Virus record (IMG/VR): IMGVR_UViG_3300044904_000300 | Span: 32,001 to 96,000 of that record | Length of the DNA: 64,000 nucleotides | DNA from: a virus | Strand: one strand, 5' to 3' | In this document: positions 1-64,000 of the stretch, piece after piece | Layout of the letters: each line of letters starts with the position of its first letter | Position numbering within the stretch: the first letter of the stretch is position 1 | Position numbers and translations under genes: made by a program | Notes under the pieces: model-generated | What the model was told of the DNA's origin: nothing | What the model saw: only the letters and a program-made list of their open reading frames with translations | Database searches by the model: none

Positions 1-222
1 TGCGAACACACTTGGGAAGAGGACCACACGATTGCGGAGCGAGATATACCTACCGGCAAACCGTGCCCAAAGTGCGGCAAACCGGCAATCGAAAAATATC
101 TTCCCTCAACGACCGGTCTGTGCTATACTGCTGAAAGTGGCCGACCCAAGACCTCGGATGCGTTCAAAGATATTCTGCGGAACATCAAGAAGCAGCATCG
201 TGGGTCGCAGATCAACGTATAG
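1..222 (+). CDS. FmdB-like zinc-ribbon protein (5'-truncated)
   Basis: Frame 1 reads CEHTWEEDHTIAERDIPTGKPCPKCGKPAIEK...FKDILRNIKKQHRGSQINV*. It has a CPKC knuckle and is followed by AGGAG and the next ATG at 229. Not in the ORF track. Confidence 0.65.
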   Translation, partial: CEHTWEEDHTIAERDIPTGKPCPKCGKPAIEKYLPSTTGLCYTAESGRPKTSDAFKDILRNIKKQHRGSQINV

Positions 223-228
223 GAGCGT

Positions 229-930
229 ATGTCGTTTATTCATGATTCGTCTTTGACTTTCCCTAAGCTGAAGCAGCACAACTCGTCTGTTGGACGGGTA
301 TACCTCGTGAATGAGGGCAAGCATCTGGGTGATGTTTACCCGTCCATCACGCGCATCCTTGCAGCGAAAGAGAAGCCTGGATTGACTGCATGGCGAAAGC
401 GCGTAGGCGCCAAAGAAGCCGCAAGAGTCTCAGCGGTCGCGACGACACGCGGAGCGAATGTCCATAAGCTGTCGGAGTGCTACTTGGGAAATGAAGAGCT
501 TCCCGAGTATGGTCCTGCCAGCGAGGAAATGTGGAAGCATCTTCAGCCGTGGCTTGAGAAGAACATCACCAAGGTTTACGCGCAAGAGCAAGACGTGGTT
601 TCCTATACGCTTGAAGTCGCGGGACGCATGGACCTCTTAGCGCAATACCGTGGTGTGGATGCGGTCGTGGATGTCAAGACTGCAGCCCGAGAGAAACTGG
701 AAGAGTGGGTCGAGGACTACTTCTTGCAGACCACATTTTACAGCCTTGCGGTCTATGAGTTGACCGGCAAACGGTTCACTAAGTTGGTATTGCCAATCGT
801 GAACCCCTCTGGGCTGCAAGTGTTTGAATCCTCGCCCGGCGAACATATGGAAGCGTTGTTCTCACGGATCAACGAATACTATAAGACCTATGAACCGGCA
901 GCGAATACTCCCGGCTCCACTATTCTCTAA
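229..930 (+). CDS. PD-(D/E)XK exonuclease (RecB/Cas4/MGME1-like phage exonuclease)
   Basis: YPSITRIL, RGANVHKLSE, AGRMDLL, VVDVKT and DYFLQ..Y motifs of the phage PD-(D/E)XK exonuclease family. Confidence 0.8.
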   Translation: MSFIHDSSLTFPKLKQHNSSVGRVYLVNEGKHLGDVYPSITRILAAKEKPGLTAWRKRVGAKEAARVSAVATTRGANVHKLSECYLGNEELPEYGPASEEMWKHLQPWLEKNITKVYAQEQDVVSYTLEVAGRMDLLAQYRGVDAVVDVKTAAREKLEEWVEDYFLQTTFYSLAVYELTGKRFTKLVLPIVNPSGLQVFESSPGEHMEALFSRINEYYKTYEPAANTPGSTIL

Positions 931-941
931 CGGCTCCACGT

Positions 942-949
942 TATAAATA
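942..949 (+). promoter_or_regulatory. T4-type late promoter TATAAATA inside a hairpin that covers the RBS of the HNH gene
   Basis: CTCCAC-GTTATAAATAGAT-GTGGAG; GGAGG at 955-959, ATG at 965. Confidence 0.8.
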
Positions 950-964
950 GATGTGGAGGCGAGA

Positions 965-1504
965 ATGGAAATAGCAGCTTGTAAATGTGGGGTGTGTGGA
1001 GCGGAATTTGAACGACCGGCAAAAGAAGTCCGCCGGTGTGCTCGACGGGGTCTAAACACTTATTGCGGCACGAAATGCGCTTTGGTGGCCACGAAGCAAA
1101 ACCTTAAACGCGGAGGAAATCCGGATGCGTTGGTGCTTGCTCGGGCAGCCAGATGGGGTGTGCCCAACGAGTTCCGTGAGCATCTACGAAGAGCACGCTC
1201 GCACTCTAAGGTGCGCGGCCGCGAGTGTAACATCACCGAGGAACATCTACAAGAGGTTTGGTTGCAGCAACAAGGGAAATGTGCGTATACCGGCATAGCA
1301 CTTCTTAACCCAACGTCGCTAACAAAGGCCGAGGACCCCGGGTGCCGCGCCAGTCTTGACCGTATCGACTCGTCACTAGGGTATGTTATTGGTAATGTTC
1401 AGTTTATTTCTGTGATGATGAACTATGCCAAATCGTCCTTTACCGATGCCGAAGTAAAGAAATTTGTTGACGCCGTTCGTAAAGGGTGTTATAATTACTC
1501 TTGA
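965..1504 (+). CDS. Free-standing HNH-type (His-Me finger) homing endonuclease
   Basis: N-terminal CxCxxC/CxxxC zinc finger; CAYTG...SLDRIDSSLGYVIGNVQFISVMMNYAKS beta-beta-alpha-Me core; has its own late promoter. Confidence 0.8.
   Translation: MEIAACKCGVCGAEFERPAKEVRRCARRGLNTYCGTKCALVATKQNLKRGGNPDALVLARAARWGVPNEFREHLRRARSHSKVRGRECNITEEHLQEVWLQQQGKCAYTGIALLNPTSLTKAEDPGCRASLDRIDSSLGYVIGNVQFISVMMNYAKSSFTDAEVKKFVDAVRKGCYNYS
1467..1495 (+). promoter_or_regulatory. sigma70 promoter (extended -10) for the tmRNA precursor
   Basis: TTGACG-17 bp-TATAAT, with TG-N before the -10; predicted +1 near 1501-1502. Confidence 0.8.
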
Positions 1505-1565
1505 TAATTGATGACGTATTTGATGCGTCTCGCGGACCTCGGGGCAGTACCGAGCCGGTCCACCA
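1501..1565 (+). ncRNA. ssrA: tmRNA acceptor piece (3' segment of a permuted two-piece tmRNA)
   Basis: GGAC, T-arm CTCGG/GGCAGTA/CCGAG, acceptor 3' strand CCGGTCC, discriminator A, encoded CCA ending at 1565. The 5' boundary is inferred from the promoter. Confidence 0.88.
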
Positions 1566-1622
1566 TAAAATAGCGCCGAACCTCAAAGGAGGTCACTGGG
1601 TAGCCAGACGGCGCGACAGAAC

Positions 1623-1845
1623 GGGCCGGAAATAGATTCGACGGGAGATGACAGAGGATATCGAGGTTATCCGTCGAGCACCGACGTAAATCAGAGCAAA
1701 CACACAATTGACAACGAAATGTTGCCGATGGCTGCCTAAGAGCAGTCCGGGGTGTTGGCGTCGTACCCTGTCAAACAAAGCACGCTGCGCTAGATGGAAA
1801 CTCCTAGCTAGGGAAGCCGGCTCTCCTGAAGTTACAAACCGGCAT
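1623..1845 (+). ncRNA. ssrA: tmRNA coding piece; tag (A)DNEMLPMAA*
   Basis: GGGCCGG-AAATAGATTCGACGGG 5' end pairs 7/7 with CCGGTCC including the G3.U wobble. Tag frame 1710-1739 with the stop in hairpin GGCTGC/GCAGTC. H-type pseudoknot AGGGA/TCTCCT + GCCGG/CCGGC ends at 1843. The 3' end is approximate. Confidence 0.88.
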
Positions 1846-1852
1846 TTACATT

Positions 1853-2083
1853 ATGTCCTTTACAGCACACTCATCCGAAGCATTTGCCAAGCACATCGAG
1901 CATTCAGTTGTCGTCCGAAAGATGACTTACATGGATGCGGTGCTGGACTTTTGCGCGAAACAGCAGCTCGAACCGGACATGATCGTGCCCTTCCTGAGCA
2001 CTAAGATCAAGACAGCGATTCAGTATGACGCGCAGAAGCTCCACCTGATTCGTCCGCGCCGGGAACTTCCATTTGAGGACTAG
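1853..2083 (+). CDS. gp33: Late-transcription coactivator
   Basis: F..HIE..V....TYMDAVLDFC....LEPD.I..FLS..IK..I..DA..LHLI pattern and size typical of gp33; lies next to gp59/gp32. Confidence 0.85.
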   Translation: MSFTAHSSEAFAKHIEHSVVVRKMTYMDAVLDFCAKQQLEPDMIVPFLSTKIKTAIQYDAQKLHLIRPRRELPFED

Positions 2084-2105
2084 CCCTATTGGGACGCACG
2101 GAACC

Positions 2106-2112
2106 CTAAATA
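2106..2112 (+). promoter_or_regulatory. Late promoter CTAAATA
   Basis: Sits in a small ACCC/GGGT hairpin; ATG 5 nt downstream at 2118. Confidence 0.6.
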
Positions 2113-2117
2113 TGGGT

Positions 2118-2672
2118 ATGAGAACTTCCACAGGTCAGTTTCTTACTGGCACAGAAAACCATTGGCGACCAGCGCAGCCGTTCCGCGATAAAGCGTGGCT
2201 GGTGCTCAACTATACAGAGCAAAAACGCACTTGTACCGACATTGCGCGTGAATTTGGGGTGCGTCCTAACGCCATTTTGTATTGGATGAAGAAACATGGT
2301 ATTGCGGCACGTCCACAAACAAGTAACTTTGGTCCAGGACGATGTGGTGCCGACAACCCGATGTGGAACCGAAAGGGAGAACTCAACCCCAATTGGAAGG
2401 GCGGAGTTTCGGCAGAACGACAAGCATTTTATGGCAGCCAAGAATGGAAAATGGCTTGCAGTGAAGTGTGGAAACGGGACCATGCGATGTGCCAACGGTG
2501 CAAACTGGATTATGATGCGGGAATGCCGCTGCACATACACCACATTGTTTCGTTTGCGGACAAAGCACTTCGCGCAGAGCCAAGTAACTTGGTGTTGCTT
2601 TGTGAAGGATGCCACCATTTCGTTCATTCGCGTGAAAATGTATCCGGTGAGTTTCTAAAAAATGGGTTATAA
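2118..2672 (+). CDS. HNH homing endonuclease with N-terminal HTH-like domain
   Basis: CQRC...LHIHHIV...NLVLLCEGCHHFVH HNH motif; IAREFGV..NAI.YWM HTH; NPNWKGG linker. Start at 2112 or 2118. Confidence 0.85.
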   Translation: MRTSTGQFLTGTENHWRPAQPFRDKAWLVLNYTEQKRTCTDIAREFGVRPNAILYWMKKHGIAARPQTSNFGPGRCGADNPMWNRKGELNPNWKGGVSAERQAFYGSQEWKMACSEVWKRDHAMCQRCKLDYDAGMPLHIHHIVSFADKALRAEPSNLVLLCEGCHHFVHSRENVSGEFLKNGL

Positions 2673-3489
2673 ACTATTGCATGGTGATGCACTTGAAACA
2701 CTGAAAACGCTGCCGTCTGAAAGTGTGCAGTGTGTCGTCACCAGTCCGCCGTATTGGGATGCTCGTGACTATCAAGTTGAAGGACAATACGGTTTGGAGA
2801 CTCACCCGCGTATATACCTTGCGAAAATGGTTGAAGTGTTCGCCCAGGTACGTCGGGTATTAAAGTCGGATGGTATTTGCTGGCTCAATATCGGCGATAC
2901 CTATTCAACAGGAAAACGCGGACGAGCGGATAGCGGCCCCGATGGGCATTTTGGTGGGCCGCGTCTAGACCCCGTCTCGCGCAAGGCACCAACGGGGTGG
3001 AAGCCCAGAGAACTCATGCTCATTCCCGCCCGTGTCGCGATGGCTCTTCAGGACGACGGGTGGTATCTTCGCTCCGACATCATCTGGCATAAGACAAACG
3101 GTATGCCGGAAGGGGCGCAATACTCTCGGCCTATTCGTTCGCATGAGCACATTTTCCTCTTGACAAAAAGCCAGAAGTATCGTTATACTCCTATTCAGGA
3201 ACCGTGTGAAACGCGGGGCGAGACGCGACCGATTCGGGATGTCTGGTCGATGCCGACCGGGTCATTCAAAGGAATGCACTTCGCAACATTCCCGAATGCG
3301 TTGCCCACACGATGTATTCAAGCTTCGACAGAGCCCGGTGATGTCGTTCTGGACCCGTTTATGGGAAGTGGAACCGCGGGGATAGCGGCGCTTTCTCTTG
3401 ATCGTCAGTTTGTTGGAATTGAGTTGAATGTTGAGTATGTCACGATGGCTCGGGCGCGGTTTGAAGAACTGCGAGGATTGGACATCTAA
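2662..3489 (+). CDS. Beta-class amino-DNA methyltransferase (N4-C/N6-A)
   Basis: VVTSPPY (motif IV) precedes VLDPFMGSGT (motif I) and FVGIELN. Confidence 0.92.
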   Translation: MGYKLLHGDALETLKTLPSESVQCVVTSPPYWDARDYQVEGQYGLETHPRIYLAKMVEVFAQVRRVLKSDGICWLNIGDTYSTGKRGRADSGPDGHFGGPRLDPVSRKAPTGWKPRELMLIPARVAMALQDDGWYLRSDIIWHKTNGMPEGAQYSRPIRSHEHIFLLTKSQKYRYTPIQEPCETRGETRPIRDVWSMPTGSFKGMHFATFPNALPTRCIQASTEPGDVVLDPFMGSGTAGIAALSLDRQFVGIELNVEYVTMARARFEELRGLDI

Positions 3490-3899
3490 TGATCTACCTT
3501 CTTGCGGGCAACGCAGCACAAGCCGCCAACTACTGCCGAGAACATGGAATCGGACTTCGGGATGCGTCCTATGTGTCCTCACCGGTTCTCCTTCGTGGGC
3601 TTGCAGAACCAGATTACGCAGTGGTCGGAACTTTTTGGGACCATGTTCGGGCGATAGAGATTTGGAAAACGCTGTTGTCGTGTTACGCGGGAAGCAAGAA
3701 ACCGTTGCCCCAGGCGCCTCCTGCGATACAGCAATATCTTCGCTCGACGCACCTCGTACCCGCGAACATAGTCATCGGCCCAAATGCGGGGTTTGTGACG
3801 ATGCCGGGTGACCCCGAGTTAGAACCGATTGAGGACGACCCCGAACCCGAGCCGCCAAAGAAAAAGAAGTTTTCAGGGTTTAAGAGTATTCGCAAATGA
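3489..3899 (+). CDS. Hypothetical protein
   Basis: 136-aa ORF translationally coupled to both neighbours (TAATG, ATGA overlaps). Confidence 0.65.
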   Translation: MIYLLAGNAAQAANYCREHGIGLRDASYVSSPVLLRGLAEPDYAVVGTFWDHVRAIEIWKTLLSCYAGSKKPLPQAPPAIQQYLRSTHLVPANIVIGPNAGFVTMPGDPELEPIEDDPEPEPPKKKKFSGFKSIRK

Positions 3900-4594
3900 C
3901 AGCAGAACAGATTTTCAAATTCGCCCGCGTGTATAAACTCTACTATGCGGGCAAGTATGACTTCAAGAAATACAAGGGGAACATGAAGATGCCGCCCCTC
4001 ATCAAGCAACCCGACCGCGTGTATTACCATAAGCTCGCCAACAAGCTCACGGACGCGCAGGTTCATGCGTTGTTTTTGGTCGGGTATTTCTTCAACCCCA
4101 ACGCACACATCTCGAACCTCGTGACACCGAAAGGCCTGTCCGCGGCGGTGGAGTTTGCCACACGGGGTGAGAAGGGCCGCGAAGGACTGGAACTGGGGCT
4201 CTACGAGCTATCCAAGACTTTGGCGGACAAGAATATCGATGAATGGCTCTACGGCGAATGGATCGATGGACAGCGAGCATCTATGCCCGAGTGCATCCAG
4301 ATGACGATCAACGGAGAGCTTCCGCTGGACTTGGCGGCGCTGTTGCTTTTGATCCCGCAGCCGGAACTACACTACAACTGGACGGAACACTTCAAACAGA
4401 CTGAAGAAATCGGGCTGGGTATTGGTCCGTGGATACAGCGTCTCAAGAAGATGGACCAACTACTAGTGCCGCAGCGACCGGGATGGCGGATGATGGCATT
4501 CTATCTCGCTAAGACCTTTTGGGTCGCGATGGCGGGGCATAATACAGGGACACTTGCCCCAATTTCGGGGAAAACTGGGGTAGAGCTGTTCTAA
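3896..4594 (+). CDS. gp59: Helicase loader
   Basis: Y.L....KYDF.KY.G..K.......DR.YY.KLA.K N-terminus; located in the gp33-gp59-gp32 neighbourhood. Confidence 0.75.
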   Translation: MTAEQIFKFARVYKLYYAGKYDFKKYKGNMKMPPLIKQPDRVYYHKLANKLTDAQVHALFLVGYFFNPNAHISNLVTPKGLSAAVEFATRGEKGREGLELGLYELSKTLADKNIDEWLYGEWIDGQRASMPECIQMTINGELPLDLAALLLLIPQPELHYNWTEHFKQTEEIGLGIGPWIQRLKKMDQLLVPQRPGWRMMAFYLAKTFWVAMAGHNTGTLAPISGKTGVELF

Positions 4595-4625
4595 GTTGTT
4601 GGGAACAAAAGTTGCCAGTTTTCGC

Positions 4626-4654
4626 TTGACTTCCGCCGGCAATTAGAGTATAAT
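4626..4654 (+). promoter_or_regulatory. sigma70 promoter; predicted +1 coincides with ATG 4661
   Basis: TTGACT-17 bp-TATAAT-6 nt-ATG, no SD. Confidence 0.8.
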
Positions 4655-4660
4655 TGTCTT

Positions 4661-6904
4661 ATGAATTGGATGATTACGTATGCGTGGGAAGACACCGATG
4701 CCGTTAAGGCAACGGGAGAATCCGAAGTCAAGTTCGGCGACCATTTCGTGGAGAACGCCGACACGTTCGCAGAAGCGGAAAAGCGCACACTCGCATACAT
4801 GCGAAGCTCACTGGCCCGTCAGAAGAACAAATGGGACGATGGTCGTATTCGTCATGATGCAATTTGGGACGTGAGCGATTATGCCAAGACCGTCGGCAAG
4901 TTTTATAAGCATTCAAAGATCGATGACACGATTCGAAAGTGCATTCCGAATCATGTAGCGGGAACCGACGTGCACCAGATCGCGTATGATGACCTCGTTG
5001 TCTACGTGAATAATTTCCTGCACAAGCAGAACCAACCTCTCGCTGCGTTTGGCCCCTCGACACTTCAGTATCGTGCAGGGCTGGACATCGTTGACCAGAT
5101 TCTCAACCGCGGAAAGCGCACAATTGTTGCAGACCTCTGCCCTCGTTTCGGAAAGACGACGTGGGCTGCGATGGTCGCATCAGTCCTGAAGTCGCAGCTT
5201 ACTGTCGTCGCCAGCTATGTTCTGACCAGTTTCACATCTTTCGACAAGGACCTTTCTTCGTTTGAAGAGTTTGCGGATGTTGTGCGCGTGGATACGATGA
5301 CGGACCCCTTGTATCAATCGCGTATCGAAGATGCGCTCTTCACGGGGAAGAAGGTGTTCGCCTATCTGTCCATGTGCAACGGCGGGCAGCGGCAATCGCG
5401 CATTGATTTCCTCTTTGGGCTGTCTGCTAACCGTTTGGTCTTTGTGGATGAAGCGGATTTCGGAGTGCATAAGCCCGCGCAAGTGCAACCGTTGATTGAT
5501 GCTCGGCAGGACAACGATATCGTTGTCCTCATGACGGGAACGAACAGCGAACGTGCTGTGGCTGACTGGAAAGTTGACTACATCATGACCGCGACGTATC
5601 CCGAAATGCTGGTGGAACGTAAGTTGAGTCTAAAGCCGCGCAAGAATGAAACGCGCAAGCTGAACGGGTTCAAGATCAATCGAAAGCGGGACCTCGTTGC
5701 TGTGCCGGTCGAGTTCTATCAGTTTGACCTCGCGGGGATCGTTGCCTACACGAAGAAGACGCTGGGCGCAGCGTTTGATTCTGACCTTCTGTCGTCGTGG
5801 TCGAAGTTTGCGATGTCTCCCGCGCAAGGTAAGGGTTTCTGGATGAACGTGTTGGGCAATGTCTTCCTTGGGTTGCACGGATGCCCCGAAACCAGTGCGG
5901 ATATCCAGTTTCGCCCTCGGGGATTGCGGAACGCGATGATGTTCATGAGTGGGTGCATGACTAAGGAAAATTTAACGCTTACTGTTGATTTTGCTCGTCA
6001 GGCACTCGGCCCGGGTTGGGTAGTCGTGGAAATGAGTGGCGAGACGATGACTGGACGTAAAGCGGAACGTCTTGTCAACCAGGCGATTGACGAAGCGGAA
6101 AAGAAGAATCAGAACGTGTTGGTTTTATCTATTGCGATGGGACAGCGTTCCTTTAGCGTGTCGCGGCTCACGGAAGTCTACCTTGCGTATGATGGTGGAG
6201 AGGCGGGGGCAACCGCGCAGAAGATGTCTCGCGTCTTAACTGCGGATGGTGGGCAGAACAAAATTGGTCGCGTGATTAGCTTGTCATTTGACCCGAACCG
6301 CGATGACAAGATGGACTCTGTGGTGCTGGAAACCGCGCAGAACCTCAAGAAGGCATACGGTGGAAACATCCGCGATGCGCTGACGGTGACACTCGAACAC
6401 ATCGACATGTTCGCCGGCGGCCGAACGGGGCGAGTGCGAATCATGCTTGACACATATTTGGAACAGTTGATTGCATTCAATCGTCTGGGCCGCGTGGCAG
6501 GACGTGCGGCAGACTTGACGGGTGTGACCGAGGAATTCATTCGGGCACTTGCGGCATGTGGCGGACAGTATGCCCGCGTGAAGCAGACGGAAGCGACTCT
6601 CAAGGGACGCACGGGGGTCAAGAAGAACCGAACGACCACCGCAACCCCGAAGGGTGCGTCGTGGGAAAAGCTGATGTCAAAGGCACGGGAAGCCGTGACA
6701 ACCATCGTGGAAAATGCGGACGTGCTGATTGACGGCACACAGTCCCGCGATGTGGATGCCGCAATTGCCACTGTGGATGCCGACCAGGAATATCAGGATA
6801 GTATCAAGAAGGAATTTAGGATGCCGTGGTCATTGGTGCGGGACTGCTTGACGGAAGGTATCATCAATCTGGACTTCATCGAGTTATCGCGGAGGTCTAA
6901 CTAA
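4661..6904 (+). CDS. SF2 (ResIII/DEAD-like) helicase with an N-terminal putative nuclease-like domain
   Basis: Walker A DLCPRFGKT, Walker B FVDEADFG, motif III MTGT, Q..SRVLT motif VI. The N-terminal ~120 aa loosely resembles T5orf172/GIY-YIG domains. Confidence 0.8.
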   Translation: MNWMITYAWEDTDAVKATGESEVKFGDHFVENADTFAEAEKRTLAYMRSSLARQKNKWDDGRIRHDAIWDVSDYAKTVGKFYKHSKIDDTIRKCIPNHVAGTDVHQIAYDDLVVYVNNFLHKQNQPLAAFGPSTLQYRAGLDIVDQILNRGKRTIVADLCPRFGKTTWAAMVASVLKSQLTVVASYVLTSFTSFDKDLSSFEEFADVVRVDTMTDPLYQSRIEDALFTGKKVFAYLSMCNGGQRQSRIDFLFGLSANRLVFVDEADFGVHKPAQVQPLIDARQDNDIVVLMTGTNSERAVADWKVDYIMTATYPEMLVERKLSLKPRKNETRKLNGFKINRKRDLVAVPVEFYQFDLAGIVAYTKKTLGAAFDSDLLSSWSKFAMSPAQGKGFWMNVLGNVFLGLHGCPETSADIQFRPRGLRNAMMFMSGCMTKENLTLTVDFARQALGPGWVVVEMSGETMTGRKAERLVNQAIDEAEKKNQNVLVLSIAMGQRSFSVSRLTEVYLAYDGGEAGATAQKMSRVLTADGGQNKIGRVISLSFDPNRDDKMDSVVLETAQNLKKAYGGNIRDALTVTLEHIDMFAGGRTGRVRIMLDTYLEQLIAFNRLGRVAGRAADLTGVTEEFIRALAACGGQYARVKQTEATLKGRTGVKKNRTTTATPKGASWEKLMSKAREAVTTIVENADVLIDGTQSRDVDAAIATVDADQEYQDSIKKEFRMPWSLVRDCLTEGIINLDFIELSRRSN

Positions 6905-6906
6905 TC

Positions 6907-8058
6907 ATGCTCGCACGTTTGAAGTTTCCTATCGCTCCGTTAGTCAACCAGATGCTCGACCGTCTGCCGCAGGACGTGTGGACCTCCGAGGTGACGACGT
7001 TCTTTGACCCGTCCATCGGGGGCGGCCAGTTCGTGCGCGAGGTCGAGCGCCGGTTGCTCGCGGCAGGACATTCACGGGCGAACGTGCGTGGTCGGGTCTC
7101 TGGGCTCGCGGAAGATAAGCTCGCGTTGAACTTTGCGACGACGACGCTGGTTGGAAAGTATCGGATTGGAGGTCTTGAGGACCTGGGGGATATGGGAATG
7201 CAGTTTGACGTTATCGTAGGGAACCCGCCGTATCGGGATGGCACCATGAACAGCAGCAGCAAACTGTGGGTCAAGTTCGTTTCAAAGGCGTTTCAGTTGG
7301 TGAAGCGGAACGGATACGCGGCCATGGTCACTCCCGCTTCCTGGTTCGCACCGAATGATGCGTTTGATGTGATGACCAGTCATGATATCAAATATGTTGA
7401 TTTGACTGCAAGCCGGCATTTCTCTGGTATCGGCAGCACATTTTCGGCATGGGTTGCACAGAACGCAACCCCGGCATTTACTACAACGTTCGCCACGAGC
7501 AAGGGCGACGTTGATGTGAACTGGAAGGGACTCACGTTCTTTCCGTCTGAGGTGACCCCCGTAACTCTACGCCTAACGCGCAAGTTCTTTTTCGAACAGC
7601 ACGACCGCCTGGAAGTTACTCGGCCGCGTGATAACGATGCTCATGATAATGGAATGCACGACACGGAGACGAAGCAATATCCGTACCGCGTATTCTACAC
7701 TAACAGCAAGTCGGTATGGAGTAAAATTCCTGCCCCCAATCACTTCGTTCCGAAGGTCATCATGAGTCGTAGCGGGTATCAAACCCCGTTCTTTTCGGAC
7801 GACTGCGGAACGAGCGAACATGGTCTCGCAATCACTGTGAAGAATAAGGCAGAGGGTAAGCGTCTCGTTCGCATCTTGTCTTCTCCGCTGTATCAGGGAA
7901 TGATGAACCTCTGCAAGTATTCGGGGTTTCAACTTCAAAGTGTGATGTCGCAGCTTCCGGCGCTTGACTTGGGCCGTGACTGGACCGATGAAGACCTCTA
8001 CGCTCACTTTGGTCTGACGAAAGCCGAGATTGCCTACATCGAGGCGAACGCCAAGTGA
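6907..8058 (+). CDS. Gamma-class m6A DNA methyltransferase (Eco57I/TaqI-like) with TRD
   Basis: FFDPSIGGGQF (motif I), FDVIVGNPPY (motif IV), C-terminal WTDEDLYAHFGLTKAEIAYIE tail. Confidence 0.85.
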   Translation: MLARLKFPIAPLVNQMLDRLPQDVWTSEVTTFFDPSIGGGQFVREVERRLLAAGHSRANVRGRVSGLAEDKLALNFATTTLVGKYRIGGLEDLGDMGMQFDVIVGNPPYRDGTMNSSSKLWVKFVSKAFQLVKRNGYAAMVTPASWFAPNDAFDVMTSHDIKYVDLTASRHFSGIGSTFSAWVAQNATPAFTTTFATSKGDVDVNWKGLTFFPSEVTPVTLRLTRKFFFEQHDRLEVTRPRDNDAHDNGMHDTETKQYPYRVFYTNSKSVWSKIPAPNHFVPKVIMSRSGYQTPFFSDDCGTSEHGLAITVKNKAEGKRLVRILSSPLYQGMMNLCKYSGFQLQSVMSQLPALDLGRDWTDEDLYAHFGLTKAEIAYIEANAK

Positions 8059-8435
8059 CCATCAAGCGCACTCAGGACCGCATTGACAAGATGGGGGAAG
8101 TCTTTACCCCCGTCGCGCTTGTCAACCAGATGCTTGACCGGCTGCCGGCCGACCTCTGGACAGACCCGACCAAGACGTTCCTCGATAACTCCTGTGGAGA
8201 CGGCAACTTCCTGGTAGAAGTCCTGCGTCATAAGATTGCCGCCGGCAGCACTCCGACGCAAGCCTTAGAGACGACCTATGGCGTGGAATTGATGCCAGAC
8301 AACGTGCGGGAGTGCAAGCGGCGTCTGCTGGAAATCGCGGGCAACACCAAGGCGCATCGTGCCGTCGTAGACCGAAACATCGCCTGTGCCGATGCGCTGA
8401 CCTTCAATTATTGGGCCCCGTCGCTTTTTGATTGA
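8055..8435 (+). CDS. Stand-alone AdoMet-binding half of an amino-methyltransferase
   Basis: GEVFTP (motif X), FLDNSCGDGNF (I), YGVEL (II), NIACADAL (III); no NPPY. Confidence 0.8.
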   Translation: MTIKRTQDRIDKMGEVFTPVALVNQMLDRLPADLWTDPTKTFLDNSCGDGNFLVEVLRHKIAAGSTPTQALETTYGVELMPDNVRECKRRLLEIAGNTKAHRAVVDRNIACADALTFNYWAPSLFD

Positions 8436-8460
8436 CACTAAATACAAAAAGTGATACACT
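8432..8460 (+). promoter_or_regulatory. Overlapping sigma70 and late promoters of gp32
   Basis: TTGACA-17-TACACT with CTAAATA (8438-8444) inside the spacer. Confidence 0.75.
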
Positions 8461-8528
8461 TACTATGTTCACGGTGAGTTGTGATGTGACACGACAATAT
8501 ACCAATACAAAAATACGGAGAATAAGAC

Positions 8529-9509
8529 ATGCCAAGTAACTTTTCCTCACTGCGCTCTTCGCGCAAAACCCTCCTCGACAAACTCGCAGCAGAAGTCAAG
8601 AAAGAACAGGCCAAGGGCGGCTCAAATGATGAGCGCTTCTGGAAGCTCACCGTTGACGCCAAGACGAAGATTGGCTATGCCAAGTTGCGTTTTCTGCCGG
8701 CCCCAAAGGATGAAGACATCCCGTGGGCGCGAGTGTTCTCTCATGCGTTTACCGGTCCTTCGGGCTCTTGGTTCATCGAGAACTGCCTGACGACCCTCGC
8801 TCGTCCCTGCCCAGTCTGCAAGGATAACACCAAGCTCTGGAACAGCGGCGTCGAGGCTGAAAAGGAAGTGGTGCGGAAGCGCAAGCGGAAGCTCCAGTTC
8901 ATCAGCAACGTCCTCATCATCGAGGACTCTGCTCATCCCGAAAACAACGGCAAGGTATTCCTGTTCAAGTATGGTGCGAAGATCCATGCGAAGATCATGG
9001 AACTCATCGAGCCCGAATTCCCCGACCAGACGCCAGCGAACCCCTTCGACTTTTGGGGTGGATGCGATTTCAAGTTGAAGTCGCAGGCCGTTGCGGGCTA
9101 CCAGAACTACGACAAGTCTTCGTTTGATGCGCCCTCCGAGTTGTTCGCGGACGACGATGACAAGAAGGAAGAAATTTGGGCAGCGGAGAAGTCCCTGCTT
9201 GAGTTCACCGCGGAAGGTCAGTTCAAGAACTACGAGGAACTGGCTGACCGGTTTGCCAAAGTTGTTTCGGGTGACGACGGGGATGCTCCTCGCACCGCTG
9301 CGGAAGCTGTAGCCAAGTCTCAGCCGACGCTAGAGGACGCGCAGGAAGCCGCTGTGGAAGTGGAAAAGCGGGAACGCAAGCTCCCGCCGAAGTCCAAGCC
9401 AGTTGCCAAGAAGGCAGAACCGGTTGAGAAGTCTGAGTTGGACCCTGCTCCAGCGGGAGACGACGATGCCGATATTCGGGCGTTCTTCGCGGACATGAAG
9501 GATGACTAG
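8529..9509 (+). CDS. gp32: Single-stranded DNA-binding protein
   Basis: DERFWK, LRFLPAP, H.F.GP.G.WFIENCLTTL..PCPVC, KVFLFKYGAKI, YQNYDKS, acidic C-terminus. Confidence 0.97.
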   Translation: MPSNFSSLRSSRKTLLDKLAAEVKKEQAKGGSNDERFWKLTVDAKTKIGYAKLRFLPAPKDEDIPWARVFSHAFTGPSGSWFIENCLTTLARPCPVCKDNTKLWNSGVEAEKEVVRKRKRKLQFISNVLIIEDSAHPENNGKVFLFKYGAKIHAKIMELIEPEFPDQTPANPFDFWGGCDFKLKSQAVAGYQNYDKSSFDAPSELFADDDDKKEEIWAAEKSLLEFTAEGQFKNYEELADRFAKVVSGDDGDAPRTAAEAVAKSQPTLEDAQEAAVEVEKRERKLPPKSKPVAKKAEPVEKSELDPAPAGDDDADIRAFFADMKDD

Positions 9510-9550
9510 GTTGCGCGTTCCCTGAAAACGCGCTGGTGGAGGCGGAAACA

Positions 9551-9582
9551 AGAAGGCTGGGTCCTCGTGACTCAGCCTTTTT
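9551..9582. terminator. Intrinsic terminator, probably bidirectional
   Basis: AGAAGGCTGGGTC-CTCGT-GACTCAGCCTTTTT between the convergent gp32 and tail genes. Confidence 0.85.
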
Positions 9583-9808
9583 GTGCTTCAAAATGCTAAT
9601 GTTTTGGGGTGTCCCATTTTGAGACATGGAAAGCGAAGGAGAAGCGAAAGTCTCGCTAGGCTGGGTTTCTACAGCGTCTCGTCGGGAACGATACAGACAT
9701 CGTGGCCCCCGTCCTGAACCCCACCAAGGGACGCTGAACCCCTCGGTTTGGGTCAAAATGCTCCACTTCACCGACGGAAAAAGGACTAGACTTTTGCTAT
9801 TTCTTCGC

Positions 9809-11773
9809 TTAGGCCGCCGCGTTCACACCTTGCACAGTCTGAAGCGAAGCGTTCGGGTTGCGCGGATCAATACGCGGACCTTGCACCGTCGTTTGACTGT
9901 TGTTATTATTGTTGGTGATGTTGGTGACAACTGCACTTCCGCCGCCACCCGGCGCGGTACTTACCATTTGTGTCTGTGCTTGGAACGTGCCGGCCGCGCG
10001 AACTCCGCTGGGTTGGGGTCCGCCGGGCTGAGCACTATATGCCATATTATAATAGCTTGACGCTGACGTGCCATACGCATCTTGCCCGCCAAGACCCTGT
10101 TTTGCGACCCCGCTCGCGCCGATGAGGTGAGCCGCAGCCAAGTATCCCGCGATTTCCTTCGGGTCAGTATCAGGGCCGATGAGCTTTTTCTGTTCGAGTG
10201 TTTTCTTATTTCGCTCGGTGAGCGTTTTCATCGCGGCTTCTTGTCCAGCCCTATCGTTGAGGTAGTCTTCCAGTCCGCCCGGACGGGACCAAATGCTCGG
10301 GTCATGAATAGTCTCCACGCTCTGTTTGCGCTTTCTGGATATACCTGGTTTGACATAACCCGCATCTTCCAGGGCCGCCAATCCAAACTGATACTTCCCA
10401 ACATACCCAAGTGTATTGATAGCCCGATAGTCTCCACTACTCTCTCGTTGTCCTAGAGTTTCCGCAAACGAGTTGTAGTCAAATGCTCCTGTTCCGTTGA
10501 CCCTTTCAGGAGAAGTGGTTGGCGCCGGCGCGGGTGGGGCTTTCGTTACGGTTCTTGGCGCGGCCTTTCCCCACTTTCCGCCCTTACCCTGTTCGACCGC
10601 ATCCGGTGCGTTCGCTAACGCCTGCGCGGCCTTTGCGGTTTTTCCCGACTTGACCGCGTCGTCGTAGAGTTGATTACGGACGCGAAGTTCATTACCTCCA
10701 CGGTTGCGATCATTAATACCGCGGTTCTTGGCGCCCCGGAAGTCCGCACCGGTTTTGAATGCTTCTCCCCCGACAGCTTCAGCAGCAGCCGCATGGAACG
10801 CGGCGCCCAACGCAGCACCTCCCGCCAGGACCAACCCACCACCTTCTACAAACCAGTCCTTTGCGGTATCTACAAGACTCTCTATCCAGCCTTTATCCTC
10901 TTTCTTCTTGAGTAGGCCTTTCAGACCCCCTTGGCCCCCCTGTTCGCCAACCCGTTTAGCACCAAGTTCGTCTGTGCGTTCTTTCGCACGGTCCTCGGCC
11001 TGCTCGTCAGCGTTTTGCGCTTCTTGCGCGGCCGCCATCTTGGTGACTTGTGAGAGAATGCCCTTGTCTGTTTGAAGAATCGCGCTGAGAGTTTTTGTCG
11101 TTCCGGCTCCAGCGGCCGCGCCAGCACTTCCTGGCCTTCCGCCCCCAAAGTTGCCAAGCCGAGACGCGCTACCTTTACGACGCTGAGAACTATAGCTGCT
11201 TCCTCCTTCGTCCTCGGGGAGTGTGTCCTCTTGTAAATTGGCACGAGCTTCTAATTGTGCTTTCTTCCGTTCGGCTGCCTTTTCGCCAAAGCGAGCGTCT
11301 AGCGCCCGACCAATCCCGCGCTTGACGATGCTATCACTCCCTGTCAGGTTCTCGATGAAGTTCTGCTTGACGCTTTGCACCTTTTCGCGTGCGATGTTTT
11401 TGAGTGCGTGTGTTACATGCGTTTGGAACTGTGCGTGTTTCTGGCAGAAGCCCAGAAGAATCTTGAGACCATGCTCGACGCTGCTTTTGTCTTTTTTATC
11501 CATCGGCGCGTCTTTGAGATGCGCGATGGCCTCGCTGATGACCTTAGCAGTTTCGCGGAGTCCGTGCATGGACCCCATGCTGGCTTCCACCGCATCGATA
11601 TATGGTTGAATGAGAGACCTTGATGCTCGGCTGAACTGACCGAGAGCCGTCGAAAGCTCCGTAAACTCTCTATCGGGACCGGTCTTTCCGTGCGCCTCGG
11701 CCGCACCTCGGGCTTCACGGGCAGCTAAAAGAGGAGCATTTGTTCTCGGGTCCAAGTAATCTTTAACGGCCAT
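9809..11773 (-). CDS. Tape-measure-like (gp29-position) protein with a C-terminal lysozyme-like domain
   Basis: Helical, Ala/Lys-rich N-terminal two-thirds; ESSGDYRAINTLGYVGKYQFG lysozyme/transglycosylase-like motif; lies directly downstream of gp26/gp51. Confidence 0.65.
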   Translation of the reverse strand: MAVKDYLDPRTNAPLLAAREARGAAEAHGKTGPDREFTELSTALGQFSRASRSLIQPYIDAVEASMGSMHGLRETAKVISEAIAHLKDAPMDKKDKSSVEHGLKILLGFCQKHAQFQTHVTHALKNIAREKVQSVKQNFIENLTGSDSIVKRGIGRALDARFGEKAAERKKAQLEARANLQEDTLPEDEGGSSYSSQRRKGSASRLGNFGGGRPGSAGAAAGAGTTKTLSAILQTDKGILSQVTKMAAAQEAQNADEQAEDRAKERTDELGAKRVGEQGGQGGLKGLLKKKEDKGWIESLVDTAKDWFVEGGGLVLAGGAALGAAFHAAAAEAVGGEAFKTGADFRGAKNRGINDRNRGGNELRVRNQLYDDAVKSGKTAKAAQALANAPDAVEQGKGGKWGKAAPRTVTKAPPAPAPTTSPERVNGTGAFDYNSFAETLGQRESSGDYRAINTLGYVGKYQFGLAALEDAGYVKPGISRKRKQSVETIHDPSIWSRPGGLEDYLNDRAGQEAAMKTLTERNKKTLEQKKLIGPDTDPKEIAGYLAAAHLIGASGVAKQGLGGQDAYGTSASSYYNMAYSAQPGGPQPSGVRAAGTFQAQTQMVSTAPGGGGSAVVTNITNNNNNSQTTVQGPRIDPRNPNASLQTVQGVNAAA

Positions 11774-11924
11774 GTGCGCGTCTCATTTCTTCTTCTTTGT
11801 GACGTATCCGTTCTTCTTCCATCCACTGCCGCAGAAGTAGGACATACAGGTCCTTCTCAAACGGAATCATGTTCTCCAGTTCTGTCAAGTTCCATCCATG
11901 ATGTTTCATCAACGCAAAGTTCAT
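11763..11924 (-). CDS. gp51: Baseplate hub assembly catalyst (53 aa from ATG; frame is open upstream through the end of gp26)
   Basis: MNFALMKHHGWNLTELENMIPFEKDLYVLLLRQWMEEE matches the short gp51 of cyanophage-type genomes. Not in the ORF track. Confidence 0.85.
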   Translation of the reverse strand: MNFALMKHHGWNLTELENMIPFEKDLYVLLLRQWMEEERIRHKEEEMRRAHGR

Positions 11925-11940
11925 TCTGTAGTAGTTCGAG

Positions 11941-11972
11941 AGCGTGTCGTGATGACACGCTAGACGAAAAAA
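11941..11972 (-). promoter_or_regulatory. Putative -1 programmed ribosomal frameshift signal (gp26 into gp51)
   Basis: Minus strand GAT TTT TTC (T TTT TTC heptamer, 11972-11966), 4-nt spacer, perfect hairpin AGCGTGTC-ATCAC-GACACGCT. Confidence 0.75.
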
Positions 11973-12706
11973 TCCATGATCCCTGAGAGTGTGATGTCCT
12001 CAGTATAGTCGCACTTGGTGCACTTGAACTGGAACGTATGCTCCAGTCGGGGCATCGTATCAAAGAACACCCGGAACTTGTTGGCTTGCACCACGGGGAG
12101 CGACTCGACAAATGTTCGTAGTTCCTCGGGGGTGCTATCTTTCGCTTCATGCACTTCGCCCGTCGTTTCAAAAATGCTCTCGATGCAGTTGGCGATGAGC
12201 GCCACGCTGTCTACTTCCGGGTTCGTATTGTCAAACACGTTGATGTATTTTGACGTGGGGTAACGCATGACGCATCCAAAGATGTCCGTGAGCATGACCT
12301 TCTTGGTGTGCCCTTTTGGCACAACCAGTTTGATGTCGTCCAGGTTGATCTTGATGACCTCGATGTTATGACAGAGCCCATCAACTGTCGTGTCGAGTGG
12401 AAGCGATACCGGTTTGTTCTTGCATTCGTAACGGAGTTCCACGAGGTTGTTCACAGACTTGGCGCGGAGATTGAGGAACAAAAATTCCAAGTCAAACGTT
12501 GGGAGTGTATCCGCGTTGATCGCATCAAAGGTGCAGTTCTGCACGATCTGTTTGACCGCTCGGTCGATTTCAGTTTCGTCCTTGCCTTCCTGGGCCATCA
12601 GCAGAATCTTCTCTTCTTTGACAAGATACGGGCGATACTTCACGGGGCGAGAAATACTATGAAGTTTGATTTCGTATGTCGGAGTCACGATAGTTGGAAT
12701 ACTCAT
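11960..12706 (-). CDS. gp26: Baseplate hub subunit / chaperone
   Basis: MSIPTIVTPTYEIKL..VKYRPYLVKEEKILLMA, FDLEFLFLNLRAKSV, FFDTMPRL, TLSGIMDFF. Confidence 0.93.
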   Translation of the reverse strand: MSIPTIVTPTYEIKLHSISRPVKYRPYLVKEEKILLMAQEGKDETEIDRAVKQIVQNCTFDAINADTLPTFDLEFLFLNLRAKSVNNLVELRYECKNKPVSLPLDTTVDGLCHNIEVIKINLDDIKLVVPKGHTKKVMLTDIFGCVMRYPTSKYINVFDNTNPEVDSVALIANCIESIFETTGEVHEAKDSTPEELRTFVESLPVVQANKFRVFFDTMPRLEHTFQFKCTKCDYTEDITLSGIMDFFV

Positions 12707-12713
12707 GTCTCAC

Positions 12714-13598
12714 TTATCCTCTTATAGTTGGCGCAATAGTCAACGGAATTAATGTCATTTCTCCGGGCGTGCCCCGCGAACTTGTTGTTGATGATGCAAT
12801 AACATGGTCACCCTGCTGTGCTACCGAAGTAATTTCACCAGGAGGCGGACCCGGTGCCTCTCTTACTGCAGTAATTGGTGTTGCACTAGGAACCCCCTGC
12901 GCGGGTCCCTCCTCGGGAAGAACGATACTTGACCCACCCGGAATCCCTGTTGTCTCACTCGGTGTGAATACGTCCAGCCCTGATGGGGGTGTGTTTGGGA
13001 AGAAGTCTTTTGGAACTTGCCAGACCGACCATGCGCTGAACGTGAAGGTTACGGGAAGTTTGGTCACCTCACTCTCGGTGCTCCACGATACTGCGACTGC
13101 ATCGACCAGTTTGGGATATGCTCGTTCGAATTGGTACCCGATGGTAGGGTTGTTCTGTCGGTCAAACACTGCGAGATAGATTTCCCCATAGTATCCTTTG
13201 GGGTCGGAAGACCCACCGGACCCCGCAAATGTGAAGTCCCGCGATGAATTGTACCCCGCGGTCATGTCCTGTATGAGGTTCTGCCACGCATGAAATACTC
13301 GCTGGATGGGGTTGTCGCCCCCGTTGAGCGGAGTGTTGAACGTGCAATTGAGCGCGGTGAATTCTGTATGATAGGGGAACTGCTCCGTCAACCCATACTG
13401 TGTGAGTTCTGTTTCGGCGAATGATCTATCGGGAAGAGATGTTGATTCACATGCAATACCCCGCGCAAGCCAATTCTTGGCGACGAGCATAGGCCCGGTA
13501 AGCGCCAACGCTCGGGGAACGATTACCTTGCACGCGAACCGATTGCTCTGTTGGAACCCGAGGTTGAATTCGTTGAAGAATTGACTGAGTTGCTGCAT
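12714..13598 (-). CDS. gp54: Tail-tube-like baseplate tube initiator
   Basis: NRF, CESTSLP, QFPY, F..WQ..I, YPK.V....SW, VTKLPVTF tube-fold motifs; Pro/Thr-rich C-terminal extension. Confidence 0.75.
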   Translation of the reverse strand: MQQLSQFFNEFNLGFQQSNRFACKVIVPRALALTGPMLVAKNWLARGIACESTSLPDRSFAETELTQYGLTEQFPYHTEFTALNCTFNTPLNGGDNPIQRVFHAWQNLIQDMTAGYNSSRDFTFAGSGGSSDPKGYYGEIYLAVFDRQNNPTIGYQFERAYPKLVDAVAVSWSTESEVTKLPVTFTFSAWSVWQVPKDFFPNTPPSGLDVFTPSETTGIPGGSSIVLPEEGPAQGVPSATPITAVREAPGPPPGEITSVAQQGDHVIASSTTSSRGTPGEMTLIPLTIAPTIRG

Positions 13599-14218
13599 TA
13601 GAATTTTTGCTCCGATTCTTTCCAGATGGTGCTTCTACTTTCCTTCGCAAATAGTTCCACCGGGAGCCAGAGTGCGATGTCCCATTCCGACTCTCCGACC
13701 TGAAGCATCGGGGACCGCAGGTTCTTGAAGAGATAGCGACGGTAACAAGGACGGAACTGCTCATACTTAGGGCTGGTCGCCAACCAATCATACTTGAATT
13801 TCATGCTGACTTTGAGCGGGTCTTTGCTTTTTTGCCGGCGCTCATAGAGGTTATCGAACAACCAGGCCCGCCAGTAGTAGCTCAGATAGTGAAAATTGAG
13901 CCCCGTGAAAGACTCTTGGTCTCGGTCAATCACGAGGACGAATGGAAACCGGTCATAGAATGGGAGTGTGTCTTTTCCCGACGGTTCATACAGGAAAAAA
14001 TAACAGAACCCCGGCAAGGTTCGTGAAGGTGAAACGACGCGCTTGGAGATGGGCTGTTGCTGGAGGTCGGAGAACTTTGGTTTGCCGAGCGAACGCTGCC
14101 AAGCCATTAGGTCCGTATAGAACGTCTTGAACCAGAACATCGCTCGCTTCTCCATCGGGAGCATCGCGTCGTTCTTCTCGATCTTTGCCCGGAGCGTCTG
14201 AAAGATGTTGACTGCCAT
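13598..14218 (-). CDS. gp2: DNA end protector protein
   Basis: YFFLYEP..KDTLPFYDRFP.V, GLNFHYL, C..RYL, W.IAL.LP.E.F. Confidence 0.9.
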   Translation of the reverse strand: MAVNIFQTLRAKIEKNDAMLPMEKRAMFWFKTFYTDLMAWQRSLGKPKFSDLQQQPISKRVVSPSRTLPGFCYFFLYEPSGKDTLPFYDRFPFVLVIDRDQESFTGLNFHYLSYYWRAWLFDNLYERRQKSKDPLKVSMKFKYDWLATSPKYEQFRPCYRRYLFKNLRSPMLQVGESEWDIALWLPVELFAKESRSTIWKESEQKF

Positions 14219-15153
14219 TACTTGATTGTTCCAAAAATTTCGCGTTCGGTTAAAATAACAAATTGGGCTCCATGAAGTTTACACCATTCCTCCGCTGCTT
14301 GAAATTTAGCAGAATTAATAGCAAAGGTAACTGTTTCATTAATATGTCGTTTATGCTGTCGGTTTGTCTTGGGCGCCGCCGGCGGTTTACACTGTTTTTC
14401 GGGTTTAACTTCGATGAGAAATGTCTTATTACTTCCATCTTTGGCCGCAACACGGATAAGAAAATCGGGAAAATAGGTATGCTGCTTCAAGTCGTCTGGG
14501 CGAATATAAGGGATGCGTATTTCTTCGCTAGACCAATTAACAATACCTGTGGTGTTGTCAAAATACCGCATCATACGAAATTCCCACCCCGACCGATAAA
14601 CAATATTTGTAGAATCTCCTACATATTTTTGCGGATTGGTAGGATGAAATTTCCCCTGATTAAACTGTGGCAATGTGATATCTCCATTAGCAAATGCGGA
14701 CAACCGAGTGTCGCTCATTTTCTGTCGTGTTTCGTCGGTATGGTGTTGACTCCGCCAATTCGAACCATGTAGCGTAATATACTCCTTTGCTTGTTTTGAT
14801 TTATTTTGACAAGCCCTTACAGGATATGGTCGTTTATTTTTAGAGCCTTTTGGGCGACCATTTTTGTTTCTGCACTTTACAGTGAATATTGGAGCCCATG
14901 CGGCCTTACGTTCGTCATTCCATCCTGCTTTTGCTCGTTCACTCGCGCAGACATATGCGTGTTTTCGACAGTGAACCGTGTAGCCGTTAGTTAAATCTAC
15001 ATAGCGAGTTGGTTCTTGGCAGATAAGGCATTTCCCCGAGGTTCCCATTGATAAGTAAATATCATAGTAACTCTGTGAGGTGTGTTTGTGACTACGAACG
15101 TGTTGAGCTAATGCGCGCACCGGCATATCATTATGGCATATTTGGCATATCAT
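14218..15153 (-). CDS. gp4: Head-completion nuclease gp4 fused to N-terminal zinc-finger and NUMOD3-like DNA-binding modules
   Basis: C-terminal QGKFHPTNPQKYVGDSTNIVYRSGWE...WSSEEI.IPY...YFPDF...IEVKP. N-terminal CQIC..H...H, CLIC...C..H and HHTDETRQKMS motifs. SD GGAGG precedes ATG 15153. Confidence 0.88.
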   Translation of the reverse strand: MICQICHNDMPVRALAQHVRSHKHTSQSYYDIYLSMGTSGKCLICQEPTRYVDLTNGYTVHCRKHAYVCASERAKAGWNDERKAAWAPIFTVKCRNKNGRPKGSKNKRPYPVRACQNKSKQAKEYITLHGSNWRSQHHTDETRQKMSDTRLSAFANGDITLPQFNQGKFHPTNPQKYVGDSTNIVYRSGWEFRMMRYFDNTTGIVNWSSEEIRIPYIRPDDLKQHTYFPDFLIRVAAKDGSNKTFLIEVKPEKQCKPPAAPKTNRQHKRHINETVTFAINSAKFQAAEEWCKLHGAQFVILTEREIFGTIK

Positions 15154-15238
15154 TAGATAGCAACCTCCACCAGTATTTAGCATCCCCTACATACTTCTGA
15201 GGGCGCTCCGGGTGATAGATTCCCTGATGATACTGCAT
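15131..15238 (-). pseudogene. Stub of the original gp4 5' end (35-codon ORF; first 19-20 codons homologous)
   Basis: MQYHQGIYHPERPQKYVGDA aligns with QFNQGKFHPTNPQKYVGDS in the fusion gene; it has its own late promoter. Confidence 0.8.
15174..15180 (-). promoter_or_regulatory. Late promoter CTAAATA for the gp4 fusion
   Basis: GCTAAATA-CTGGT-GGAGG on the minus strand, at the stub/insert junction. Confidence 0.7.
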
Positions 15239-15243
15239 GAGGC

Positions 15244-15250
15244 TATTTAG
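15244..15250 (-). promoter_or_regulatory. Late promoter CTAAATA (original gp4 promoter)
   Basis: 5 nt upstream of the stub ATG; divergent from the 15305 promoter. Confidence 0.7.
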
Positions 15251-15304
15251 GCGATGAAAACAACACAATACGAAAGTGCGGGGGCGACCGCTTCCGCTTG
15301 CTCT

Positions 15305-15311
15305 CTAAATA
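15305..15311 (+). promoter_or_regulatory. Late promoter CTAAATA for gp48
   Basis: Followed by GAGG and ATG 15332. Confidence 0.7.
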
Positions 15312-15331
15312 CTTACAGAGGTTAGACCTAC

Positions 15332-16336
15332 ATGGCGCAAGTTCTCACATACCCAGAAAACGTGTCCAAGTTCAACAAGTGGCTTCGCTTTGATGCGCGG
15401 AAAGGCCGCCATGTTGGGCGGGGCGTGATGGTCAACGAGGCGGGACAGACGGATAGTGTGGTCATGTGCGCTGCGATGTATCTTCCCACCAGCGCGTTGA
15501 AATCCTCGATGACCGTCAACTACGACACAACCGAGTTCTCGGGGATGATGATGGAACAAGCCGCGCAAGCCGCGACGGAAGCTGCGAATATGAAATTGGG
15601 AGAGAACGGACTGGATTCTATTGGTAACGCCGCAGAAGCAGTTTTGGGCACCGCGATGAAGCTGGCAGGCAGCCTTGGCGCGGAGAGTATTGGAGAATGG
15701 CTCAAAAAATACACCGCAAAAAAGGCGGTTGACAAATTCGGAACGCAGATTGAAGCGATGGTGGGACAGAAGGTCAACCCCCGCACGGACATCATCTTCA
15801 GCGCCCAGGATTACCGTAAGTGGAGTTTTGAATACATCCTCATCCCCCGCACGATCACCGAAGCACGAAACATCGAACAGATTGTCAACATGTTCCGGTT
15901 CTACATGCTCCCGGTCTATCGTAGTGCGGATACAAAACTTGGTGCATCGGGCGCATACATGATGGGTTATCCATATGAGTGGACCATCACCGCGCATGGG
16001 GCGGGCTCCGGGCAAGACAAAACAGGAACAGATTCATACGGGACCTTTGACTACGGAACAGACACGAATGATGCGCGGGGCAACTTGGGCAACCCCCTCA
16101 ATACTGGAGATATCAACTTGAAAGTCAACAAGATTGGTCGGTCGGTGCTTACCAATTTGTCCGTTGACCAAGCTGGTGGCGGAAAAGTCGCGTTTGTCGG
16201 AGAGGGTGGACAGAACGAACTATTTCCGTTGGTCACGCAGATGTCGCTCGAATTCCAAGAAGTCGTCCTCTTGGGACGAGACAATACGGATATTCTCGGT
16301 GGGATGCCGGCCGGCGGAGACCCAAGAAACGCATAG
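15332..16336 (+). CDS. gp48: Baseplate tail-tube cap
   Basis: MYLP, VNPR..IIFS...R.WSF.Y.LIPR...EA..I..IV..FR.YMLP, YP.EW.I, L.FQE. Confidence 0.85.
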   Translation: MAQVLTYPENVSKFNKWLRFDARKGRHVGRGVMVNEAGQTDSVVMCAAMYLPTSALKSSMTVNYDTTEFSGMMMEQAAQAATEAANMKLGENGLDSIGNAAEAVLGTAMKLAGSLGAESIGEWLKKYTAKKAVDKFGTQIEAMVGQKVNPRTDIIFSAQDYRKWSFEYILIPRTITEARNIEQIVNMFRFYMLPVYRSADTKLGASGAYMMGYPYEWTITAHGAGSGQDKTGTDSYGTFDYGTDTNDARGNLGNPLNTGDINLKVNKIGRSVLTNLSVDQAGGGKVAFVGEGGQNELFPLVTQMSLEFQEVVLLGRDNTDILGGMPAGGDPRNA

Positions 16337-16339
16337 TCT

Positions 16340-16867
16340 ATGAACTACTTCGAATACTTTCCAGTTATCTCGTATACCTTCGCCGAGGGCAACACCTCGT
16401 GGTCGCTGAACATCACAGATATCACTCGTCATGTGACGATTATCGAAGCGGTCAAGGCCAAGATTTCCGTGTTCTATCCTTATGTGGTGCAGGACGGCGA
16501 ACGCCCGGATACCGTGGCCACCAAGGTCTATGGTGGCCCGGAATACACCTGGATCGTGCTCGTCACCAATAACATTCTCAACCTCTATGACTGGCCTTTG
16601 ACCGAAGAAGAGATGGGGCGCTACATCATCGACAAGTATGGGTCCCAGGCCAACGCGGTCGCAACGAAAAACAACTTCTATCTCACGACGCTGGGTGACT
16701 ATGTGGATTTTGTTACTTACTATGCGCTTCCGCCCGCAGAGCAGGGAGAGATCCGCACTGCATATGAGGACGAGATACAGAAGAACGAAACCAAGCGTCG
16801 TATCCGGGTCATTCCCGCCGCCTTTGTCGGGTCACTGCAATCGGAACTTGAGCGAGTATTCATCTAA
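16340..16867 (+). CDS. gp53: Baseplate wedge subunit
   Basis: MNYFEYFP.ISY, Y.VQDGERPDTVA.KVYG..EY.WIVL.TNNI.N...DWPL, KRRIRVI. Confidence 0.93.
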   Translation: MNYFEYFPVISYTFAEGNTSWSLNITDITRHVTIIEAVKAKISVFYPYVVQDGERPDTVATKVYGGPEYTWIVLVTNNILNLYDWPLTEEEMGRYIIDKYGSQANAVATKNNFYLTTLGDYVDFVTYYALPPAEQGEIRTAYEDEIQKNETKRRIRVIPAAFVGSLQSELERVFI

Positions 16868-18267
16868 TGGCCATCCGCACCGAACCCCGTCAAGTCCGTT
16901 TGAATGCGTGCAACATCTTTGCGCCAGGGTTGGCTCAACGCTTGCCCGGCACCTTGGCGGCAACGGTCGAGACTGAAGGGCTGAGTGTTCTCAAATACAT
17001 CCAACAGATCGATATCTATGAGAGCATCTTTGATAACACCATTAGCGGAGCCGTCACACTCTTGGAGAATGTTGGGCTTATTGAACTGGTGCCCATCGTG
17101 GGCGTCGAGTATCTTTGGTTGTCCTTTGAAGTCGATGATAGTGGTGTGAAACGCAAGTTTGAGCGGATGTTCCGTATCATCAAGGCGCAGGATGTTTCGT
17201 ATCCTCGTCATGACCATCGGCTCTTCACACTCCAGCTTTCCACGCACGAGTTCGTCGCCAGCGTGGCCAGCCGTATCTCCCGTCCGTATGATAAGTGGAC
17301 CTGCAAGGATGCGGTGAGCGACATCTTGCAGCGGGACTTGGGTATCACCTCGGAGCGTATCTTGGAAATCGAGGAGACCAACGGAAAGGTTTCGATCACG
17401 CTCCCAAACTACACACCCCTGCAAGCGATCAACTTCTTTGCGTTACTTTCACAGACCAAGGACACCAAGGAAAGTAACTTCGTGTTCTTTGAGACGCTGG
17501 ACGGGTTCCATTTTACGAGTATCGCCAAGCTCATTACTGACGGGCTCAAAGGGATCGCGGACCCATCACACCGCGTCTATCGGGTGAACCCAGGAGCCTT
17601 GACGGGTGGGGGCGCGACGGAAGAGGTCGCTCGCAACTCGATTTTCCGTATTTACCAGGACCAGACCTTTGATACTTTGGTGGATATCGCCGGTGGGATG
17701 CTCCGATCACAGATGATCTCGTTTGACTTTATGGCGCGGAAACTCCAGTATGTTGAGGATAGCCGCTACACCGACACATTCCCCAAGACCACGCATCTCG
17801 CGCCCGGGCCCGTGTATCCGTTGAACTATGACCAAGGCGTCTCAAAGGGCGTGCGAACGTTCACGTTTCCAACCAACGTATGGACCGCGAACGGCGCGTG
17901 GATGCAAGGGAAAGATGACGCCCCGGAACAGAAACTCTATGAGGCTATCGTGTTGCATAACCGACAGATGAAAGAGATTTCACATGTGCAGACGCTTGTG
18001 GAGCTGCCGGGTCACCCAGAAATCCGAGCGGGCTATGTAATGGACATTCAGTATCCCTCGACGCGCCCGATGGCGAACCCAGATGTAAGCCCGAGAATGT
18101 CCACACCAGAAGTCGAGACCCCGCTCTTTAGTGGTCCGCATTTGGTCACTTCGGTGCGACATATGTTCCTCCCACAGGGGTCGGGGCAGTTTGAATACCG
18201 GATGCACCTGAAAGTCAATAAGGACAGCTTCCGCACCAACATCGGTGCGTTCAAAAGCCAGGAATAA
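16867..18267 (+). CDS. Baseplate hub / tail protein (gp27-like)
   Basis: IDIYESIF...ISG, LPIVG.E.L, FVFFETLDGFHF.SI..L, SG..LVTSVRH; located between gp53 and gp5. Confidence 0.75.
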   Translation: MAIRTEPRQVRLNACNIFAPGLAQRLPGTLAATVETEGLSVLKYIQQIDIYESIFDNTISGAVTLLENVGLIELVPIVGVEYLWLSFEVDDSGVKRKFERMFRIIKAQDVSYPRHDHRLFTLQLSTHEFVASVASRISRPYDKWTCKDAVSDILQRDLGITSERILEIEETNGKVSITLPNYTPLQAINFFALLSQTKDTKESNFVFFETLDGFHFTSIAKLITDGLKGIADPSHRVYRVNPGALTGGGATEEVARNSIFRIYQDQTFDTLVDIAGGMLRSQMISFDFMARKLQYVEDSRYTDTFPKTTHLAPGPVYPLNYDQGVSKGVRTFTFPTNVWTANGAWMQGKDDAPEQKLYEAIVLHNRQMKEISHVQTLVELPGHPEIRAGYVMDIQYPSTRPMANPDVSPRMSTPEVETPLFSGPHLVTSVRHMFLPQGSGQFEYRMHLKVNKDSFRTNIGAFKSQE

Positions 18268-18269
18268 CT

Positions 18270-18575
18270 ATGGATAGCCCACAGACATTTCACATCGGGA
18301 TGGACGGGTTCATTTGGTTTGTGGCCGTCATCGAAAGCATCGAGGACCCCGTTAAAGCTGGCCGGGTCAAGGCCCGCATTATTGGGTGGCACGATCCAGA
18401 CAAGGCCGCGGTCGCCACAAATGAACTTCCGTGGGCATATCCGGTGCTCCCGATTTCACAAGCTCGCACGATGCCGAACTGGCGTGTCGGGGATTGGTGC
18501 CTTGGGTTCTTCCTTGACGGAAAACTCGGCCAGCAGCCGATGCTGTTTGGTGTGCTTCCCGCTGTGACGACATAG
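18270..18575 (+). CDS. gp5: gp5 N-terminal OB-fold domain as a separate ORF
   Basis: FIWF.AVIE..EDP.K.GRVKARIIGWH, LPWA, W..GFFLDG...QQPM.FG.LP; ends in an in-frame TAG. Confidence 0.85.
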   Translation: MDSPQTFHIGMDGFIWFVAVIESIEDPVKAGRVKARIIGWHDPDKAAVATNELPWAYPVLPISQARTMPNWRVGDWCLGFFLDGKLGQQPMLFGVLPAVTT

Positions 18576-18584
18576 GAGTTTTTG

Positions 18585-20693
18585 GTGCCAAATTTTGGTT
18601 TCATCGACGCTCGCACCGCCGCAGAACTGCTCCTCGCTCCCGCTGCACCTGCTCGCCGGAGTTCGACGGACACTAGTTCACTCAACTTGGCGCTTGGTGG
18701 CGCTGCGTCTCCGGGTTCGATCACAAGTATGGCGCAGGTCACAGGAGCTATTCGGGGAGTGCTTGCGACCGCCGAAATCTCACACTCAACGACCGCGGGA
18801 TACGCGGCCGCCTTGAACGCGACCTATGCGAACCTCCAGTCGGGGACCGCGGTGAGTGCTGCCGTTGATCCGATGTTCCTTCAAAACTCTGGCGCGACGA
18901 TAAACCTTCCCGGGCTCTCACTTGCAGCATCCTCATACGGATTGGATGCAGGGGTCCAACTTCCAGGGCCCGTGCAGTTCGTGCAGTTCTCGGGGTTGCG
19001 ACCAGGACAGATGCCGAGTGTCTCGATGGCGGGCGCGATAGCGGACCGTAAGAACCAAGTGCAGGGACTTGCAGCTCGGTTCTCCGCGTCGGCCGCGAAC
19101 CCCTCGTCAAGCGGCGTGCAACTCGCCGAGAACCCAGTTCGTTCGAACTATCCGCTACCCATAGAACTGAATGTCCCGCTGTTCCCGCGCTCGGCGACGG
19201 GTGGAGCGGTTGCACAGGAAGACCCGATCATCCAAGACAAAGCCAAGTTCCTGGTGCAGGGCGTCGTGACTGCTTCAGGGAAACCTGGGTTCTGGTCCCG
19301 TGCAGTAACTTCGGTGACTGCTTCTGTTGCGCCAGGGATCAACCAGAAGTTGGGGCAGTCCTTCGCGGATAGTAGTGGTTCCGGTGGGTGGAGTGAGCCG
19401 GCGTCACCGTATGCGGCGCAGTATCCCTATAACAAGGCGACCCAGACCGAGTCGGGGCACCTGTGGGAACTAGACGACACACCGGGTGCGGAGCGCATCC
19501 ACATCTTCCATCGTTCGGGGTCCTTTATTGAATGGCACCCGGACGGCACGGTGGTCTATAAGAACATGCGCGACGGCTACATGCTGACGATGGCCGACCA
19601 GAATGTGAAAGTGGTGGGTCGGTGCAACATCTTTGTGGGCGGGAACACAACGCTGTATTCAAAGGGTGATATCGATATTCAAACCGAGGGCGAGTTCAAC
19701 CTGCAGTGTGGAAAGGACTTCAACATCTTCGCACAAAACATCAACCTCCGAGCGAAACAAAACTTCAAGGGTGACGGCGCTATTATAGATTTGCGTTACA
19801 TCACGCTTCCGACCCAGATCATTCCGGTCATCGGTGGGCTTGCGCCAAGAGTGAATCTCGCTGCGTTGGCTGCGGACTTCCCAACGGGGAACTTCGCGGA
19901 TGTGGTGCAGGAATCGCTCGCGCACCCGTTGGACCAAACTTCGCTTGCAAGCAAACTCCAGTTTCAGTCACCGGAAGAGCAAGCAGCGCAAACCACGGTT
20001 CCCCCAAGTTTCCCACAAAACCCTTTGGCAAACCCCGAGGCTTACACTATTGCGACTCCCGCTGCGGCTGCGTATCGTGCGCGGTTCTTTGATACCCCCG
20101 AAGAGTGCGGGAACTTCTCGTTGTATGCGTCACATATTGGGCTGCAACAGGCGCTTGGTGATATCAGTATCATCGCGGACCCTCGCCAGTTGAGCGGAAA
20201 ACTTACCGGTGTCGTCCCCATAGGAAACGGAAGCGCGATAGCGTCCATCGACTTCCTCAACTTCAAGGATTTCGCGGGGCAGTTCATTTATAGAGGATCA
20301 CAGCAAGTGGGCGGAACTTCCTTTAGCTATGGAATGCTTGTGGATACGGTCTTGGCCGCGGATGTGGTTTCCCCGAAGGCTACTCCTGCAGATGCAGCAG
20401 TCGCGCTTGGCGCAACCCCCGCGGCCCTGGCGCTTACAGCAGAGACAGAGACTTTGGCAGGACAGGGTGTGATCGGGAGCAACGGAGTAAGTGCTGCAGT
20501 CGCTACGGTTCCCACAGAGGTACCCGTCGCCAATACGGTTGCACCATCACCCGCAGCGAATGTTGAACCTGTCGTGGTTCCGACAACTCCGACACCCGTA
20601 ACGGTTCCTATCGATACTTCGCCTATCAGCACTTCAAATACTGGCGGCGGGGGGATTGATAGAAGCTTCCTCGTTCGTCCACAGAAAGACTAA
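18585..20693 (+). CDS. gp5: gp5 remainder (spike/beta-helix part, no T4 lysozyme domain recognised)
   Basis: GFIDAR, WSEP.SPY.AQYPYNK..QTESGH..ELDDTPG.ERIH.FHRSGSF.E.HPDG, then beta-helix repeats. AGGAG-6nt-GTG start, same frame as the upstream ORF. Confidence 0.85.
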   Translation: MPNFGFIDARTAAELLLAPAAPARRSSTDTSSLNLALGGAASPGSITSMAQVTGAIRGVLATAEISHSTTAGYAAALNATYANLQSGTAVSAAVDPMFLQNSGATINLPGLSLAASSYGLDAGVQLPGPVQFVQFSGLRPGQMPSVSMAGAIADRKNQVQGLAARFSASAANPSSSGVQLAENPVRSNYPLPIELNVPLFPRSATGGAVAQEDPIIQDKAKFLVQGVVTASGKPGFWSRAVTSVTASVAPGINQKLGQSFADSSGSGGWSEPASPYAAQYPYNKATQTESGHLWELDDTPGAERIHIFHRSGSFIEWHPDGTVVYKNMRDGYMLTMADQNVKVVGRCNIFVGGNTTLYSKGDIDIQTEGEFNLQCGKDFNIFAQNINLRAKQNFKGDGAIIDLRYITLPTQIIPVIGGLAPRVNLAALAADFPTGNFADVVQESLAHPLDQTSLASKLQFQSPEEQAAQTTVPPSFPQNPLANPEAYTIATPAAAAYRARFFDTPEECGNFSLYASHIGLQQALGDISIIADPRQLSGKLTGVVPIGNGSAIASIDFLNFKDFAGQFIYRGSQQVGGTSFSYGMLVDTVLAADVVSPKATPADAAVALGATPAALALTAETETLAGQGVIGSNGVSAAVATVPTEVPVANTVAPSPAANVEPVVVPTTPTPVTVPIDTSPISTSNTGGGGIDRSFLVRPQKD

Positions 20694-20695
20694 TA

Positions 20696-22594
20696 ATGGC
20701 TATCCTCAACCCGAATACAGGTCGTGTCGTTCAAGGTGTCGCGCAGGGTCCGTGTTCTGTGGATGGAAAGATCGGTGTCGCACAATACGGGGGCTGGGCG
20801 AAATGGTTGTATGACGATACGGTCATCTATACGACAGGGAACGCAGTAGATCCCACAGATCACTCACAGGACCGCATCGAGAGCTTCAATATCAATACTG
20901 GGGCTCGCACCATTCTCACCAATCGGGGCGCCAATATCCTCGAAGCAGGAGCTGGACGCTGGTGCGGCTGGACCGACGGCACATCCGGCATCTTCGGCAG
21001 TCTCACAAATGCTCATGCTGGACTAAAAAACATCGGCCCCGACGGCACAATAGCGATTACTCCGATCTATGCAAGCGGTCTCGGGTGTCGTCTGTATTCC
21101 CCTGATGGACGGGTCACAGAGGGGCCACAGGAGGCGATGAAAGCTCTGCGCGTAACTGGTCCCACCTCTGCGATCTGGACGCTCAACGGGGATATACACG
21201 CTTTGAACGGAAGTGTGCCGGTAGGACAAGCGGGTCCAGCTTACCGGCCGAAGCGCGTTGTAATCGGGCAAGAGGAATGGATCATCTACGAAACGACTAT
21301 TGGTATTGTCGCGCACCCGTATAGTTCGCTGATGGGGTATCGAATCGCTGCGCCCGGGCAAGCATTCTGGGTGGATGTTATCGCGTGGCAGGGCAAGCTT
21401 CGTGTCGCCTATTCATCAAATGCCGCGGACACGCCACAGGGGCTCGTCGTGCGGGATATCGATATTCGCTCCAAGCGCACGGACTTGTCTAAACTCGGGT
21501 CTGGTGGGTACCAAGCACAAAGTCAATCGTTCGTTGTAACCTCATCAACGACCGCGGTTCCCGCATCTCCCGCGTCAGTTATCTTCGCGCAGAATGGGTT
21601 GCTGGAAGACGAGATTGCATATCGTCTCGCGTTAGTAGCGACGAACATTTTGGAGCCCCTGAAGAAGCAGTATCCCAACATCGTGGTGATAAGCGGATTT
21701 CGGCAAACGAACACGGGGATTGGTCAGCACGAACGGGGCGAGGCCGTAGACATCCAGATCAAGAACCAAACGGATGCGCTCTTGTATGAGTGCGCGTCGT
21801 GGATACGGGATCATCTTCCCTTTGACCAGTTGATCCTCAACTTTACAGCACAAGGCGATAAGAAACCTTGGATACATGTGTCGTTCTCGCCCACATCTCT
21901 GCGCTATGATGTGCAGACCAAGGACTATGCGGACAACTTCCACCAAGGTTTAGGGATGGTGATAGATTACACCACGCAGGAAGCCGCGACGATGTTGATC
22001 GCGCAAGCACAAGTCGATGCGTTGATTGCGAACACCCTAACGACACAGCAGGCCCGAGAGACGCGCTCTGCGACCTCTGTGGTCTATGGAGACGATGTGC
22101 CACAGACGGTGGTGCTGGTGTCGAATGCTTCGCGCCCCGAATACATAGAAGTGATCTCCAAGATCACGGACATTATGCTCCCGTATCTGGGTGGACTTCC
22201 CGAGGGAGAAGCTGCGTTTCAGATCCTGCTTCGGGTCGCGTGGCAGCTACGGGGTGAGGGTGTTGGGCTCATCATTACTCCAACCAACTCGCGGGGAATG
22301 CAGATCGCAAGCGAGGATGAGGATTTCTTTGTGAACTATGCGACCGCGAACGGACAAAGCGGGGGCTACAACTTTTCGGGGCGCTGGGTCGGCTATTCAA
22401 CGGGACAGATGTTTCAGATTCTTGGACCTCTTGGGACATTCCTTCCGCAGTGGACCGCAGCGCCAACAACCGGGACAACGAATCCTCCGTCAGCGTCACG
22501 GTGGAAGCCCGCGATAGATCCAGGTTCGCAATATACCACCGCATGGCAAACTGTCGTTTTGGCGCCCAGTTCTAACTCCGCGGTGAACTTCTAA
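20696..22594 (+). CDS. Baseplate-associated protein with a central peptidase M15-like (Zn D,D-peptidase) domain
   Basis: LA..ILEPL, VISGFR, GQH..GEAVDIQ, FDQLIL, WIHVSF; N-terminal beta-rich region. Confidence 0.75.
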   Translation: MAILNPNTGRVVQGVAQGPCSVDGKIGVAQYGGWAKWLYDDTVIYTTGNAVDPTDHSQDRIESFNINTGARTILTNRGANILEAGAGRWCGWTDGTSGIFGSLTNAHAGLKNIGPDGTIAITPIYASGLGCRLYSPDGRVTEGPQEAMKALRVTGPTSAIWTLNGDIHALNGSVPVGQAGPAYRPKRVVIGQEEWIIYETTIGIVAHPYSSLMGYRIAAPGQAFWVDVIAWQGKLRVAYSSNAADTPQGLVVRDIDIRSKRTDLSKLGSGGYQAQSQSFVVTSSTTAVPASPASVIFAQNGLLEDEIAYRLALVATNILEPLKKQYPNIVVISGFRQTNTGIGQHERGEAVDIQIKNQTDALLYECASWIRDHLPFDQLILNFTAQGDKKPWIHVSFSPTSLRYDVQTKDYADNFHQGLGMVIDYTTQEAATMLIAQAQVDALIANTLTTQQARETRSATSVVYGDDVPQTVVLVSNASRPEYIEVISKITDIMLPYLGGLPEGEAAFQILLRVAWQLRGEGVGLIITPTNSRGMQIASEDEDFFVNYATANGQSGGYNFSGRWVGYSTGQMFQILGPLGTFLPQWTAAPTTGTTNPPSASRWKPAIDPGSQYTTAWQTVVLAPSSNSAVNF

Positions 22595-22602
22595 AAGAAC
22601 GG

Positions 22603-22609
22603 CTAAATA
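22603..22609 (+). promoter_or_regulatory. Late promoter CTAAATA
   Basis: 5 nt before the gp25 ATG. Confidence 0.7.
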
Positions 22610-22614
22610 CGAGC

Positions 22615-23019
22615 ATGGCAGACGCAAATTTCCAGAACGTGCGGGAGTATAAGGACATTTCGTTATCGATGGGGCTCAACCCCGTCACGAACGACATTAT
22701 TACTCTCACGGGCGCCGCGGCGGTCGTGCGGTCTATCAAGACGCTCATGCAGACTTATGCGGGAGAAGTACCGTTCTTTCCAGATTTCGCGTCCCGTCTT
22801 CGAGAACTGCTCTTTGAACCGATTGACTCGATTACGACCAGTTTGATAGAAACCGAACTTCAAACGATCCTTGACGCTTACGAACCGCGGGCGACGATAC
22901 AGACGATCACCGTCACGCCAGACCCGGACAACAACCAGTATCTTGTCCTCTTGGAAATTCAGATCGTCAATACTGCCGAGGACGTGACGTTCAGCTTGTA
23001 TCTCAAACGACTCAGATAA
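22615..23019 (+). CDS. gp25: Baseplate wedge subunit
   Basis: YKDISLS...NPVTNDI, AV.RSIK.L..T..GE.PF.P.F.S.LR.LLFEP, YEPRA. Confidence 0.95.
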   Translation: MADANFQNVREYKDISLSMGLNPVTNDIITLTGAAAVVRSIKTLMQTYAGEVPFFPDFASRLRELLFEPIDSITTSLIETELQTILDAYEPRATIQTITVTPDPDNNQYLVLLEIQIVNTAEDVTFSLYLKRLR

Positions 23020-23028
23020 GAGTGATTC

Positions 23029-24921
23029 ATGCCAGCACTTACTAACCAAATCAACATCGGCGAGCTTGACTACGATACCATCCTGCAGAACCTCGTGACG
23101 TTCATGAAGAACGACCCGGAGTTCACGGACTATGATTTCTCGGGAAGCGGATTGCGGCTGCTCTCCCGTGTGCTGGCGTATGTTATTTTTTACCAGAACT
23201 ACTACCTCTCAGCGGCCATCAACGAGTCATTCCTCGACACCGCGCAGCTTCGCAGCAGCGTGGCCGCGCACGCCCGAATGCTGGGCTACGAGATTTCGGG
23301 GAGTAAGTCCGCGAAACTCTATGCGAACGTCGCGGTCCTCTTGAATAACACCGACGCTGCAGTTATCACGCTTCCTGCACTCACGCAGTTTGTGCTCTCC
23401 GCCAATAGCAACTATACATTCTATAATACGCAGGATGAGACCCTCGTGGCTAACGCGGTCTCGGGCTACTACGAAAACTCGAATGTCCTGTTGGTTGAGG
23501 GGCGCCCACTCACGTATCGCTGGACGGTCAGCACCGACCCCACGCAACGTTTCGTCATTCCAAACGCGAACATCGACTATAACACCATCGCTGTTACCGT
23601 GCAGGCGAACGAAAATAGCAACGTTTTTACGAACTTCTATCGGGCAACGGACTATCTCACTATTGGTCCGACCGACCCGGTGTTCTTCGTGCAGGAAAGC
23701 TACGACGGGTACCCAGAAATCAAGTTCGGCAACGATGTGCTCGGGCAATCCGTTCCGATAGACAGTATCGTGATTACCAGTTACTTCATTAGCAGCGGGA
23801 CGGGCGGAAACAGCATCAGGGGACCGTTCAGTATCAAAACCGCGAACATCGCGGGATTCGCAACAGGTGCGACCTACGTGAACGCCAATAGTGCACCAAG
23901 TTCTGGTGGGACTGACGCGGAAACCCTGGATAACGCACGCTTTATGGCGCCGCAAGTCTATCAAGCCCAGAACCGTTGCGTTACCGCCGAAGACTACAAA
24001 GCCATCATCCTGCAGGAATACGGCGAGAACATCGCTGCGATCAACGTCTTCGGGGGCGAGGATGGAAACCCAGACGACCCACTCAACCGACCGAACTTCG
24101 GACACGTCTACATCGTGCTCAAACCCAAGTTGAGCGATACCTTTACGGACACGATCAAGTCCTACATTACGACAAACATCGTCAAACCGCACGCGGTGAT
24201 TGGCGTGATCCCCGAAGTCGTGGACCCCGACTATGTGTTTATCCGCGTCATCACTTCCGTGCGCTATGACCCTCGGCAAACGACACGCTCGAAACTCCAA
24301 CTCGAACAGGCGATAGATGACAGTATCGCAGCCTACGCAGAACAAAATGTCGAAAAGTTTGATACTTCATTCCGGTTCTCCAAGTTCACTCGGGTTATTG
24401 ATGATTCTGATGATGCGATAGTCAGCAGCCTCACGCGGTGCGACTTGGAAAAACGCATCTTCCCGGTGCTTGGAAACTCAAACCAGTTCACGCTGAAGTT
24501 TGGGGCCCCGCTCCGTCGCAACGGTACAGACTCGGTGATCCTCCAAGCCACTTCACATCGGTTTGACTACATCTCGGATCTAGACAGCCAAAGTTACACT
24601 AACTGCTTCCTACACGAAGAGGTCGGAAACATCTATGTTGCGGTGCTTGCGGGCACGGGAGTAGTCACCAAGATCACAAACAGCATCGGAACGGTGGATA
24701 TTGATAATGGGCTGGTCATCCTCACCAACTTTGCTCCGACTGCAATAGAGAACGGGGAACTGGATGTGCGGATTGAGGTGATCCCATCCGTGAACGACTT
24801 TACCCCAACGCTGAACCAACTATACACGCTGGACGAAACGGACATTCAAGTGCAGTTATTGAATGACTTGACCGCAACCGTCAGCGATCAAACAGCCTTC
24901 TTTGCGGGAGGCGTGGTCTAA
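23029..24921 (+). CDS. gp6: Baseplate wedge subunit
   Basis: ELDYD.I.QNL..F, FTDYDFSGSGL..L..VLAY, ESFLDTAQLRSSV..HA..LGY, QNRCVTAEDY. Confidence 0.97.
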   Translation: MPALTNQINIGELDYDTILQNLVTFMKNDPEFTDYDFSGSGLRLLSRVLAYVIFYQNYYLSAAINESFLDTAQLRSSVAAHARMLGYEISGSKSAKLYANVAVLLNNTDAAVITLPALTQFVLSANSNYTFYNTQDETLVANAVSGYYENSNVLLVEGRPLTYRWTVSTDPTQRFVIPNANIDYNTIAVTVQANENSNVFTNFYRATDYLTIGPTDPVFFVQESYDGYPEIKFGNDVLGQSVPIDSIVITSYFISSGTGGNSIRGPFSIKTANIAGFATGATYVNANSAPSSGGTDAETLDNARFMAPQVYQAQNRCVTAEDYKAIILQEYGENIAAINVFGGEDGNPDDPLNRPNFGHVYIVLKPKLSDTFTDTIKSYITTNIVKPHAVIGVIPEVVDPDYVFIRVITSVRYDPRQTTRSKLQLEQAIDDSIAAYAEQNVEKFDTSFRFSKFTRVIDDSDDAIVSSLTRCDLEKRIFPVLGNSNQFTLKFGAPLRRNGTDSVILQATSHRFDYISDLDSQSYTNCFLHEEVGNIYVAVLAGTGVVTKITNSIGTVDIDNGLVILTNFAPTAIENGELDVRIEVIPSVNDFTPTLNQLYTLDETDIQVQLLNDLTATVSDQTAFFAGGVV

Positions 24922-24924
24922 CCT

Positions 24925-27900
24925 ATGCGCCCTTATCTGCCCGGCCAAGACTTCTACAACCTCATCGAGACCGCCGTTCCCGAGGTGATACGAGCGGAAT
25001 ACCCGATGTTTGTGGACTTCCTCAAACTATTTCTCACCTACTTGGAACAAGAGCGAGTGACTGCAAACACAACGGTGATGAGTGAGTATGGTGCGCTGGC
25101 GAATAACCAAATAGTTACTACGGTGTCGCTTGGGGGCGTGTCCTACGAGATGCGGAAGTTCCTTGAATACCGGGATGTGAGCACCACGCTTGACGAATTT
25201 GTGCCTCACTTCTTGCAGATGTTTGCGAAGAACTGGCCACAGCATACCTATGTGACTCCCGACCAGTTCGTCACAACGCTTCGTTACTTCTACACGCACA
25301 AGAGCCTTGAGGAAACCGCGCAGTGGTTCTTCCGGGCGCTCTTCAACGAACATGCGGACCTCTATTACCCTCGCACGGACATCCTCAAAGCCAGCGATGG
25401 AACTTGGTATACAGAAACCTCGTTCAAAGTCGGTGCTCCAGCGAACGGGTACCCTAATACAGATGTCGCGCAATACTACATGGGACAGGTGATCCGTTCC
25501 GCAACGGGACAAGCCCAGGTTGAGCGAGTGCGAACCACCGTCGTCGGGCAGTCCTTTGGGTCGTATCTGTATGTGAACGAACTGCTGCTCAATAAAGATA
25601 GCATCGTTGGGTCCTTTGAAGCGGGACAGGATGTATGGAACCTCAACAGCATCCCTGAAATCCATACGACGATCCTTCCAGGTATCACCGGCGTGGACAT
25701 CCTTGAGGGTGGTGCCGCATACCAAGTTGGGGATATCGTTACATTCAGTCAGGGCCCGGGACAAGGCGAGGGGTTCGGCGCGGCCGCGGTTGTTTCCGCA
25801 GTAGGCAAGGCTCCGCTAAACGGCGTGACGATCAACGATGGCGGCGATGGGTATGTCGTTGGTGACCCGGTGGTCTTTACAAGTTCATCGGGGACGGGAG
25901 CAGATGCGGTGATCGACCAGGTCATCACCGGAAACTTCCTGTTGGAAGACGGGTCGGGGTATATACTCGGAGAAGCGAAACTCACGGGAGATATCCAGTA
26001 TCTCGATCTTGAGGACCGCAGTTTCATCGCGCAGGACCTGACGATAGAGAAGTTCGTGGACGGGACGATTGAGATCGGCGCCGCAGATTACAGCGCAGCC
26101 GACCAACCAGACTGGACTGCCAATACGATCCTTGAGTATGTGTTCGCATCAACGGGACGTGTCGCCTTTATGATCCCTTGGTGTTTCAGGGATTTCAGCG
26201 GGAACACCGCGAATGTGACGCTGGCAAACACGATGTTGGTGGTCGATATGACCTCCAACGCGACCTTTGCGAATAACGACGCGAATGTTTATGTGATCGC
26301 CGCACCGACTGATGCTACCACCACTCGCGCCACAGCAAGCATCACGGGGCGCGTGCTTCTGTCGGAGATCGCTTCGGGCGGGAACAACCGCAACCGGCTC
26401 TATGTGACCAATACGACGATGGGGTTTGCTACGCTGCAGACCGTCAAGTATGAGGGGTCTAATAAGGTTGGAACGGGAGTCGTCAAGATCACTTCGGGGC
26501 TCGCAAATGTCGTGGGTACCGGAACGAGTTTTCTTGCAGAGGTCTCACCGAACGCGCACCTATCTGTATCAGGCGGAACCTATGTTGTGAAGTCCGTTGT
26601 GAACAGCACATTCCTTACGCTCTATACCACACCAGGGTCAAGCGTGACGGCGGCCTTTACTATCGTGCCTACGGGAACCGTGCGCTCGGTTACGAACCAG
26701 TCGCAACAGAACTTTGGGAAGATCCGTCATATTCAGTTCCTCTCACCAGGAAGTGGATACGCTGCGCCCCCGATCACGACCGCGAATGACGTGTTCGCGC
26801 TCGCGCAAGAGGTCTATTACTACGATGCTGGGTCGAACACATTCGTCGCATCGAACGGAACGATCCACGTCTTTAAGAGTGCGAACCTCGTCGCGCAACA
26901 ATCTGCGGGACAGATTACACACATCGATATGACGGATTCCGGGGTTTATTACACGGATGCGAACTCGATTGCAGTCACCGCTATTCATTCTCTGATGGTA
27001 CCGGAAGCACGGGACGCGCAACTCACAGCGAACATCGGGCTGGGATCAATCACCTCCAAGTTCGGTGCGTATCGCAATACCCAGGGATTTTTGAGTGCAG
27101 ACAAGTATTTGCAGGACGGTGACTACTATAACGACCACACCTATGTGGTGCGAGTCGCGGAATCCTTTGACCGGTGGGAGGCCATCTATAAGAAGATCCT
27201 GCATCCTGCGGGGTTCAAGGTCCTCGGAGAGTTTGTCCTCGCGGTAGATGCTGACGTGGATACACAGTTGGATGCGTTTGTCGCGGACGATGCAGTGCTG
27301 GATCTTGAAATCTTCCCCGAGGGTGCAGACATTCAGATCGGCGGCAGCGCGGACATGGAAGATACGAAACCTCCGAGCATCAGCGGAGCGAAGTTTATGA
27401 TGCTTGCGGGAAACGGGGCTCCGCTCTTTTCGTCGGATAGTGGATCAACGTGGAGTGTTCCTACGTTCACCGACCTCTCGCCCACCAAAACGGCACTTCC
27501 TGCGACACTTCGTGGTGGAAATGGCGGCGGAGCGGGCGCGCTGAACTGGGGTACAGGGTCTATCCCGTTTGCAGCGAACACGATGTATTTTCCAGTAGAT
27601 GATGGTGTGGGAAATCTTGGAATTCGTTTGTTGGCTAATGTGGGTGGCGTGCTCACATCGGAGTTTATCTTTGACTTCGCGCTCCTGGGCATTTACATTA
27701 GTGGAAACCCTGCACCAGTAGTTGCTATCGATAGTTTAGTAACGGATGGAACGACGATTTTTGCAAAGTGTGAGACATCCTCAAAAATCTTTATCGTCAA
27801 AATCCCGATTGCAGACCCTTCAACCGCGACACTTTGGGCTGCAGGGTCGGTGAGTTTGGGAAGCATCACAAATGGTGCGGTTGATGCGGACTATACGAAC

Positions 27901-28620
27901 TTTGGATACCTCGGACCGATCACCGGACCGCTAGTTCTATGGGCCCCCGATAAACTTGTGATGACGCGCTGCGATCATAGCACATTCTCGGGGATCATCT
28001 ACAAGACGATTGGTGATACGGGCGCGTGGAAGGTGGAGAGCCCGTGGACAAACTACCCAGCGACCTTGACGGTGAGTGGGGGCGACCCAAATACACTTTG
28101 GCTCACAGTTAAAGAGGGGTCTAGTTCGACAGCGAACATCGCGCTGTGGAGTCGAGATTATGCCAATACGTGGACCAAGGTGGTTACATATCAAAACATC
28201 GATGAGGACGTGACTTCGGGGCCGATGATCATTTGGACAACGGGGGAAAGTATTCTGATGGCGACGGTCGATTCCGCCGACCCAGGAAACCGTCACTGGA
28301 TGTATTCATCTAACTCTGGTGCGACATTTACTGAAGTTGGTACCGCATACTCGACGTGGGGCGACCTCTGGTATAACTATAATGCGTTCGCCGTAAGCCC
28401 AGAAGATGGCGCCGGGGTATTCACTATTGCAGAAGCCGTGGGTGTGGACTACGAGGGGCACACAACGACAAAGGTCAAACTCTCACAGTTTGATATGAAT
28501 ACGAAGACGATGACAGAAATCACGCTCACGCCCGATGTCATTCTATATCCGAGCTATGGTTCGTGGGCGGGCTTCTATCGTCCTATTCTTGGAATGATTA
28601 ATCCGGTACCCCTCTCATAA
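24925..28620 (+). CDS. gp7: Baseplate wedge initiator (gp7-like) with a C-terminal Asp-box beta-propeller extension
   Basis: YP.FV.FLK.Y, FY..K......FFR.LF, YYPR.DILKASDG.W, YLQDGDYYNDH.YV.R, K.ILHPAGF core; S.D.G.TW-type boxes after residue ~800. Confidence 0.8.
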   Translation: MRPYLPGQDFYNLIETAVPEVIRAEYPMFVDFLKLFLTYLEQERVTANTTVMSEYGALANNQIVTTVSLGGVSYEMRKFLEYRDVSTTLDEFVPHFLQMFAKNWPQHTYVTPDQFVTTLRYFYTHKSLEETAQWFFRALFNEHADLYYPRTDILKASDGTWYTETSFKVGAPANGYPNTDVAQYYMGQVIRSATGQAQVERVRTTVVGQSFGSYLYVNELLLNKDSIVGSFEAGQDVWNLNSIPEIHTTILPGITGVDILEGGAAYQVGDIVTFSQGPGQGEGFGAAAVVSAVGKAPLNGVTINDGGDGYVVGDPVVFTSSSGTGADAVIDQVITGNFLLEDGSGYILGEAKLTGDIQYLDLEDRSFIAQDLTIEKFVDGTIEIGAADYSAADQPDWTANTILEYVFASTGRVAFMIPWCFRDFSGNTANVTLANTMLVVDMTSNATFANNDANVYVIAAPTDATTTRATASITGRVLLSEIASGGNNRNRLYVTNTTMGFATLQTVKYEGSNKVGTGVVKITSGLANVVGTGTSFLAEVSPNAHLSVSGGTYVVKSVVNSTFLTLYTTPGSSVTAAFTIVPTGTVRSVTNQSQQNFGKIRHIQFLSPGSGYAAPPITTANDVFALAQEVYYYDAGSNTFVASNGTIHVFKSANLVAQQSAGQITHIDMTDSGVYYTDANSIAVTAIHSLMVPEARDAQLTANIGLGSITSKFGAYRNTQGFLSADKYLQDGDYYNDHTYVVRVAESFDRWEAIYKKILHPAGFKVLGEFVLAVDADVDTQLDAFVADDAVLDLEIFPEGADIQIGGSADMEDTKPPSISGAKFMMLAGNGAPLFSSDSGSTWSVPTFTDLSPTKTALPATLRGGNGGGAGALNWGTGSIPFAANTMYFPVDDGVGNLGIRLLANVGGVLTSEFIFDFALLGIYISGNPAPVVAIDSLVTDGTTIFAKCETSSKIFIVKIPIADPSTATLWAAGSVSLGSITNGAVDADYTNFGYLGPITGPLVLWAPDKLVMTRCDHSTFSGIIYKTIGDTGAWKVESPWTNYPATLTVSGGDPNTLWLTVKEGSSSTANIALWSRDYANTWTKVVTYQNIDEDVTSGPMIIWTTGESILMATVDSADPGNRHWMYSSNSGATFTEVGTAYSTWGDLWYNYNAFAVSPEDGAGVFTIAEAVGVDYEGHTTTKVKLSQFDMNTKTMTEITLTPDVILYPSYGSWAGFYRPILGMINPVPLS

Positions 28621-28626
28621 CGTGCT

Positions 28627-28633
28627 CTAAATA
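28627..28633 (+). promoter_or_regulatory. Late promoter CTAAATA
   Basis: 6 nt before the gp8 ATG. Confidence 0.7.
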
Positions 28634-28639
28634 CACACT

Positions 28640-30064
28640 ATGCCAAGCATTTTAACACAGAACTATCGCACGCACCTCGCCACGGAATTGCTATCCCGTC
28701 TTGCGTGGGCGGAAACTGTCGATGACCTGACTGCCGCGGGGGCGCTCACGTCGGACGGCAGAACTACGCTTCTTACTGCGGCCAATACGGTGTCGCTCTA
28801 TGCGTTCATCGGACATACGACACCGTGGCCGACCGAGGGCGCACCCCCGACACCAGTAGACACTCCACAGGAAACGACCTACGATTACTGGCGGCACATG
28901 TTGTTTGCTAAACGGGTTCTCTCAACAGACTTTGCGTTTGTGGTTCCTCGTATTGACTGGAACGCCAACACCGTTTATACGCAGTATGATGATACTACGG
29001 TCCTTGCGAACACAAATTTCTATGTTTTGGTGCTGGACGATGCGGGCGGAACCCCTGCATATCAAGTATACAAATGCTTGTGGAACGCTGGTGGAGCGAA
29101 TAGCACGTATCAACCGACAGGAATCGATAGCGACCCCCAAACCTATGATGACGGATACGTTTGGCAGTATTTGTATTCGTTAGCAACGACCACGGACGAC
29201 TTCCTCACCGACGACTGGATGCCGGTATACGAAACCTCGTCTCTTCAGGCAGTCGCGCTTGCAAACCCTGGCACTCTTCCGAGAGCAGTTCCGTTCGTAA
29301 TCGTAACGCCTGGCGCGAACTATAATGCCAGCGTGAACGCCGTCTGCACACTTACGGGAGATGGCGCGGGAGCATCCGTCGCAAACGGCGGCATCGCAAT
29401 CGTTGGCGGCACCGTCCAGAGCGTCACCCTGCTATCGGGGGGCACGGGCTATACGAATGTCGGCTCTATCAACATCTATCAGTCTGGCGCAAGCCTAGCG
29501 ACGGCCAGAGCGATTATACCCCCGTATCCGAATCACGGTTACGATAACGTCCACGAGCTACAGGCAAAGCATCTAATGTGCGTTGTCGAGTTCTATGGAG
29601 ACGAAGGTGGGAAGCTCACCGTTAATAATGACTTTCGGCAGATTGGGTTAGTCGTCAATCCACTTTTGGCAAACGGAGTGCTTGCAACGGACACCAAATA
29701 CAAACAAACGTGGGATGTAACGGTGCAGGCGGGCGCTCCAACGTATAACCCTGACGATGTGGTGATAAATACCACGAAATCTCCGTCACCATTCGGAGTG
29801 GTCGTAGATACGTTGGCAGGAGAGGCCGGAAAGAAGATCATTCGCTTGACGGACGTAAATGTGCAGGGCTTTACGACGCCGTTCGGCGAAGGCGATACAC
29901 TCAACGTTGTCGAATCTTCTCCTTCAACAGTTTCAGCAGACGCCGTGAGCAACCCAGAACTACTCCCGTATACTGGAGAAGTGCTGTATGTGACGCAGCG
30001 TGTTCCTGTGACCCGAACCGCGGACCAGACACAGGAATTTAAGATCGCATTACCTTTTGGGTGA
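28640..30064 (+). CDS. gp8: Baseplate wedge subunit
   Basis: MPSILT..YR, Y.FIG...PW, VVPRIDW...TVY..YDD, VYKCL.N, DGYVWQYLY, DFRQIGLV.NP, QEFKI.L.F. Confidence 0.93.
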   Translation: MPSILTQNYRTHLATELLSRLAWAETVDDLTAAGALTSDGRTTLLTAANTVSLYAFIGHTTPWPTEGAPPTPVDTPQETTYDYWRHMLFAKRVLSTDFAFVVPRIDWNANTVYTQYDDTTVLANTNFYVLVLDDAGGTPAYQVYKCLWNAGGANSTYQPTGIDSDPQTYDDGYVWQYLYSLATTTDDFLTDDWMPVYETSSLQAVALANPGTLPRAVPFVIVTPGANYNASVNAVCTLTGDGAGASVANGGIAIVGGTVQSVTLLSGGTGYTNVGSINIYQSGASLATARAIIPPYPNHGYDNVHELQAKHLMCVVEFYGDEGGKLTVNNDFRQIGLVVNPLLANGVLATDTKYKQTWDVTVQAGAPTYNPDDVVINTTKSPSPFGVVVDTLAGEAGKKIIRLTDVNVQGFTTPFGEGDTLNVVESSPSTVSADAVSNPELLPYTGEVLYVTQRVPVTRTADQTQEFKIALPFG

Positions 30065-30077
30065 TGCACCCTGTTCT

Positions 30078-30085
30078 TATAAATA
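30078..30085 (+). promoter_or_regulatory. Late promoter TATAAATA
   Basis: 5 nt before ATG 30091. Confidence 0.75.
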
Positions 30086-30090
30086 GAGTT

Positions 30091-30729
30091 ATGCTCTATA
30101 CTATCTACAAGACCACAAACTTGCTGTCGGGGAAAATATACATCGGCGCCCACAAAACAGAGAATATTGATGATGGGTACCTTGGTTCGGGTATTCACAT
30201 CAAACGGGCTTTGAAAAAGTATGGAAGACGACATTTTGTAAAAGAGATACTCTTTGTTTTTGATACACCAGAGGAAATGTTTGCGAAAGAAAAAGCGTTA
30301 GTTAATGAAGAGTTTGTTAGCAGGAGCGATACATACAATAAGATAGTTGGTGGAGAGGGCTCGACTGACCTTCGTAACTGGACAGAAGAACGACACCAAA
30401 AGATATCTGCGGCGACTAAAAAGCAGTGGAAGAACCCGAAGTTCCGTGAAATGATGCTTCAAGTTCGTCATCGTTGTCGCCCGAGTATTGCTACAAAACA
30501 AAAAATATCTATTACAAAACAGGGTCACTCGGCTACGGAAAAAACCAGAATAGCGTGGAAACAAATTAGCGCAAAAAATCGTGGAAGGATCTGGATTAAA
30601 CACGATAAGTTACAGCAATGCTGTTATGTCCCTCTAACGGATTTTGCAAACTACGAACTTAGCGGGTGGGTTCGTGGTCGCATTTATCACCGGCGAGCAG
30701 AAGAAAACAACTATGGCTCTATCAAATAG
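30091..30729 (+). CDS. Free-standing GIY-YIG (Seg-like) homing endonuclease
   Basis: YTIYKTTNLLSGKIYIG.HKT...DDGYLGSG, ALKKYG...F.KEIL, YN...GG.G, then NUMOD3-like repeats; AT-rich. Confidence 0.92.
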   Translation: MLYTIYKTTNLLSGKIYIGAHKTENIDDGYLGSGIHIKRALKKYGRRHFVKEILFVFDTPEEMFAKEKALVNEEFVSRSDTYNKIVGGEGSTDLRNWTEERHQKISAATKKQWKNPKFREMMLQVRHRCRPSIATKQKISITKQGHSATEKTRIAWKQISAKNRGRIWIKHDKLQQCCYVPLTDFANYELSGWVRGRIYHRRAEENNYGSIK

Positions 30730-33700
30730 CACCACTCGCATCTTTCGGACCACATATTTCGATGACTACTATGCCCAGTCAAACACGGACCCCAACCTCT
30801 TTCGGGGCGAGGACTTTGATTTTAACCGCATTCTATTTCGTCCGCGATACGCGGTCCAGTCCCGCGAACTGACCCAGCTTCAGACCATTCTTCAAGCACA
30901 GATTGAGCAGCTTGGTTCAGCAAACCTCAAGCATGGGCAGCCGGTCTATGGATGCGAAATGGCGATCAATAACGGTGTCCGCGCTGGTAAAGTGCAGACA
31001 ACCGATAACGTCGCAGCGTTCTTTAGCCGCACGCTAGATGCGGGCCAGAAGATCGAGTCCGTCGATGTGCCGACGACCACCGCGTCGGTCCGAGGCTATG
31101 TGGCGATTGATGAGGGCTATACAGACAACTACTTGGTCTTCACGTATGGAAGTGATGCGGCATTCAACCCGAACGATGTAGTCAGCATTATCGGGGGCAC
31201 GGAGAGTGCGACGTTCTCTAGCGATAGTGACGCTTTTAGCGATGCGTCGGTGTTTAGCGTAGCAGGTGGTGTGTTCTTTATCTCCGGGTTCCTCGTGCGG
31301 TTCAAACCCGCAACTATCGTGCTCGACCATCAGTCTAGCGCCCCGGATGCGGTCGTGGGGCTGCTCGTTAGTGAAGAGATCCTTGATGAACTGGACGATG
31401 TAGTTGGGGAAACGCTCCTCGACCCAGCGAACCAGAATGCTCCAGGTGCTCACCGGTTCCGCTTGAGCTTGGCGCTCGCAAGTTATGGGTTAACAGTAGA
31501 GGTTCCCACAAACTTCATCCAGTTGGCTAAAGTGGTCAAAGGCGTCATCCAGTATACACAGACGGTTTCGGAACGCTACGTCAAGTGGTCGGAACTGAAT
31601 GACTTGCTCGCTCGGCGCACGTATGACGAGGCCGGGAACTACATGATCAAGTCGTTCTCACCGGTTATTGGTGATGACCCAGACGCAGAAGATCACTTCC
31701 GTCTCGCAGTCGGCGCGGGAAAGGCTTATGTTCACGGGTGGGAAGTCAATAAGACGACCCCGACAAACTTGTCTATCCGCAAGGGACGGACAACGCAGAA
31801 CGTGGATAGTCAGAGTATTGCGCTCCAGGTCGGAAACTATGTGCGAGTGCGTTGGGTTGGTGCGGCCGTTCCCGGCACGTATTTCTGTAACACCATCGCA
31901 GTAGATTTGCACACAGTCCCGTCGCAACAGATTGCCGGCGCAAATGACGCGACGTATGGCCTGTCCAAGATCGGAACGGCCAAACTCCGAATGCTGGAAG
32001 CCGAAGACATCCCGGCTCTTGCGGACTATCAAGCTAACTCCATTTTCAAGCTCTTCTTCTTTGACGCGCAGTTTGATACGGTCACAGGAAACTGCACATC
32101 GGGATCGATGGACTCGAATGGTGCGGTGTATGCGGCTATCGCCTTTGCGAACGGCGTGGCGAATGTTGGTAACGCACTCCTCGGGGCCAGCATCGTCCTC
32201 GGGGGCGCAAGTTCTCCGGTGTCGGGAAGCTTCACGGTCAACTCGTATGCCCTCACCAACGCCACACACGCAAACGTGGGTCTTCTCGAACCACTTCCCG
32301 CTATTCCTAACGGAAACACCACGTATCGCGTTCTTTACCAGACCAAGGATATCGACGCATTCGCCGCGCACGACAACACCGCGACGATCAACGCCTCGTC
32401 CTACCTGGCAAACAACTTTGCGTTCCAGGCAGACATCGACTGGGTAACAGGAAAAGTCGGTGGGTCTCCCTACGGTGCGACTATCGTTGAAGGGATGAGC
32501 CAAAACTCACTTATCTACGAGTTGTCCAACCAGTTCGTTGTCGCCAACACGCTGACAACTGCGACCTCATCGTTCGATTCGTGGGTGCCGACTGACGAAA
32601 ATGCTACGATGGACCCCGCAAGCGGATCGCCAACAGCGAACATTACCCTCACCTTTACGCTTGGCGCACAGTATAAGCTCCCCACCAGCGCCGCGATGAC
32701 CGCAGAAGAAGCCCAGCGGTACTTTGTATTCTATGATGTTACTGACGACGTGGACGGCCAGGGACAAATTATTGAGGTGTCGGACACAAGTGGTGCGGTA
32801 ACTTCCCGCTGGATTTCTAACGTGGCCGTGGTTGCATCGGGGTCGGACTACAACATCAACTTCAAGTATCATCATTCTTCATCGATGGGTGGTGTGCGGA
32901 CATTCTTGGGGTTTGCTCGGGCAGCAGTCACTGGGCTCGCAATCCGCACCAAAACGCTGAATGCAGGAAACACGACCAGTCTGTTCTCGGACACCACAGG
33001 CGCTGCAGTCGCGGGACAGGTTGAGTATTACTCGCTCAACACCGCACCGGGGTTTGCGTATTCCCTCTTTGTGCCCGACGTTTACCAGCTTGTCAAGGTG
33101 CTCTATAAAGAGAGCAATACAGCCTTTGACACTTCAGACCTTACGACCGCAACAGATGTTACCGACCAGTTTACGCTCGACACGGGACAGCGGGATAACA
33201 GCTATGAATACGGCCGGGCCATCGTCAATAACGGTGCGAGCTACGTGATCCACCCAACGGGACGCTTGCTCTTCATCTTTGACTGGTTTGAACCCGCGGG
33301 ACGAGGATACGCGACTGTTGATAGCTATGGGGATATCCTCTATGACGGCATCCCTTCATATACCTCAACGGTTACTGGAACTACTGTATCTCTGCGGGAC
33401 GTGCTGGACTTCCGACCAGAACGGTCCTACCAGAACATCCTCGCAAAGGCCAATACAGTCTTTGCAGCGGGAGACGATTACGGAGACCCTGCATATCTCA
33501 CATCAACCAGCGTCCCGTATTTGATCCCGGCCTCTGACGGCGTATGGAACGGAAGCTATCAGTTCTATCTCGGGCGAATGGACACCGTGGCGCTGTGCTA
33601 TGACGGAACATTCACGATCAACGAAGGACAAGATGCGGTCCACCCAGTTGCTCCAAAGGATGATAGTGCGGACCTTCCGCTCTTTTTGTTGACGATTCCA

Positions 33701-36700
33701 CCATATACTTTGGTGGATGCGAATGGCAAGCCAACAGGAGTCGGGCTCACTGCATACGACTACAAGCGTTACACGATGAACGACGTAGGCAAGATCGAGG
33801 ACCGTGTCGCGCATCTCGAATACTACACGGCGCTCAACTCGCTTGAAACCATCACTACGAACCAGCCCGAAGAAGATGCGGCGGGAAATCCACGCTACAA
33901 GAATGGGATTCTCGTGGACAGTTTCCAGGGTGGTGATGTAGGAGATGTGGCTTCACCAAACTTCACCGCGTCGATTGATAGTGCGAACTGTGAACTTCGC
34001 ACGGGGTTCCGTTCGTTTGCGCTCTCATTCTCACCAGACTTCGCGCACAGCACGACCGCGAATATCGCAATCATCGGGGATATGGCGACCATCGCCTACA
34101 CTACTACACCATTCGTGGTGCAGAACTTGGCGACCACCGCAATCTCCGTGAACCCGTTCGACATCTCAACATTCTATGGGAGCATATCACTCTCACCCGC
34201 GGTGGATACGTGGAAGGATACAGAACAGCTACCCGCCCAGGTGATCGACGGTGGTGGACCGACGCAAGCCTGGATAGACGCAAATATGCCGTCCTACACC
34301 GTGTGGGGTGAATGGGATCAAACTTGGTCGGGAGTCAACGCATCGACTGCTCCACGCACGTTTAGTGGATTCGCTAACGTTGTAGCCACACTACTCAACA
34401 TCGGGGGAGCGACCACCACATTCCAAGACACACAAGTCGCCGCAAATTTTGCTCGTCAGGGCACGACGTTTGAATACACCGTGACGACACAGAACGAATC
34501 GCAGGGCAACAAGGTCGTAGGCACGTCGATTGTGCATAGCGTTCGGGCGCGGGATCTTGTGTTCTCTGGCAGCGGGCTCAAACCCGACACCAACCTCTAC
34601 CTGTTCTTTGCGGGAACGAACATCAGTAACTATGTCCAGCAGGCGACGGTTCTTCAGCTTGAATCGATTGTCGCACCAGGAGGCGCTGCCGTATCACTAA
34701 CTGGCGCGCCATTCATCGTAGGACAGACTGTGTATGTGCAGAAAGCCATTACGGGATTAACCGCAACGACCTCCGCACAAGCAAACGTCGCGGGAACGGG
34801 AACCTATTATCAGTATGAGCTTTCGCCCGGACAGTTGGTGCACGTTGTTCGTGTAAACGATTCGTTCGATGCGTTCGTCAACAGTATCACTTCCAACACC
34901 GCGATGTCGTTGGTGACTTCGGCAAATGCCAGCTTCGCAAATGCGTATATCTACACTCGCACTCCCGTAACTATCGCCGCGGTATCGCCGTGGTATGACG
35001 GAACGGGGAACGTGGTGTATAACATCTCGGTTGTGCGGGCCAAGCGCGATACAGCAGTTGACCAAGCAGTTCCGTATGTTCCGGTTCCTGGTTCGTTGAG
35101 TATCACCAAATTGGTAAACGACGGAGCAAACACGACCTCGGGCGCGGTGCTCCTCACTCTACCGAATGGTATTTTTGGAACAAATGCCCTTGCGGGGTGG
35201 ACGATCACAGGCTCGCGATGCCCGTCGGGTGTTGTGCGGGGCTGGAACCCATCTTCCGGTCAGATTCGTCTCGATAACGATGCGGGTGTTGTTCCGTTGG
35301 GTACCGCTATTCGTATCGTCGGAGGTCCTGGTGCAGGACAACTCACCTATGCAGTGGGAGACTCGTATAGCGCCAACCAGACAGTCAACGTGGGATCGCT
35401 CACGGGAGTTGTCGCGGGAGAGTCGATTTATAGTATCGGGCCGCTCGCATCGGCTGGGTTTGGCGAGATTACATCAACATCACCTCGCGCAGGAACGTGT
35501 GCGGGTGCTTTCCATATGCAAGAAGCGCAGTTCCCCACAGGAACCAGCCAGGTGCGTCTCACCGACAGCGCAACAAATGGTGTAGATGGCACAACGCTTG
35601 CAGACGCCCAGTATGAGGCGTCGGGGTTGACGACCATTCAACAGGAAACGATCATCTCGACTCGTGTGATTACGCAATCGGAAATCGGCGTAACCGATAC
35701 GGCGGGAACCATCGGGGGCGGCGGAGGTGGAGCTTCTGGTCCTGGCGAGCCGGGATGGGGCGGCCGCGCAGGGTTGATCTACTCGGACCCGCTCGCGGAA
35801 ACCTTCTTGGTAGACAAGACCATCTATCCGCAGGGACTATTCCTCGCGGACTTGGACCTCTGCTTCGCAACGGTGCCCGACCAGGACATCCCGGTGACTA
35901 TTGAGATTCGCACCACCGTGAACGGCTACCCGAACAACCAGGAAGTTGTGCCGTGCATCTCCGCATCGGGCCGCGCAAGCGTGACCCTTCGTCGGGATCA
36001 GGTGAATACCACACAGGCGCCGAACTTTGACGACCCAACAGCTTACACGAAGATCACGTTCCCGTCTCTCGTCTACTTGGCACCAGGATACGAGTATGCT
36101 ATCGTCATCCGGTCAGACAGCGACCATTACTATGTGTGGACCGCAGAGATCGGAGCACTCGTCGTCGGCAGCGAAGATCGGAAGGTCTCGAAACAGCCGT
36201 ATGCGGGAAGCTTCTTCAAGTCACAGAACGCAAGCACCTGGACGGAATCGCCGTTGCAGGACTTGATGTTCCGCCTGAACAAAGCAGTATGGTCGGGGAC
36301 CTCCGCGACACCGCAGCAAGGGAAACTGGTGATCCGTGGCGTGCCGCCAAGCACCAATACCTGGTTTGATAGCTTTGAGTTCTACCCACATGATGCAAAC
36401 TTTGCCGACGTGACCGCGTGCGCGTATCTGTTGGACATTCAAGTAATGGACTTGACGTCGAATACAAGCAACGGAACGACGCTTCGTTATAGTGGGTTCC
36501 CAAATAGCTGGCAGGAAACGGGCGCTCGGTCATTCTTGCAGGGCTACGGGCCCACGACCACACAGCAGATTCCAAGTTGGTCGAATAACGTGCTGGGCAC
36601 CGCGAACACCATCGACGGACAAGCATTTCTCAATACGTGGAGCGCGGATGTCGCACCATATCTCGACTTGCAGAAGATGGGCGTGGTCTGCATCCAGCAC

Positions 36701-37624
36701 CATATTGATGACCTCGGGATTGAGCAGGACAGCGTAAACCTCATCGCACCGGGTGCGGGGTATCTTGCTACGCTACAAACCGGAACCGTCAATACGGTTA
36801 CAGGGCTGGCCAACGTCTATGGAACGACTACGACGTTTGATACGAAACTCAACGTTGGGGATACGGTGATCGTCGGCGGCAACGTTGAGGTGATCGTCCA
36901 GTCTGTTGAAAACGCAGTCCACTTTACCGCGACGGTCGCGGTGGGCGCAACCAGGACAGCAAATGCGTGGTTCACCTATGGAACTGTCGACCTAGCGAAC
37001 AATACGCTCGCACTCACCATCGCGGGTGGAAACGGAACGGGAGCAGTCGCTCACGCGGTTGTTGGTCGGGATGGAGTGGTCAACACGGTTGTCGTGGACA
37101 CCGCAGGATATGGATACTCGGAAACACCAACATTCACTATCGCTGCGCCGACAACACCTGGTGGGTTTGATGGGTCGCTTCAGTTCTCTGCTGGCATTAC
37201 TTACAGCAGTGAGGTGGGGAACGACAACTCCGTAGAGACCACACGCTATATCACTCGTCCAGTCACGCTCGCGGACGGGTTTGAAGCACGGGATCTCAAA
37301 GTCTACTTCGATGCGTACCGACCGGACACCGCAGACTTCTACGTGTATTACAAAGTGCTTCCAGTCTCCGCGGCGGCTGATGCTCGCTTTGACGACCAGC
37401 CGTGGCGCTTGATGACGATGGTAACCGCGAATACCGTGGTCAGCGCAACATGGACCTCTTACCGGGAGTATGAGTTTGTGACGCCGACGGGGCAGGCACT
37501 CGCATCCAGCGATGATACGACTAACCAGTTCAAGGTGTTCGCGATCAAGGTAGTAATGGCGTCAAGCAATACCCCGGATGCTCCACGGGTCTCGAACTTC
37601 CGAGCAATAGCATTTGACGCATAA
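30713..37624 (+). CDS. Very large virion structural protein (VrlC/DUF4815-like)
   Basis: YFDDY, RILFRP..AVQ.RELTQLQTILQ.Q, NAPGAHRF, LARRTYDEAGNY, DPLAETF, WTESP.QDLMF, PR..NFRAIA conserved blocks. Confidence 0.88.
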   Translation: MALSNSTTRIFRTTYFDDYYAQSNTDPNLFRGEDFDFNRILFRPRYAVQSRELTQLQTILQAQIEQLGSANLKHGQPVYGCEMAINNGVRAGKVQTTDNVAAFFSRTLDAGQKIESVDVPTTTASVRGYVAIDEGYTDNYLVFTYGSDAAFNPNDVVSIIGGTESATFSSDSDAFSDASVFSVAGGVFFISGFLVRFKPATIVLDHQSSAPDAVVGLLVSEEILDELDDVVGETLLDPANQNAPGAHRFRLSLALASYGLTVEVPTNFIQLAKVVKGVIQYTQTVSERYVKWSELNDLLARRTYDEAGNYMIKSFSPVIGDDPDAEDHFRLAVGAGKAYVHGWEVNKTTPTNLSIRKGRTTQNVDSQSIALQVGNYVRVRWVGAAVPGTYFCNTIAVDLHTVPSQQIAGANDATYGLSKIGTAKLRMLEAEDIPALADYQANSIFKLFFFDAQFDTVTGNCTSGSMDSNGAVYAAIAFANGVANVGNALLGASIVLGGASSPVSGSFTVNSYALTNATHANVGLLEPLPAIPNGNTTYRVLYQTKDIDAFAAHDNTATINASSYLANNFAFQADIDWVTGKVGGSPYGATIVEGMSQNSLIYELSNQFVVANTLTTATSSFDSWVPTDENATMDPASGSPTANITLTFTLGAQYKLPTSAAMTAEEAQRYFVFYDVTDDVDGQGQIIEVSDTSGAVTSRWISNVAVVASGSDYNINFKYHHSSSMGGVRTFLGFARAAVTGLAIRTKTLNAGNTTSLFSDTTGAAVAGQVEYYSLNTAPGFAYSLFVPDVYQLVKVLYKESNTAFDTSDLTTATDVTDQFTLDTGQRDNSYEYGRAIVNNGASYVIHPTGRLLFIFDWFEPAGRGYATVDSYGDILYDGIPSYTSTVTGTTVSLRDVLDFRPERSYQNILAKANTVFAAGDDYGDPAYLTSTSVPYLIPASDGVWNGSYQFYLGRMDTVALCYDGTFTINEGQDAVHPVAPKDDSADLPLFLLTIPPYTLVDANGKPTGVGLTAYDYKRYTMNDVGKIEDRVAHLEYYTALNSLETITTNQPEEDAAGNPRYKNGILVDSFQGGDVGDVASPNFTASIDSANCELRTGFRSFALSFSPDFAHSTTANIAIIGDMATIAYTTTPFVVQNLATTAISVNPFDISTFYGSISLSPAVDTWKDTEQLPAQVIDGGGPTQAWIDANMPSYTVWGEWDQTWSGVNASTAPRTFSGFANVVATLLNIGGATTTFQDTQVAANFARQGTTFEYTVTTQNESQGNKVVGTSIVHSVRARDLVFSGSGLKPDTNLYLFFAGTNISNYVQQATVLQLESIVAPGGAAVSLTGAPFIVGQTVYVQKAITGLTATTSAQANVAGTGTYYQYELSPGQLVHVVRVNDSFDAFVNSITSNTAMSLVTSANASFANAYIYTRTPVTIAAVSPWYDGTGNVVYNISVVRAKRDTAVDQAVPYVPVPGSLSITKLVNDGANTTSGAVLLTLPNGIFGTNALAGWTITGSRCPSGVVRGWNPSSGQIRLDNDAGVVPLGTAIRIVGGPGAGQLTYAVGDSYSANQTVNVGSLTGVVAGESIYSIGPLASAGFGEITSTSPRAGTCAGAFHMQEAQFPTGTSQVRLTDSATNGVDGTTLADAQYEASGLTTIQQETIISTRVITQSEIGVTDTAGTIGGGGGGASGPGEPGWGGRAGLIYSDPLAETFLVDKTIYPQGLFLADLDLCFATVPDQDIPVTIEIRTTVNGYPNNQEVVPCISASGRASVTLRRDQVNTTQAPNFDDPTAYTKITFPSLVYLAPGYEYAIVIRSDSDHYYVWTAEIGALVVGSEDRKVSKQPYAGSFFKSQNASTWTESPLQDLMFRLNKAVWSGTSATPQQGKLVIRGVPPSTNTWFDSFEFYPHDANFADVTACAYLLDIQVMDLTSNTSNGTTLRYSGFPNSWQETGARSFLQGYGPTTTQQIPSWSNNVLGTANTIDGQAFLNTWSADVAPYLDLQKMGVVCIQHHIDDLGIEQDSVNLIAPGAGYLATLQTGTVNTVTGLANVYGTTTTFDTKLNVGDTVIVGGNVEVIVQSVENAVHFTATVAVGATRTANAWFTYGTVDLANNTLALTIAGGNGTGAVAHAVVGRDGVVNTVVVDTAGYGYSETPTFTIAAPTTPGGFDGSLQFSAGITYSSEVGNDNSVETTRYITRPVTLADGFEARDLKVYFDAYRPDTADFYVYYKVLPVSAAADARFDDQPWRLMTMVTANTVVSATWTSYREYEFVTPTGQALASSDDTTNQFKVFAIKVVMASSNTPDAPRVSNFRAIAFDA

Positions 37625-37626
37625 CT

Positions 37627-37863
37627 ATGACACTTCCTCGTCGTATTCAAACGGATAACCCGTCTTTTGCGCGGGATACCTATTCCAGGGCGCTCCTCAA
37701 TACTGACACGAGCGCCTTGGAACGTCACCGTCGTAAGGTTACTAAAACCAGAACGACGACAGACGAACTGGTCACTCTTCGGGCCACGCAGCATCGACTT
37801 GAAGACCAAGTGCGCGAACTCACAGAGAAACTTGATCGTCTTTTGGACCTTGTGAAACGCTAA
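37627..37863 (+). CDS. Small coiled-coil protein following the large structural gene
   Basis: F.RD..SRALLNTD motif and C-terminal heptads. Confidence 0.7.
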   Translation: MTLPRRIQTDNPSFARDTYSRALLNTDTSALERHRRKVTKTRTTTDELVTLRATQHRLEDQVRELTEKLDRLLDLVKR

Positions 37864-37868
37864 ACTCC

Positions 37869-40844
37869 ATGCAGTATATTCCACCCACCCTTCCTATTGC
37901 GAACATCTCAGTCGCCAATACGACGCACGATCTTGTGGACCGGGTGCAAACGGTCGTGGACTACCTGAATGGGAACCCTATTGGGACGAGTGGAAATACT
38001 GAGACCTCAAACAACGCACTCCACCTGGGTGGCAAACTTGAAGGCGACCTTAACGTCAATAGCGCGATAACGGCCAACAGCGCCAATACTGCACTTACGG
38101 CCAACAACAGCACGTATGCGTTTGGGCTCTCACAGAACCAGTTGAACGTCAATAGCGCGAACACCGCGAACGATGCTGCATATCTCGGTGGCCACGCGGC
38201 CAACACCTATCTCTATCCCGTCTCAAATACTACTCCCGCAAATGGACAGACGCTCTATTGGAGTGCTGCGAATAGTAACTGGTACCCTGCGGACCCGTCC
38301 GGTAACGTAACTGCGCTTGACGCAAACAACGCGAACTACTTGAATACGCATTCCGAGGCGCAACTCAACGTCAACAGCGCGGTGACTGCGAACAGCGCGA
38401 ATACGGCCAACCTTGCAAACTACATTATTGCAAACACCGGGATTATCTCTAACGCTTATGGTGTGTTCGTCAACGCGGCTTACATCAATACCATCGCCGC
38501 CAATAGTGCTACAAATGCTCTGACTGCGAATAACAGCACCTATGCGTTCGGGTTGTCGCAAAACCAACTCAACGTCAATAGTGCTATCTCTGCGAACACC
38601 GCAAACAACAGCACCTATGCGTTTGGAAAGTCGGAAGCCGGGCTCAACGTCAATAGCGCAGTAACCGCCAACAGCGCCAATAGTGCGCTCACGGCTAATG
38701 ATAGCACCTATGCGTTTGGAAAGAGTGAGTCGGCCCTTAGCGTCAACGTAGCTCTCACCGCCAATAACAGCACCTATGCGTTTGGTAAGAGCGAAGCTGG
38801 GCTCAACGTCAATAGCGCATCGTCTGCTGTCACGGCCAACACCGCGAACAACAGCACCTATGCGTTCGGCAAAAGCGAAGCTGGGCTCAACGTCAATAGC
38901 GCAGTAACCGCCAACAGCGCCAACACCGCCAATAACAGCACCTATGCGTTCGGTAAGTCAGAGGGAGCACTTAACGTCAATAGTGCTGTGAGCGCCAACA
39001 CCTCAAATAACAGCAGTTACCTTGGAGGCTACGCCTCGTCTGCATTCGTGCGCCCCTTCACGGGGTCTCCGTCTGACGGGCAGGTTCTGACCTGGAACGG
39101 GTCGGGGAGCACATGGTTCCCGGGAGCCGGAGGTTCTGGCGCACCACATGCGATCCTCAGCAATACGCACACGGACGCAAACGTCGCAACGGCTCAAAAC
39201 GGCGACCTCATTATGGCCGAGGGAGGTTCAAGTAACCTCACGACGTATAGCACGACCTATACGTGGCTGTGGACATCTGGTGTGGAGAGTTGGACCGGAG
39301 TAACCGCAAATACGGGTGATGGGTGCGTGCAGATCGCGAATGCTGCGATTACAGGAGCAGGTACCGCACCAGCAAATGTCGCATATTCATGGACGTGGCC
39401 CGCAGGAACTGCAAATGGATGGGGTGGATGGGGAGCACTTTCGCTGGGTTTTGATGTTGGGTACCTGGACATCTCGGCGGGGCCCTTTGGTGTTCCCGAC
39501 GACACGGAGACTATTGATGGTGGCGCCTCTATTTCATTTGCGTGGACCGCGTTGGGTGTTCCCGGCGGTGCGAATGTTACGTCTGTTGCATTAGCGTTCA
39601 ACAGACAGCGTATTGCTTCACTACACCTTGATACACCGTCCTTTGGTTTCTATTTGGTGGACGGGTCAAACAATAACATTCTCACAAGTAATCTCGCACT
39701 TGGTGGATACTCCTGGGTTACCAACGCGACTGATGGTTCGCCTGTTCCTGTTGGTCCCTCAACAAACGCTGCTATTGGATCGTCGTATCAAGCCGCCGCT
39801 ACTACGGTCACGCTTCGTTTGGACGGAGAGGTAAGCAGTCACATAGCTAAAACAGACTGCATGTTGGACATTCAGTTCTCGAACGTCACGTTGATCGTGA
39901 ACTACACGACAAGTTCTGGCAACCTTTCCGGGAAGTATCTGGTCACTGCGGCCGGTCCGGTGATGGCGTGGACGGACTTGGGTGTGCCCGCAAACGCCTC
40001 TGTTACCGCGGTCAAACTCATAGGACTGGACCGTAAGGTCGGGTCCGCTAACGACATCGCCAATAACATCCTGACGCTTGGGATCTCTCCTGCGGGGAAC
40101 ACCACCGCAACAGTCCTAGCAGGCACGTCAAACCTAGCGAGCTATACGCTTCCCAACACCGCAGGGTCGTTCAGCACACTTTCGGCGGGAAGTAATACCG
40201 CGGTGTCGAGCCTCTATAGTAACTCCAGTTCATCGGTGCAGATGACTCTTGGACTGGATGTAATCTCCGGGTCCTCGGGTGGGGGCGTCATCATCGATGA
40301 GTTTAAGAACCTCGGACTGCTCATTTACTATGCACTTGGAACGACAGTCGGTGCGGTGTGGTCCCGTGTTCCTATCGGCACGAACGGACAGATCTTCACT
40401 AGCAACGGAACACTCGGTGGATGGACGACACTTTCCTATGTGGGCCCGTTCACAGGAACACCCGCAAACGCCCAAGTTCTGACCTGGAACGCAGCCGGAA
40501 GCACTTGGTATCCCGCAAACTCATCGGGGGGAACGACTACCCCGGTCGATGACGGGAACAGCGGAACCTCGATCACAATCAACTGGAGCACGGGGTCAAC
40601 GCACTACTTGAAGATGACCGGGAACTGCACCTTGGCGTTCTCAAATCCAACTGACGGGGGCCGCTATACGCTCCTCGCCAACTCGGGGGCGGGTGGTTTT
40701 GTGATGACGTGGCCGGCCAACGTGAAGTGGGGTCTTGGTGGACAGCCCCTCAACAGCCAGGTCACCAACGTCAACGACCTCTTTACGATGGTGTATCGCT
40801 CCAGCGCCAACGTCTACTTTATGAGCTACAACTTGGGGTATTAG
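37869..40844 (+). CDS. Tail fibre / fibre-like protein with tandem repeats
   Basis: Ala/Asn/Ser/Thr-rich repeats, two W..LGVP..ANVT domains, C-terminal domain shared with the 45671 ORF. Confidence 0.8.
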   Translation: MQYIPPTLPIANISVANTTHDLVDRVQTVVDYLNGNPIGTSGNTETSNNALHLGGKLEGDLNVNSAITANSANTALTANNSTYAFGLSQNQLNVNSANTANDAAYLGGHAANTYLYPVSNTTPANGQTLYWSAANSNWYPADPSGNVTALDANNANYLNTHSEAQLNVNSAVTANSANTANLANYIIANTGIISNAYGVFVNAAYINTIAANSATNALTANNSTYAFGLSQNQLNVNSAISANTANNSTYAFGKSEAGLNVNSAVTANSANSALTANDSTYAFGKSESALSVNVALTANNSTYAFGKSEAGLNVNSASSAVTANTANNSTYAFGKSEAGLNVNSAVTANSANTANNSTYAFGKSEGALNVNSAVSANTSNNSSYLGGYASSAFVRPFTGSPSDGQVLTWNGSGSTWFPGAGGSGAPHAILSNTHTDANVATAQNGDLIMAEGGSSNLTTYSTTYTWLWTSGVESWTGVTANTGDGCVQIANAAITGAGTAPANVAYSWTWPAGTANGWGGWGALSLGFDVGYLDISAGPFGVPDDTETIDGGASISFAWTALGVPGGANVTSVALAFNRQRIASLHLDTPSFGFYLVDGSNNNILTSNLALGGYSWVTNATDGSPVPVGPSTNAAIGSSYQAAATTVTLRLDGEVSSHIAKTDCMLDIQFSNVTLIVNYTTSSGNLSGKYLVTAAGPVMAWTDLGVPANASVTAVKLIGLDRKVGSANDIANNILTLGISPAGNTTATVLAGTSNLASYTLPNTAGSFSTLSAGSNTAVSSLYSNSSSSVQMTLGLDVISGSSGGGVIIDEFKNLGLLIYYALGTTVGAVWSRVPIGTNGQIFTSNGTLGGWTTLSYVGPFTGTPANAQVLTWNAAGSTWYPANSSGGTTTPVDDGNSGTSITINWSTGSTHYLKMTGNCTLAFSNPTDGGRYTLLANSGAGGFVMTWPANVKWGLGGQPLNSQVTNVNDLFTMVYRSSANVYFMSYNLGY
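38043..39027 (+). repeat. Coding tandem repeats of ~22-30 aa (TAN(N/D)STYAFG(K/L)S...LNVNSA)
   Basis: Seven STYAFG units counted; nucleotide core AACAGCACCTATGCGTT...AACGTCAATAGCGC recurs. Confidence 0.9.
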
Positions 40845-40845
40845 A

Positions 40846-41742
40846 ATGTCCTATACGATTAAAACAGCAGGGACATATCCCATCAATAATAACTCTACAA
40901 CATTTGCGGCCTGGGGGTCGCTCATTTCAAATGCGCTGGCTAACTGCGGATGGACGCAGGCCACCGGAGTCGGTACCCAGATTAATTGGAGCACCGTACC
41001 AGTTCCCAACACCGCAGTCCAGTTTCCTGGTTATGAGATTTGGCAAATGAATGATAGCTTGCAGAACACCGCACCCATCTATGTGAAGTTTGAATATGGG
41101 GGATACTCCGCGAACCCGACTATCCCTCGCATTCGTCTTACGCTTGGGGCTGGTGCAAACTCCTCGGGGAACATCACCGGGAACACCTCCTCTGCTTTGG
41201 ATATACAGGATTATACGTTTAGCACATCGTTGTGGCCGTCTTGGTTTTCCGGTGCAAACAACCGTTTTTGTGCTGCGATGTGGGCGGGAGGGGCGGCTGT
41301 TTCGTTGATGTTTACTATCGAACGCACCGTGGATGCCAACGGAACCCCAACAGGAACCGGAGCATTCGTCGCATCCTGGGTTTATAGCGCAGGAAATAAG
41401 CAAGTCGCCTGGACCCCCACAACAGGAAACACCACGGCCATCGAAACGTCATTTGGGTTGTTGATGCCCGATGTAAGTGGTGTCGTCTCGGGGTATACGC
41501 AGGGTGCTGGCCGAATAGGAACGCAACTTGCTTACTATCCGCTGTTTTTTTCCTATGGTCCGTTCTTCCCACCAGGAACGACACTCATGGGTTACTTCAG
41601 CGGAGAATTTACAACCGGAGTACCTTATACGCTTCCTGTTGGGAACACAACGATGACCTACATAGCACTAGGGAACTCATATTGCGCGAACGTCTCTATA
41701 CGGTCGGGTGGGAAATCCGCATTTTTGATGCGGTGGGAATAG
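40846..41742 (+). CDS. Fibre-locus paralog 1 of 5 (unknown function)
   Basis: AWG..ISNALAN.GW, GYEIW.MNDSLQNT.PIY, IERT.DA.G, C-terminal MRWE. Confidence 0.85.
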   Translation: MSYTIKTAGTYPINNNSTTFAAWGSLISNALANCGWTQATGVGTQINWSTVPVPNTAVQFPGYEIWQMNDSLQNTAPIYVKFEYGGYSANPTIPRIRLTLGAGANSSGNITGNTSSALDIQDYTFSTSLWPSWFSGANNRFCAAMWAGGAAVSLMFTIERTVDANGTPTGTGAFVASWVYSAGNKQVAWTPTTGNTTAIETSFGLLMPDVSGVVSGYTQGAGRIGTQLAYYPLFFSYGPFFPPGTTLMGYFSGEFTTGVPYTLPVGNTTMTYIALGNSYCANVSIRSGGKSAFLMRWE

Positions 41743-41743
41743 T

Positions 41744-42622
41744 ATGAGCTATACTTTGTTAACAACCGCGGCGCCAAATAACAGCACGAATGCGCTATTT
41801 GAAGCATGGGGGCAGAGGATCTCGAACACTCTTGCTAACTGTGGATGGGTGCAGGCCACCGGAGTAGGCACGCAGATCAACTGGGCGACTGCTCCGACAC
41901 CGAATGCCACGAACCAGTCTATTGGCTATGAAATCTGGCAGATGAATGATAGCTTGCAGAACACCACACCTATCTACTTGAAGATCGAATACGGGTCTGG
42001 TGGTGGCGCAGCACAACCGGGGTTATGGGTGACGTTGGGCGCCGGCGCAAACTCCTCGGGGAACATTACAGGAAACACATCGACACGGGTTCAAGCGTCC
42101 CTCACGGGAAGTTCGGCAACGGTGTATAACTGCTACTTCTCTGGTGCGAATAACCGTTTTGCGATGGCGATGTATGGCAGCTCGTATGCTTTGATAGTCG
42201 GTGTAGAGCGCACCCTTGACGCAAATGGGACCCCAACATCAACGGGTGCGACTCTCATGTATGGGGACCAAACAACGATACACAACCAGGTGTCGTGGAC
42301 CCCCGCAGCGGGAAACACCACAGCATGGGAAACCTCATGGGGGTTCCTCACACCAGATTCCACGGTGAATAGCGGAGCACCTGGTGGTGAGCCAAGTGCT
42401 ACGCAGTTAGCGTATTATCCGTGCTTCTTCACCGTCGGAGGACCGATGGCCCAGGGTTCGCTATTCCCATGTTATTTCAACGGAGATACCGTCACGGGAA
42501 CCGCGGTTACTCTTCCATTTGGAAACACCACGATGACGTTTATGCCACTTGGAAACACGTTCTTCTATAGTGCATCCGTGCGGGGCACTTATAAAACGGC
42601 TCTCATGATGAGATGGGACTAG
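41744..42622 (+). CDS. Fibre-locus paralog 2 of 5
   Basis: Same conserved blocks; ends MRWD. Confidence 0.85.
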   Translation: MSYTLLTTAAPNNSTNALFEAWGQRISNTLANCGWVQATGVGTQINWATAPTPNATNQSIGYEIWQMNDSLQNTTPIYLKIEYGSGGGAAQPGLWVTLGAGANSSGNITGNTSTRVQASLTGSSATVYNCYFSGANNRFAMAMYGSSYALIVGVERTLDANGTPTSTGATLMYGDQTTIHNQVSWTPAAGNTTAWETSWGFLTPDSTVNSGAPGGEPSATQLAYYPCFFTVGGPMAQGSLFPCYFNGDTVTGTAVTLPFGNTTMTFMPLGNTFFYSASVRGTYKTALMMRWD

Positions 42623-42623
42623 T

Positions 42624-43535
42624 ATGAGCTACACACTTACTGCAAACATGTCGTGTAACGTGACGACGAATACCCAGTTTCGGGCTTGGGGCAGCATTAT
42701 CTCTTACGCGATGGCCAACTCGGGATGGGTGCTGACCGCAAACAGCCTCGATTGGTCATCTGCTCCGGCACCAAACGTGGTTTCGCAGACCGTCGGGTGG
42801 GAGGTCTGGCGCATGAATGACGCGATGCAGAACACCGTTCCTGTCTATCTCTACATCGGGTATGGGTCAACGGCGGCCGCTAACGTCCGTCCTGCGCTGT
42901 ATATGCGCGTTGGTTCGGGGGTCAATACTTCGTTCCTTACAGCGGGTGTCGGTCCTCTGACGGGATTTCTGGGCCCGCAGAGTGGAAACATGCAGTTGCA
43001 GCCCGGGGCAACCAGCACAAATACGACGATGCAGTCTCTGTTCTGCGGGGATACAGGGCGTATGGCGTTCGGGTTATGGTGTCGTGGATCATCCACAAGC
43101 ACCTATGTGTGTTTCTTCTCTATTGAACGCACATGCGATGCGAACGGGAACCCGACAAGCGATGGAGTGTTTGTTATCGACCGTTCGACGGTTTCCCCTT
43201 ACTATAACCAACTCATGTGGCATCCCACGATAGGGCAGATACTATGGGAACCCTCGACCACATCGTTGGCGATACTGAACCCTGCAGCCGGGGGAAGCAC
43301 GTTGGGGTCGAATACCTCGGTCTATCCCGTCTACTTCACGCGAGGTGGCGGTCCATTTCTTCAACCGGGGCTTGGTGTGTTTGCGTATTTTCACCCGGAG
43401 TTTTCAGCAGGGACCGCAAATACATTCTCGGTCTATGGGAGCAACCACACGTTTATGCCCTTGGGGAATACCGCGTGGTATGGTGGGACCGCGCGAAGTA
43501 ATAATAGCATCACTTATATGATGCGGTGGGAATAA
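42624..43535 (+). CDS. Fibre-locus paralog 3 of 5
   Basis: Same blocks (GWEVWRMNDAMQNT, SIERTCDANG); ends MRWE. Confidence 0.85.
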   Translation: MSYTLTANMSCNVTTNTQFRAWGSIISYAMANSGWVLTANSLDWSSAPAPNVVSQTVGWEVWRMNDAMQNTVPVYLYIGYGSTAAANVRPALYMRVGSGVNTSFLTAGVGPLTGFLGPQSGNMQLQPGATSTNTTMQSLFCGDTGRMAFGLWCRGSSTSTYVCFFSIERTCDANGNPTSDGVFVIDRSTVSPYYNQLMWHPTIGQILWEPSTTSLAILNPAAGGSTLGSNTSVYPVYFTRGGGPFLQPGLGVFAYFHPEFSAGTANTFSVYGSNHTFMPLGNTAWYGGTARSNNSITYMMRWE

Positions 43536-43538
43536 CAC

Positions 43539-44408
43539 ATGGCTTCAACTCTTCTTTTTGCAAACAGCTACCCCGAGAACACCGGGAATACGACGTTGCT
43601 TTGTCTGTATGGCGGCGCCATATCGAATGCGTTTGCGAACGCAGGATGGTTGCGGTCGGCCCAGGGCGGACAAATTGACTGGACCTCCGTAACGGGGAAC
43701 GCTTCTATGAGCGCGAACTTTGGCTATGAAATCTGGCAGATGAATGATAGCTTGCAGAACACCACACCTATCTACTTGAAGATCGCGTATCGTAGCGGCG
43801 CCGCCCAGGCCAATACTCCCGCATTTCAGTTCCAGATCGGGAGTGGAACGGATGGAGCAGGCAACCTTATTGGCGTGACGAGCGTGGTGGTCGTCGCGAA
43901 CACGCAGTTGGCAAACCCTACCGCGCAGCCGTGCTTCTTTGTGGGAACTTCTAGTCGTCTTGCGATGGCGTTATGGACGACAGCCACACCCGATACCGGA
44001 TGTATGTTCTTCTCCATCGAACGCACCCATGACGCCGGGGGAAACGATACTGTTGCGGGTGCGATGATGTCGTGTTATGCGTATAATAACAACAGTTTAG
44101 GCTCGCAAATATACTGGTCACCATTAGGAACTCCGGGTAACGCTACAGAGAACTATGGAGTCTTTGCGACGACACTCACATCGACAGGAAACGTCCTGCA
44201 AGTGTATCCGCAATACTATTGCGATGGGCTCTTTACGAACCCGTCGCTCAACATCATTTGGGCGGTAACAGGCACGGTTACACCCTATGCTCCGGTCTCT
44301 ATTCCATTCTATGGTGCGACCCGTCAGTATTTACCGACATTCATCATCAATTCGGCCTCCTACCGAACGGGTACCCTCAACCTGCAACCGATGATCCTTT
44401 GGGAGTAA
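43539..44408 (+). CDS. Fibre-locus paralog 4 of 5
   Basis: Same blocks; ends MILWE. Confidence 0.85.
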   Translation: MASTLLFANSYPENTGNTTLLCLYGGAISNAFANAGWLRSAQGGQIDWTSVTGNASMSANFGYEIWQMNDSLQNTTPIYLKIAYRSGAAQANTPAFQFQIGSGTDGAGNLIGVTSVVVVANTQLANPTAQPCFFVGTSSRLAMALWTTATPDTGCMFFSIERTHDAGGNDTVAGAMMSCYAYNNNSLGSQIYWSPLGTPGNATENYGVFATTLTSTGNVLQVYPQYYCDGLFTNPSLNIIWAVTGTVTPYAPVSIPFYGATRQYLPTFIINSASYRTGTLNLQPMILWE

Positions 44409-44409
44409 C

Positions 44410-45297
44410 ATGGCTTCACTTCTTCTTTCCGGCGCAAGCCTCAGCCCTAACGCTACGGACAATACGACTTGTCGCGCCACCGGAACTGCATACTCAAATG
44501 CCTTCGCAAACGCAGGGTGGATACAAGCTACCGGTGTCGGCACGCAAATCAACTGGGGCACGGTGACGGCGAACGGAACAGCCGGGTCCAACCTGGGATA
44601 CGAAATCTGGCACATGAATGATACGCTGCAGAACACCGCGCCCATCTTTCTCAAGATCGAATATGGATGTCCCACTGGCGGCAGCTTCGGGGGATGGATC
44701 ACTATAGGACAGGGAGCAGATAGTGGGGGAAACATTACAGGATTTAGTTTGCCTCGGTACCCTTTCGGGGGTATGGGGTTCAGCCCGTGGGCGCCAACCC
44801 CTGTGTTCTTCAGCGGAAACTCCAATAGACTCGCTATTGGTTGGAGTTACCCGGGAGTGTCGTCAAATACTGGTTCATACGTGTGGAGTATCGAACGCAC
44901 GCACGATAACTATGGAAACGACACCGCAGATGGGTTTTACTTCCAGGAAATCGGTTCGTTTAACACCTCCTACTGCACACAACGCTATGTGAGCTTTAGT
45001 GCGGGCCCCGGGCCAGCGGAAGGAACCACCGGAGTGTTTATGCCCGCGGCGTCTCAGTCTGGGTTAGGTCCTAAGTTCCTCTGGTACCCTATCTGGTTTA
45101 ATAACGGGGGTATGTACCTTCCCGCGCCCTCACTTATGCTTACCTGCGGGTGGTCCGCGCAATTTGCCGTGCATGTGCCGGTTACGCTTACGCACTTTGG
45201 TCAACCACACACATATTTGCCTCTCTATTGCTATGGACAAACAAATCGTTCGGGGCAAACCGCAAGTGCAACTCGCGCCATGATGTTATGGGAGTAA
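44410..45297 (+). CDS. Fibre-locus paralog 5 of 5
   Basis: Same blocks; ends MMLWE. Confidence 0.85.
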   Translation: MASLLLSGASLSPNATDNTTCRATGTAYSNAFANAGWIQATGVGTQINWGTVTANGTAGSNLGYEIWHMNDTLQNTAPIFLKIEYGCPTGGSFGGWITIGQGADSGGNITGFSLPRYPFGGMGFSPWAPTPVFFSGNSNRLAIGWSYPGVSSNTGSYVWSIERTHDNYGNDTADGFYFQEIGSFNTSYCTQRYVSFSAGPGPAEGTTGVFMPAASQSGLGPKFLWYPIWFNNGGMYLPAPSLMLTCGWSAQFAVHVPVTLTHFGQPHTYLPLYCYGQTNRSGQTASATRAMMLWE

Positions 45298-45301
45298 CGC
45301 T

Positions 45302-45616
45302 ATGGCGATCAACATCAACACCACACCGTCTCAGTTCTCAGGGATTACTTCATTCCCGGCGCCCTCGGTAGTTTCATTTCCGCCTGTAGGAAACGCTGCA
45401 CCCATTCAAATCGCAGGTATATGGAGCCCCGTAAATGCTCCGGTGGGCGACCAACAAATCTATGTCCCTGTCGCGAAGGACCGGATCACCAAGTTCGTTA
45501 TAGGCTTGGGATACGCAGTACCTGGAAGCAGCGGGGTGCAGGTCGCTGCGACGGTCCCAAACTCTAATGCTCTTGCGGAGCGGTACCCGATGATGCCTCC
45601 GTCACTCTTGCCCTAA
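45302..45616 (+). CDS. Hypothetical protein closing the paralog array
   Basis: 104-aa Pro-rich ORF with GGGAG SD, coupled to paralog 5. Confidence 0.65.
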   Translation: MAININTTPSQFSGITSFPAPSVVSFPPVGNAAPIQIAGIWSPVNAPVGDQQIYVPVAKDRITKFVIGLGYAVPGSSGVQVAATVPNSNALAERYPMMPPSLLP

Positions 45617-45619
45617 ATA
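45613..45619 (+). promoter_or_regulatory. Late promoter CTAAATA
   Basis: Upstream of the 45671 fibre gene. Confidence 0.6.
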
Positions 45620-45670
45620 CTCATAGGTGTTTCCAACCGGCAAACCTAACAATACGCGAAAGTAGCTCTT

Positions 45671-47386
45671 ATGGCCTTTGTCAATCTCACGCCGACCTCG
45701 ACATTCACCCAGTGGTATACCTTCACGAACGACATTGGAACGCTCCTCAATGATCAGGTCCTTGCAAACGGTGTGGTGGCGTTCGGGTCCTTTACACTCG
45801 ACCCAACGGGAAACATCAACCTGTGCAATACGTTCTATGCGAATTCCGCGTCGGGTGTCGTCAATGGAAACTTTAGCGTTATCGGGGTTGGTAACACTGT
45901 TTTCTTTGGAAACAACTTCCTGGTTGTCGCTAACACCATCGTCCTCAACCCCGTCACCAGCATCCTCGTCAACACCGCACTCACCGTCAACGCTACCGCA
46001 GCGTTCCTGGCAAACATCACCGCGGTCAACATCGCTTCGTCGGGGACCATCTCTGCTGCAGCACTGCGAGCAGATGGAAACGTCACCGCCAATAACGGGA
46101 CGTTGGTGGCGCGGCAAGTCTCGTTCACCACAAACGGCGCGGTCGTCAATAGCACATTTTCGAGCAACCAGAACGACTACACGACAACGGGACTCGATGA
46201 CGCAGCCGTCTGGTACGCAAATCCCACAGCGGACGTGGTGCTCACGGGGCTACAAGGACATAGCGCAGTTAGCGCAGCAGCGGATGGCGCACGAATGCTC
46301 TTCCTGCAGAACGTCTCCAGCACCAAGAAGATCGTGCTCACACCCGCGAACGGGTCCTCATCCGCGGTCAATCAGTTTGTCGCCAGCGGAGACGTGACCG
46401 TTCTTCCTAATACGACGGTCCTGCTCATCTACACGAAGTCAACCTCGCGGTGGGAAGTCGTCGGGGGGAGTGCGGCGGGAACCTCGGGGTCCTTTACAGA
46501 CTTGACGATTACCGGTGCGTTGGGTGTTGGTGGAGTCGCGACGTTCTCCGCGAACCTTGTAGCGATCCCCCTGTATGTCAACCAGGCGACGGGCCGAGTG
46601 GGGATTGGGTCAGCTACGCCGGGGTATCCTCTTGACGTTGTAGGAAACGCAAACTTCCAAAGTGTCGTATTCGTGAGCGACCTCCGAGCAACGAAACTCT
46701 CCGTCACCAGCAACGTTGCGTTTGCGAACATCGCCTTTGCGGCCAACGGCGTCACGATCTTTTCAAACTACATCACCGTCAACGGGTCCGCGGTGTCTTT
46801 CATCCAGAACCTTGAAGCGGGAACGATACTCAGCGATGCGGGTATCACCGCAACGACCTCGGTGGCGGGTGCATCGGGAGCGTTCGCGGGAGCAGTCACC
46901 GCTAATAGTATGACTGCAAACACGCTCTATGCCAACCTGGTGAGCGCCAACACCGGGACCTTTGGGTCTTTGGGTGTGGTTTCCGCAAGCAACGCGGTCT
47001 TCTCGCGCATCGGTGTGGGTGGCGCGGTTGATGCGAACGCGATAGCCAAGTTTGTGGGTCAGTATTTCTCGCCCCTTGTCGCTGCGGGAAGCACCGGAAC
47101 GACGAAAACCCTGGACTGGAATAACGGAAACGAACAGTATGCGACGATGACGGGGTCCTGTACCTTTACATTCTCCAACCCTGTTCCTGGTGGCCGGTAT
47201 GTGGTTCTCCTCAATACGGGCGCGGGAAGTTTCACTGCGACATGGCCGAGCACCGTGCGGTGGCCTGGTGGAAGTGCACCAACGCTCACGACCGCATCGG
47301 GAAAACTTGATCTCTTTACATTTGTCTGGAACGATACACTCAGTCTCTACTTTGGCAATTATAGCCAGAACTACTCAGCGAGCTAA
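45671..47386 (+). CDS. Fibre-like structural protein
   Basis: T.TF.QW...TN N-terminal anchor motif of T4-like fibres, GRVGIG..TP.Y.LDV.G repeat, C-terminal domain shared with the 37869 ORF. Confidence 0.8.
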   Translation: MAFVNLTPTSTFTQWYTFTNDIGTLLNDQVLANGVVAFGSFTLDPTGNINLCNTFYANSASGVVNGNFSVIGVGNTVFFGNNFLVVANTIVLNPVTSILVNTALTVNATAAFLANITAVNIASSGTISAAALRADGNVTANNGTLVARQVSFTTNGAVVNSTFSSNQNDYTTTGLDDAAVWYANPTADVVLTGLQGHSAVSAAADGARMLFLQNVSSTKKIVLTPANGSSSAVNQFVASGDVTVLPNTTVLLIYTKSTSRWEVVGGSAAGTSGSFTDLTITGALGVGGVATFSANLVAIPLYVNQATGRVGIGSATPGYPLDVVGNANFQSVVFVSDLRATKLSVTSNVAFANIAFAANGVTIFSNYITVNGSAVSFIQNLEAGTILSDAGITATTSVAGASGAFAGAVTANSMTANTLYANLVSANTGTFGSLGVVSASNAVFSRIGVGGAVDANAIAKFVGQYFSPLVAAGSTGTTKTLDWNNGNEQYATMTGSCTFTFSNPVPGGRYVVLLNTGAGSFTATWPSTVRWPGGSAPTLTTASGKLDLFTFVWNDTLSLYFGNYSQNYSAS

Positions 47387-47391
47387 ACACT

Positions 47392-47970
47392 ATGCCGACT
47401 GTAACGAAAACGTGGACGTTTGCCAGTAGCATCGAGGGATGGACGGGCAGCTCGTGGGGCTGGAATGTCGATGGAATTGAAAGTAACGATTCCTTCGGGT
47501 CCTATGATCAGATAACCAACGAGTATCCACTAATCAGCCCTGCTGCGACTTGGCGAGACTGGGGTGTGCCGACAAACGCCACCGCGGTCACAGGAATCGA
47601 TATCCTTCATGGAAGCCGCAAGCGGGTGTCGTATGGTAACCTACAGGAATGGGGCGCGGGATTCCAAATTTTTACTGCAGGGTCCTGGCCGACGAGTCCG
47701 GTTTCAGTAACGGGTTCTCCTTTCCAGTTCGGGGCTATTAGTTTGCCGCACATAGGCTACGATAGTGCGTATGTTGATGCCGGAGCCGGCGGACTACCGA
47801 TTGGCGCAGCGTATCAGTCGCCCACGACCTCTGTGCAGCTCTACTTCCAGCTTGAGGTGACGAACAAGGTTACAAAAACCGTCGCGTGGGATGTCTTCTT
47901 CAATAACTTTACGATAGAACTGACCTATACGATTCCTTACACGTTCCCGGCGCTCACGGTGGCTCCATAA
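47392..47970 (+). CDS. Hypothetical protein homologous to an internal domain of the 37869 fibre
   Basis: TWTF.S..EGWTG and W.DWGVP.NA..VT resemble TW.W.S..ESWTG and W.DLGVPANASVT. Confidence 0.7.
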   Translation: MPTVTKTWTFASSIEGWTGSSWGWNVDGIESNDSFGSYDQITNEYPLISPAATWRDWGVPTNATAVTGIDILHGSRKRVSYGNLQEWGAGFQIFTAGSWPTSPVSVTGSPFQFGAISLPHIGYDSAYVDAGAGGLPIGAAYQSPTTSVQLYFQLEVTNKVTKTVAWDVFFNNFTIELTYTIPYTFPALTVAP

Positions 47971-47973
47971 ATA
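47966..47973 (+). promoter_or_regulatory. Late promoter CATAAATA
   Basis: Upstream of gp13. Confidence 0.65.
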
Positions 47974-47987
47974 CGACGGATAACCCG

Positions 47988-48968
47988 ATGCCTATTCCTA
48001 CAACTCGCGACGAATTCAAAGCGTATTGCCTCCGGGCCTGTGGAGACGGAGTGCTTCAGATCAACGTCACCGACGACCAAGTCGAAGACCGAATGGCTGA
48101 AGCGCTATTCTTCTATCAGCAGTATCACATGGATGCTGTGGAGTCCGTCTACATTCAGCACATGATCACGCCCAGCACGCTTACCCTCACCGATGTGCAG
48201 GGATCGTTTGTGATGAACCAGCGCCTCATCGGGGCCAACTCGCAGTTCAACGCCTTTGTCTATCAGGTCGTCAATACCTCAACGATCACCTACGCAAGCC
48301 TCATTCCAAGCAACACCGCGAACTTCCTTGTCGGAGAGATGGTATTTGGAGCAACCGAGGGAAACGCGAATACCAACGCAAATGCGATCATTAGTAAGGT
48401 AACCCTGGGTGACTATGATAACAACTACATCATAGTAGACCCTTCAGTCATCGGTGTGAAACGCATTTTCGCGCCATTCGACTCCCGCATCTCCGCTGAT
48501 GTGCTGTTTGACCCGCAAAGCCAGTTCAATATGTCGCTCCTGGCGAACTTCACCAGTAGCTCCGTCATTCCGTATTACATCGGTCGAAGCTATCAGCAGC
48601 TCCTCAACGATATGTTCCGAGGACGCCCAGGTATCCGGTTCCAGCGTTTTACAAACAAGGTGTGCCTGGATATCAGCCTGCAAGCGAACCTCCCACCAGG
48701 ATACTTCGTGATCGTGGATGGTGTCGCAGTCTTGGACCCCGAGGAATACCCGCTTATCTGGTCGGACCGCTGGCTTCAACGCTATACTATCGCGTTGATC
48801 AAGCGTCAGTGGGGAACAAACCTCTCCAAGTATAATGGGATCGCGCTCCCCGGTGGTGTGACGCTAGATGGCGCAACGATGTATACCACCGCACAAGCAG
48901 AGTGCGACAAACTGGAAGACGAACTGCGGAATACTTACCAGGAACCACCTATGTTCATCGTAGGATAA
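47988..48968 (+). CDS. gp13: Neck protein
   Basis: PTTR.EFK.YCLR..G..V..INVTDDQVEDR, WL.RY..ALIKRQWG.NL.KY.GI.LPGGVTLDG, EPP...VG. Confidence 0.96.
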   Translation: MPIPTTRDEFKAYCLRACGDGVLQINVTDDQVEDRMAEALFFYQQYHMDAVESVYIQHMITPSTLTLTDVQGSFVMNQRLIGANSQFNAFVYQVVNTSTITYASLIPSNTANFLVGEMVFGATEGNANTNANAIISKVTLGDYDNNYIIVDPSVIGVKRIFAPFDSRISADVLFDPQSQFNMSLLANFTSSSVIPYYIGRSYQQLLNDMFRGRPGIRFQRFTNKVCLDISLQANLPPGYFVIVDGVAVLDPEEYPLIWSDRWLQRYTIALIKRQWGTNLSKYNGIALPGGVTLDGATMYTTAQAECDKLEDELRNTYQEPPMFIVG

Positions 48969-48969
48969 C

Positions 48970-49827
48970 ATGGCCCTCAACTCATACTTTAACCAAGTTT
49001 CGTTCGCACCAGAGCAAGCGTTGGTGCAGGACCTTATCGAAGAGGCCATCCAAATCTACGGACATGATGTGTATTACATCCGCAGAGATGTCGTCAATAT
49101 GGACACGCTCATCGGTGAGGACAACTTGCAGAGCTTCAGCGAAGCATGGCCCATCGAGATGTATATAAAGACCCACGATAGTTTCCAGGGCCAGTCGGAG
49201 TTTGTGAGCAAGTTCGGGCTGATCATCGAGGACCGCATCGACTTGTCTGTCTCCATTCGGCGCTTTCATCAGACGGTCCCCAATATGCTTCGCCCCCGCG
49301 AAGGCGACTTGATCTGGATACAGATGTCTCCCGTGTGCCGCTACATCTTCGACATCAGGTTCGTAGAAAACCAGGAACAGATGTATCAGTTAGGAAAACT
49401 CTACACCTACGAACTGCACTGCGAGCGTATGAACTTCTCGCACGAACGAGTGACGACGCCCGAGGTCATTATCAACCAGGGCCCGCAACGGGACGCTTAT
49501 ACTATCGATGTTCTGCTTGGTGCGGGCACGGGTGACTACAACAACGAGGAACAGGTTTATCAAGGTGATAACTACGCGGTGGCGACTGCAACGGGAATGG
49601 TGGTGTCGTGGGATAGCGAAGTGTCGGTGCTCTCGCTGCAGAATATCACCGGAACATTCAGTAATGCTTTGCCAGTTATTGGCGTGGATAGTGGTGCGTC
49701 CTACCTACCATTAGCAACTCCGCTGACGACGCCCATCGCGCACGATCCGATTTCCGACAACCAAGAGCTTCAAACTGATAGCCCCTCTGTGCTTGTGGAT
49801 AGAGGAAAGAACCCGAGATACTCATAA
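48970..49827 (+). CDS. gp14: Neck protein
   Basis: MALNSYF, EQ.LVQDLIEE.IQIYG.DVYYI.R, SKFGL.I.D, RP.EGDLI, YQLGKLY.Y.L.CE. Confidence 0.96.
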   Translation: MALNSYFNQVSFAPEQALVQDLIEEAIQIYGHDVYYIRRDVVNMDTLIGEDNLQSFSEAWPIEMYIKTHDSFQGQSEFVSKFGLIIEDRIDLSVSIRRFHQTVPNMLRPREGDLIWIQMSPVCRYIFDIRFVENQEQMYQLGKLYTYELHCERMNFSHERVTTPEVIINQGPQRDAYTIDVLLGAGTGDYNNEEQVYQGDNYAVATATGMVVSWDSEVSVLSLQNITGTFSNALPVIGVDSGASYLPLATPLTTPIAHDPISDNQELQTDSPSVLVDRGKNPRYS

Positions 49828-50697
49828 ATGTTTGCGACCTTTGACCATCAACAGCTTCGGCGCTACCTTCTCGCCTTTGGGTCGTTCTTCGACAACATCT
49901 TCGTTGTCCGCTACGACATCACCGGGAAAGAGACGCAGCGCATCCAGGTCCCCATTCAATACGGGCCCAAAGAGAAGTGGTTGCTCCATATCATACAAGA
50001 CCCCGACTTCTTACAGAGTGTCGCGATCACGGTCCCTCGGTTGTCTTTTGAACTAACGAGTATTACCTATGACGGGAGCCGAAAGCTCAATAACCTCAAC
50101 CAGCTTCGCTTCCCCAACCAGAACGGGGAAGCTTCCAAACTCGCCCGCACCTACATCGGCGTCCCATACATCCTCAATTTCAACCTCTCCGCGCTCGTCA
50201 AGTTTCAGACCGATGGGTTCCAAATCGTTGAACAGATCCTCCCCTACTTCACGCCGGACTTGACCTTCGTGATCAATAATGTGCCAGAGCTAGGGATCTC
50301 GGACCAGATCCCGCTCACACTCACGGGAGTCTCCGAGAACGACAACTATGAGGGCGACTTTGAGAAACGACGCATCATCATTTGGTCGATGGACTATACG
50401 ATGAAGGTGTATTTCTACGGTCCCAACAAAGGCCAGGGCCGCATCGAAGAAGTCATCGTGGATGTGTATAATGCTCCATATGACTCACTCAACGAACCCC
50501 CGGAATACTTTGCGACCCAAGATGACGCTTCGACACTCATTACTAACGAACAAGGCGGTCACATCGTCACCGAGAACACCGAGGATGTATTCATTTCAAC
50601 AGACCCGGTTGTGCGAATCGATGTTGTCGCAGACCCGAAAGACCAACAAGCCCAGCCACCCGATGTGAAGGCGAACACCACGATAACTGAATTATGA
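49828..50697 (+). CDS. gp15: Tail sheath stabiliser / tail terminator
   Basis: VPIQYGPKEKW, PRLSFE...ITYD..RKLN, DG.QIVEQILPYF.P, RRIIIW..D.T.K..F.GP. Confidence 0.96.
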   Translation: MFATFDHQQLRRYLLAFGSFFDNIFVVRYDITGKETQRIQVPIQYGPKEKWLLHIIQDPDFLQSVAITVPRLSFELTSITYDGSRKLNNLNQLRFPNQNGEASKLARTYIGVPYILNFNLSALVKFQTDGFQIVEQILPYFTPDLTFVINNVPELGISDQIPLTLTGVSENDNYEGDFEKRRIIIWSMDYTMKVYFYGPNKGQGRIEEVIVDVYNAPYDSLNEPPEYFATQDDASTLITNEQGGHIVTENTEDVFISTDPVVRIDVVADPKDQQAQPPDVKANTTITEL

Positions 50698-51218
50698 TAG
50701 ATGACACTTTGAATACTTTGTTGGGGATTGTTCCCGATGAAGCACTTTCCGACAATACGACACCCACAGACGACGCACTAGCGGTCGTTGATGCCCCCAG
50801 TTTGCCCAAAGTGCTCGAACGGGAACAAACGGCGATCACGGTCCAGTCGACCCCCGTGGACGAAAAACTCGATACGGACTTTGAGTTTGCCCGAGAGAAA
50901 ATGCGGGATCTCATCAAGAAGGGACAGGAAGCTGTCGATTCGGCTATTATGCTTGCGACAAGTGGCGATGCCCCCCGAGCCTATGAGGTGGTGGGGAACA
51001 TGATCGGCGTCATTATCGATGCGAACAAACAACTCATCGACATTCATAAAACGAAACGAGATACACAACAAGTTGGCGCCCCTACGGCCCGTGCAGACGG
51101 TTCTGGTGGCTCTGTGAATATAGACAAAGCAGTATTCGTCGGACGCGCATCTGACCTGCTTCGTGAAATCCGGGCGCTTGCCGCGTCCAAGGTAGATACT
51201 GATGCCGAGAAATCCTAA
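50694..51218 (+). CDS. gp16: Terminase small subunit
   Basis: D.DFE.AR, I.KG.EA, PRAYEV...MI, AN..L.D.HK, N..KAVFVG...DL. Confidence 0.9.
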   Translation: MIDDTLNTLLGIVPDEALSDNTTPTDDALAVVDAPSLPKVLEREQTAITVQSTPVDEKLDTDFEFAREKMRDLIKKGQEAVDSAIMLATSGDAPRAYEVVGNMIGVIIDANKQLIDIHKTKRDTQQVGAPTARADGSGGSVNIDKAVFVGRASDLLREIRALAASKVDTDAEKS

Positions 51219-52161
51219 CCCACAAGGATACAACGGGAACCCCCTACTCCCGCTGCCCAACGCACAGGTCGCCCTTTCCGCAGACGAACTCAAGGAATAC
51301 ATCGCCTGCTCTCAAGACCCTATTTACTTCATCGAACGCTATGTCAAGATCGTCCACGTAGACCGCGGAATCGTCAAGTTCGAATTGTATCCCTTCCAGC
51401 GGGAAATCGTTCAGGCCTTCGAGCACAACCGGTTCGTCATCTGTAAGCTCGCCCGGCAGTCGGGAAAGTCGACCGTCGTGGTCTGCGGATACTTCCTCTG
51501 GTACATCCTGTTTCATACAGATATCAGCGTCGGGTTACTCGCCAACAAAGAGGCGACCGCCATCGAACTGCTCCGTCGTTTGAAACAGAGTTTCGAACTG
51601 CTCCCCGATTTCTTGAAACAGGGCGTCGTCAAGTGGGACCAGAAGCTCATCATGCTCGCCAATAACTCTCGTGTGCGAGCGGAGAGCACCAGCGCGAGCG
51701 CGGTCCGAGGAGACACCTTCAACATTCTGTTCCTCGATGAATTTGCGTTCGTTCCCGAGAACATCGCTCTCGAATTCATGACCTCCGTGTATCCGACTAT
51801 CACATCAGGTAAGACGACGAAAATGTTCATCGTCTCAACCCCCGCGGGATACAACCTGTTCTATAAGATTTGGAATGATAGCGAAGAGGGACGGAACACC
51901 TATACGCGCATGGGCTTCACCTGGCGCGATGTCCCTGGCCGAACGGAAGTAGACGAAAACGGTGTCAACAAATGGGAGAAGGAAACTCGGCAGAATATCG
52001 GTGACATGCAGTTCGAACAAGAGTTTGAATCGGTTGTGGGGTCAACACTTGTCACCATTAGAGATAAGCAAAATGGAACCATTACCACACTACCAATAGT
52101 AAAACTTTATGCCACGTTGTATGATGAACAACTTGGAGACATTCAATTACCGGGTTACTAG
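51202..52161 (+). CDS. gp17: Terminase large subunit, N-terminal ATPase part + 43-aa N-intein (52030-52158)
   Basis: YNGNP.L, LARQSGKST, ILFLDEFAF, QFEQEFE followed by SVVGSTLVTIRD...IVKLY intein block A. Confidence 0.95.
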   Translation: MPRNPNPQGYNGNPLLPLPNAQVALSADELKEYIACSQDPIYFIERYVKIVHVDRGIVKFELYPFQREIVQAFEHNRFVICKLARQSGKSTVVVCGYFLWYILFHTDISVGLLANKEATAIELLRRLKQSFELLPDFLKQGVVKWDQKLIMLANNSRVRAESTSASAVRGDTFNILFLDEFAFVPENIALEFMTSVYPTITSGKTTKMFIVSTPAGYNLFYKIWNDSEEGRNTYTRMGFTWRDVPGRTEVDENGVNKWEKETRQNIGDMQFEQEFESVVGSTLVTIRDKQNGTITTLPIVKLYATLYDEQLGDIQLPGY

Positions 52162-52171
52162 TCTTTGAATG

Positions 52172-52178
52172 CTAAATA
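52172..52178 (+). promoter_or_regulatory. Late promoter CTAAATA
   Basis: 5 nt before ATG 52184. Confidence 0.7.
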
Positions 52179-52183
52179 GAGGT

Positions 52184-52669
52184 ATGGTAGAAAAAACTTA
52201 CCTCATTTACAAGTTAACTCGGGATGACGGAATGCTTTACATTGGCACAACGGATTCAACCCGATTTAAGAATCGAATGTGCCAACATCGAGGTACCTCC
52301 CGGTTTGTTGGTCATACATTTTCAACAGAGATACTTGCTGAAAATGCAGAAATTGCTATTCTATTACAAGAAGCAGACTTTATAACACAATACAACACAC
52401 TTTCTCCATTTGGGCTCAACCTCACAAAAAGTGGTAAAGGAAGCGGGCACGATTCTCTACATTTTACTACACGGGGATACAAGTTTAGTGAAGAAAGCCG
52501 AAAAAGGATGAGCGAATCTGCTAAACGCCGATGCAAGACCAATCCCCGTTTGGGTTGGTCGCACAGTGAAGAAACAAAAACTCACTGGAGCAAACGACGA
52601 AAGGGCATTCACGCTCGGGCACTTAAAGGAAAAACTATCGATGAGTTTTGTTCTCAATCGACATTATGA
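52184..52669 (+). CDS. GIY-YIG homing endonuclease with NUMOD3-like repeats, between the split terminase halves
   Basis: LIYKLT....LYIG.T, R...R..QH, E..FI..Y.TL.P.GLN; FSEESRKRMS and HSEETK repeats. Confidence 0.85.
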   Translation: MVEKTYLIYKLTRDDGMLYIGTTDSTRFKNRMCQHRGTSRFVGHTFSTEILAENAEIAILLQEADFITQYNTLSPFGLNLTKSGKGSGHDSLHFTTRGYKFSEESRKRMSESAKRRCKTNPRLGWSHSEETKTHWSKRRKGIHARALKGKTIDEFCSQSTL

Positions 52670-53843
52670 AATTTTAACTCCGGATGGATTCCGGTCTTTT
52701 GTTGGATTACACTGTATTCAACAATCGACTATTAGTGTATTTACCCGAAGTGGTCGTATTCTTACTGGTAGTGCCAAGCATCGCATCTTAACTCCCAATG
52801 GATTCACAATTCTTGGTAACCTTATAGTTGGTGATTATGTTCAAACTCTGTTCGGCCTCGATTGTGTTGAGCGTCTTACATCTTATGAAGAAATAACAAA
52901 TCTATACGACCCCATTGATGTTGACCATCCAGAACAGGCGTTTTATACTGATGAAATTATTTCACACAATTGTTCATTCATGGGGTCTGCGAACACGCTG
53001 ATTCCCGCGCACAAGCTCGCGATGCTGGGCTACAAGGAACCTATTGAGACGAGGGGCGACCTCAAAATCTATACCCGTCCAGTCAAGGCGACAGACGAAG
53101 GGCCCTCGCACGTCTATCAGATCACCGTGGATATCGGAATGGGACAGGGCTTGGATTACTCGGTCATCAACGTCACAGACATTTCCGAGAACCCATTTCG
53201 GCAAGTGGCGATCTGGCGAAACAACTCGCTTTCCGCTACGATGCTCGCACCCATCATTCGGGACATCGGGCAGTATTACAATAATGCGTTTGTCATGATG
53301 GAAATTAACCTTGAGGGACATGCAGTTGCCGAAATGCTCCATAACGAGCTTGAGTATCCGGGGGTCATGACGGTAACTCCACACCCCAAGAAGGGACAGC
53401 ATCTCTCGGGGGGTTTTGGGCTGAAGTCCCGCTTTGGCTTGAAGATGTCGGAAGCCACCAAGCGCATCGGGTGTTCCGGGCTCAAGACACTTTTTGAGCA
53501 GGATAAGTATATCGTTAATGACTATCAGACGCTCCGCGAACTGACAACCTTTGTGGTCCATAACAAGACCTATCAGGCAGAAGTCGGAAACCACGATGAT
53601 ATTGTCATGACCTTGGTGCTCCTGGGTTGGCTCACGCTTCAGCTTCGTTACGAGGATTACGTGGGTCTCTCGATGCGAAAGCTGCTCATGGACCGAGGCG
53701 AAACGCTAACATTCGATACTCCCGCACTTGGACACATGGGCGACTTGGAGCAAACGCCTGTTGTCGGACTGACGCAAGGGGGAATTGAGATCATCGATGA
53801 CCCGGATTTCTGGAGAGAACAAGAGGACACTTCGTGGTTATAA
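52641..53843 (+). CDS. gp17: 110-aa C-intein (52641-52970) + terminase large subunit nuclease part
   Basis: YEILTPDGF, TGSAKH (block B), LYDPIDV (F), IISHN|C (G); then SFMGSANTLI, VDIGMG.GLDYS, NHDDIVM. Confidence 0.95.
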   Translation: MSFVLNRHYEILTPDGFRSFVGLHCIQQSTISVFTRSGRILTGSAKHRILTPNGFTILGNLIVGDYVQTLFGLDCVERLTSYEEITNLYDPIDVDHPEQAFYTDEIISHNCSFMGSANTLIPAHKLAMLGYKEPIETRGDLKIYTRPVKATDEGPSHVYQITVDIGMGQGLDYSVINVTDISENPFRQVAIWRNNSLSATMLAPIIRDIGQYYNNAFVMMEINLEGHAVAEMLHNELEYPGVMTVTPHPKKGQHLSGGFGLKSRFGLKMSEATKRIGCSGLKTLFEQDKYIVNDYQTLRELTTFVVHNKTYQAEVGNHDDIVMTLVLLGWLTLQLRYEDYVGLSMRKLLMDRGETLTFDTPALGHMGDLEQTPVVGLTQGGIEIIDDPDFWREQEDTSWL

Positions 53844-53848
53844 TGGAG

Positions 53849-53870
53849 AAACCGGCGGCATCCGGTTTTT
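53849..53870 (+). terminator. Intrinsic terminator after gp17
   Basis: AAACCGG-CGGCAT-CCGGTTTTT. Confidence 0.65.
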
Positions 53871-53877
53871 CTAAATA
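53871..53877 (+). promoter_or_regulatory. Late promoter CTAAATA for gp18
   Basis: Directly after the terminator. Confidence 0.75.
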
Positions 53878-53943
53878 CAGGAGTAACTACCGCAGCGTCG
53901 TGGTAGGCGAAATTTCCAAACCTCTATTGAAGGGGACTCACAC

Positions 53944-56289
53944 ATGGCATTCATGGTATCTCCCGGCGTTAATGTTTCTGAAGTAGACCTTACCGCAGGT
54001 GCACAGCAGATTTCAGTTTCCGATGCGGCGTTTGCCGGACCATTCAATTGGGGGCCCGCACTAGAAGTTTTTAACATCGGGTCGGAAGACGACTTGGTGA
54101 AATACTTCGGCAAACCAACAGACGATATTTACGAATACTGGTTTAGCGCGGCGGCATTCCTTGCGTATTCCAACCTTCTCCACTGCGTTCGGGCGGTGAG
54201 TGCTGGCGCGTTGAACGCCACAGCCGACGCCAAAGCGTTGACGGGTACCGTTACGGGCAACGTGGGAAACAACATCTGGAATTCTAGCGCAGGCGGCGGG
54301 TTGGATACCGGCTACGCTTCAACCCCTGTGCTCTTTGCAGGACAGAATATCACGCTCGATGGCGTCAACTACGTCGTATTGAGTGTAGACTCCGCAACCA
54401 AGTTCCACACCGTAGCAAACGCAGCAGTCGTTGCAAACCTCCCGGGAACCTGGGTGCTTCAGTCAGGTAACGTGACGATTGCAAACGCCTCGGCCAACGC
54501 GGTGACCACGGGGCTTGCAAACAGTATGCTCATCACGATTGGTGCAGCAACGTATACAGTCAACACCATCGCCGCCGGCGCCAATTCGTTTACTGTTGTT
54601 GAGACTCCGGCGGTCAGCAACGCAGCGTGCAGCATCAAGCCCATCAGCTATATTGGTGTGGATGTCGCAACCTACGGCGTCCAGCTACGGAACGACAGTC
54701 AATATGACAACGAATTTGCTAATGGTGGAATGTTCGCGTTCGGTGACTGGATTGCGAAGTATCCGGGTGAGCTAGGCAATAGCCTCAAGGTTAGCGTGTG
54801 CCCAAGCGCAAACGCTTATCAATCAACGCCATCGGGATCAATTGCGGTCACCGCTGGTTATACCGCACTTAATGGAACTAGTGGTTCCGCATTTCTTACG
54901 GAACTGGTTCCAGGTGACTGGATCACTTGGTCGGGCGGTGCCCGGTATCAGATCGCCTCAATCACGAGCGATAGCCTTGCAGTATTGACGACCGCAGCGG
55001 TGAAGACCACCTCTACCCCAATCACGAGCACGAATTGGACGCGCAGTTGGGAATGGTCACAGTTCTTCGACCTTGCGCCCGATACTAGTCAGTATGCAAC
55101 AGACCGAAACGGTCAGAACGACGAATTGCATATTGCCGTCATCGACGAAGATGGTAAGTTCACGGGCATTCCGGGTACCATCCTCGAAAAGTTCGCATTC
55201 GTGTCCAAGGCGATTGACGCTAAGACTCCGAATGGTGATGCCAACTACTACGTCACGCAGATCAATCGTCAGAGTGCTTACATCTGGTGGTTGAGTGCAC
55301 CAACGACCGATACGACAAATTGGGGCGAGGACGCAAGTTCTTCCTTTGGTGCGGATCTGCTCCCGACCTCAGAGAGCCTCGTCGGCGGACAAACAGACAA
55401 CGCCAACATCGGTGATGGCGACCTGGAAACCGCATACGACCTCTTCGCGGGAACCGACACGATTGATGTATCGCTCGTTATTTCGGGTCCAGCAGACGCC
55501 ACACTTGCAAGCTACCTCATTCAGGATCTTGCAGAAGTGCGGAAAGACTGTGTGGTCTTCGTTTCGCCAGAGAAGGCGGACGTGGTCAGCAACATCGGCA
55601 GCGAAGTCGCGGACATCATCGCGTTCCGCAACAGTCTGCCGTCAAGCAGCTACGGATTCTTGGACAGCGGGTGGAAATACACCTACGACAAGTATAACGA
55701 CAAATACCGGTGGGTGCCGCTCAACGGCGACATCGCAGGTATCGCTGCTCGCTCAGACACACAGACAGACCCATGGTGGTCGCCAGCAGGATTCAACCGC
55801 GGACAGGTAAAGAACGTGGTGAAACTCGCGTGGAATCCTCATCAGCTAGATCGGGACGACCTCTATAAGGTCGGCGTGAACCCCGTGGTCAGCTTCCCGT
55901 CGTCGGGCATCGTGCTCTATGGCGACAAGACGCTGCTCAGCCGGCCGAGTGCGTTTGATCGGATCAACGTGCGTCGGTTGTTCATCGTGCTTGAAAAGAC
56001 AATTTCGCAGATGGCACAAAGTCAGTTGTTCGAATTCAACGATGACTTTACACGGTCGCAGTTCCGCAACACCGTGAACCCATTCTTGCAGGATGTCAAG
56101 TCGCGTCGTGGTATCTACGACTTTGCCGTAATCTGCGACACGACCAACAATACCCCGGAGGTGATTGACCAGAACCAGTTCGTAGGCGACATCTACATCA
56201 AGCCGGCTCGTTCAATCAACTTTATCCAGTTGAACTTCGTGGCGGTGCGGAGCGGCGTCAGCTTCCAAGAAGTCACAGGGGCGCTGTAA
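53944..56289 (+). CDS. gp18: Tail sheath protein
   Basis: MAFMVSPGV.VSEVDLT, F.WGP, W.SPAGFNRG, LYGDKT, SAFDRINVRRLF, PARSINFIQLNFVA.RSGV.F.E. Confidence 0.98.
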   Translation: MAFMVSPGVNVSEVDLTAGAQQISVSDAAFAGPFNWGPALEVFNIGSEDDLVKYFGKPTDDIYEYWFSAAAFLAYSNLLHCVRAVSAGALNATADAKALTGTVTGNVGNNIWNSSAGGGLDTGYASTPVLFAGQNITLDGVNYVVLSVDSATKFHTVANAAVVANLPGTWVLQSGNVTIANASANAVTTGLANSMLITIGAATYTVNTIAAGANSFTVVETPAVSNAACSIKPISYIGVDVATYGVQLRNDSQYDNEFANGGMFAFGDWIAKYPGELGNSLKVSVCPSANAYQSTPSGSIAVTAGYTALNGTSGSAFLTELVPGDWITWSGGARYQIASITSDSLAVLTTAAVKTTSTPITSTNWTRSWEWSQFFDLAPDTSQYATDRNGQNDELHIAVIDEDGKFTGIPGTILEKFAFVSKAIDAKTPNGDANYYVTQINRQSAYIWWLSAPTTDTTNWGEDASSSFGADLLPTSESLVGGQTDNANIGDGDLETAYDLFAGTDTIDVSLVISGPADATLASYLIQDLAEVRKDCVVFVSPEKADVVSNIGSEVADIIAFRNSLPSSSYGFLDSGWKYTYDKYNDKYRWVPLNGDIAGIAARSDTQTDPWWSPAGFNRGQVKNVVKLAWNPHQLDRDDLYKVGVNPVVSFPSSGIVLYGDKTLLSRPSAFDRINVRRLFIVLEKTISQMAQSQLFEFNDDFTRSQFRNTVNPFLQDVKSRRGIYDFAVICDTTNNTPEVIDQNQFVGDIYIKPARSINFIQLNFVAVRSGVSFQEVTGAL

Positions 56290-56327
56290 AGATCGGGTTG
56301 AAGTAACGTCATCTTAGGAGTAGACAC

Positions 56328-56906
56328 ATGGCATTCGTATTAAACGACTTTCGCAACGCACTCCAATATGGAGGCGCACGGCCGTCGCAGTTTGATATGC
56401 AGATCGTCTGGCCGGCGACAGTAGATGCAGCTCAGGCCCGGGCCCAGCTTCCGTTTCTGTGTTCCATTTCACAGATCCCGGCCAGCACCGTTGGACAGAT
56501 CACGGTGCCCTATTTCGGACGGGAACTGTATTATGCTGGAGATCGGAAGTTCGAATCGCTCACCATCACCGTGCTTAACGATGAGGACTATGCGATCCGA
56601 CATTCACTCGAAGATTGGTTGAAGCAAATTCAGTCGCACTCAACGTCTGTTTCAGCGTTCCAGGGTGGAATTGCAACGTCAAGTGGTGCAGGCAGTTCCT
56701 ACGCGACTCGCGGAATTGTTCGCCAACTTTCGCGTAACGAAGAGGGCAGCGGACAGCAACAGCGTTACATCTTTGAGGGAATGTTCCCGATCAACCTTTC
56801 GGGAATTGAGTTGAACTGGGAAGCTTACGACCAGATTGAACGGTATACGTGCGAATTCCGCTATCAGTGGTGGACGTGCGAGACCTATCAGAACGGCACT
56901 TGGTAA
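56328..56906 (+). CDS. gp19: Tail tube protein
   Basis: GGARP..F, PAST.G.I.VPYFGR....AGDR.F, T.LNDEDY.IR...E.W, ..F.YQWW. Confidence 0.96.
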   Translation: MAFVLNDFRNALQYGGARPSQFDMQIVWPATVDAAQARAQLPFLCSISQIPASTVGQITVPYFGRELYYAGDRKFESLTITVLNDEDYAIRHSLEDWLKQIQSHSTSVSAFQGGIATSSGAGSSYATRGIVRQLSRNEEGSGQQQRYIFEGMFPINLSGIELNWEAYDQIERYTCEFRYQWWTCETYQNGTW

Positions 56907-56974
56907 GATTATTGTCCGAAGGGGCCAGCGGATCATCGTGAAGAAACTGGCCCCCTTCATAAAGGTGAACCTAC

Positions 56975-58933
56975 ATGCCACGAATTTTCGGGTTCGAGTT
57001 TACTTGGAATCGTAAATCATCCAAGCCTGGCTCGACTTCTCCCTATCCTACCGGCACGGTCCTTTCTCCTGTTCCCCCGCAGGACATGGACGGGGCTATC
57101 AACATCCAATACGGGTCTGGTGGCGGCTACTTCGGGTACTACCTGGACCTGGACGGGACGATTGTTGACGACTTCCAGCTTATCAACCGCTACCGCGAGA
57201 TGCAGATTATTGCGGAGGTGGACGAGGCGATTGACCAGATCATCAACGAAATCGTCATCCAAGATGCTGGAAGAATGCCGGTCACACTCAACTTGGATTA
57301 CGTGGATGAGACAGCACTAGACGAACAGAGCAAAATCCGGGTTCAGGCCGAATTCGACAACCTCCTGAAGATGATGAAATTCCACAAGAATGCCTACGCT
57401 GTGATGCGTCAGTGGTATATTGACGGACGACTCTATTACCACATGCTGGTAGACGAGACAAATCCACAGGAAGGCATCCAAGAGCTACGAGTCATCGATC
57501 CCCGCACCATCCGCAAGGTCCGTGAAGTAACGAGAAAGCGTCACATGGACACGCAGATGGACTTGGTGGAGGTCCAACGGGAATACTTCGTGTATAACCC
57601 GATGGGGTTTGTTGCGCCCTCTGGTGTGTCGGGTACGACGGGTAGCACAGCATCCATGCTTCAGTATAACGGCATCAAGATTACGATGGACGCCATCGCA
57701 TTCTGCCCGTCTGGGCTCTTTGATGCCAATAAGCGTACCGTCCTCTCTTGGCTCCATAAAGCGATCAAGCCCCTCAACCTACTCCGCATGATGGAAGACT
57801 CGTGCGTCATCTACCGCGTTGCGCGAGCACCAGAACGTCGAGTGTTCTACATCGACGTGGGAAACTTACCGAAACAGAAGGCCGAACAGTATCTCTACGA
57901 TATCATGCAAAAGTATCGTAACAAGCTGGTGTATGACGTGTCTACAGGTGAGATTCGGGACGACCGCAAGTTCATGAGTATCATGGAAGACTTCTGGCTC
58001 CCTCGGCGAGAAGGTGGGAAGGGCACGGAAATCAGCACACTTCCCGCAGGACAGAACCTCTCGGAGATGGAAGACGTCGATTACTTCCGTCGCAAACTCT
58101 ATCGTTCGCTTGGGTTGCCCCCGTCTCGTATCGATCAGGGTAGTGGATTCAATTTGGGCCGAGCGTCAGAAATCTCGCGGGACGAGTTGCGCTTTGGAAA
58201 GTTTATTCATCGTCTCCAGGTGCAGTTCAATACGATGTTTGACCAGCTACTTGAAGCGCAGCTGCGTCTCAAGGGAGTTATCACCGAACAAGAGTGGTAC
58301 AAGATCAAAGACAGCATCCGCTATGACTGGCAGCAGGATAGCTACTTTGAGGAACTGAAGGGCCAGGAAATGTGGACCTCCCGCCTCAATATGATCAACC
58401 AGCTTGACCCGTATGTGAACAAGTATTTCTCGACCAAATGGGTGGTCCGTAACATCCTCAAATTCAACGAAGAGGAATGGGCGTCCATTCGTGAAGAATT
58501 TGACGACGCAGCGGGGTTGGAGATGGGCGAGGACGATGAGAAGTCCAGCCCATTCCCCACCGACAAGTTCGGCAAGTCTGATGACGAGTCGAAACAGAAC
58601 CCGACATTTGCCAGCCCCGATGACGAAGCCGATGAGATCCTGAAGTCTACAAACGACGAAGAAGACGACACTGCGGTCAATCCAGAGTTTGGTGTTGAGC
58701 TTCCAAAAGACAAGGATACGGATGAGGATGAGGAAGATGAGCTAGATAAGAAGCTCCGCAAGCTCTCTCCCGATGAGGAAGAACACCCGGAACTAGACGA
58801 CCAAGGCTTCAAGAAAGTCAAGAAGCCCGAGGAACCCATCTTGGATGCAGATAAGAGCGAACCCAAGACGGAGTTTGACGACGAAAAGAAAGCTCCGCCC
58901 TTTGGCAAGAAGAAGTCGGGCTTCCCTAAATAA
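56975..58933 (+). CDS. gp20: Portal vertex protein with an acidic C-terminal extension
   Basis: WYIDGR, LHKAIKP.N.LRMMED..VIYR..RAPERRVFYIDVGNLP, EDFWLPRREGGKGTEI.TLP, I.RDELRF.KF. Confidence 0.98.
   Translation: MPRIFGFEFTWNRKSSKPGSTSPYPTGTVLSPVPPQDMDGAINIQYGSGGGYFGYYLDLDGTIVDDFQLINRYREMQIIAEVDEAIDQIINEIVIQDAGRMPVTLNLDYVDETALDEQSKIRVQAEFDNLLKMMKFHKNAYAVMRQWYIDGRLYYHMLVDETNPQEGIQELRVIDPRTIRKVREVTRKRHMDTQMDLVEVQREYFVYNPMGFVAPSGVSGTTGSTASMLQYNGIKITMDAIAFCPSGLFDANKRTVLSWLHKAIKPLNLLRMMEDSCVIYRVARAPERRVFYIDVGNLPKQKAEQYLYDIMQKYRNKLVYDVSTGEIRDDRKFMSIMEDFWLPRREGGKGTEISTLPAGQNLSEMEDVDYFRRKLYRSLGLPPSRIDQGSGFNLGRASEISRDELRFGKFIHRLQVQFNTMFDQLLEAQLRLKGVITEQEWYKIKDSIRYDWQQDSYFEELKGQEMWTSRLNMINQLDPYVNKYFSTKWVVRNILKFNEEEWASIREEFDDAAGLEMGEDDEKSSPFPTDKFGKSDDESKQNPTFASPDDEADEILKSTNDEEDDTAVNPEFGVELPKDKDTDEDEEDELDKKLRKLSPDEEEHPELDDQGFKKVKKPEEPILDADKSEPKTEFDDEKKAPPFGKKKSGFPK
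58926..58932 (+). promoter_or_regulatory. Late promoter CTAAATA
   Basis: Overlaps the gp20 stop; ATG at 58943. Confidence 0.65.
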
Positions 58934-58942
58934 GGTACAACT

Positions 58943-59611
58943 ATGGCAGCATTTAGCGCAAACACCAACACTACCGTCATCCTGATAGACACCGCTTCTC
59001 GTGCGGTCGTCAAGGATGTGCTTTATCTCGTCACTGCTGGCGACGTATCTGCTCGCCTCGTTGTGAACGCAGCTACCCTTGCGGGACGCACGATGACCCT
59101 GACGGGTGTGCCCACTTTCAACCCCGCGCCGGCGGCCGGCCCGATTCCTGGTGAGACCATCACATCAGCGGGTGGAACTAAAGGATACGTCGTGGGCACT
59201 CTCAACGCAGCTCACACGACATTTCAAGCTGTTCTCGCAAACAGTCAAGTAGCATTTGCGAATGGTGATGTGCTGACGACTGAGACCTCAAACGTCACCT
59301 TCACAGTAGGTGGCTCGGGCGCGGTACTCAACCCCGCAAAGGTCTCTATTGTGGGTGCCTGGTGGAGCATCAGCGGAAACTCAACAGGTAGCGTGATTAG
59401 CGTTGAGTTTGCTAACTCTGACTGTGCGTTTACTGCATCGGGAACGGGATGGTTTGGTAAGGGAAACATCCCCGAAGCGATTACGCCGGGTAATGCGTAT
59501 GCGACGGGCGACATCCTCGTTTCGACCTATGGATTGTCCGCAAAGAGTGGCTATACGCTTGTGCTGGATATCCGTAAGGAACTGGGCTTCGCGCAGCGGC
59601 CGATTTACTAA
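58943..59611 (+). CDS. Hypothetical head-associated protein
   Basis: 222-aa ORF between portal and core genes; G.GW.G.....I and GDI..ST....YT..L..RK motifs resemble proteins seen at this position in T4-like phages (from memory). Confidence 0.7.
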   Translation: MAAFSANTNTTVILIDTASRAVVKDVLYLVTAGDVSARLVVNAATLAGRTMTLTGVPTFNPAPAAGPIPGETITSAGGTKGYVVGTLNAAHTTFQAVLANSQVAFANGDVLTTETSNVTFTVGGSGAVLNPAKVSIVGAWWSISGNSTGSVISVEFANSDCAFTASGTGWFGKGNIPEAITPGNAYATGDILVSTYGLSAKSGYTLVLDIRKELGFAQRPIY

Positions 59612-59620
59612 AGGTGGAAC

Positions 59621-59986
59621 ATGAAACACAACATCTATCGCAAACTCATCGAGCACGTTTCACGAAATGAGTGGTCGGACGCCAAAGACATCTTTGACTC
59701 TGTGATCCACGAAAAGGTCGCACTTCGTCTTGAGGCTGAGAAGCGCGAACTGCAGGACGAAGAGGATGCTGTCTTTACACCTCCAAAGCCTGGTAAAGCC
59801 GAGAAGAAGCTTCTTGTCGAACCTGAAGAGGATGATGAGAAGGACGAAAAGGATGTTGAGGAATGCAGCGCTGCTCCCATGAAAATCAAAGAGGGACAGA
59901 AACCGGGTACAAAGACACCGGACTCAAAGAAACCTTGGAAGAAATACTCTCGTCCCGGTGGCTACCCAAATCTACACGGAAAATAA
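59621..59986 (+). CDS. Prohead core protein (gp67-like)
   Basis: A...F...I.EKV..RL...K.E helix followed by an acidic/basic tail; synteny upstream of gp21. Confidence 0.65.
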   Translation: MKHNIYRKLIEHVSRNEWSDAKDIFDSVIHEKVALRLEAEKRELQDEEDAVFTPPKPGKAEKKLLVEPEEDDEKDEKDVEECSAAPMKIKEGQKPGTKTPDSKKPWKKYSRPGGYPNLHGK

Positions 59987-59988
59987 CT

Positions 59989-60921
59989 ATGCCGAACATC
60001 CCTTCCATCATTCTCAGCGCGATTCGCGCTGGTGACTATGCACAAGCGACCGAAAGTGTCGCTCAGGCGCTGCAGAGCAAGGTCGAAATTCGCCTGGCCC
60101 AGGAACGCCAGAACCTCGCACGGAACTTGGTGGGAGAAGCCAACGATGTTAAAGGCCCATTAGGCTGTGACGCAAAACATAAAGGTGGCGCAGTCTGTCG
60201 TCTCAAAGCTGGACATACGGGGAAACACCAAGCGACTGCGGGCGATGAGCATTACATATGGGAAGGTGATGTGCTTGATTTTCCGTGGCAGCGCACTTCA
60301 CATTGCACAGACTGCGGAAAGACTTGGAAAAGCCGCACAGACCCAGACAAGTGCCCCGATTGCAAGTCGCCCCAAATTCATACGGAGCCGCTGAAGGAAG
60401 CCAAAGATAATTCCTGGGCAACTTTTACAGTCAAGTGCCAGGAATGCGGGAAGGTCTTTAAGACGAAAGAACTAAGCCCAAAATGTCCTAAGTGCGGGGG
60501 ATATGACATCGACTTGTCGGAAGCCGTCGACCCCAAGTATGACCAGGCGAGAAAACTAAAAGAGGACAGTGAAGCGGACCAAGCATTCAAAACGACATAT
60601 GGGTTTAATAAGTCTGGAACTGTGATTTTTTCCGCGCCCGGAAAACTTGACTATGCCGAGGTCCACGAACTTAGCCCATCTGTGAAACGTGTTGAGGTGC
60701 ATGGGGTCAACTATGCTGGCCTAGACATTATTGAAGCGGGATACGTTTCATTCTCTATTGACACTTATGGAGACCGAGCAACTACGCAAAAGAGTCTCAT
60801 TTCAAGACTTGCCCGCGCTGGTATTCCAGCAAAACCGGGATATACTCCCTACCAAGACCACATCGGCGTGCAAGTTCCGTCCAAGTATTCAAAGAAGGCG
60901 GATAGAGAACTGTTTGGATAA
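59989..60921 (+). CDS. Core-helix-led multidomain protein (zinc-ribbon string), putative internal head polyprotein A
   Basis: Start reassigned to ATG 59989. gp67-like helix, then C-x9-C-x5-H-x3-H, CTDC/CPDC, CQEC/CPKC units and a C-terminal domain, separated by VGE, IWE, LKE, LSE, LKE. Confidence 0.8.
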   Translation: MPNIPSIILSAIRAGDYAQATESVAQALQSKVEIRLAQERQNLARNLVGEANDVKGPLGCDAKHKGGAVCRLKAGHTGKHQATAGDEHYIWEGDVLDFPWQRTSHCTDCGKTWKSRTDPDKCPDCKSPQIHTEPLKEAKDNSWATFTVKCQECGKVFKTKELSPKCPKCGGYDIDLSEAVDPKYDQARKLKEDSEADQAFKTTYGFNKSGTVIFSAPGKLDYAEVHELSPSVKRVEVHGVNYAGLDIIEAGYVSFSIDTYGDRATTQKSLISRLARAGIPAKPGYTPYQDHIGVQVPSKYSKKADRELFG

Positions 60922-60935
60922 GTGGGAAAATAGCT

Positions 60936-62030
60936 ATGGCCAAGAAACTCAAAGAAGGCGCTGGGCAGGAACGCACCGTGCGCCACCAGTGTAAGAAGTG
61001 CGGCTATCCGTGGATGGGCCCGACCGATGAATGGGAATGTCCAAAGTGTCATGCTCGCGAGTTTAGCGAAGCGCTCAAAGCCGTCCATGATGACGACCAC
61101 CAGGGACTTGCGGAAGCTCTCGGGCGTCTCATGCGGTCCAAGGTGGCATCACGTATCGCTGAAGAGAAGCGGAATGTCGCTGCGGAACTTCTATATCCTC
61201 GCATCGCAGAGGGGCGAACCGGAAAGTGCGTTGGTTGCGGTGAGAAGAGCTTGACGCTGGACGACGATGGACTGTGCCACGAGTGCTGGCAAGCGAAGCG
61301 GGACCATGAAGAAGGCGTGAACGAGGGCTTCATCATCGTCAAGTCGACCAGAGATTCAGACAAGCCCTATGCGGGACCCGCGTGCCAAAAGGCTGGAGTC
61401 CCGAGCGGAAAGGTCTACGCATCAAAGGAAGCAGCAGAAGCGGATGCAGAAAAGATCATGGAAGTCAACCCCGTCTGGTTCGAGGTCATCAAAGAAAGCG
61501 CGGGATGGCGGGGCTCAACGCCTGCGGATCTTGGGAGCATGGCCGTGGCCGATGATGCTTATAACGAGCGCATCAAGCCTGGCGACCGTGTAAGAACGAA
61601 GCGGGGCGGACAAATCCCAGGAATCGTCACGAAAGTCTCGAACGGAAATGTTCATTTTGATGTGGATAATCCTGGTGGATGGACGAAAACTAAGCCTATG
61701 GTGGCTCCGCTGTCTAATGTTGTCAAAGAAGATAGGCCGCATTGGAATACTCCAGTCTGTAGCCACTGTGGAGCAGAGATAGATAAAGCCGGAAAGGCAA
61801 CTAGCGAGCCAGCGGACATCTATCGGCGCGCCAAATGTCCAAACTGCGGAGCGAAGCAGCGCGCCTCTCTTGTGAAAGAAGATACCGTTTCTCAGCACGA
61901 AGTCCAGCGCATCTATGACGAAATTGGCGACGTGGGAGAAACGGAACTTCTGTGCGGAATCTCAGGCCTTCGAGTCAATCCACAGGGACAGGTGATTTCG
62001 TATATCTGTGAGGCGAAGGAAACAGCCTAA
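60936..62030 (+). CDS. Core-helix-containing multidomain protein (zinc ribbons, SH3/KOW-like), putative internal head polyprotein B
   Basis: CKKC/CPKC, CVGC/CHEC, CSHC/CPNC ribbons; IKPGDRVRTK...GIVTKV....VHFD; segments bounded by LKE, FSE, IAE, VNE, IKE, VKE, VKE. Confidence 0.8.
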   Translation: MAKKLKEGAGQERTVRHQCKKCGYPWMGPTDEWECPKCHAREFSEALKAVHDDDHQGLAEALGRLMRSKVASRIAEEKRNVAAELLYPRIAEGRTGKCVGCGEKSLTLDDDGLCHECWQAKRDHEEGVNEGFIIVKSTRDSDKPYAGPACQKAGVPSGKVYASKEAAEADAEKIMEVNPVWFEVIKESAGWRGSTPADLGSMAVADDAYNERIKPGDRVRTKRGGQIPGIVTKVSNGNVHFDVDNPGGWTKTKPMVAPLSNVVKEDRPHWNTPVCSHCGAEIDKAGKATSEPADIYRRAKCPNCGAKQRASLVKEDTVSQHEVQRIYDEIGDVGETELLCGISGLRVNPQGQVISYICEAKETA

Positions 62031-62696
62031 ATGAAACTTATTACAGAAAATATCATAGCAGAAGCTCAAATTTTAGATGAATCTGCTGGAAAAAGTTACT
62101 ACATTACTGGCCCTTTCTTGCAAGCCGAACTCAAGAACAAGAACGGGCGCGTCTATCCGCTGGAACTTCTTGTGCGAGAAGTGAACCGCTACAAGAAAGA
62201 GTTTATCAGCGAAAAACGCGCCCTCGGCGAACTTGGGCATCCTGATAGCCCGACGATCAACTTGGACCGAGTTTCACATCTCATTACAGAGATCAACCAG
62301 TCTGGAAACGACTTTATGGGACGGGCCAAGATACTGGATACTCCAAACGGAAAGATCGTCAAGGCCCTCATAGACGATGGTGTGCAGCTCGGTGTTTCGA
62401 GTCGGGGTGTTGGCAGTCTAAATACAACGTCACAGGGTGATGTTGTCGGCGATGACTTTTATCTCTCCACCGCTGCGGATATCGTAGCAGACCCAAGCGC
62501 CCCGGAAGCCTTCGTGCGCGGGATCATGGAAGGTAAAGAGTGGGTTTGGCAGAATGGGAAGTTGACGGAAGAACAGATACAGCAGTATCGCAAGGAACTT
62601 CAGGCCGCACCCAAGAAGAAAGTCGCACAGCGGAAAGTGGATGAAGCTCGCGTTTTTGAACGGTTTATCCGTGATATCAAGGTGTCCGTCAAGTAA
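62031..62696 (+). CDS. gp21: Prohead protease
   Basis: MKLITE, GPFLQ...KN.NGRVYP, ALGELGHP, VSH.I, GVSSRG.GS, D.VADPSAP.AFV.GIMEG.EW. Confidence 0.98.
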   Translation: MKLITENIIAEAQILDESAGKSYYITGPFLQAELKNKNGRVYPLELLVREVNRYKKEFISEKRALGELGHPDSPTINLDRVSHLITEINQSGNDFMGRAKILDTPNGKIVKALIDDGVQLGVSSRGVGSLNTTSQGDVVGDDFYLSTAADIVADPSAPEAFVRGIMEGKEWVWQNGKLTEEQIQQYRKELQAAPKKKVAQRKVDEARVFERFIRDIKVSVK

Positions 62697-62731
62697 CGCG
62701 GATACAAACACCTGTAGAATGGTGCGGTTTC

Positions 62732-62739
62732 TATAAATA
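62732..62739 (+). promoter_or_regulatory. Late promoter TATAAATA for gp22
   Basis: Upstream of GAGG and ATG 62782. Confidence 0.8.
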
Positions 62740-62781
62740 GTGCCAGTCTAATGACTGCACTCTTTTCAACGAGGTTTTTAC

Positions 62782-64000
62782 ATGGCTGACCTGGTAAATG
62801 ACACGGCAAAACGGCAACTTTCCCCAAAGAATAGTGAGCCCTCACACCTCAAGGGTGGTGGCTACGATGTCCTAGGCGGCCCAACTTGGGACAACAAAGG
62901 TGGCGAGGAGCCATACAAGATCGATGCCTCACGCGGTGTGGGCACAGATACTTCTATCCCTCACGCAACTGGTCCCGAAGCAACGCATCTTCCTCCAAAG
63001 CAGGAAGAGAAGGACCTTGATGTTGAGTTCGACGGCGACGAGAAGAACGAGGAAGTCGATGACCTCGATAAGGAACTTGACAAGTTTGAAGACGTTGAGC
63101 CTATAGACGTTGACATCGAAGTTGACGACGAGGACGACGACGAGAAAGAAGTCAAGGAAGAAGTTGCCGGAAACGACGAGACCGACGAACACCCGTATCC
63201 TGGCCTCAAGAAATCCGACGGCGAAAAGCTCGCCGAAGAAGATGAGGAAGAGGATGAGAAGGGCAAGTTCCCCTTCAAGAAGGAAGTAGACGAGGAAGAC
63301 TCCCTTGGCGACCCTGCGTTGTCAAATTCTAAGATCAAGAGTGCAGCAACAGATGCCGGCATCCCGATCAAGGAAGAAGATGATGATGAGGATGAGAACC
63401 CCTTCGCGAAGAAGGACAAGGAAGTAGAGGAAGAGGATGAGAACCCCTTCGAAAAGAAGGACAAGAAGGACGACGAAAAGGTCGAAGAGACTGTCAAGGT
63501 TCGCATCAAGCTTCCAAGTGCGAAGCTGTTTGAATCTGTCAACATGAGCGCCAAAACCCAGAAGAAGGTCGGCGTTGTGTTTGAACAGGCGATCCGTGCG
63601 ACAACGAAGCAGGTCGCCTCACAGATTCACGCACACTATAAGAAACTCCACGAAGAGCGCCTCGCAAAGCGTGATGCAGCGATGGCGAAGAAGATGGACG
63701 ACTACTTGAGTTATGTGGTTGAGGAATGGATGAAGGCGAATCGCCCAGTCGTTCGTCAGTCACTACGCACTCAGCTAGCCGAGAACTTCCTCGACGGGCT
63801 CCAGAAGCTCTTCAAGGAACACTATATCGATGTACCCGCAAGTAAGGTGAATGTTGTCGAGCAGTTGACCCGTCAGAATGCGAAGTTGAAAGCATCGTTG
63901 AATGAACAGCACGCGCAGAAGCTCAAGCTACGCCGGCTCGCGGAGCAGGCAAACAAGGCGCGAATCGTGGCGGAGTTCGCACGAGGCATGAGCGAAGTAT
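62782..64000 (+). CDS. gp22: Prohead core scaffold protein (3'-truncated)
   Basis: Open frame from ATG 62782; long acidic N-region, then VFE.AI, DDYLSYVVEEWM..N, AENFLDGLQKLFKEHYIDVP. Not in the ORF track. Confidence 0.93.
   Translation, partial: MADLVNDTAKRQLSPKNSEPSHLKGGGYDVLGGPTWDNKGGEEPYKIDASRGVGTDTSIPHATGPEATHLPPKQEEKDLDVEFDGDEKNEEVDDLDKELDKFEDVEPIDVDIEVDDEDDDEKEVKEEVAGNDETDEHPYPGLKKSDGEKLAEEDEEEDEKGKFPFKKEVDEEDSLGDPALSNSKIKSAATDAGIPIKEEDDDEDENPFAKKDKEVEEEDENPFEKKDKKDDEKVEETVKVRIKLPSAKLFESVNMSAKTQKKVGVVFEQAIRATTKQVASQIHAHYKKLHEERLAKRDAAMAKKMDDYLSYVVEEWMKANRPVVRQSLRTQLAENFLDGLQKLFKEHYIDVPASKVNVVEQLTRQNAKLKASLNEQHAQKLKLRRLAEQANKARIVAEFARGMSEV

Follow-up and report, generated by a model that had tools for sequence, protein, structure and literature searches.

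A gp4 nuclease gene fused to a putative DNA-binding arm replaces the resident gp4 of a metagenomic phage and may spread by homing

The window analysed here, 64,000 nucleotides of the 135.8-kb record of an uncultured T4-like phage (IMGVR_UViG_3300044904_000300, positions 32,001 to 96,000), contains a gp4 locus in its canonical location: gp4 abuts gp2, is divergent from gp48 and is present in a single copy. The record is estimated to be 75% complete, and its single gp4 match is a long, fused gene (14218–15153, minus strand) of 311 aa from an ATG at 15153. Downstream of it, the gene for the DNA-end protector gp2 (13598–14218, minus strand; phrog_429 at 8e-34, GC3 0.68) has an ATG that overlaps the gp4 stop codon (TAATG). 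On the other side, a gp48-like baseplate tail-tube cap gene (15305–16336, plus strand; phrog_230 at 5e-21) is transcribed divergently from gp4 and has its own CTAAATA motif (15305–15311, plus strand). The stub of a second, short gp4 (15131–15238, minus strand) lies at the upstream end of the long gene.

This stub is what is left of the resident gene. A preliminary description of the DNA had reported a 35-codon gp4 stub behind a late-promoter motif, and both are present on the minus strand: a late-promoter-like CTAAATA (15244–15250, minus strand), found at the same position in the related phage L004, lies 5 nt upstream of an ATG at 15238, and the frame runs for 35 codons to a stop at 15133–15131. 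The gp4-derived part is confined to the first 20 codons (15238–15179), which are identical at 54 of 60 nucleotides and 17 of 20 amino acids to the start of the 150-aa gp4 that occupies the same position in L004. Unrelated short gp4 sequences used as tblastn queries also pick up the stub (E 5e-4 to 2e-3), and its GC3 of 0.55 resembles that of the resident genome. The comparison with relatives carrying an intact gp4, suggested as a check in the preliminary description, can be made with L004, whose short gp4 at this site is whole and of native GC; the window retains only the first 20 codons of it. The resident gene is interrupted directly after the conserved KYVGD codons; the cassette's own version of this stretch differs at about 13 of 46 nucleotides (counted by eye in the alignment to L004). 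No stub was found when the regions upstream of some 25 other long gp4 genes were searched, and the stub is a feature of this window alone. A weak stub match in L100 was rejected, as it falls inside an HNH-like ORF.

The cassette that follows carries its own putative expression signals. Homology to L004 stops at GATGC, directly before TAAATA, and a second CTAAATA motif (15174–15180, minus strand) is created at this left junction. The leader of the fused gene then consists of 5 nt, a GGAGG Shine-Dalgarno sequence read from the letters (15164–15168, minus strand), 10 nt and the ATG at 15153. A second late promoter and a GGAGG had been placed at the exact break point of the stub, and this is where the motif matches lie. 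An HNH gene near 944–967 has the leader TATAAATA, 5 nt, GGAGG, 5 nt and ATG, so that the promoter-5 nt-GGAGG arrangement said to be common to the two genes is seen when both leaders are read. The window contains 12 copies of CTAAATA where 2.8 would be expected, a count reached by none of the shuffled sequences; the copies include those before the stub, at the junction and before gp48. The sequence supports the reading that the long gp4 is self-promoted, with its own late-promoter-like motif and ribosome-binding site (CTAAATA and GGAGG, as motif matches only). Besides the ATG at 15153, alternative starts are that of the longest ORF (15183) and that of the database gene call (15126). The true start is likely 15153 (M11 of the longest ORF) rather than 15183; a start at 15153 retains the conserved CxxC of the first finger. 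At the right junction, by gp2, homology to L004 restarts at ...TCAAGTAATG.

The fused gene is also AT-richer than its surroundings, as had been described. GC is 0.40–0.46 across 14200–15100 and 0.50–0.57 outside, and GC3 is 0.35 in the gp4 domain and 0.38 in the N-terminal domain, compared with 0.54–0.68 in neighbouring genes and 0.63 in the L004 gp4.

The C-terminal part of the protein is a complete gp4 PD-(D/E)XK nuclease domain (14221–14667, minus strand), which includes its own copy of the gp4 N-terminus. The gp4 'head closure' family phrog_218 matches residues 174–317 of the longest ORF at 7e-52, and PF08722 scores 77.3 bits against a curated cut-off of 26.5; these matches confirm the earlier claim of a complete second gp4 with its own N-terminus. 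The catalytic residues E191, D230, E248 and K250 (E/D/ExK) are invariant in long- and short-form alignments. An AF2 model has pLDDT values of 84–94 across the domain and resembles TnsA (1f1z, Foldseek E 2.4e-4; 1t0f, VIA Z 9.7, rmsd 2.8 Å over 115 residues), so the TnsA-like fold attributed to gp4 agrees with both the intact motif and the structural searches. There is also a weak sequence match to T7 endonuclease I. With 311 aa, the long form exceeds both the short forms (143–160 aa) and the size of a single-domain gp4 (about 145–155 aa). Compared with T4 gp4 (phrog_218, PF08722), its C-terminal 149 aa are a full gp4 in motif, fold and overlap with gp2, whereas the whole is twice as large, has an additional arm of 162 aa, is compositionally foreign and lies beside the stub of the original gene. 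Earlier work has established gp4 as a nuclease (PMC1189080; Benler et al. 2020, cited in PMC7824862). T4 gp4 is reported to be a non-specific DNase (PMC7824862, with reference to Benler 2020), and for T4 gp4 the literature describes a nuclease activity that is required for head-tail joining (same source).

The N-terminal arm has four elements: a C2H2 finger, a zinc ribbon, an AT-hook-like motif and a NUMOD3-like helix. The C2H2-type zinc finger (15088–15147, minus strand) has the ligands C3, C6, H18 and H22, numbered from the M at 15153, which are invariant or nearly so in family alignments; homologues of the finger match zf-C2H2 (2.4e-6) and ROS_MUCR (2e-9). The zinc-ribbon-like unit (14947–15030, minus strand) has the cysteines C42, C45, C62 and C69, all invariant (alignment A7). 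Finger and ribbon together form a unit of about 65 aa that occurs in 494 representative proteins, often in tandem. Its partner domains include DUF7487, TnsA-like, MTES_1575, DUF559 and HNH domains, and these partners match PHROG 'homing endonuclease' families. The best-conserved stretch of the N-terminal extension is GRPKGSKNKRPYP (14821–14859, minus strand), repeated in tandem in the variant L207; we take it to be AT-hook-like from the HMGA motif, an assignment of ours and not of a tool. The NUMOD3-like helix (W...HHTDETRQKMSDTR; GKKHTEETKEKMS in relatives) lies at 14704–14757 (minus strand), reaches 12.9 bits (E 0.11) and is below the Pfam NUMOD3 threshold of 20.4 bits, is matched at 2e-4 in two homologues, and aligns with the same motif in g167 of phage phiR1-RT. 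The zinc-finger units and NUMOD3-like motif named in the preliminary description therefore stand in so far as the zinc ligands and the motif are conserved in the family, whereas NUMOD3 itself is sub-threshold in the window protein. A fold search with a model of the arm gave no significant PDB match (best E 1.4), and neither this nor the whole-model search returned an informative match for the arm.

A comparable protein is g167 of the Yersinia phage phiR1-RT, in which a NUMOD3-like motif is followed by a gp4-like nuclease and which splits the terminase large-subunit gene. It aligns to residues 90–303 of the window protein (E 2e-10), and both carry PF08722 and PF05367. The same nuclease is found in the split terminase of Krischvirus TB34. 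The g167/TG1 'endonuclease' and its Krischvirus homologue share with the long gp4 the order of a NUMOD3-like motif preceding a gp4/TnsA-like nuclease; g167 differs in being a 199-aa insertion in gp17 and in having no zinc fingers, and g167-type phages presumably keep a normal gp4. In our literature search, neither a functional study of g167 nor an account of a gp4-endonuclease fusion came up, and there was no paper on DUF7487.

Horizontal replacement of the resident gp4 by the long gp4 is well supported. The stub, the GC3 shift and the single gp4 in the record uphold the earlier claim that the resident gene was truncated and replaced by a compositionally foreign gp4, which is fused to a putative DNA-binding array of homing-endonuclease type. 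Amino acid identity between the long gp4 domain and the L004 gp4 is 60%, and for other genes of the window it is 83% (gp2), 85% (gp53-like), 63% (gp48) and 59% (a tube-like gene). Because gp48 and the tube-like gene are comparably diverged, the gp4 value is no outlier by itself, and the case for discordance in the window rests on GC3 (0.35 versus 0.63) and the stub.

The window's junction is known from one metagenome assembly, and its exact sequence has no match in IMG/VR or JGI metagenome contigs. This circumstance would suit an artefact, either an assembly chimera of two related phages or a stub and a fused gene that are joined by splicing or frameshifting, which we regard as very improbable. 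At the left junction, gp4 codon 20 is followed by a promoter region that is not homologous, which leaves no common k-mer that could have misled an assembler; at the right junction, the shared stretch is only about 10 nt long, and an analogous swap occurs in two samples of another lineage. Splicing of the stub onto the fused ORF is unlikely: a search of 13900–15500 gave no Rfam intron (no match at E ≤ 1), the two lie in different frames, and the fused ORF already encodes a full gp4 N-terminus. The stub also ends in a stop codon, and readings as an intron, an intein or a frameshift were all rejected.

The second swap involves the phages L184 and L186. An inverted long gp4 in L184 replaces the short gp4 ORF of L186 from start to stop. 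The flanks of the two are 91–92% identical in nucleotide sequence and their gp2 proteins 97% identical in amino acids, compared with 56% for the gp4 domain. The long gp4 of L184 has its own TATAAATA and AGGAG (motif matches only) and a GC3 of 0.32 versus 0.47. The same arrangement recurs in a contig from another sample (L185/L102). In each of two independent phage pairs, the long gp4 behaves as a presence/absence polymorphism, carried by one close relative and not by the other. Divergence of the resident gp4 in situ was rejected in view of the GC3 shift, the stub and the inversion of the gene in L184.

Also present near the long gp4 of L184 are insertions of GIY-YIG and HNH endonuclease genes, both missing from L186. 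The position of the long gene between the two could mean that the arm is a relic: a free-standing endonuclease upstream of gp4 would have lost its catalytic domain and become fused in frame, and the mobility of the fusion would be due to co-conversion with its neighbours. The domain order fits this idea, as homing enzymes of the GIY-YIG and HNH types such as I-TevI and I-HmuI have the nuclease at the N-terminus and the binding arm at the C-terminus, the reverse of the long gp4. We nevertheless consider such an origin improbable. No endonuclease gene adjoins the gp4 of the window, where the nearest HNH gene is 13 kb away, and the gene that separates the long gp4 of L184 from the HNH gene, gp2, shows background similarity to L186 (91.6% nucleotide identity), so that no long co-conversion tract is present. 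Furthermore, the fusion architecture is kept at 30–48% identity across many lineages, and g167 and P0075, judged from their sequences, suggest that such an arm functions with such a nuclease domain.

Besides the gene of the window, about 25 further long gp4 genes were found in metagenomes, at loci retrieved with N-arm alignments built from DNA references. The distribution of the arm is sporadic. It is absent from all of the 2,566 gp4-bearing phage records that were searched; with the whole locus as query, megablast found no match in cultured phages, and the arm alone gave one insignificant match there. Most of the other long-gp4 loci have native composition, lie in the canonical place beside gp2 and gp48, and have no stub. 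Where the flanks have a GC of at least 0.41, the long gp4 is AT-richer than its flanks in the window, L184, L098/L206 and L207. Native composition and the lack of a stub at most loci fit a stable morphogenetic variant and a fixed selfish element equally.

In phylogenetic trees, the nuclease domain of every long form pairs as sister with the short gp4 found in its phage clade. The SH-aLRT values for such sister pairs are 93 and 94.8, and the clade of the window has 100 in one tree and 86.5 in another. A monophyletic grouping of the long forms is rejected by the AU test (p=0.003), and the histories of the arm and the nuclease domain are discordant (AU p = 0.003, 0.008 and 0.005; iqtree2, LG+G4). 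This sister relation, together with the rejected monophyly, is new here. By its placement in the trees, the fused gp4 domain is not alien but a sister of the short gp4s of the resident clade. The preliminary description had proposed a phylogeny of the fused domain against its neighbours and named congruence as the outcome that would speak against its reading; the clade-level sister placement touches on that point. Discordance was found among close relatives, most clearly in L184 and L186, and congruence at the level of the clade. The proposal that gp4 has been co-opted needs to be modified: what we see is not a recent event in this genome but an old, widespread family, most members of which look native.

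These observations bear on a passive allele replacement, in which the long gp4 would be a lineage variant whose arm has a role in morphogenesis, such as keeping hold of the end of the packaged DNA. The variant would have moved by illegitimate or microhomology recombination at late-promoter motifs, and the stub would be the by-product of an off-register crossover. The native, stub-free state of most long-gp4 loci accords with such a variant, as does the fact that the long gp4 is the sole gp4 in contigs of 45–77 kb and that its nuclease domain tracks the host-phage clade. Moreover, each swap has a junction directly at a TAAATA or TATAAATA motif, and in T4-type phages, modular shuffling by way of promoter-type cassettes is known (PMC2839356, PMC4122927). 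Several findings are left unexplained by it, however: that the modules of the arm are common to many nuclease fusions matching 'homing endonuclease' PHROGs, that a NUMOD3-plus-gp4-like nuclease splits gp17 in phiR1-RT, that the swap took place in two lineages and in one of them is inverted, with a classical endonuclease gene on either side, and that an essential single-copy gene was exchanged for a 56–60% identical allele within flanks of 83–97% identity. We regard passive replacement as possible, if on the doubtful side.

The long gp4 is in several ways like the free-standing homing endonucleases of the Seg (GIY-YIG) and Mob (HNH) types. It has its own late-promoter-like motif and ribosome-binding site, is AT-richer, occurs sporadically in relatives, carries putative modules of the zinc-finger/NUMOD3 type and lies in or beside an essential, conserved gene; its neighbours in L184 include GIY-YIG and HNH genes. 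As with those elements, a conserved target gene is interrupted and the target site is destroyed (the KYVGD break). It differs in that its nuclease is a C-terminal PD-(D/E)XK domain (gp4/TnsA-like) and in that it replaces the target with a homologue, predicted to work, instead of adjoining it. A catalytic domain of restriction-enzyme fold is found in I-Ssp6803I and in I-Bth0305I (EDxHD/Vsr-like; 3r3p catalytic domain, Z 5.0), and I-Bth0305I has its binding region at the N-terminus and its catalytic domain at the C-terminus; the resemblance is one of general fold only, and those enzymes are intron-encoded and have no morphogenetic role. Another comparison is Aeh1 nrdA, split by mobE, a case of 'genes in pieces' produced by homing endonuclease genes in T4-like phages. 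There too an endonuclease gene lies inside an essential gene whose function is retained, whereas in the window the 5' remnant of 20 codons is dead and the invader would supply the whole replacement domain in fused form.

We therefore favour, with a rough probability of 0.55, the reading that a horizontally acquired long gp4 cassette replaced the resident gp4 and spreads by arm-directed cutting of short alleles. The cassette consists of a late-promoter-like motif, a strong ribosome-binding site and one ORF encoding the arm and an intact gp4 nuclease. It took the place of everything in the resident short gp4 beyond codon 20, down to the stop codon; the resident promoter and the first 20 codons stayed behind as a dead stub, and the long form is now the only gp4 of the phage. 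The arm may make the normally non-specific gp4 nuclease site-directed, in which case the long gp4 could cut the short gp4 alleles of co-infecting relatives, and repair would copy the long allele in, as in intronless homing by the T4 Seg and Mob endonucleases. The essential function would never be lost, as the cargo is a putatively working gp4. The swap itself, its foreign composition and architecture, the sporadic distribution, the second swap and the link between the modules of the arm and endonuclease genes can be read from the sequences; site-specific cleavage and this self-driven spread by self-catalysed homing are inferred.

Across the family, the long alleles are old. On this reading the arm was combined on at least three occasions with the gp4 backbone of a particular clade, and the long alleles may spread within clades through displacement of short ones. 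A further and more tentative proposal, to which we would give somewhat less than even odds, is that gp4 is both homing target and cargo: the arm would repeatedly capture the gp4 of a clade, and the resulting alleles would cut and overwrite the short ones of related phages and still complete heads.

Homing endonuclease genes are usually dispensable passengers that decay after fixation. If the proposal is correct, the long gp4 would be a selfish element that is impossible to lose, being itself the essential gene; selfish nuclease and essential assembly enzyme would plausibly be one protein, with drive coupled to indispensability. It could also account for the exchange of core phage genes in the face of strong constraint. 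The scaffolds of mobile phage endonucleases would be extended to the gp4/TnsA-like branch of the PD-(D/E)XK fold, and DUF7487, phrog_15427, phrog_3339 and the gp17-splitting 'endonuclease' of Tegunavirus and Krischvirus would be tied to one modular system. The reading predicts a site-specific cut near codons 15–25 of the short gp4. In the long gp4, a non-specific DNase may have been retargeted naturally by the addition of an arm of zinc-finger, AT-hook and NUMOD3 modules.

The window belongs to a 135.8-kb IMG/VR record of a T4-like myovirus (~53% GC). Its gp4 locus is on the minus strand and is flanked by gp2 (13598-14218, minus strand; phrog_429, 8e-34) and a divergently transcribed gp48-like gene (15332-16336, plus strand; phrog_230). 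A first CTAAATA motif (15250-15244) sits five bases ahead of the ATG (15238) of a 35-codon ORF read from the sequence, here called the stub. A second CTAAATA (15180-15174) is followed after 5 nt by GGAGG (15168-15164), 10 nt ahead of the ATG (15153) of a 311-aa gene, the long gp4, whose terminal TAATG overlaps the start of gp2. The window contains 12 copies of CTAAATA where 2.8 are expected, a count reached in no shuffle, and because the motif mostly lies a few bases ahead of gene starts it appears to behave as the late-promoter core of this phage. Many (C/T)TAAATA late-promoter-like motifs in the window stand 5-12 nt ahead of an ATG with a weak or absent Shine-Dalgarno sequence (e.g. 22603-22620, 28627-28645, 52172-52188, 30079-30096 and 15244-15238 on the minus strand), which suggests that late mRNAs may be very short or leaderless. 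Two apparently imported genes instead have a TAAATA-5 nt-GGAGG layout: the long gp4, and a cysteine-rich gene (944-1100; HNH according to the preliminary description) that starts at 965 after TATAAATA-GATGT-GGAGG. In a different frame from the long gp4, the stub ORF covers that gene's GGAGG and start codon and ends 20 nt into it (15131-15153, minus strand); translation of the stub from the resident promoter could influence long-gp4 initiation.

The preliminary description held that the resident gp4 had been reduced to a stub and displaced by a fused gp4, and comparison with a close relative, L004, retrieved by a gp2 search, bears this out. L004 (83% identity in gp2, 85% in a gp53-like and 83% in a gp6-like gene) has an intact 150-aa gp4 of native composition (GC3 0.63) at the same position, and the first 20 codons of the stub match it (54/60 nt), which marks the stub as a genuine remnant. 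Homology to L004 ends at ...GGGGATGC, precisely where the TAAATA of the second motif starts, and returns at ...TCAAGTAATG, where gp4 stops and gp2 starts, so that 961 nt stand in place of resident codons 21-150. This incoming segment has a GC content of 0.40-0.46 and a GC3 of 0.35-0.38; GC3 is 0.54-0.68 in the flanking genes and 0.55 in the stub. An assembly chimera is unlikely, although the junction was seen in one assembly only. We put the probability that the resident gp4 was horizontally replaced by a self-contained long-gp4 cassette at about 0.9.

The C-terminal 149 residues of the long gp4 form a complete gp4 (phrog_218, 7e-52; PF08722, 77 bits) that has a gp4 N-terminus of its own; splicing of the stub to the long gp4, which would join the two into one product, is improbable. 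The PD-(D/E)XK residues E191, D230, E248 and K250 are invariant in alignments of long and short (single-domain) forms. An AlphaFold model (mean pLDDT 78; 84-94 over the gp4 domain) matches TnsA in that domain (Foldseek 2.4e-4; VIA Z 9.7, 2.8 Å over 115 residues), in agreement with a published fold prediction for gp4 (PMC1189080) and with the DNase activity reported for the T4 protein (PMC7824862, citing Benler et al. 2020). No other gp4 was found in the 135.8-kb record, and the long gp4 likely provides gp4 function, being the sole copy, conserved and intact in its motif. Family alignments resolve four elements in the N-terminal arm (first 162 residues): a C2H2 finger (C3, C6, H18, H22), a zinc ribbon (C42, C45, C62, C69), a conserved motif, GRPKGSKNKRPYP, that we take to be AT-hook-like, and a NUMOD3-like helix. 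The NUMOD3 match in the window protein is below threshold (E 0.11), and relatives carry the canonical GKKHTEETKEKMS. Modelled alone (pLDDT 67), the arm had no significant PDB match and only weak likeness to C2H2 arrays.

The long gp4 represents a family rather than an isolated case. Database searches recovered ~25 further genes with 30-48% identity over the full length and the same architecture, as well as variants without fingers or with a repeated AT-hook; none occurs among 50,697 cultured-phage records. Most loci are at the canonical site, have neighbour-like composition and no stub, and no second gp4 accompanies the long form on contigs of up to 77 kb. Where flanks have at least 0.41 GC (the window and contigs L184, L098/L206 and L207), the long gp4 is AT-richer than they are. 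The L207 gene (L207:2417-3283; GC 0.41 versus 0.46-0.47 in its flanks) has an N-extension that lacks zinc fingers but carries a tandemly repeated GxKNKNPYP...NG unit.

A second, independent gp4 swap distinguishes contigs L184 and L186, which share 91-92% identity in flanking DNA and 97% in the gp2 protein. Immediately upstream of gp2, L186 carries a short gp4; in L184 a long gp4 in opposite orientation, equipped with a TATAAATA and an AGGAG of its own and with GC3 at 0.32 versus 0.47, exactly replaces that ORF from start codon to stop codon. Because the replacement is inverted, divergence in place and homologous exchange within gp4 are ruled out as sources of the L184 allele. A contig of a different sample (L185/L102) shows this structure too. 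The only other regional differences are a GIY-YIG (L184:213-809, plus strand) and an HNH endonuclease gene (L184:3565-4113, minus strand; L099), inserted one on each side in L184 and missing from L186. These unrelated genes begin with near-identical 19 residues (MYR..IHPNIREDASM) and may share a 5' leader or regulatory cassette. Each swap has a late-promoter core at one of its junctions, which makes passive exchange of modules at such motifs (PMC2839356, PMC4122927) the main rival to self-driven spread.

Trees of the gp4 domain (~150 columns, fast searches; deeper branches unreliable) group the window copy with seven short gp4s including that of L004 (SH-aLRT 100 in one, 86.5 in another), and not with other long forms. 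The L184 long form is sister to the L186 short form (SH-aLRT 93), and the long form of contig L094, with protein P0006, to the short gp4 of L105 (94.8; gp2 76% between L094 and L105). AU tests reject single clades of all long forms (p 0.003), of long forms without the window (p 0.008), and of the window with P0002 and P0015, its nearest N-arm relatives (p 0.005). These rejections and the grouping with local short gp4s argue that a homologous arm was joined several times to clade-specific gp4 backbones. Long alleles share 56-60% of amino acids with the local short allele, whereas flanks are 83-97% identical; long alleles are therefore old lineages moving horizontally within clades. The discordance anticipated for the fused domain is seen between close relatives, most clearly L184 and L186, but not in its placement as sister to its own clade's short gp4s.

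The 65-aa finger-plus-ribbon unit occurs, frequently in tandem, in 494 representative proteins. Partner domains among the best 120 of these are DUF7487 (48), TnsA-like (13), MTES_1575 (8), DUF559 (6) and HNH (1), and sampled proteins match PHROG families labelled homing endonuclease; in one protein, P0075, there is overlap between DUF7487 and both the linker and the first part of the TnsA-like domain. In Yersinia phage phiR1-RT (L085:1420-4269) a separate ORF, g167, interrupts the terminase large-subunit gene; it encodes a 199-aa 'endonuclease' that aligns with the window protein over residues 90-303 of the latter (NUMOD3-like motif plus nuclease; E 2e-10). In the Escherichia phage Krischvirus TB34 (L086:1166-4313) the same nuclease is fused to the first (N-terminal) terminase piece. 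In both phages the two terminase large-subunit pieces surround a NUMOD3-plus-gp4/TnsA-like 'endonuclease', an arrangement of which we found no description in the literature. A nuclease of this type, with an arm of this type, thus already interrupts an essential gene elsewhere among phages.

The proposal that gp4 was co-opted as a selfish element is thus supported in part: replacement by a self-contained cassette, the stub and the second swap (L184/L186) stand, and for self-driven spread by cutting of short alleles we see even odds. Self-driven spread is suggested by the architecture of the long gp4, by its distribution and associations, and by the fact that the resident gene breaks next to the conserved KYVGD codons. 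We found no literature description of a homing-type endonuclease gene based on gp4. Overall, the long gp4 appears to be a homing-type endonuclease gene of the free-standing kind that has the essential gp4 nuclease as its basis, and it would spread by cutting short gp4 alleles.
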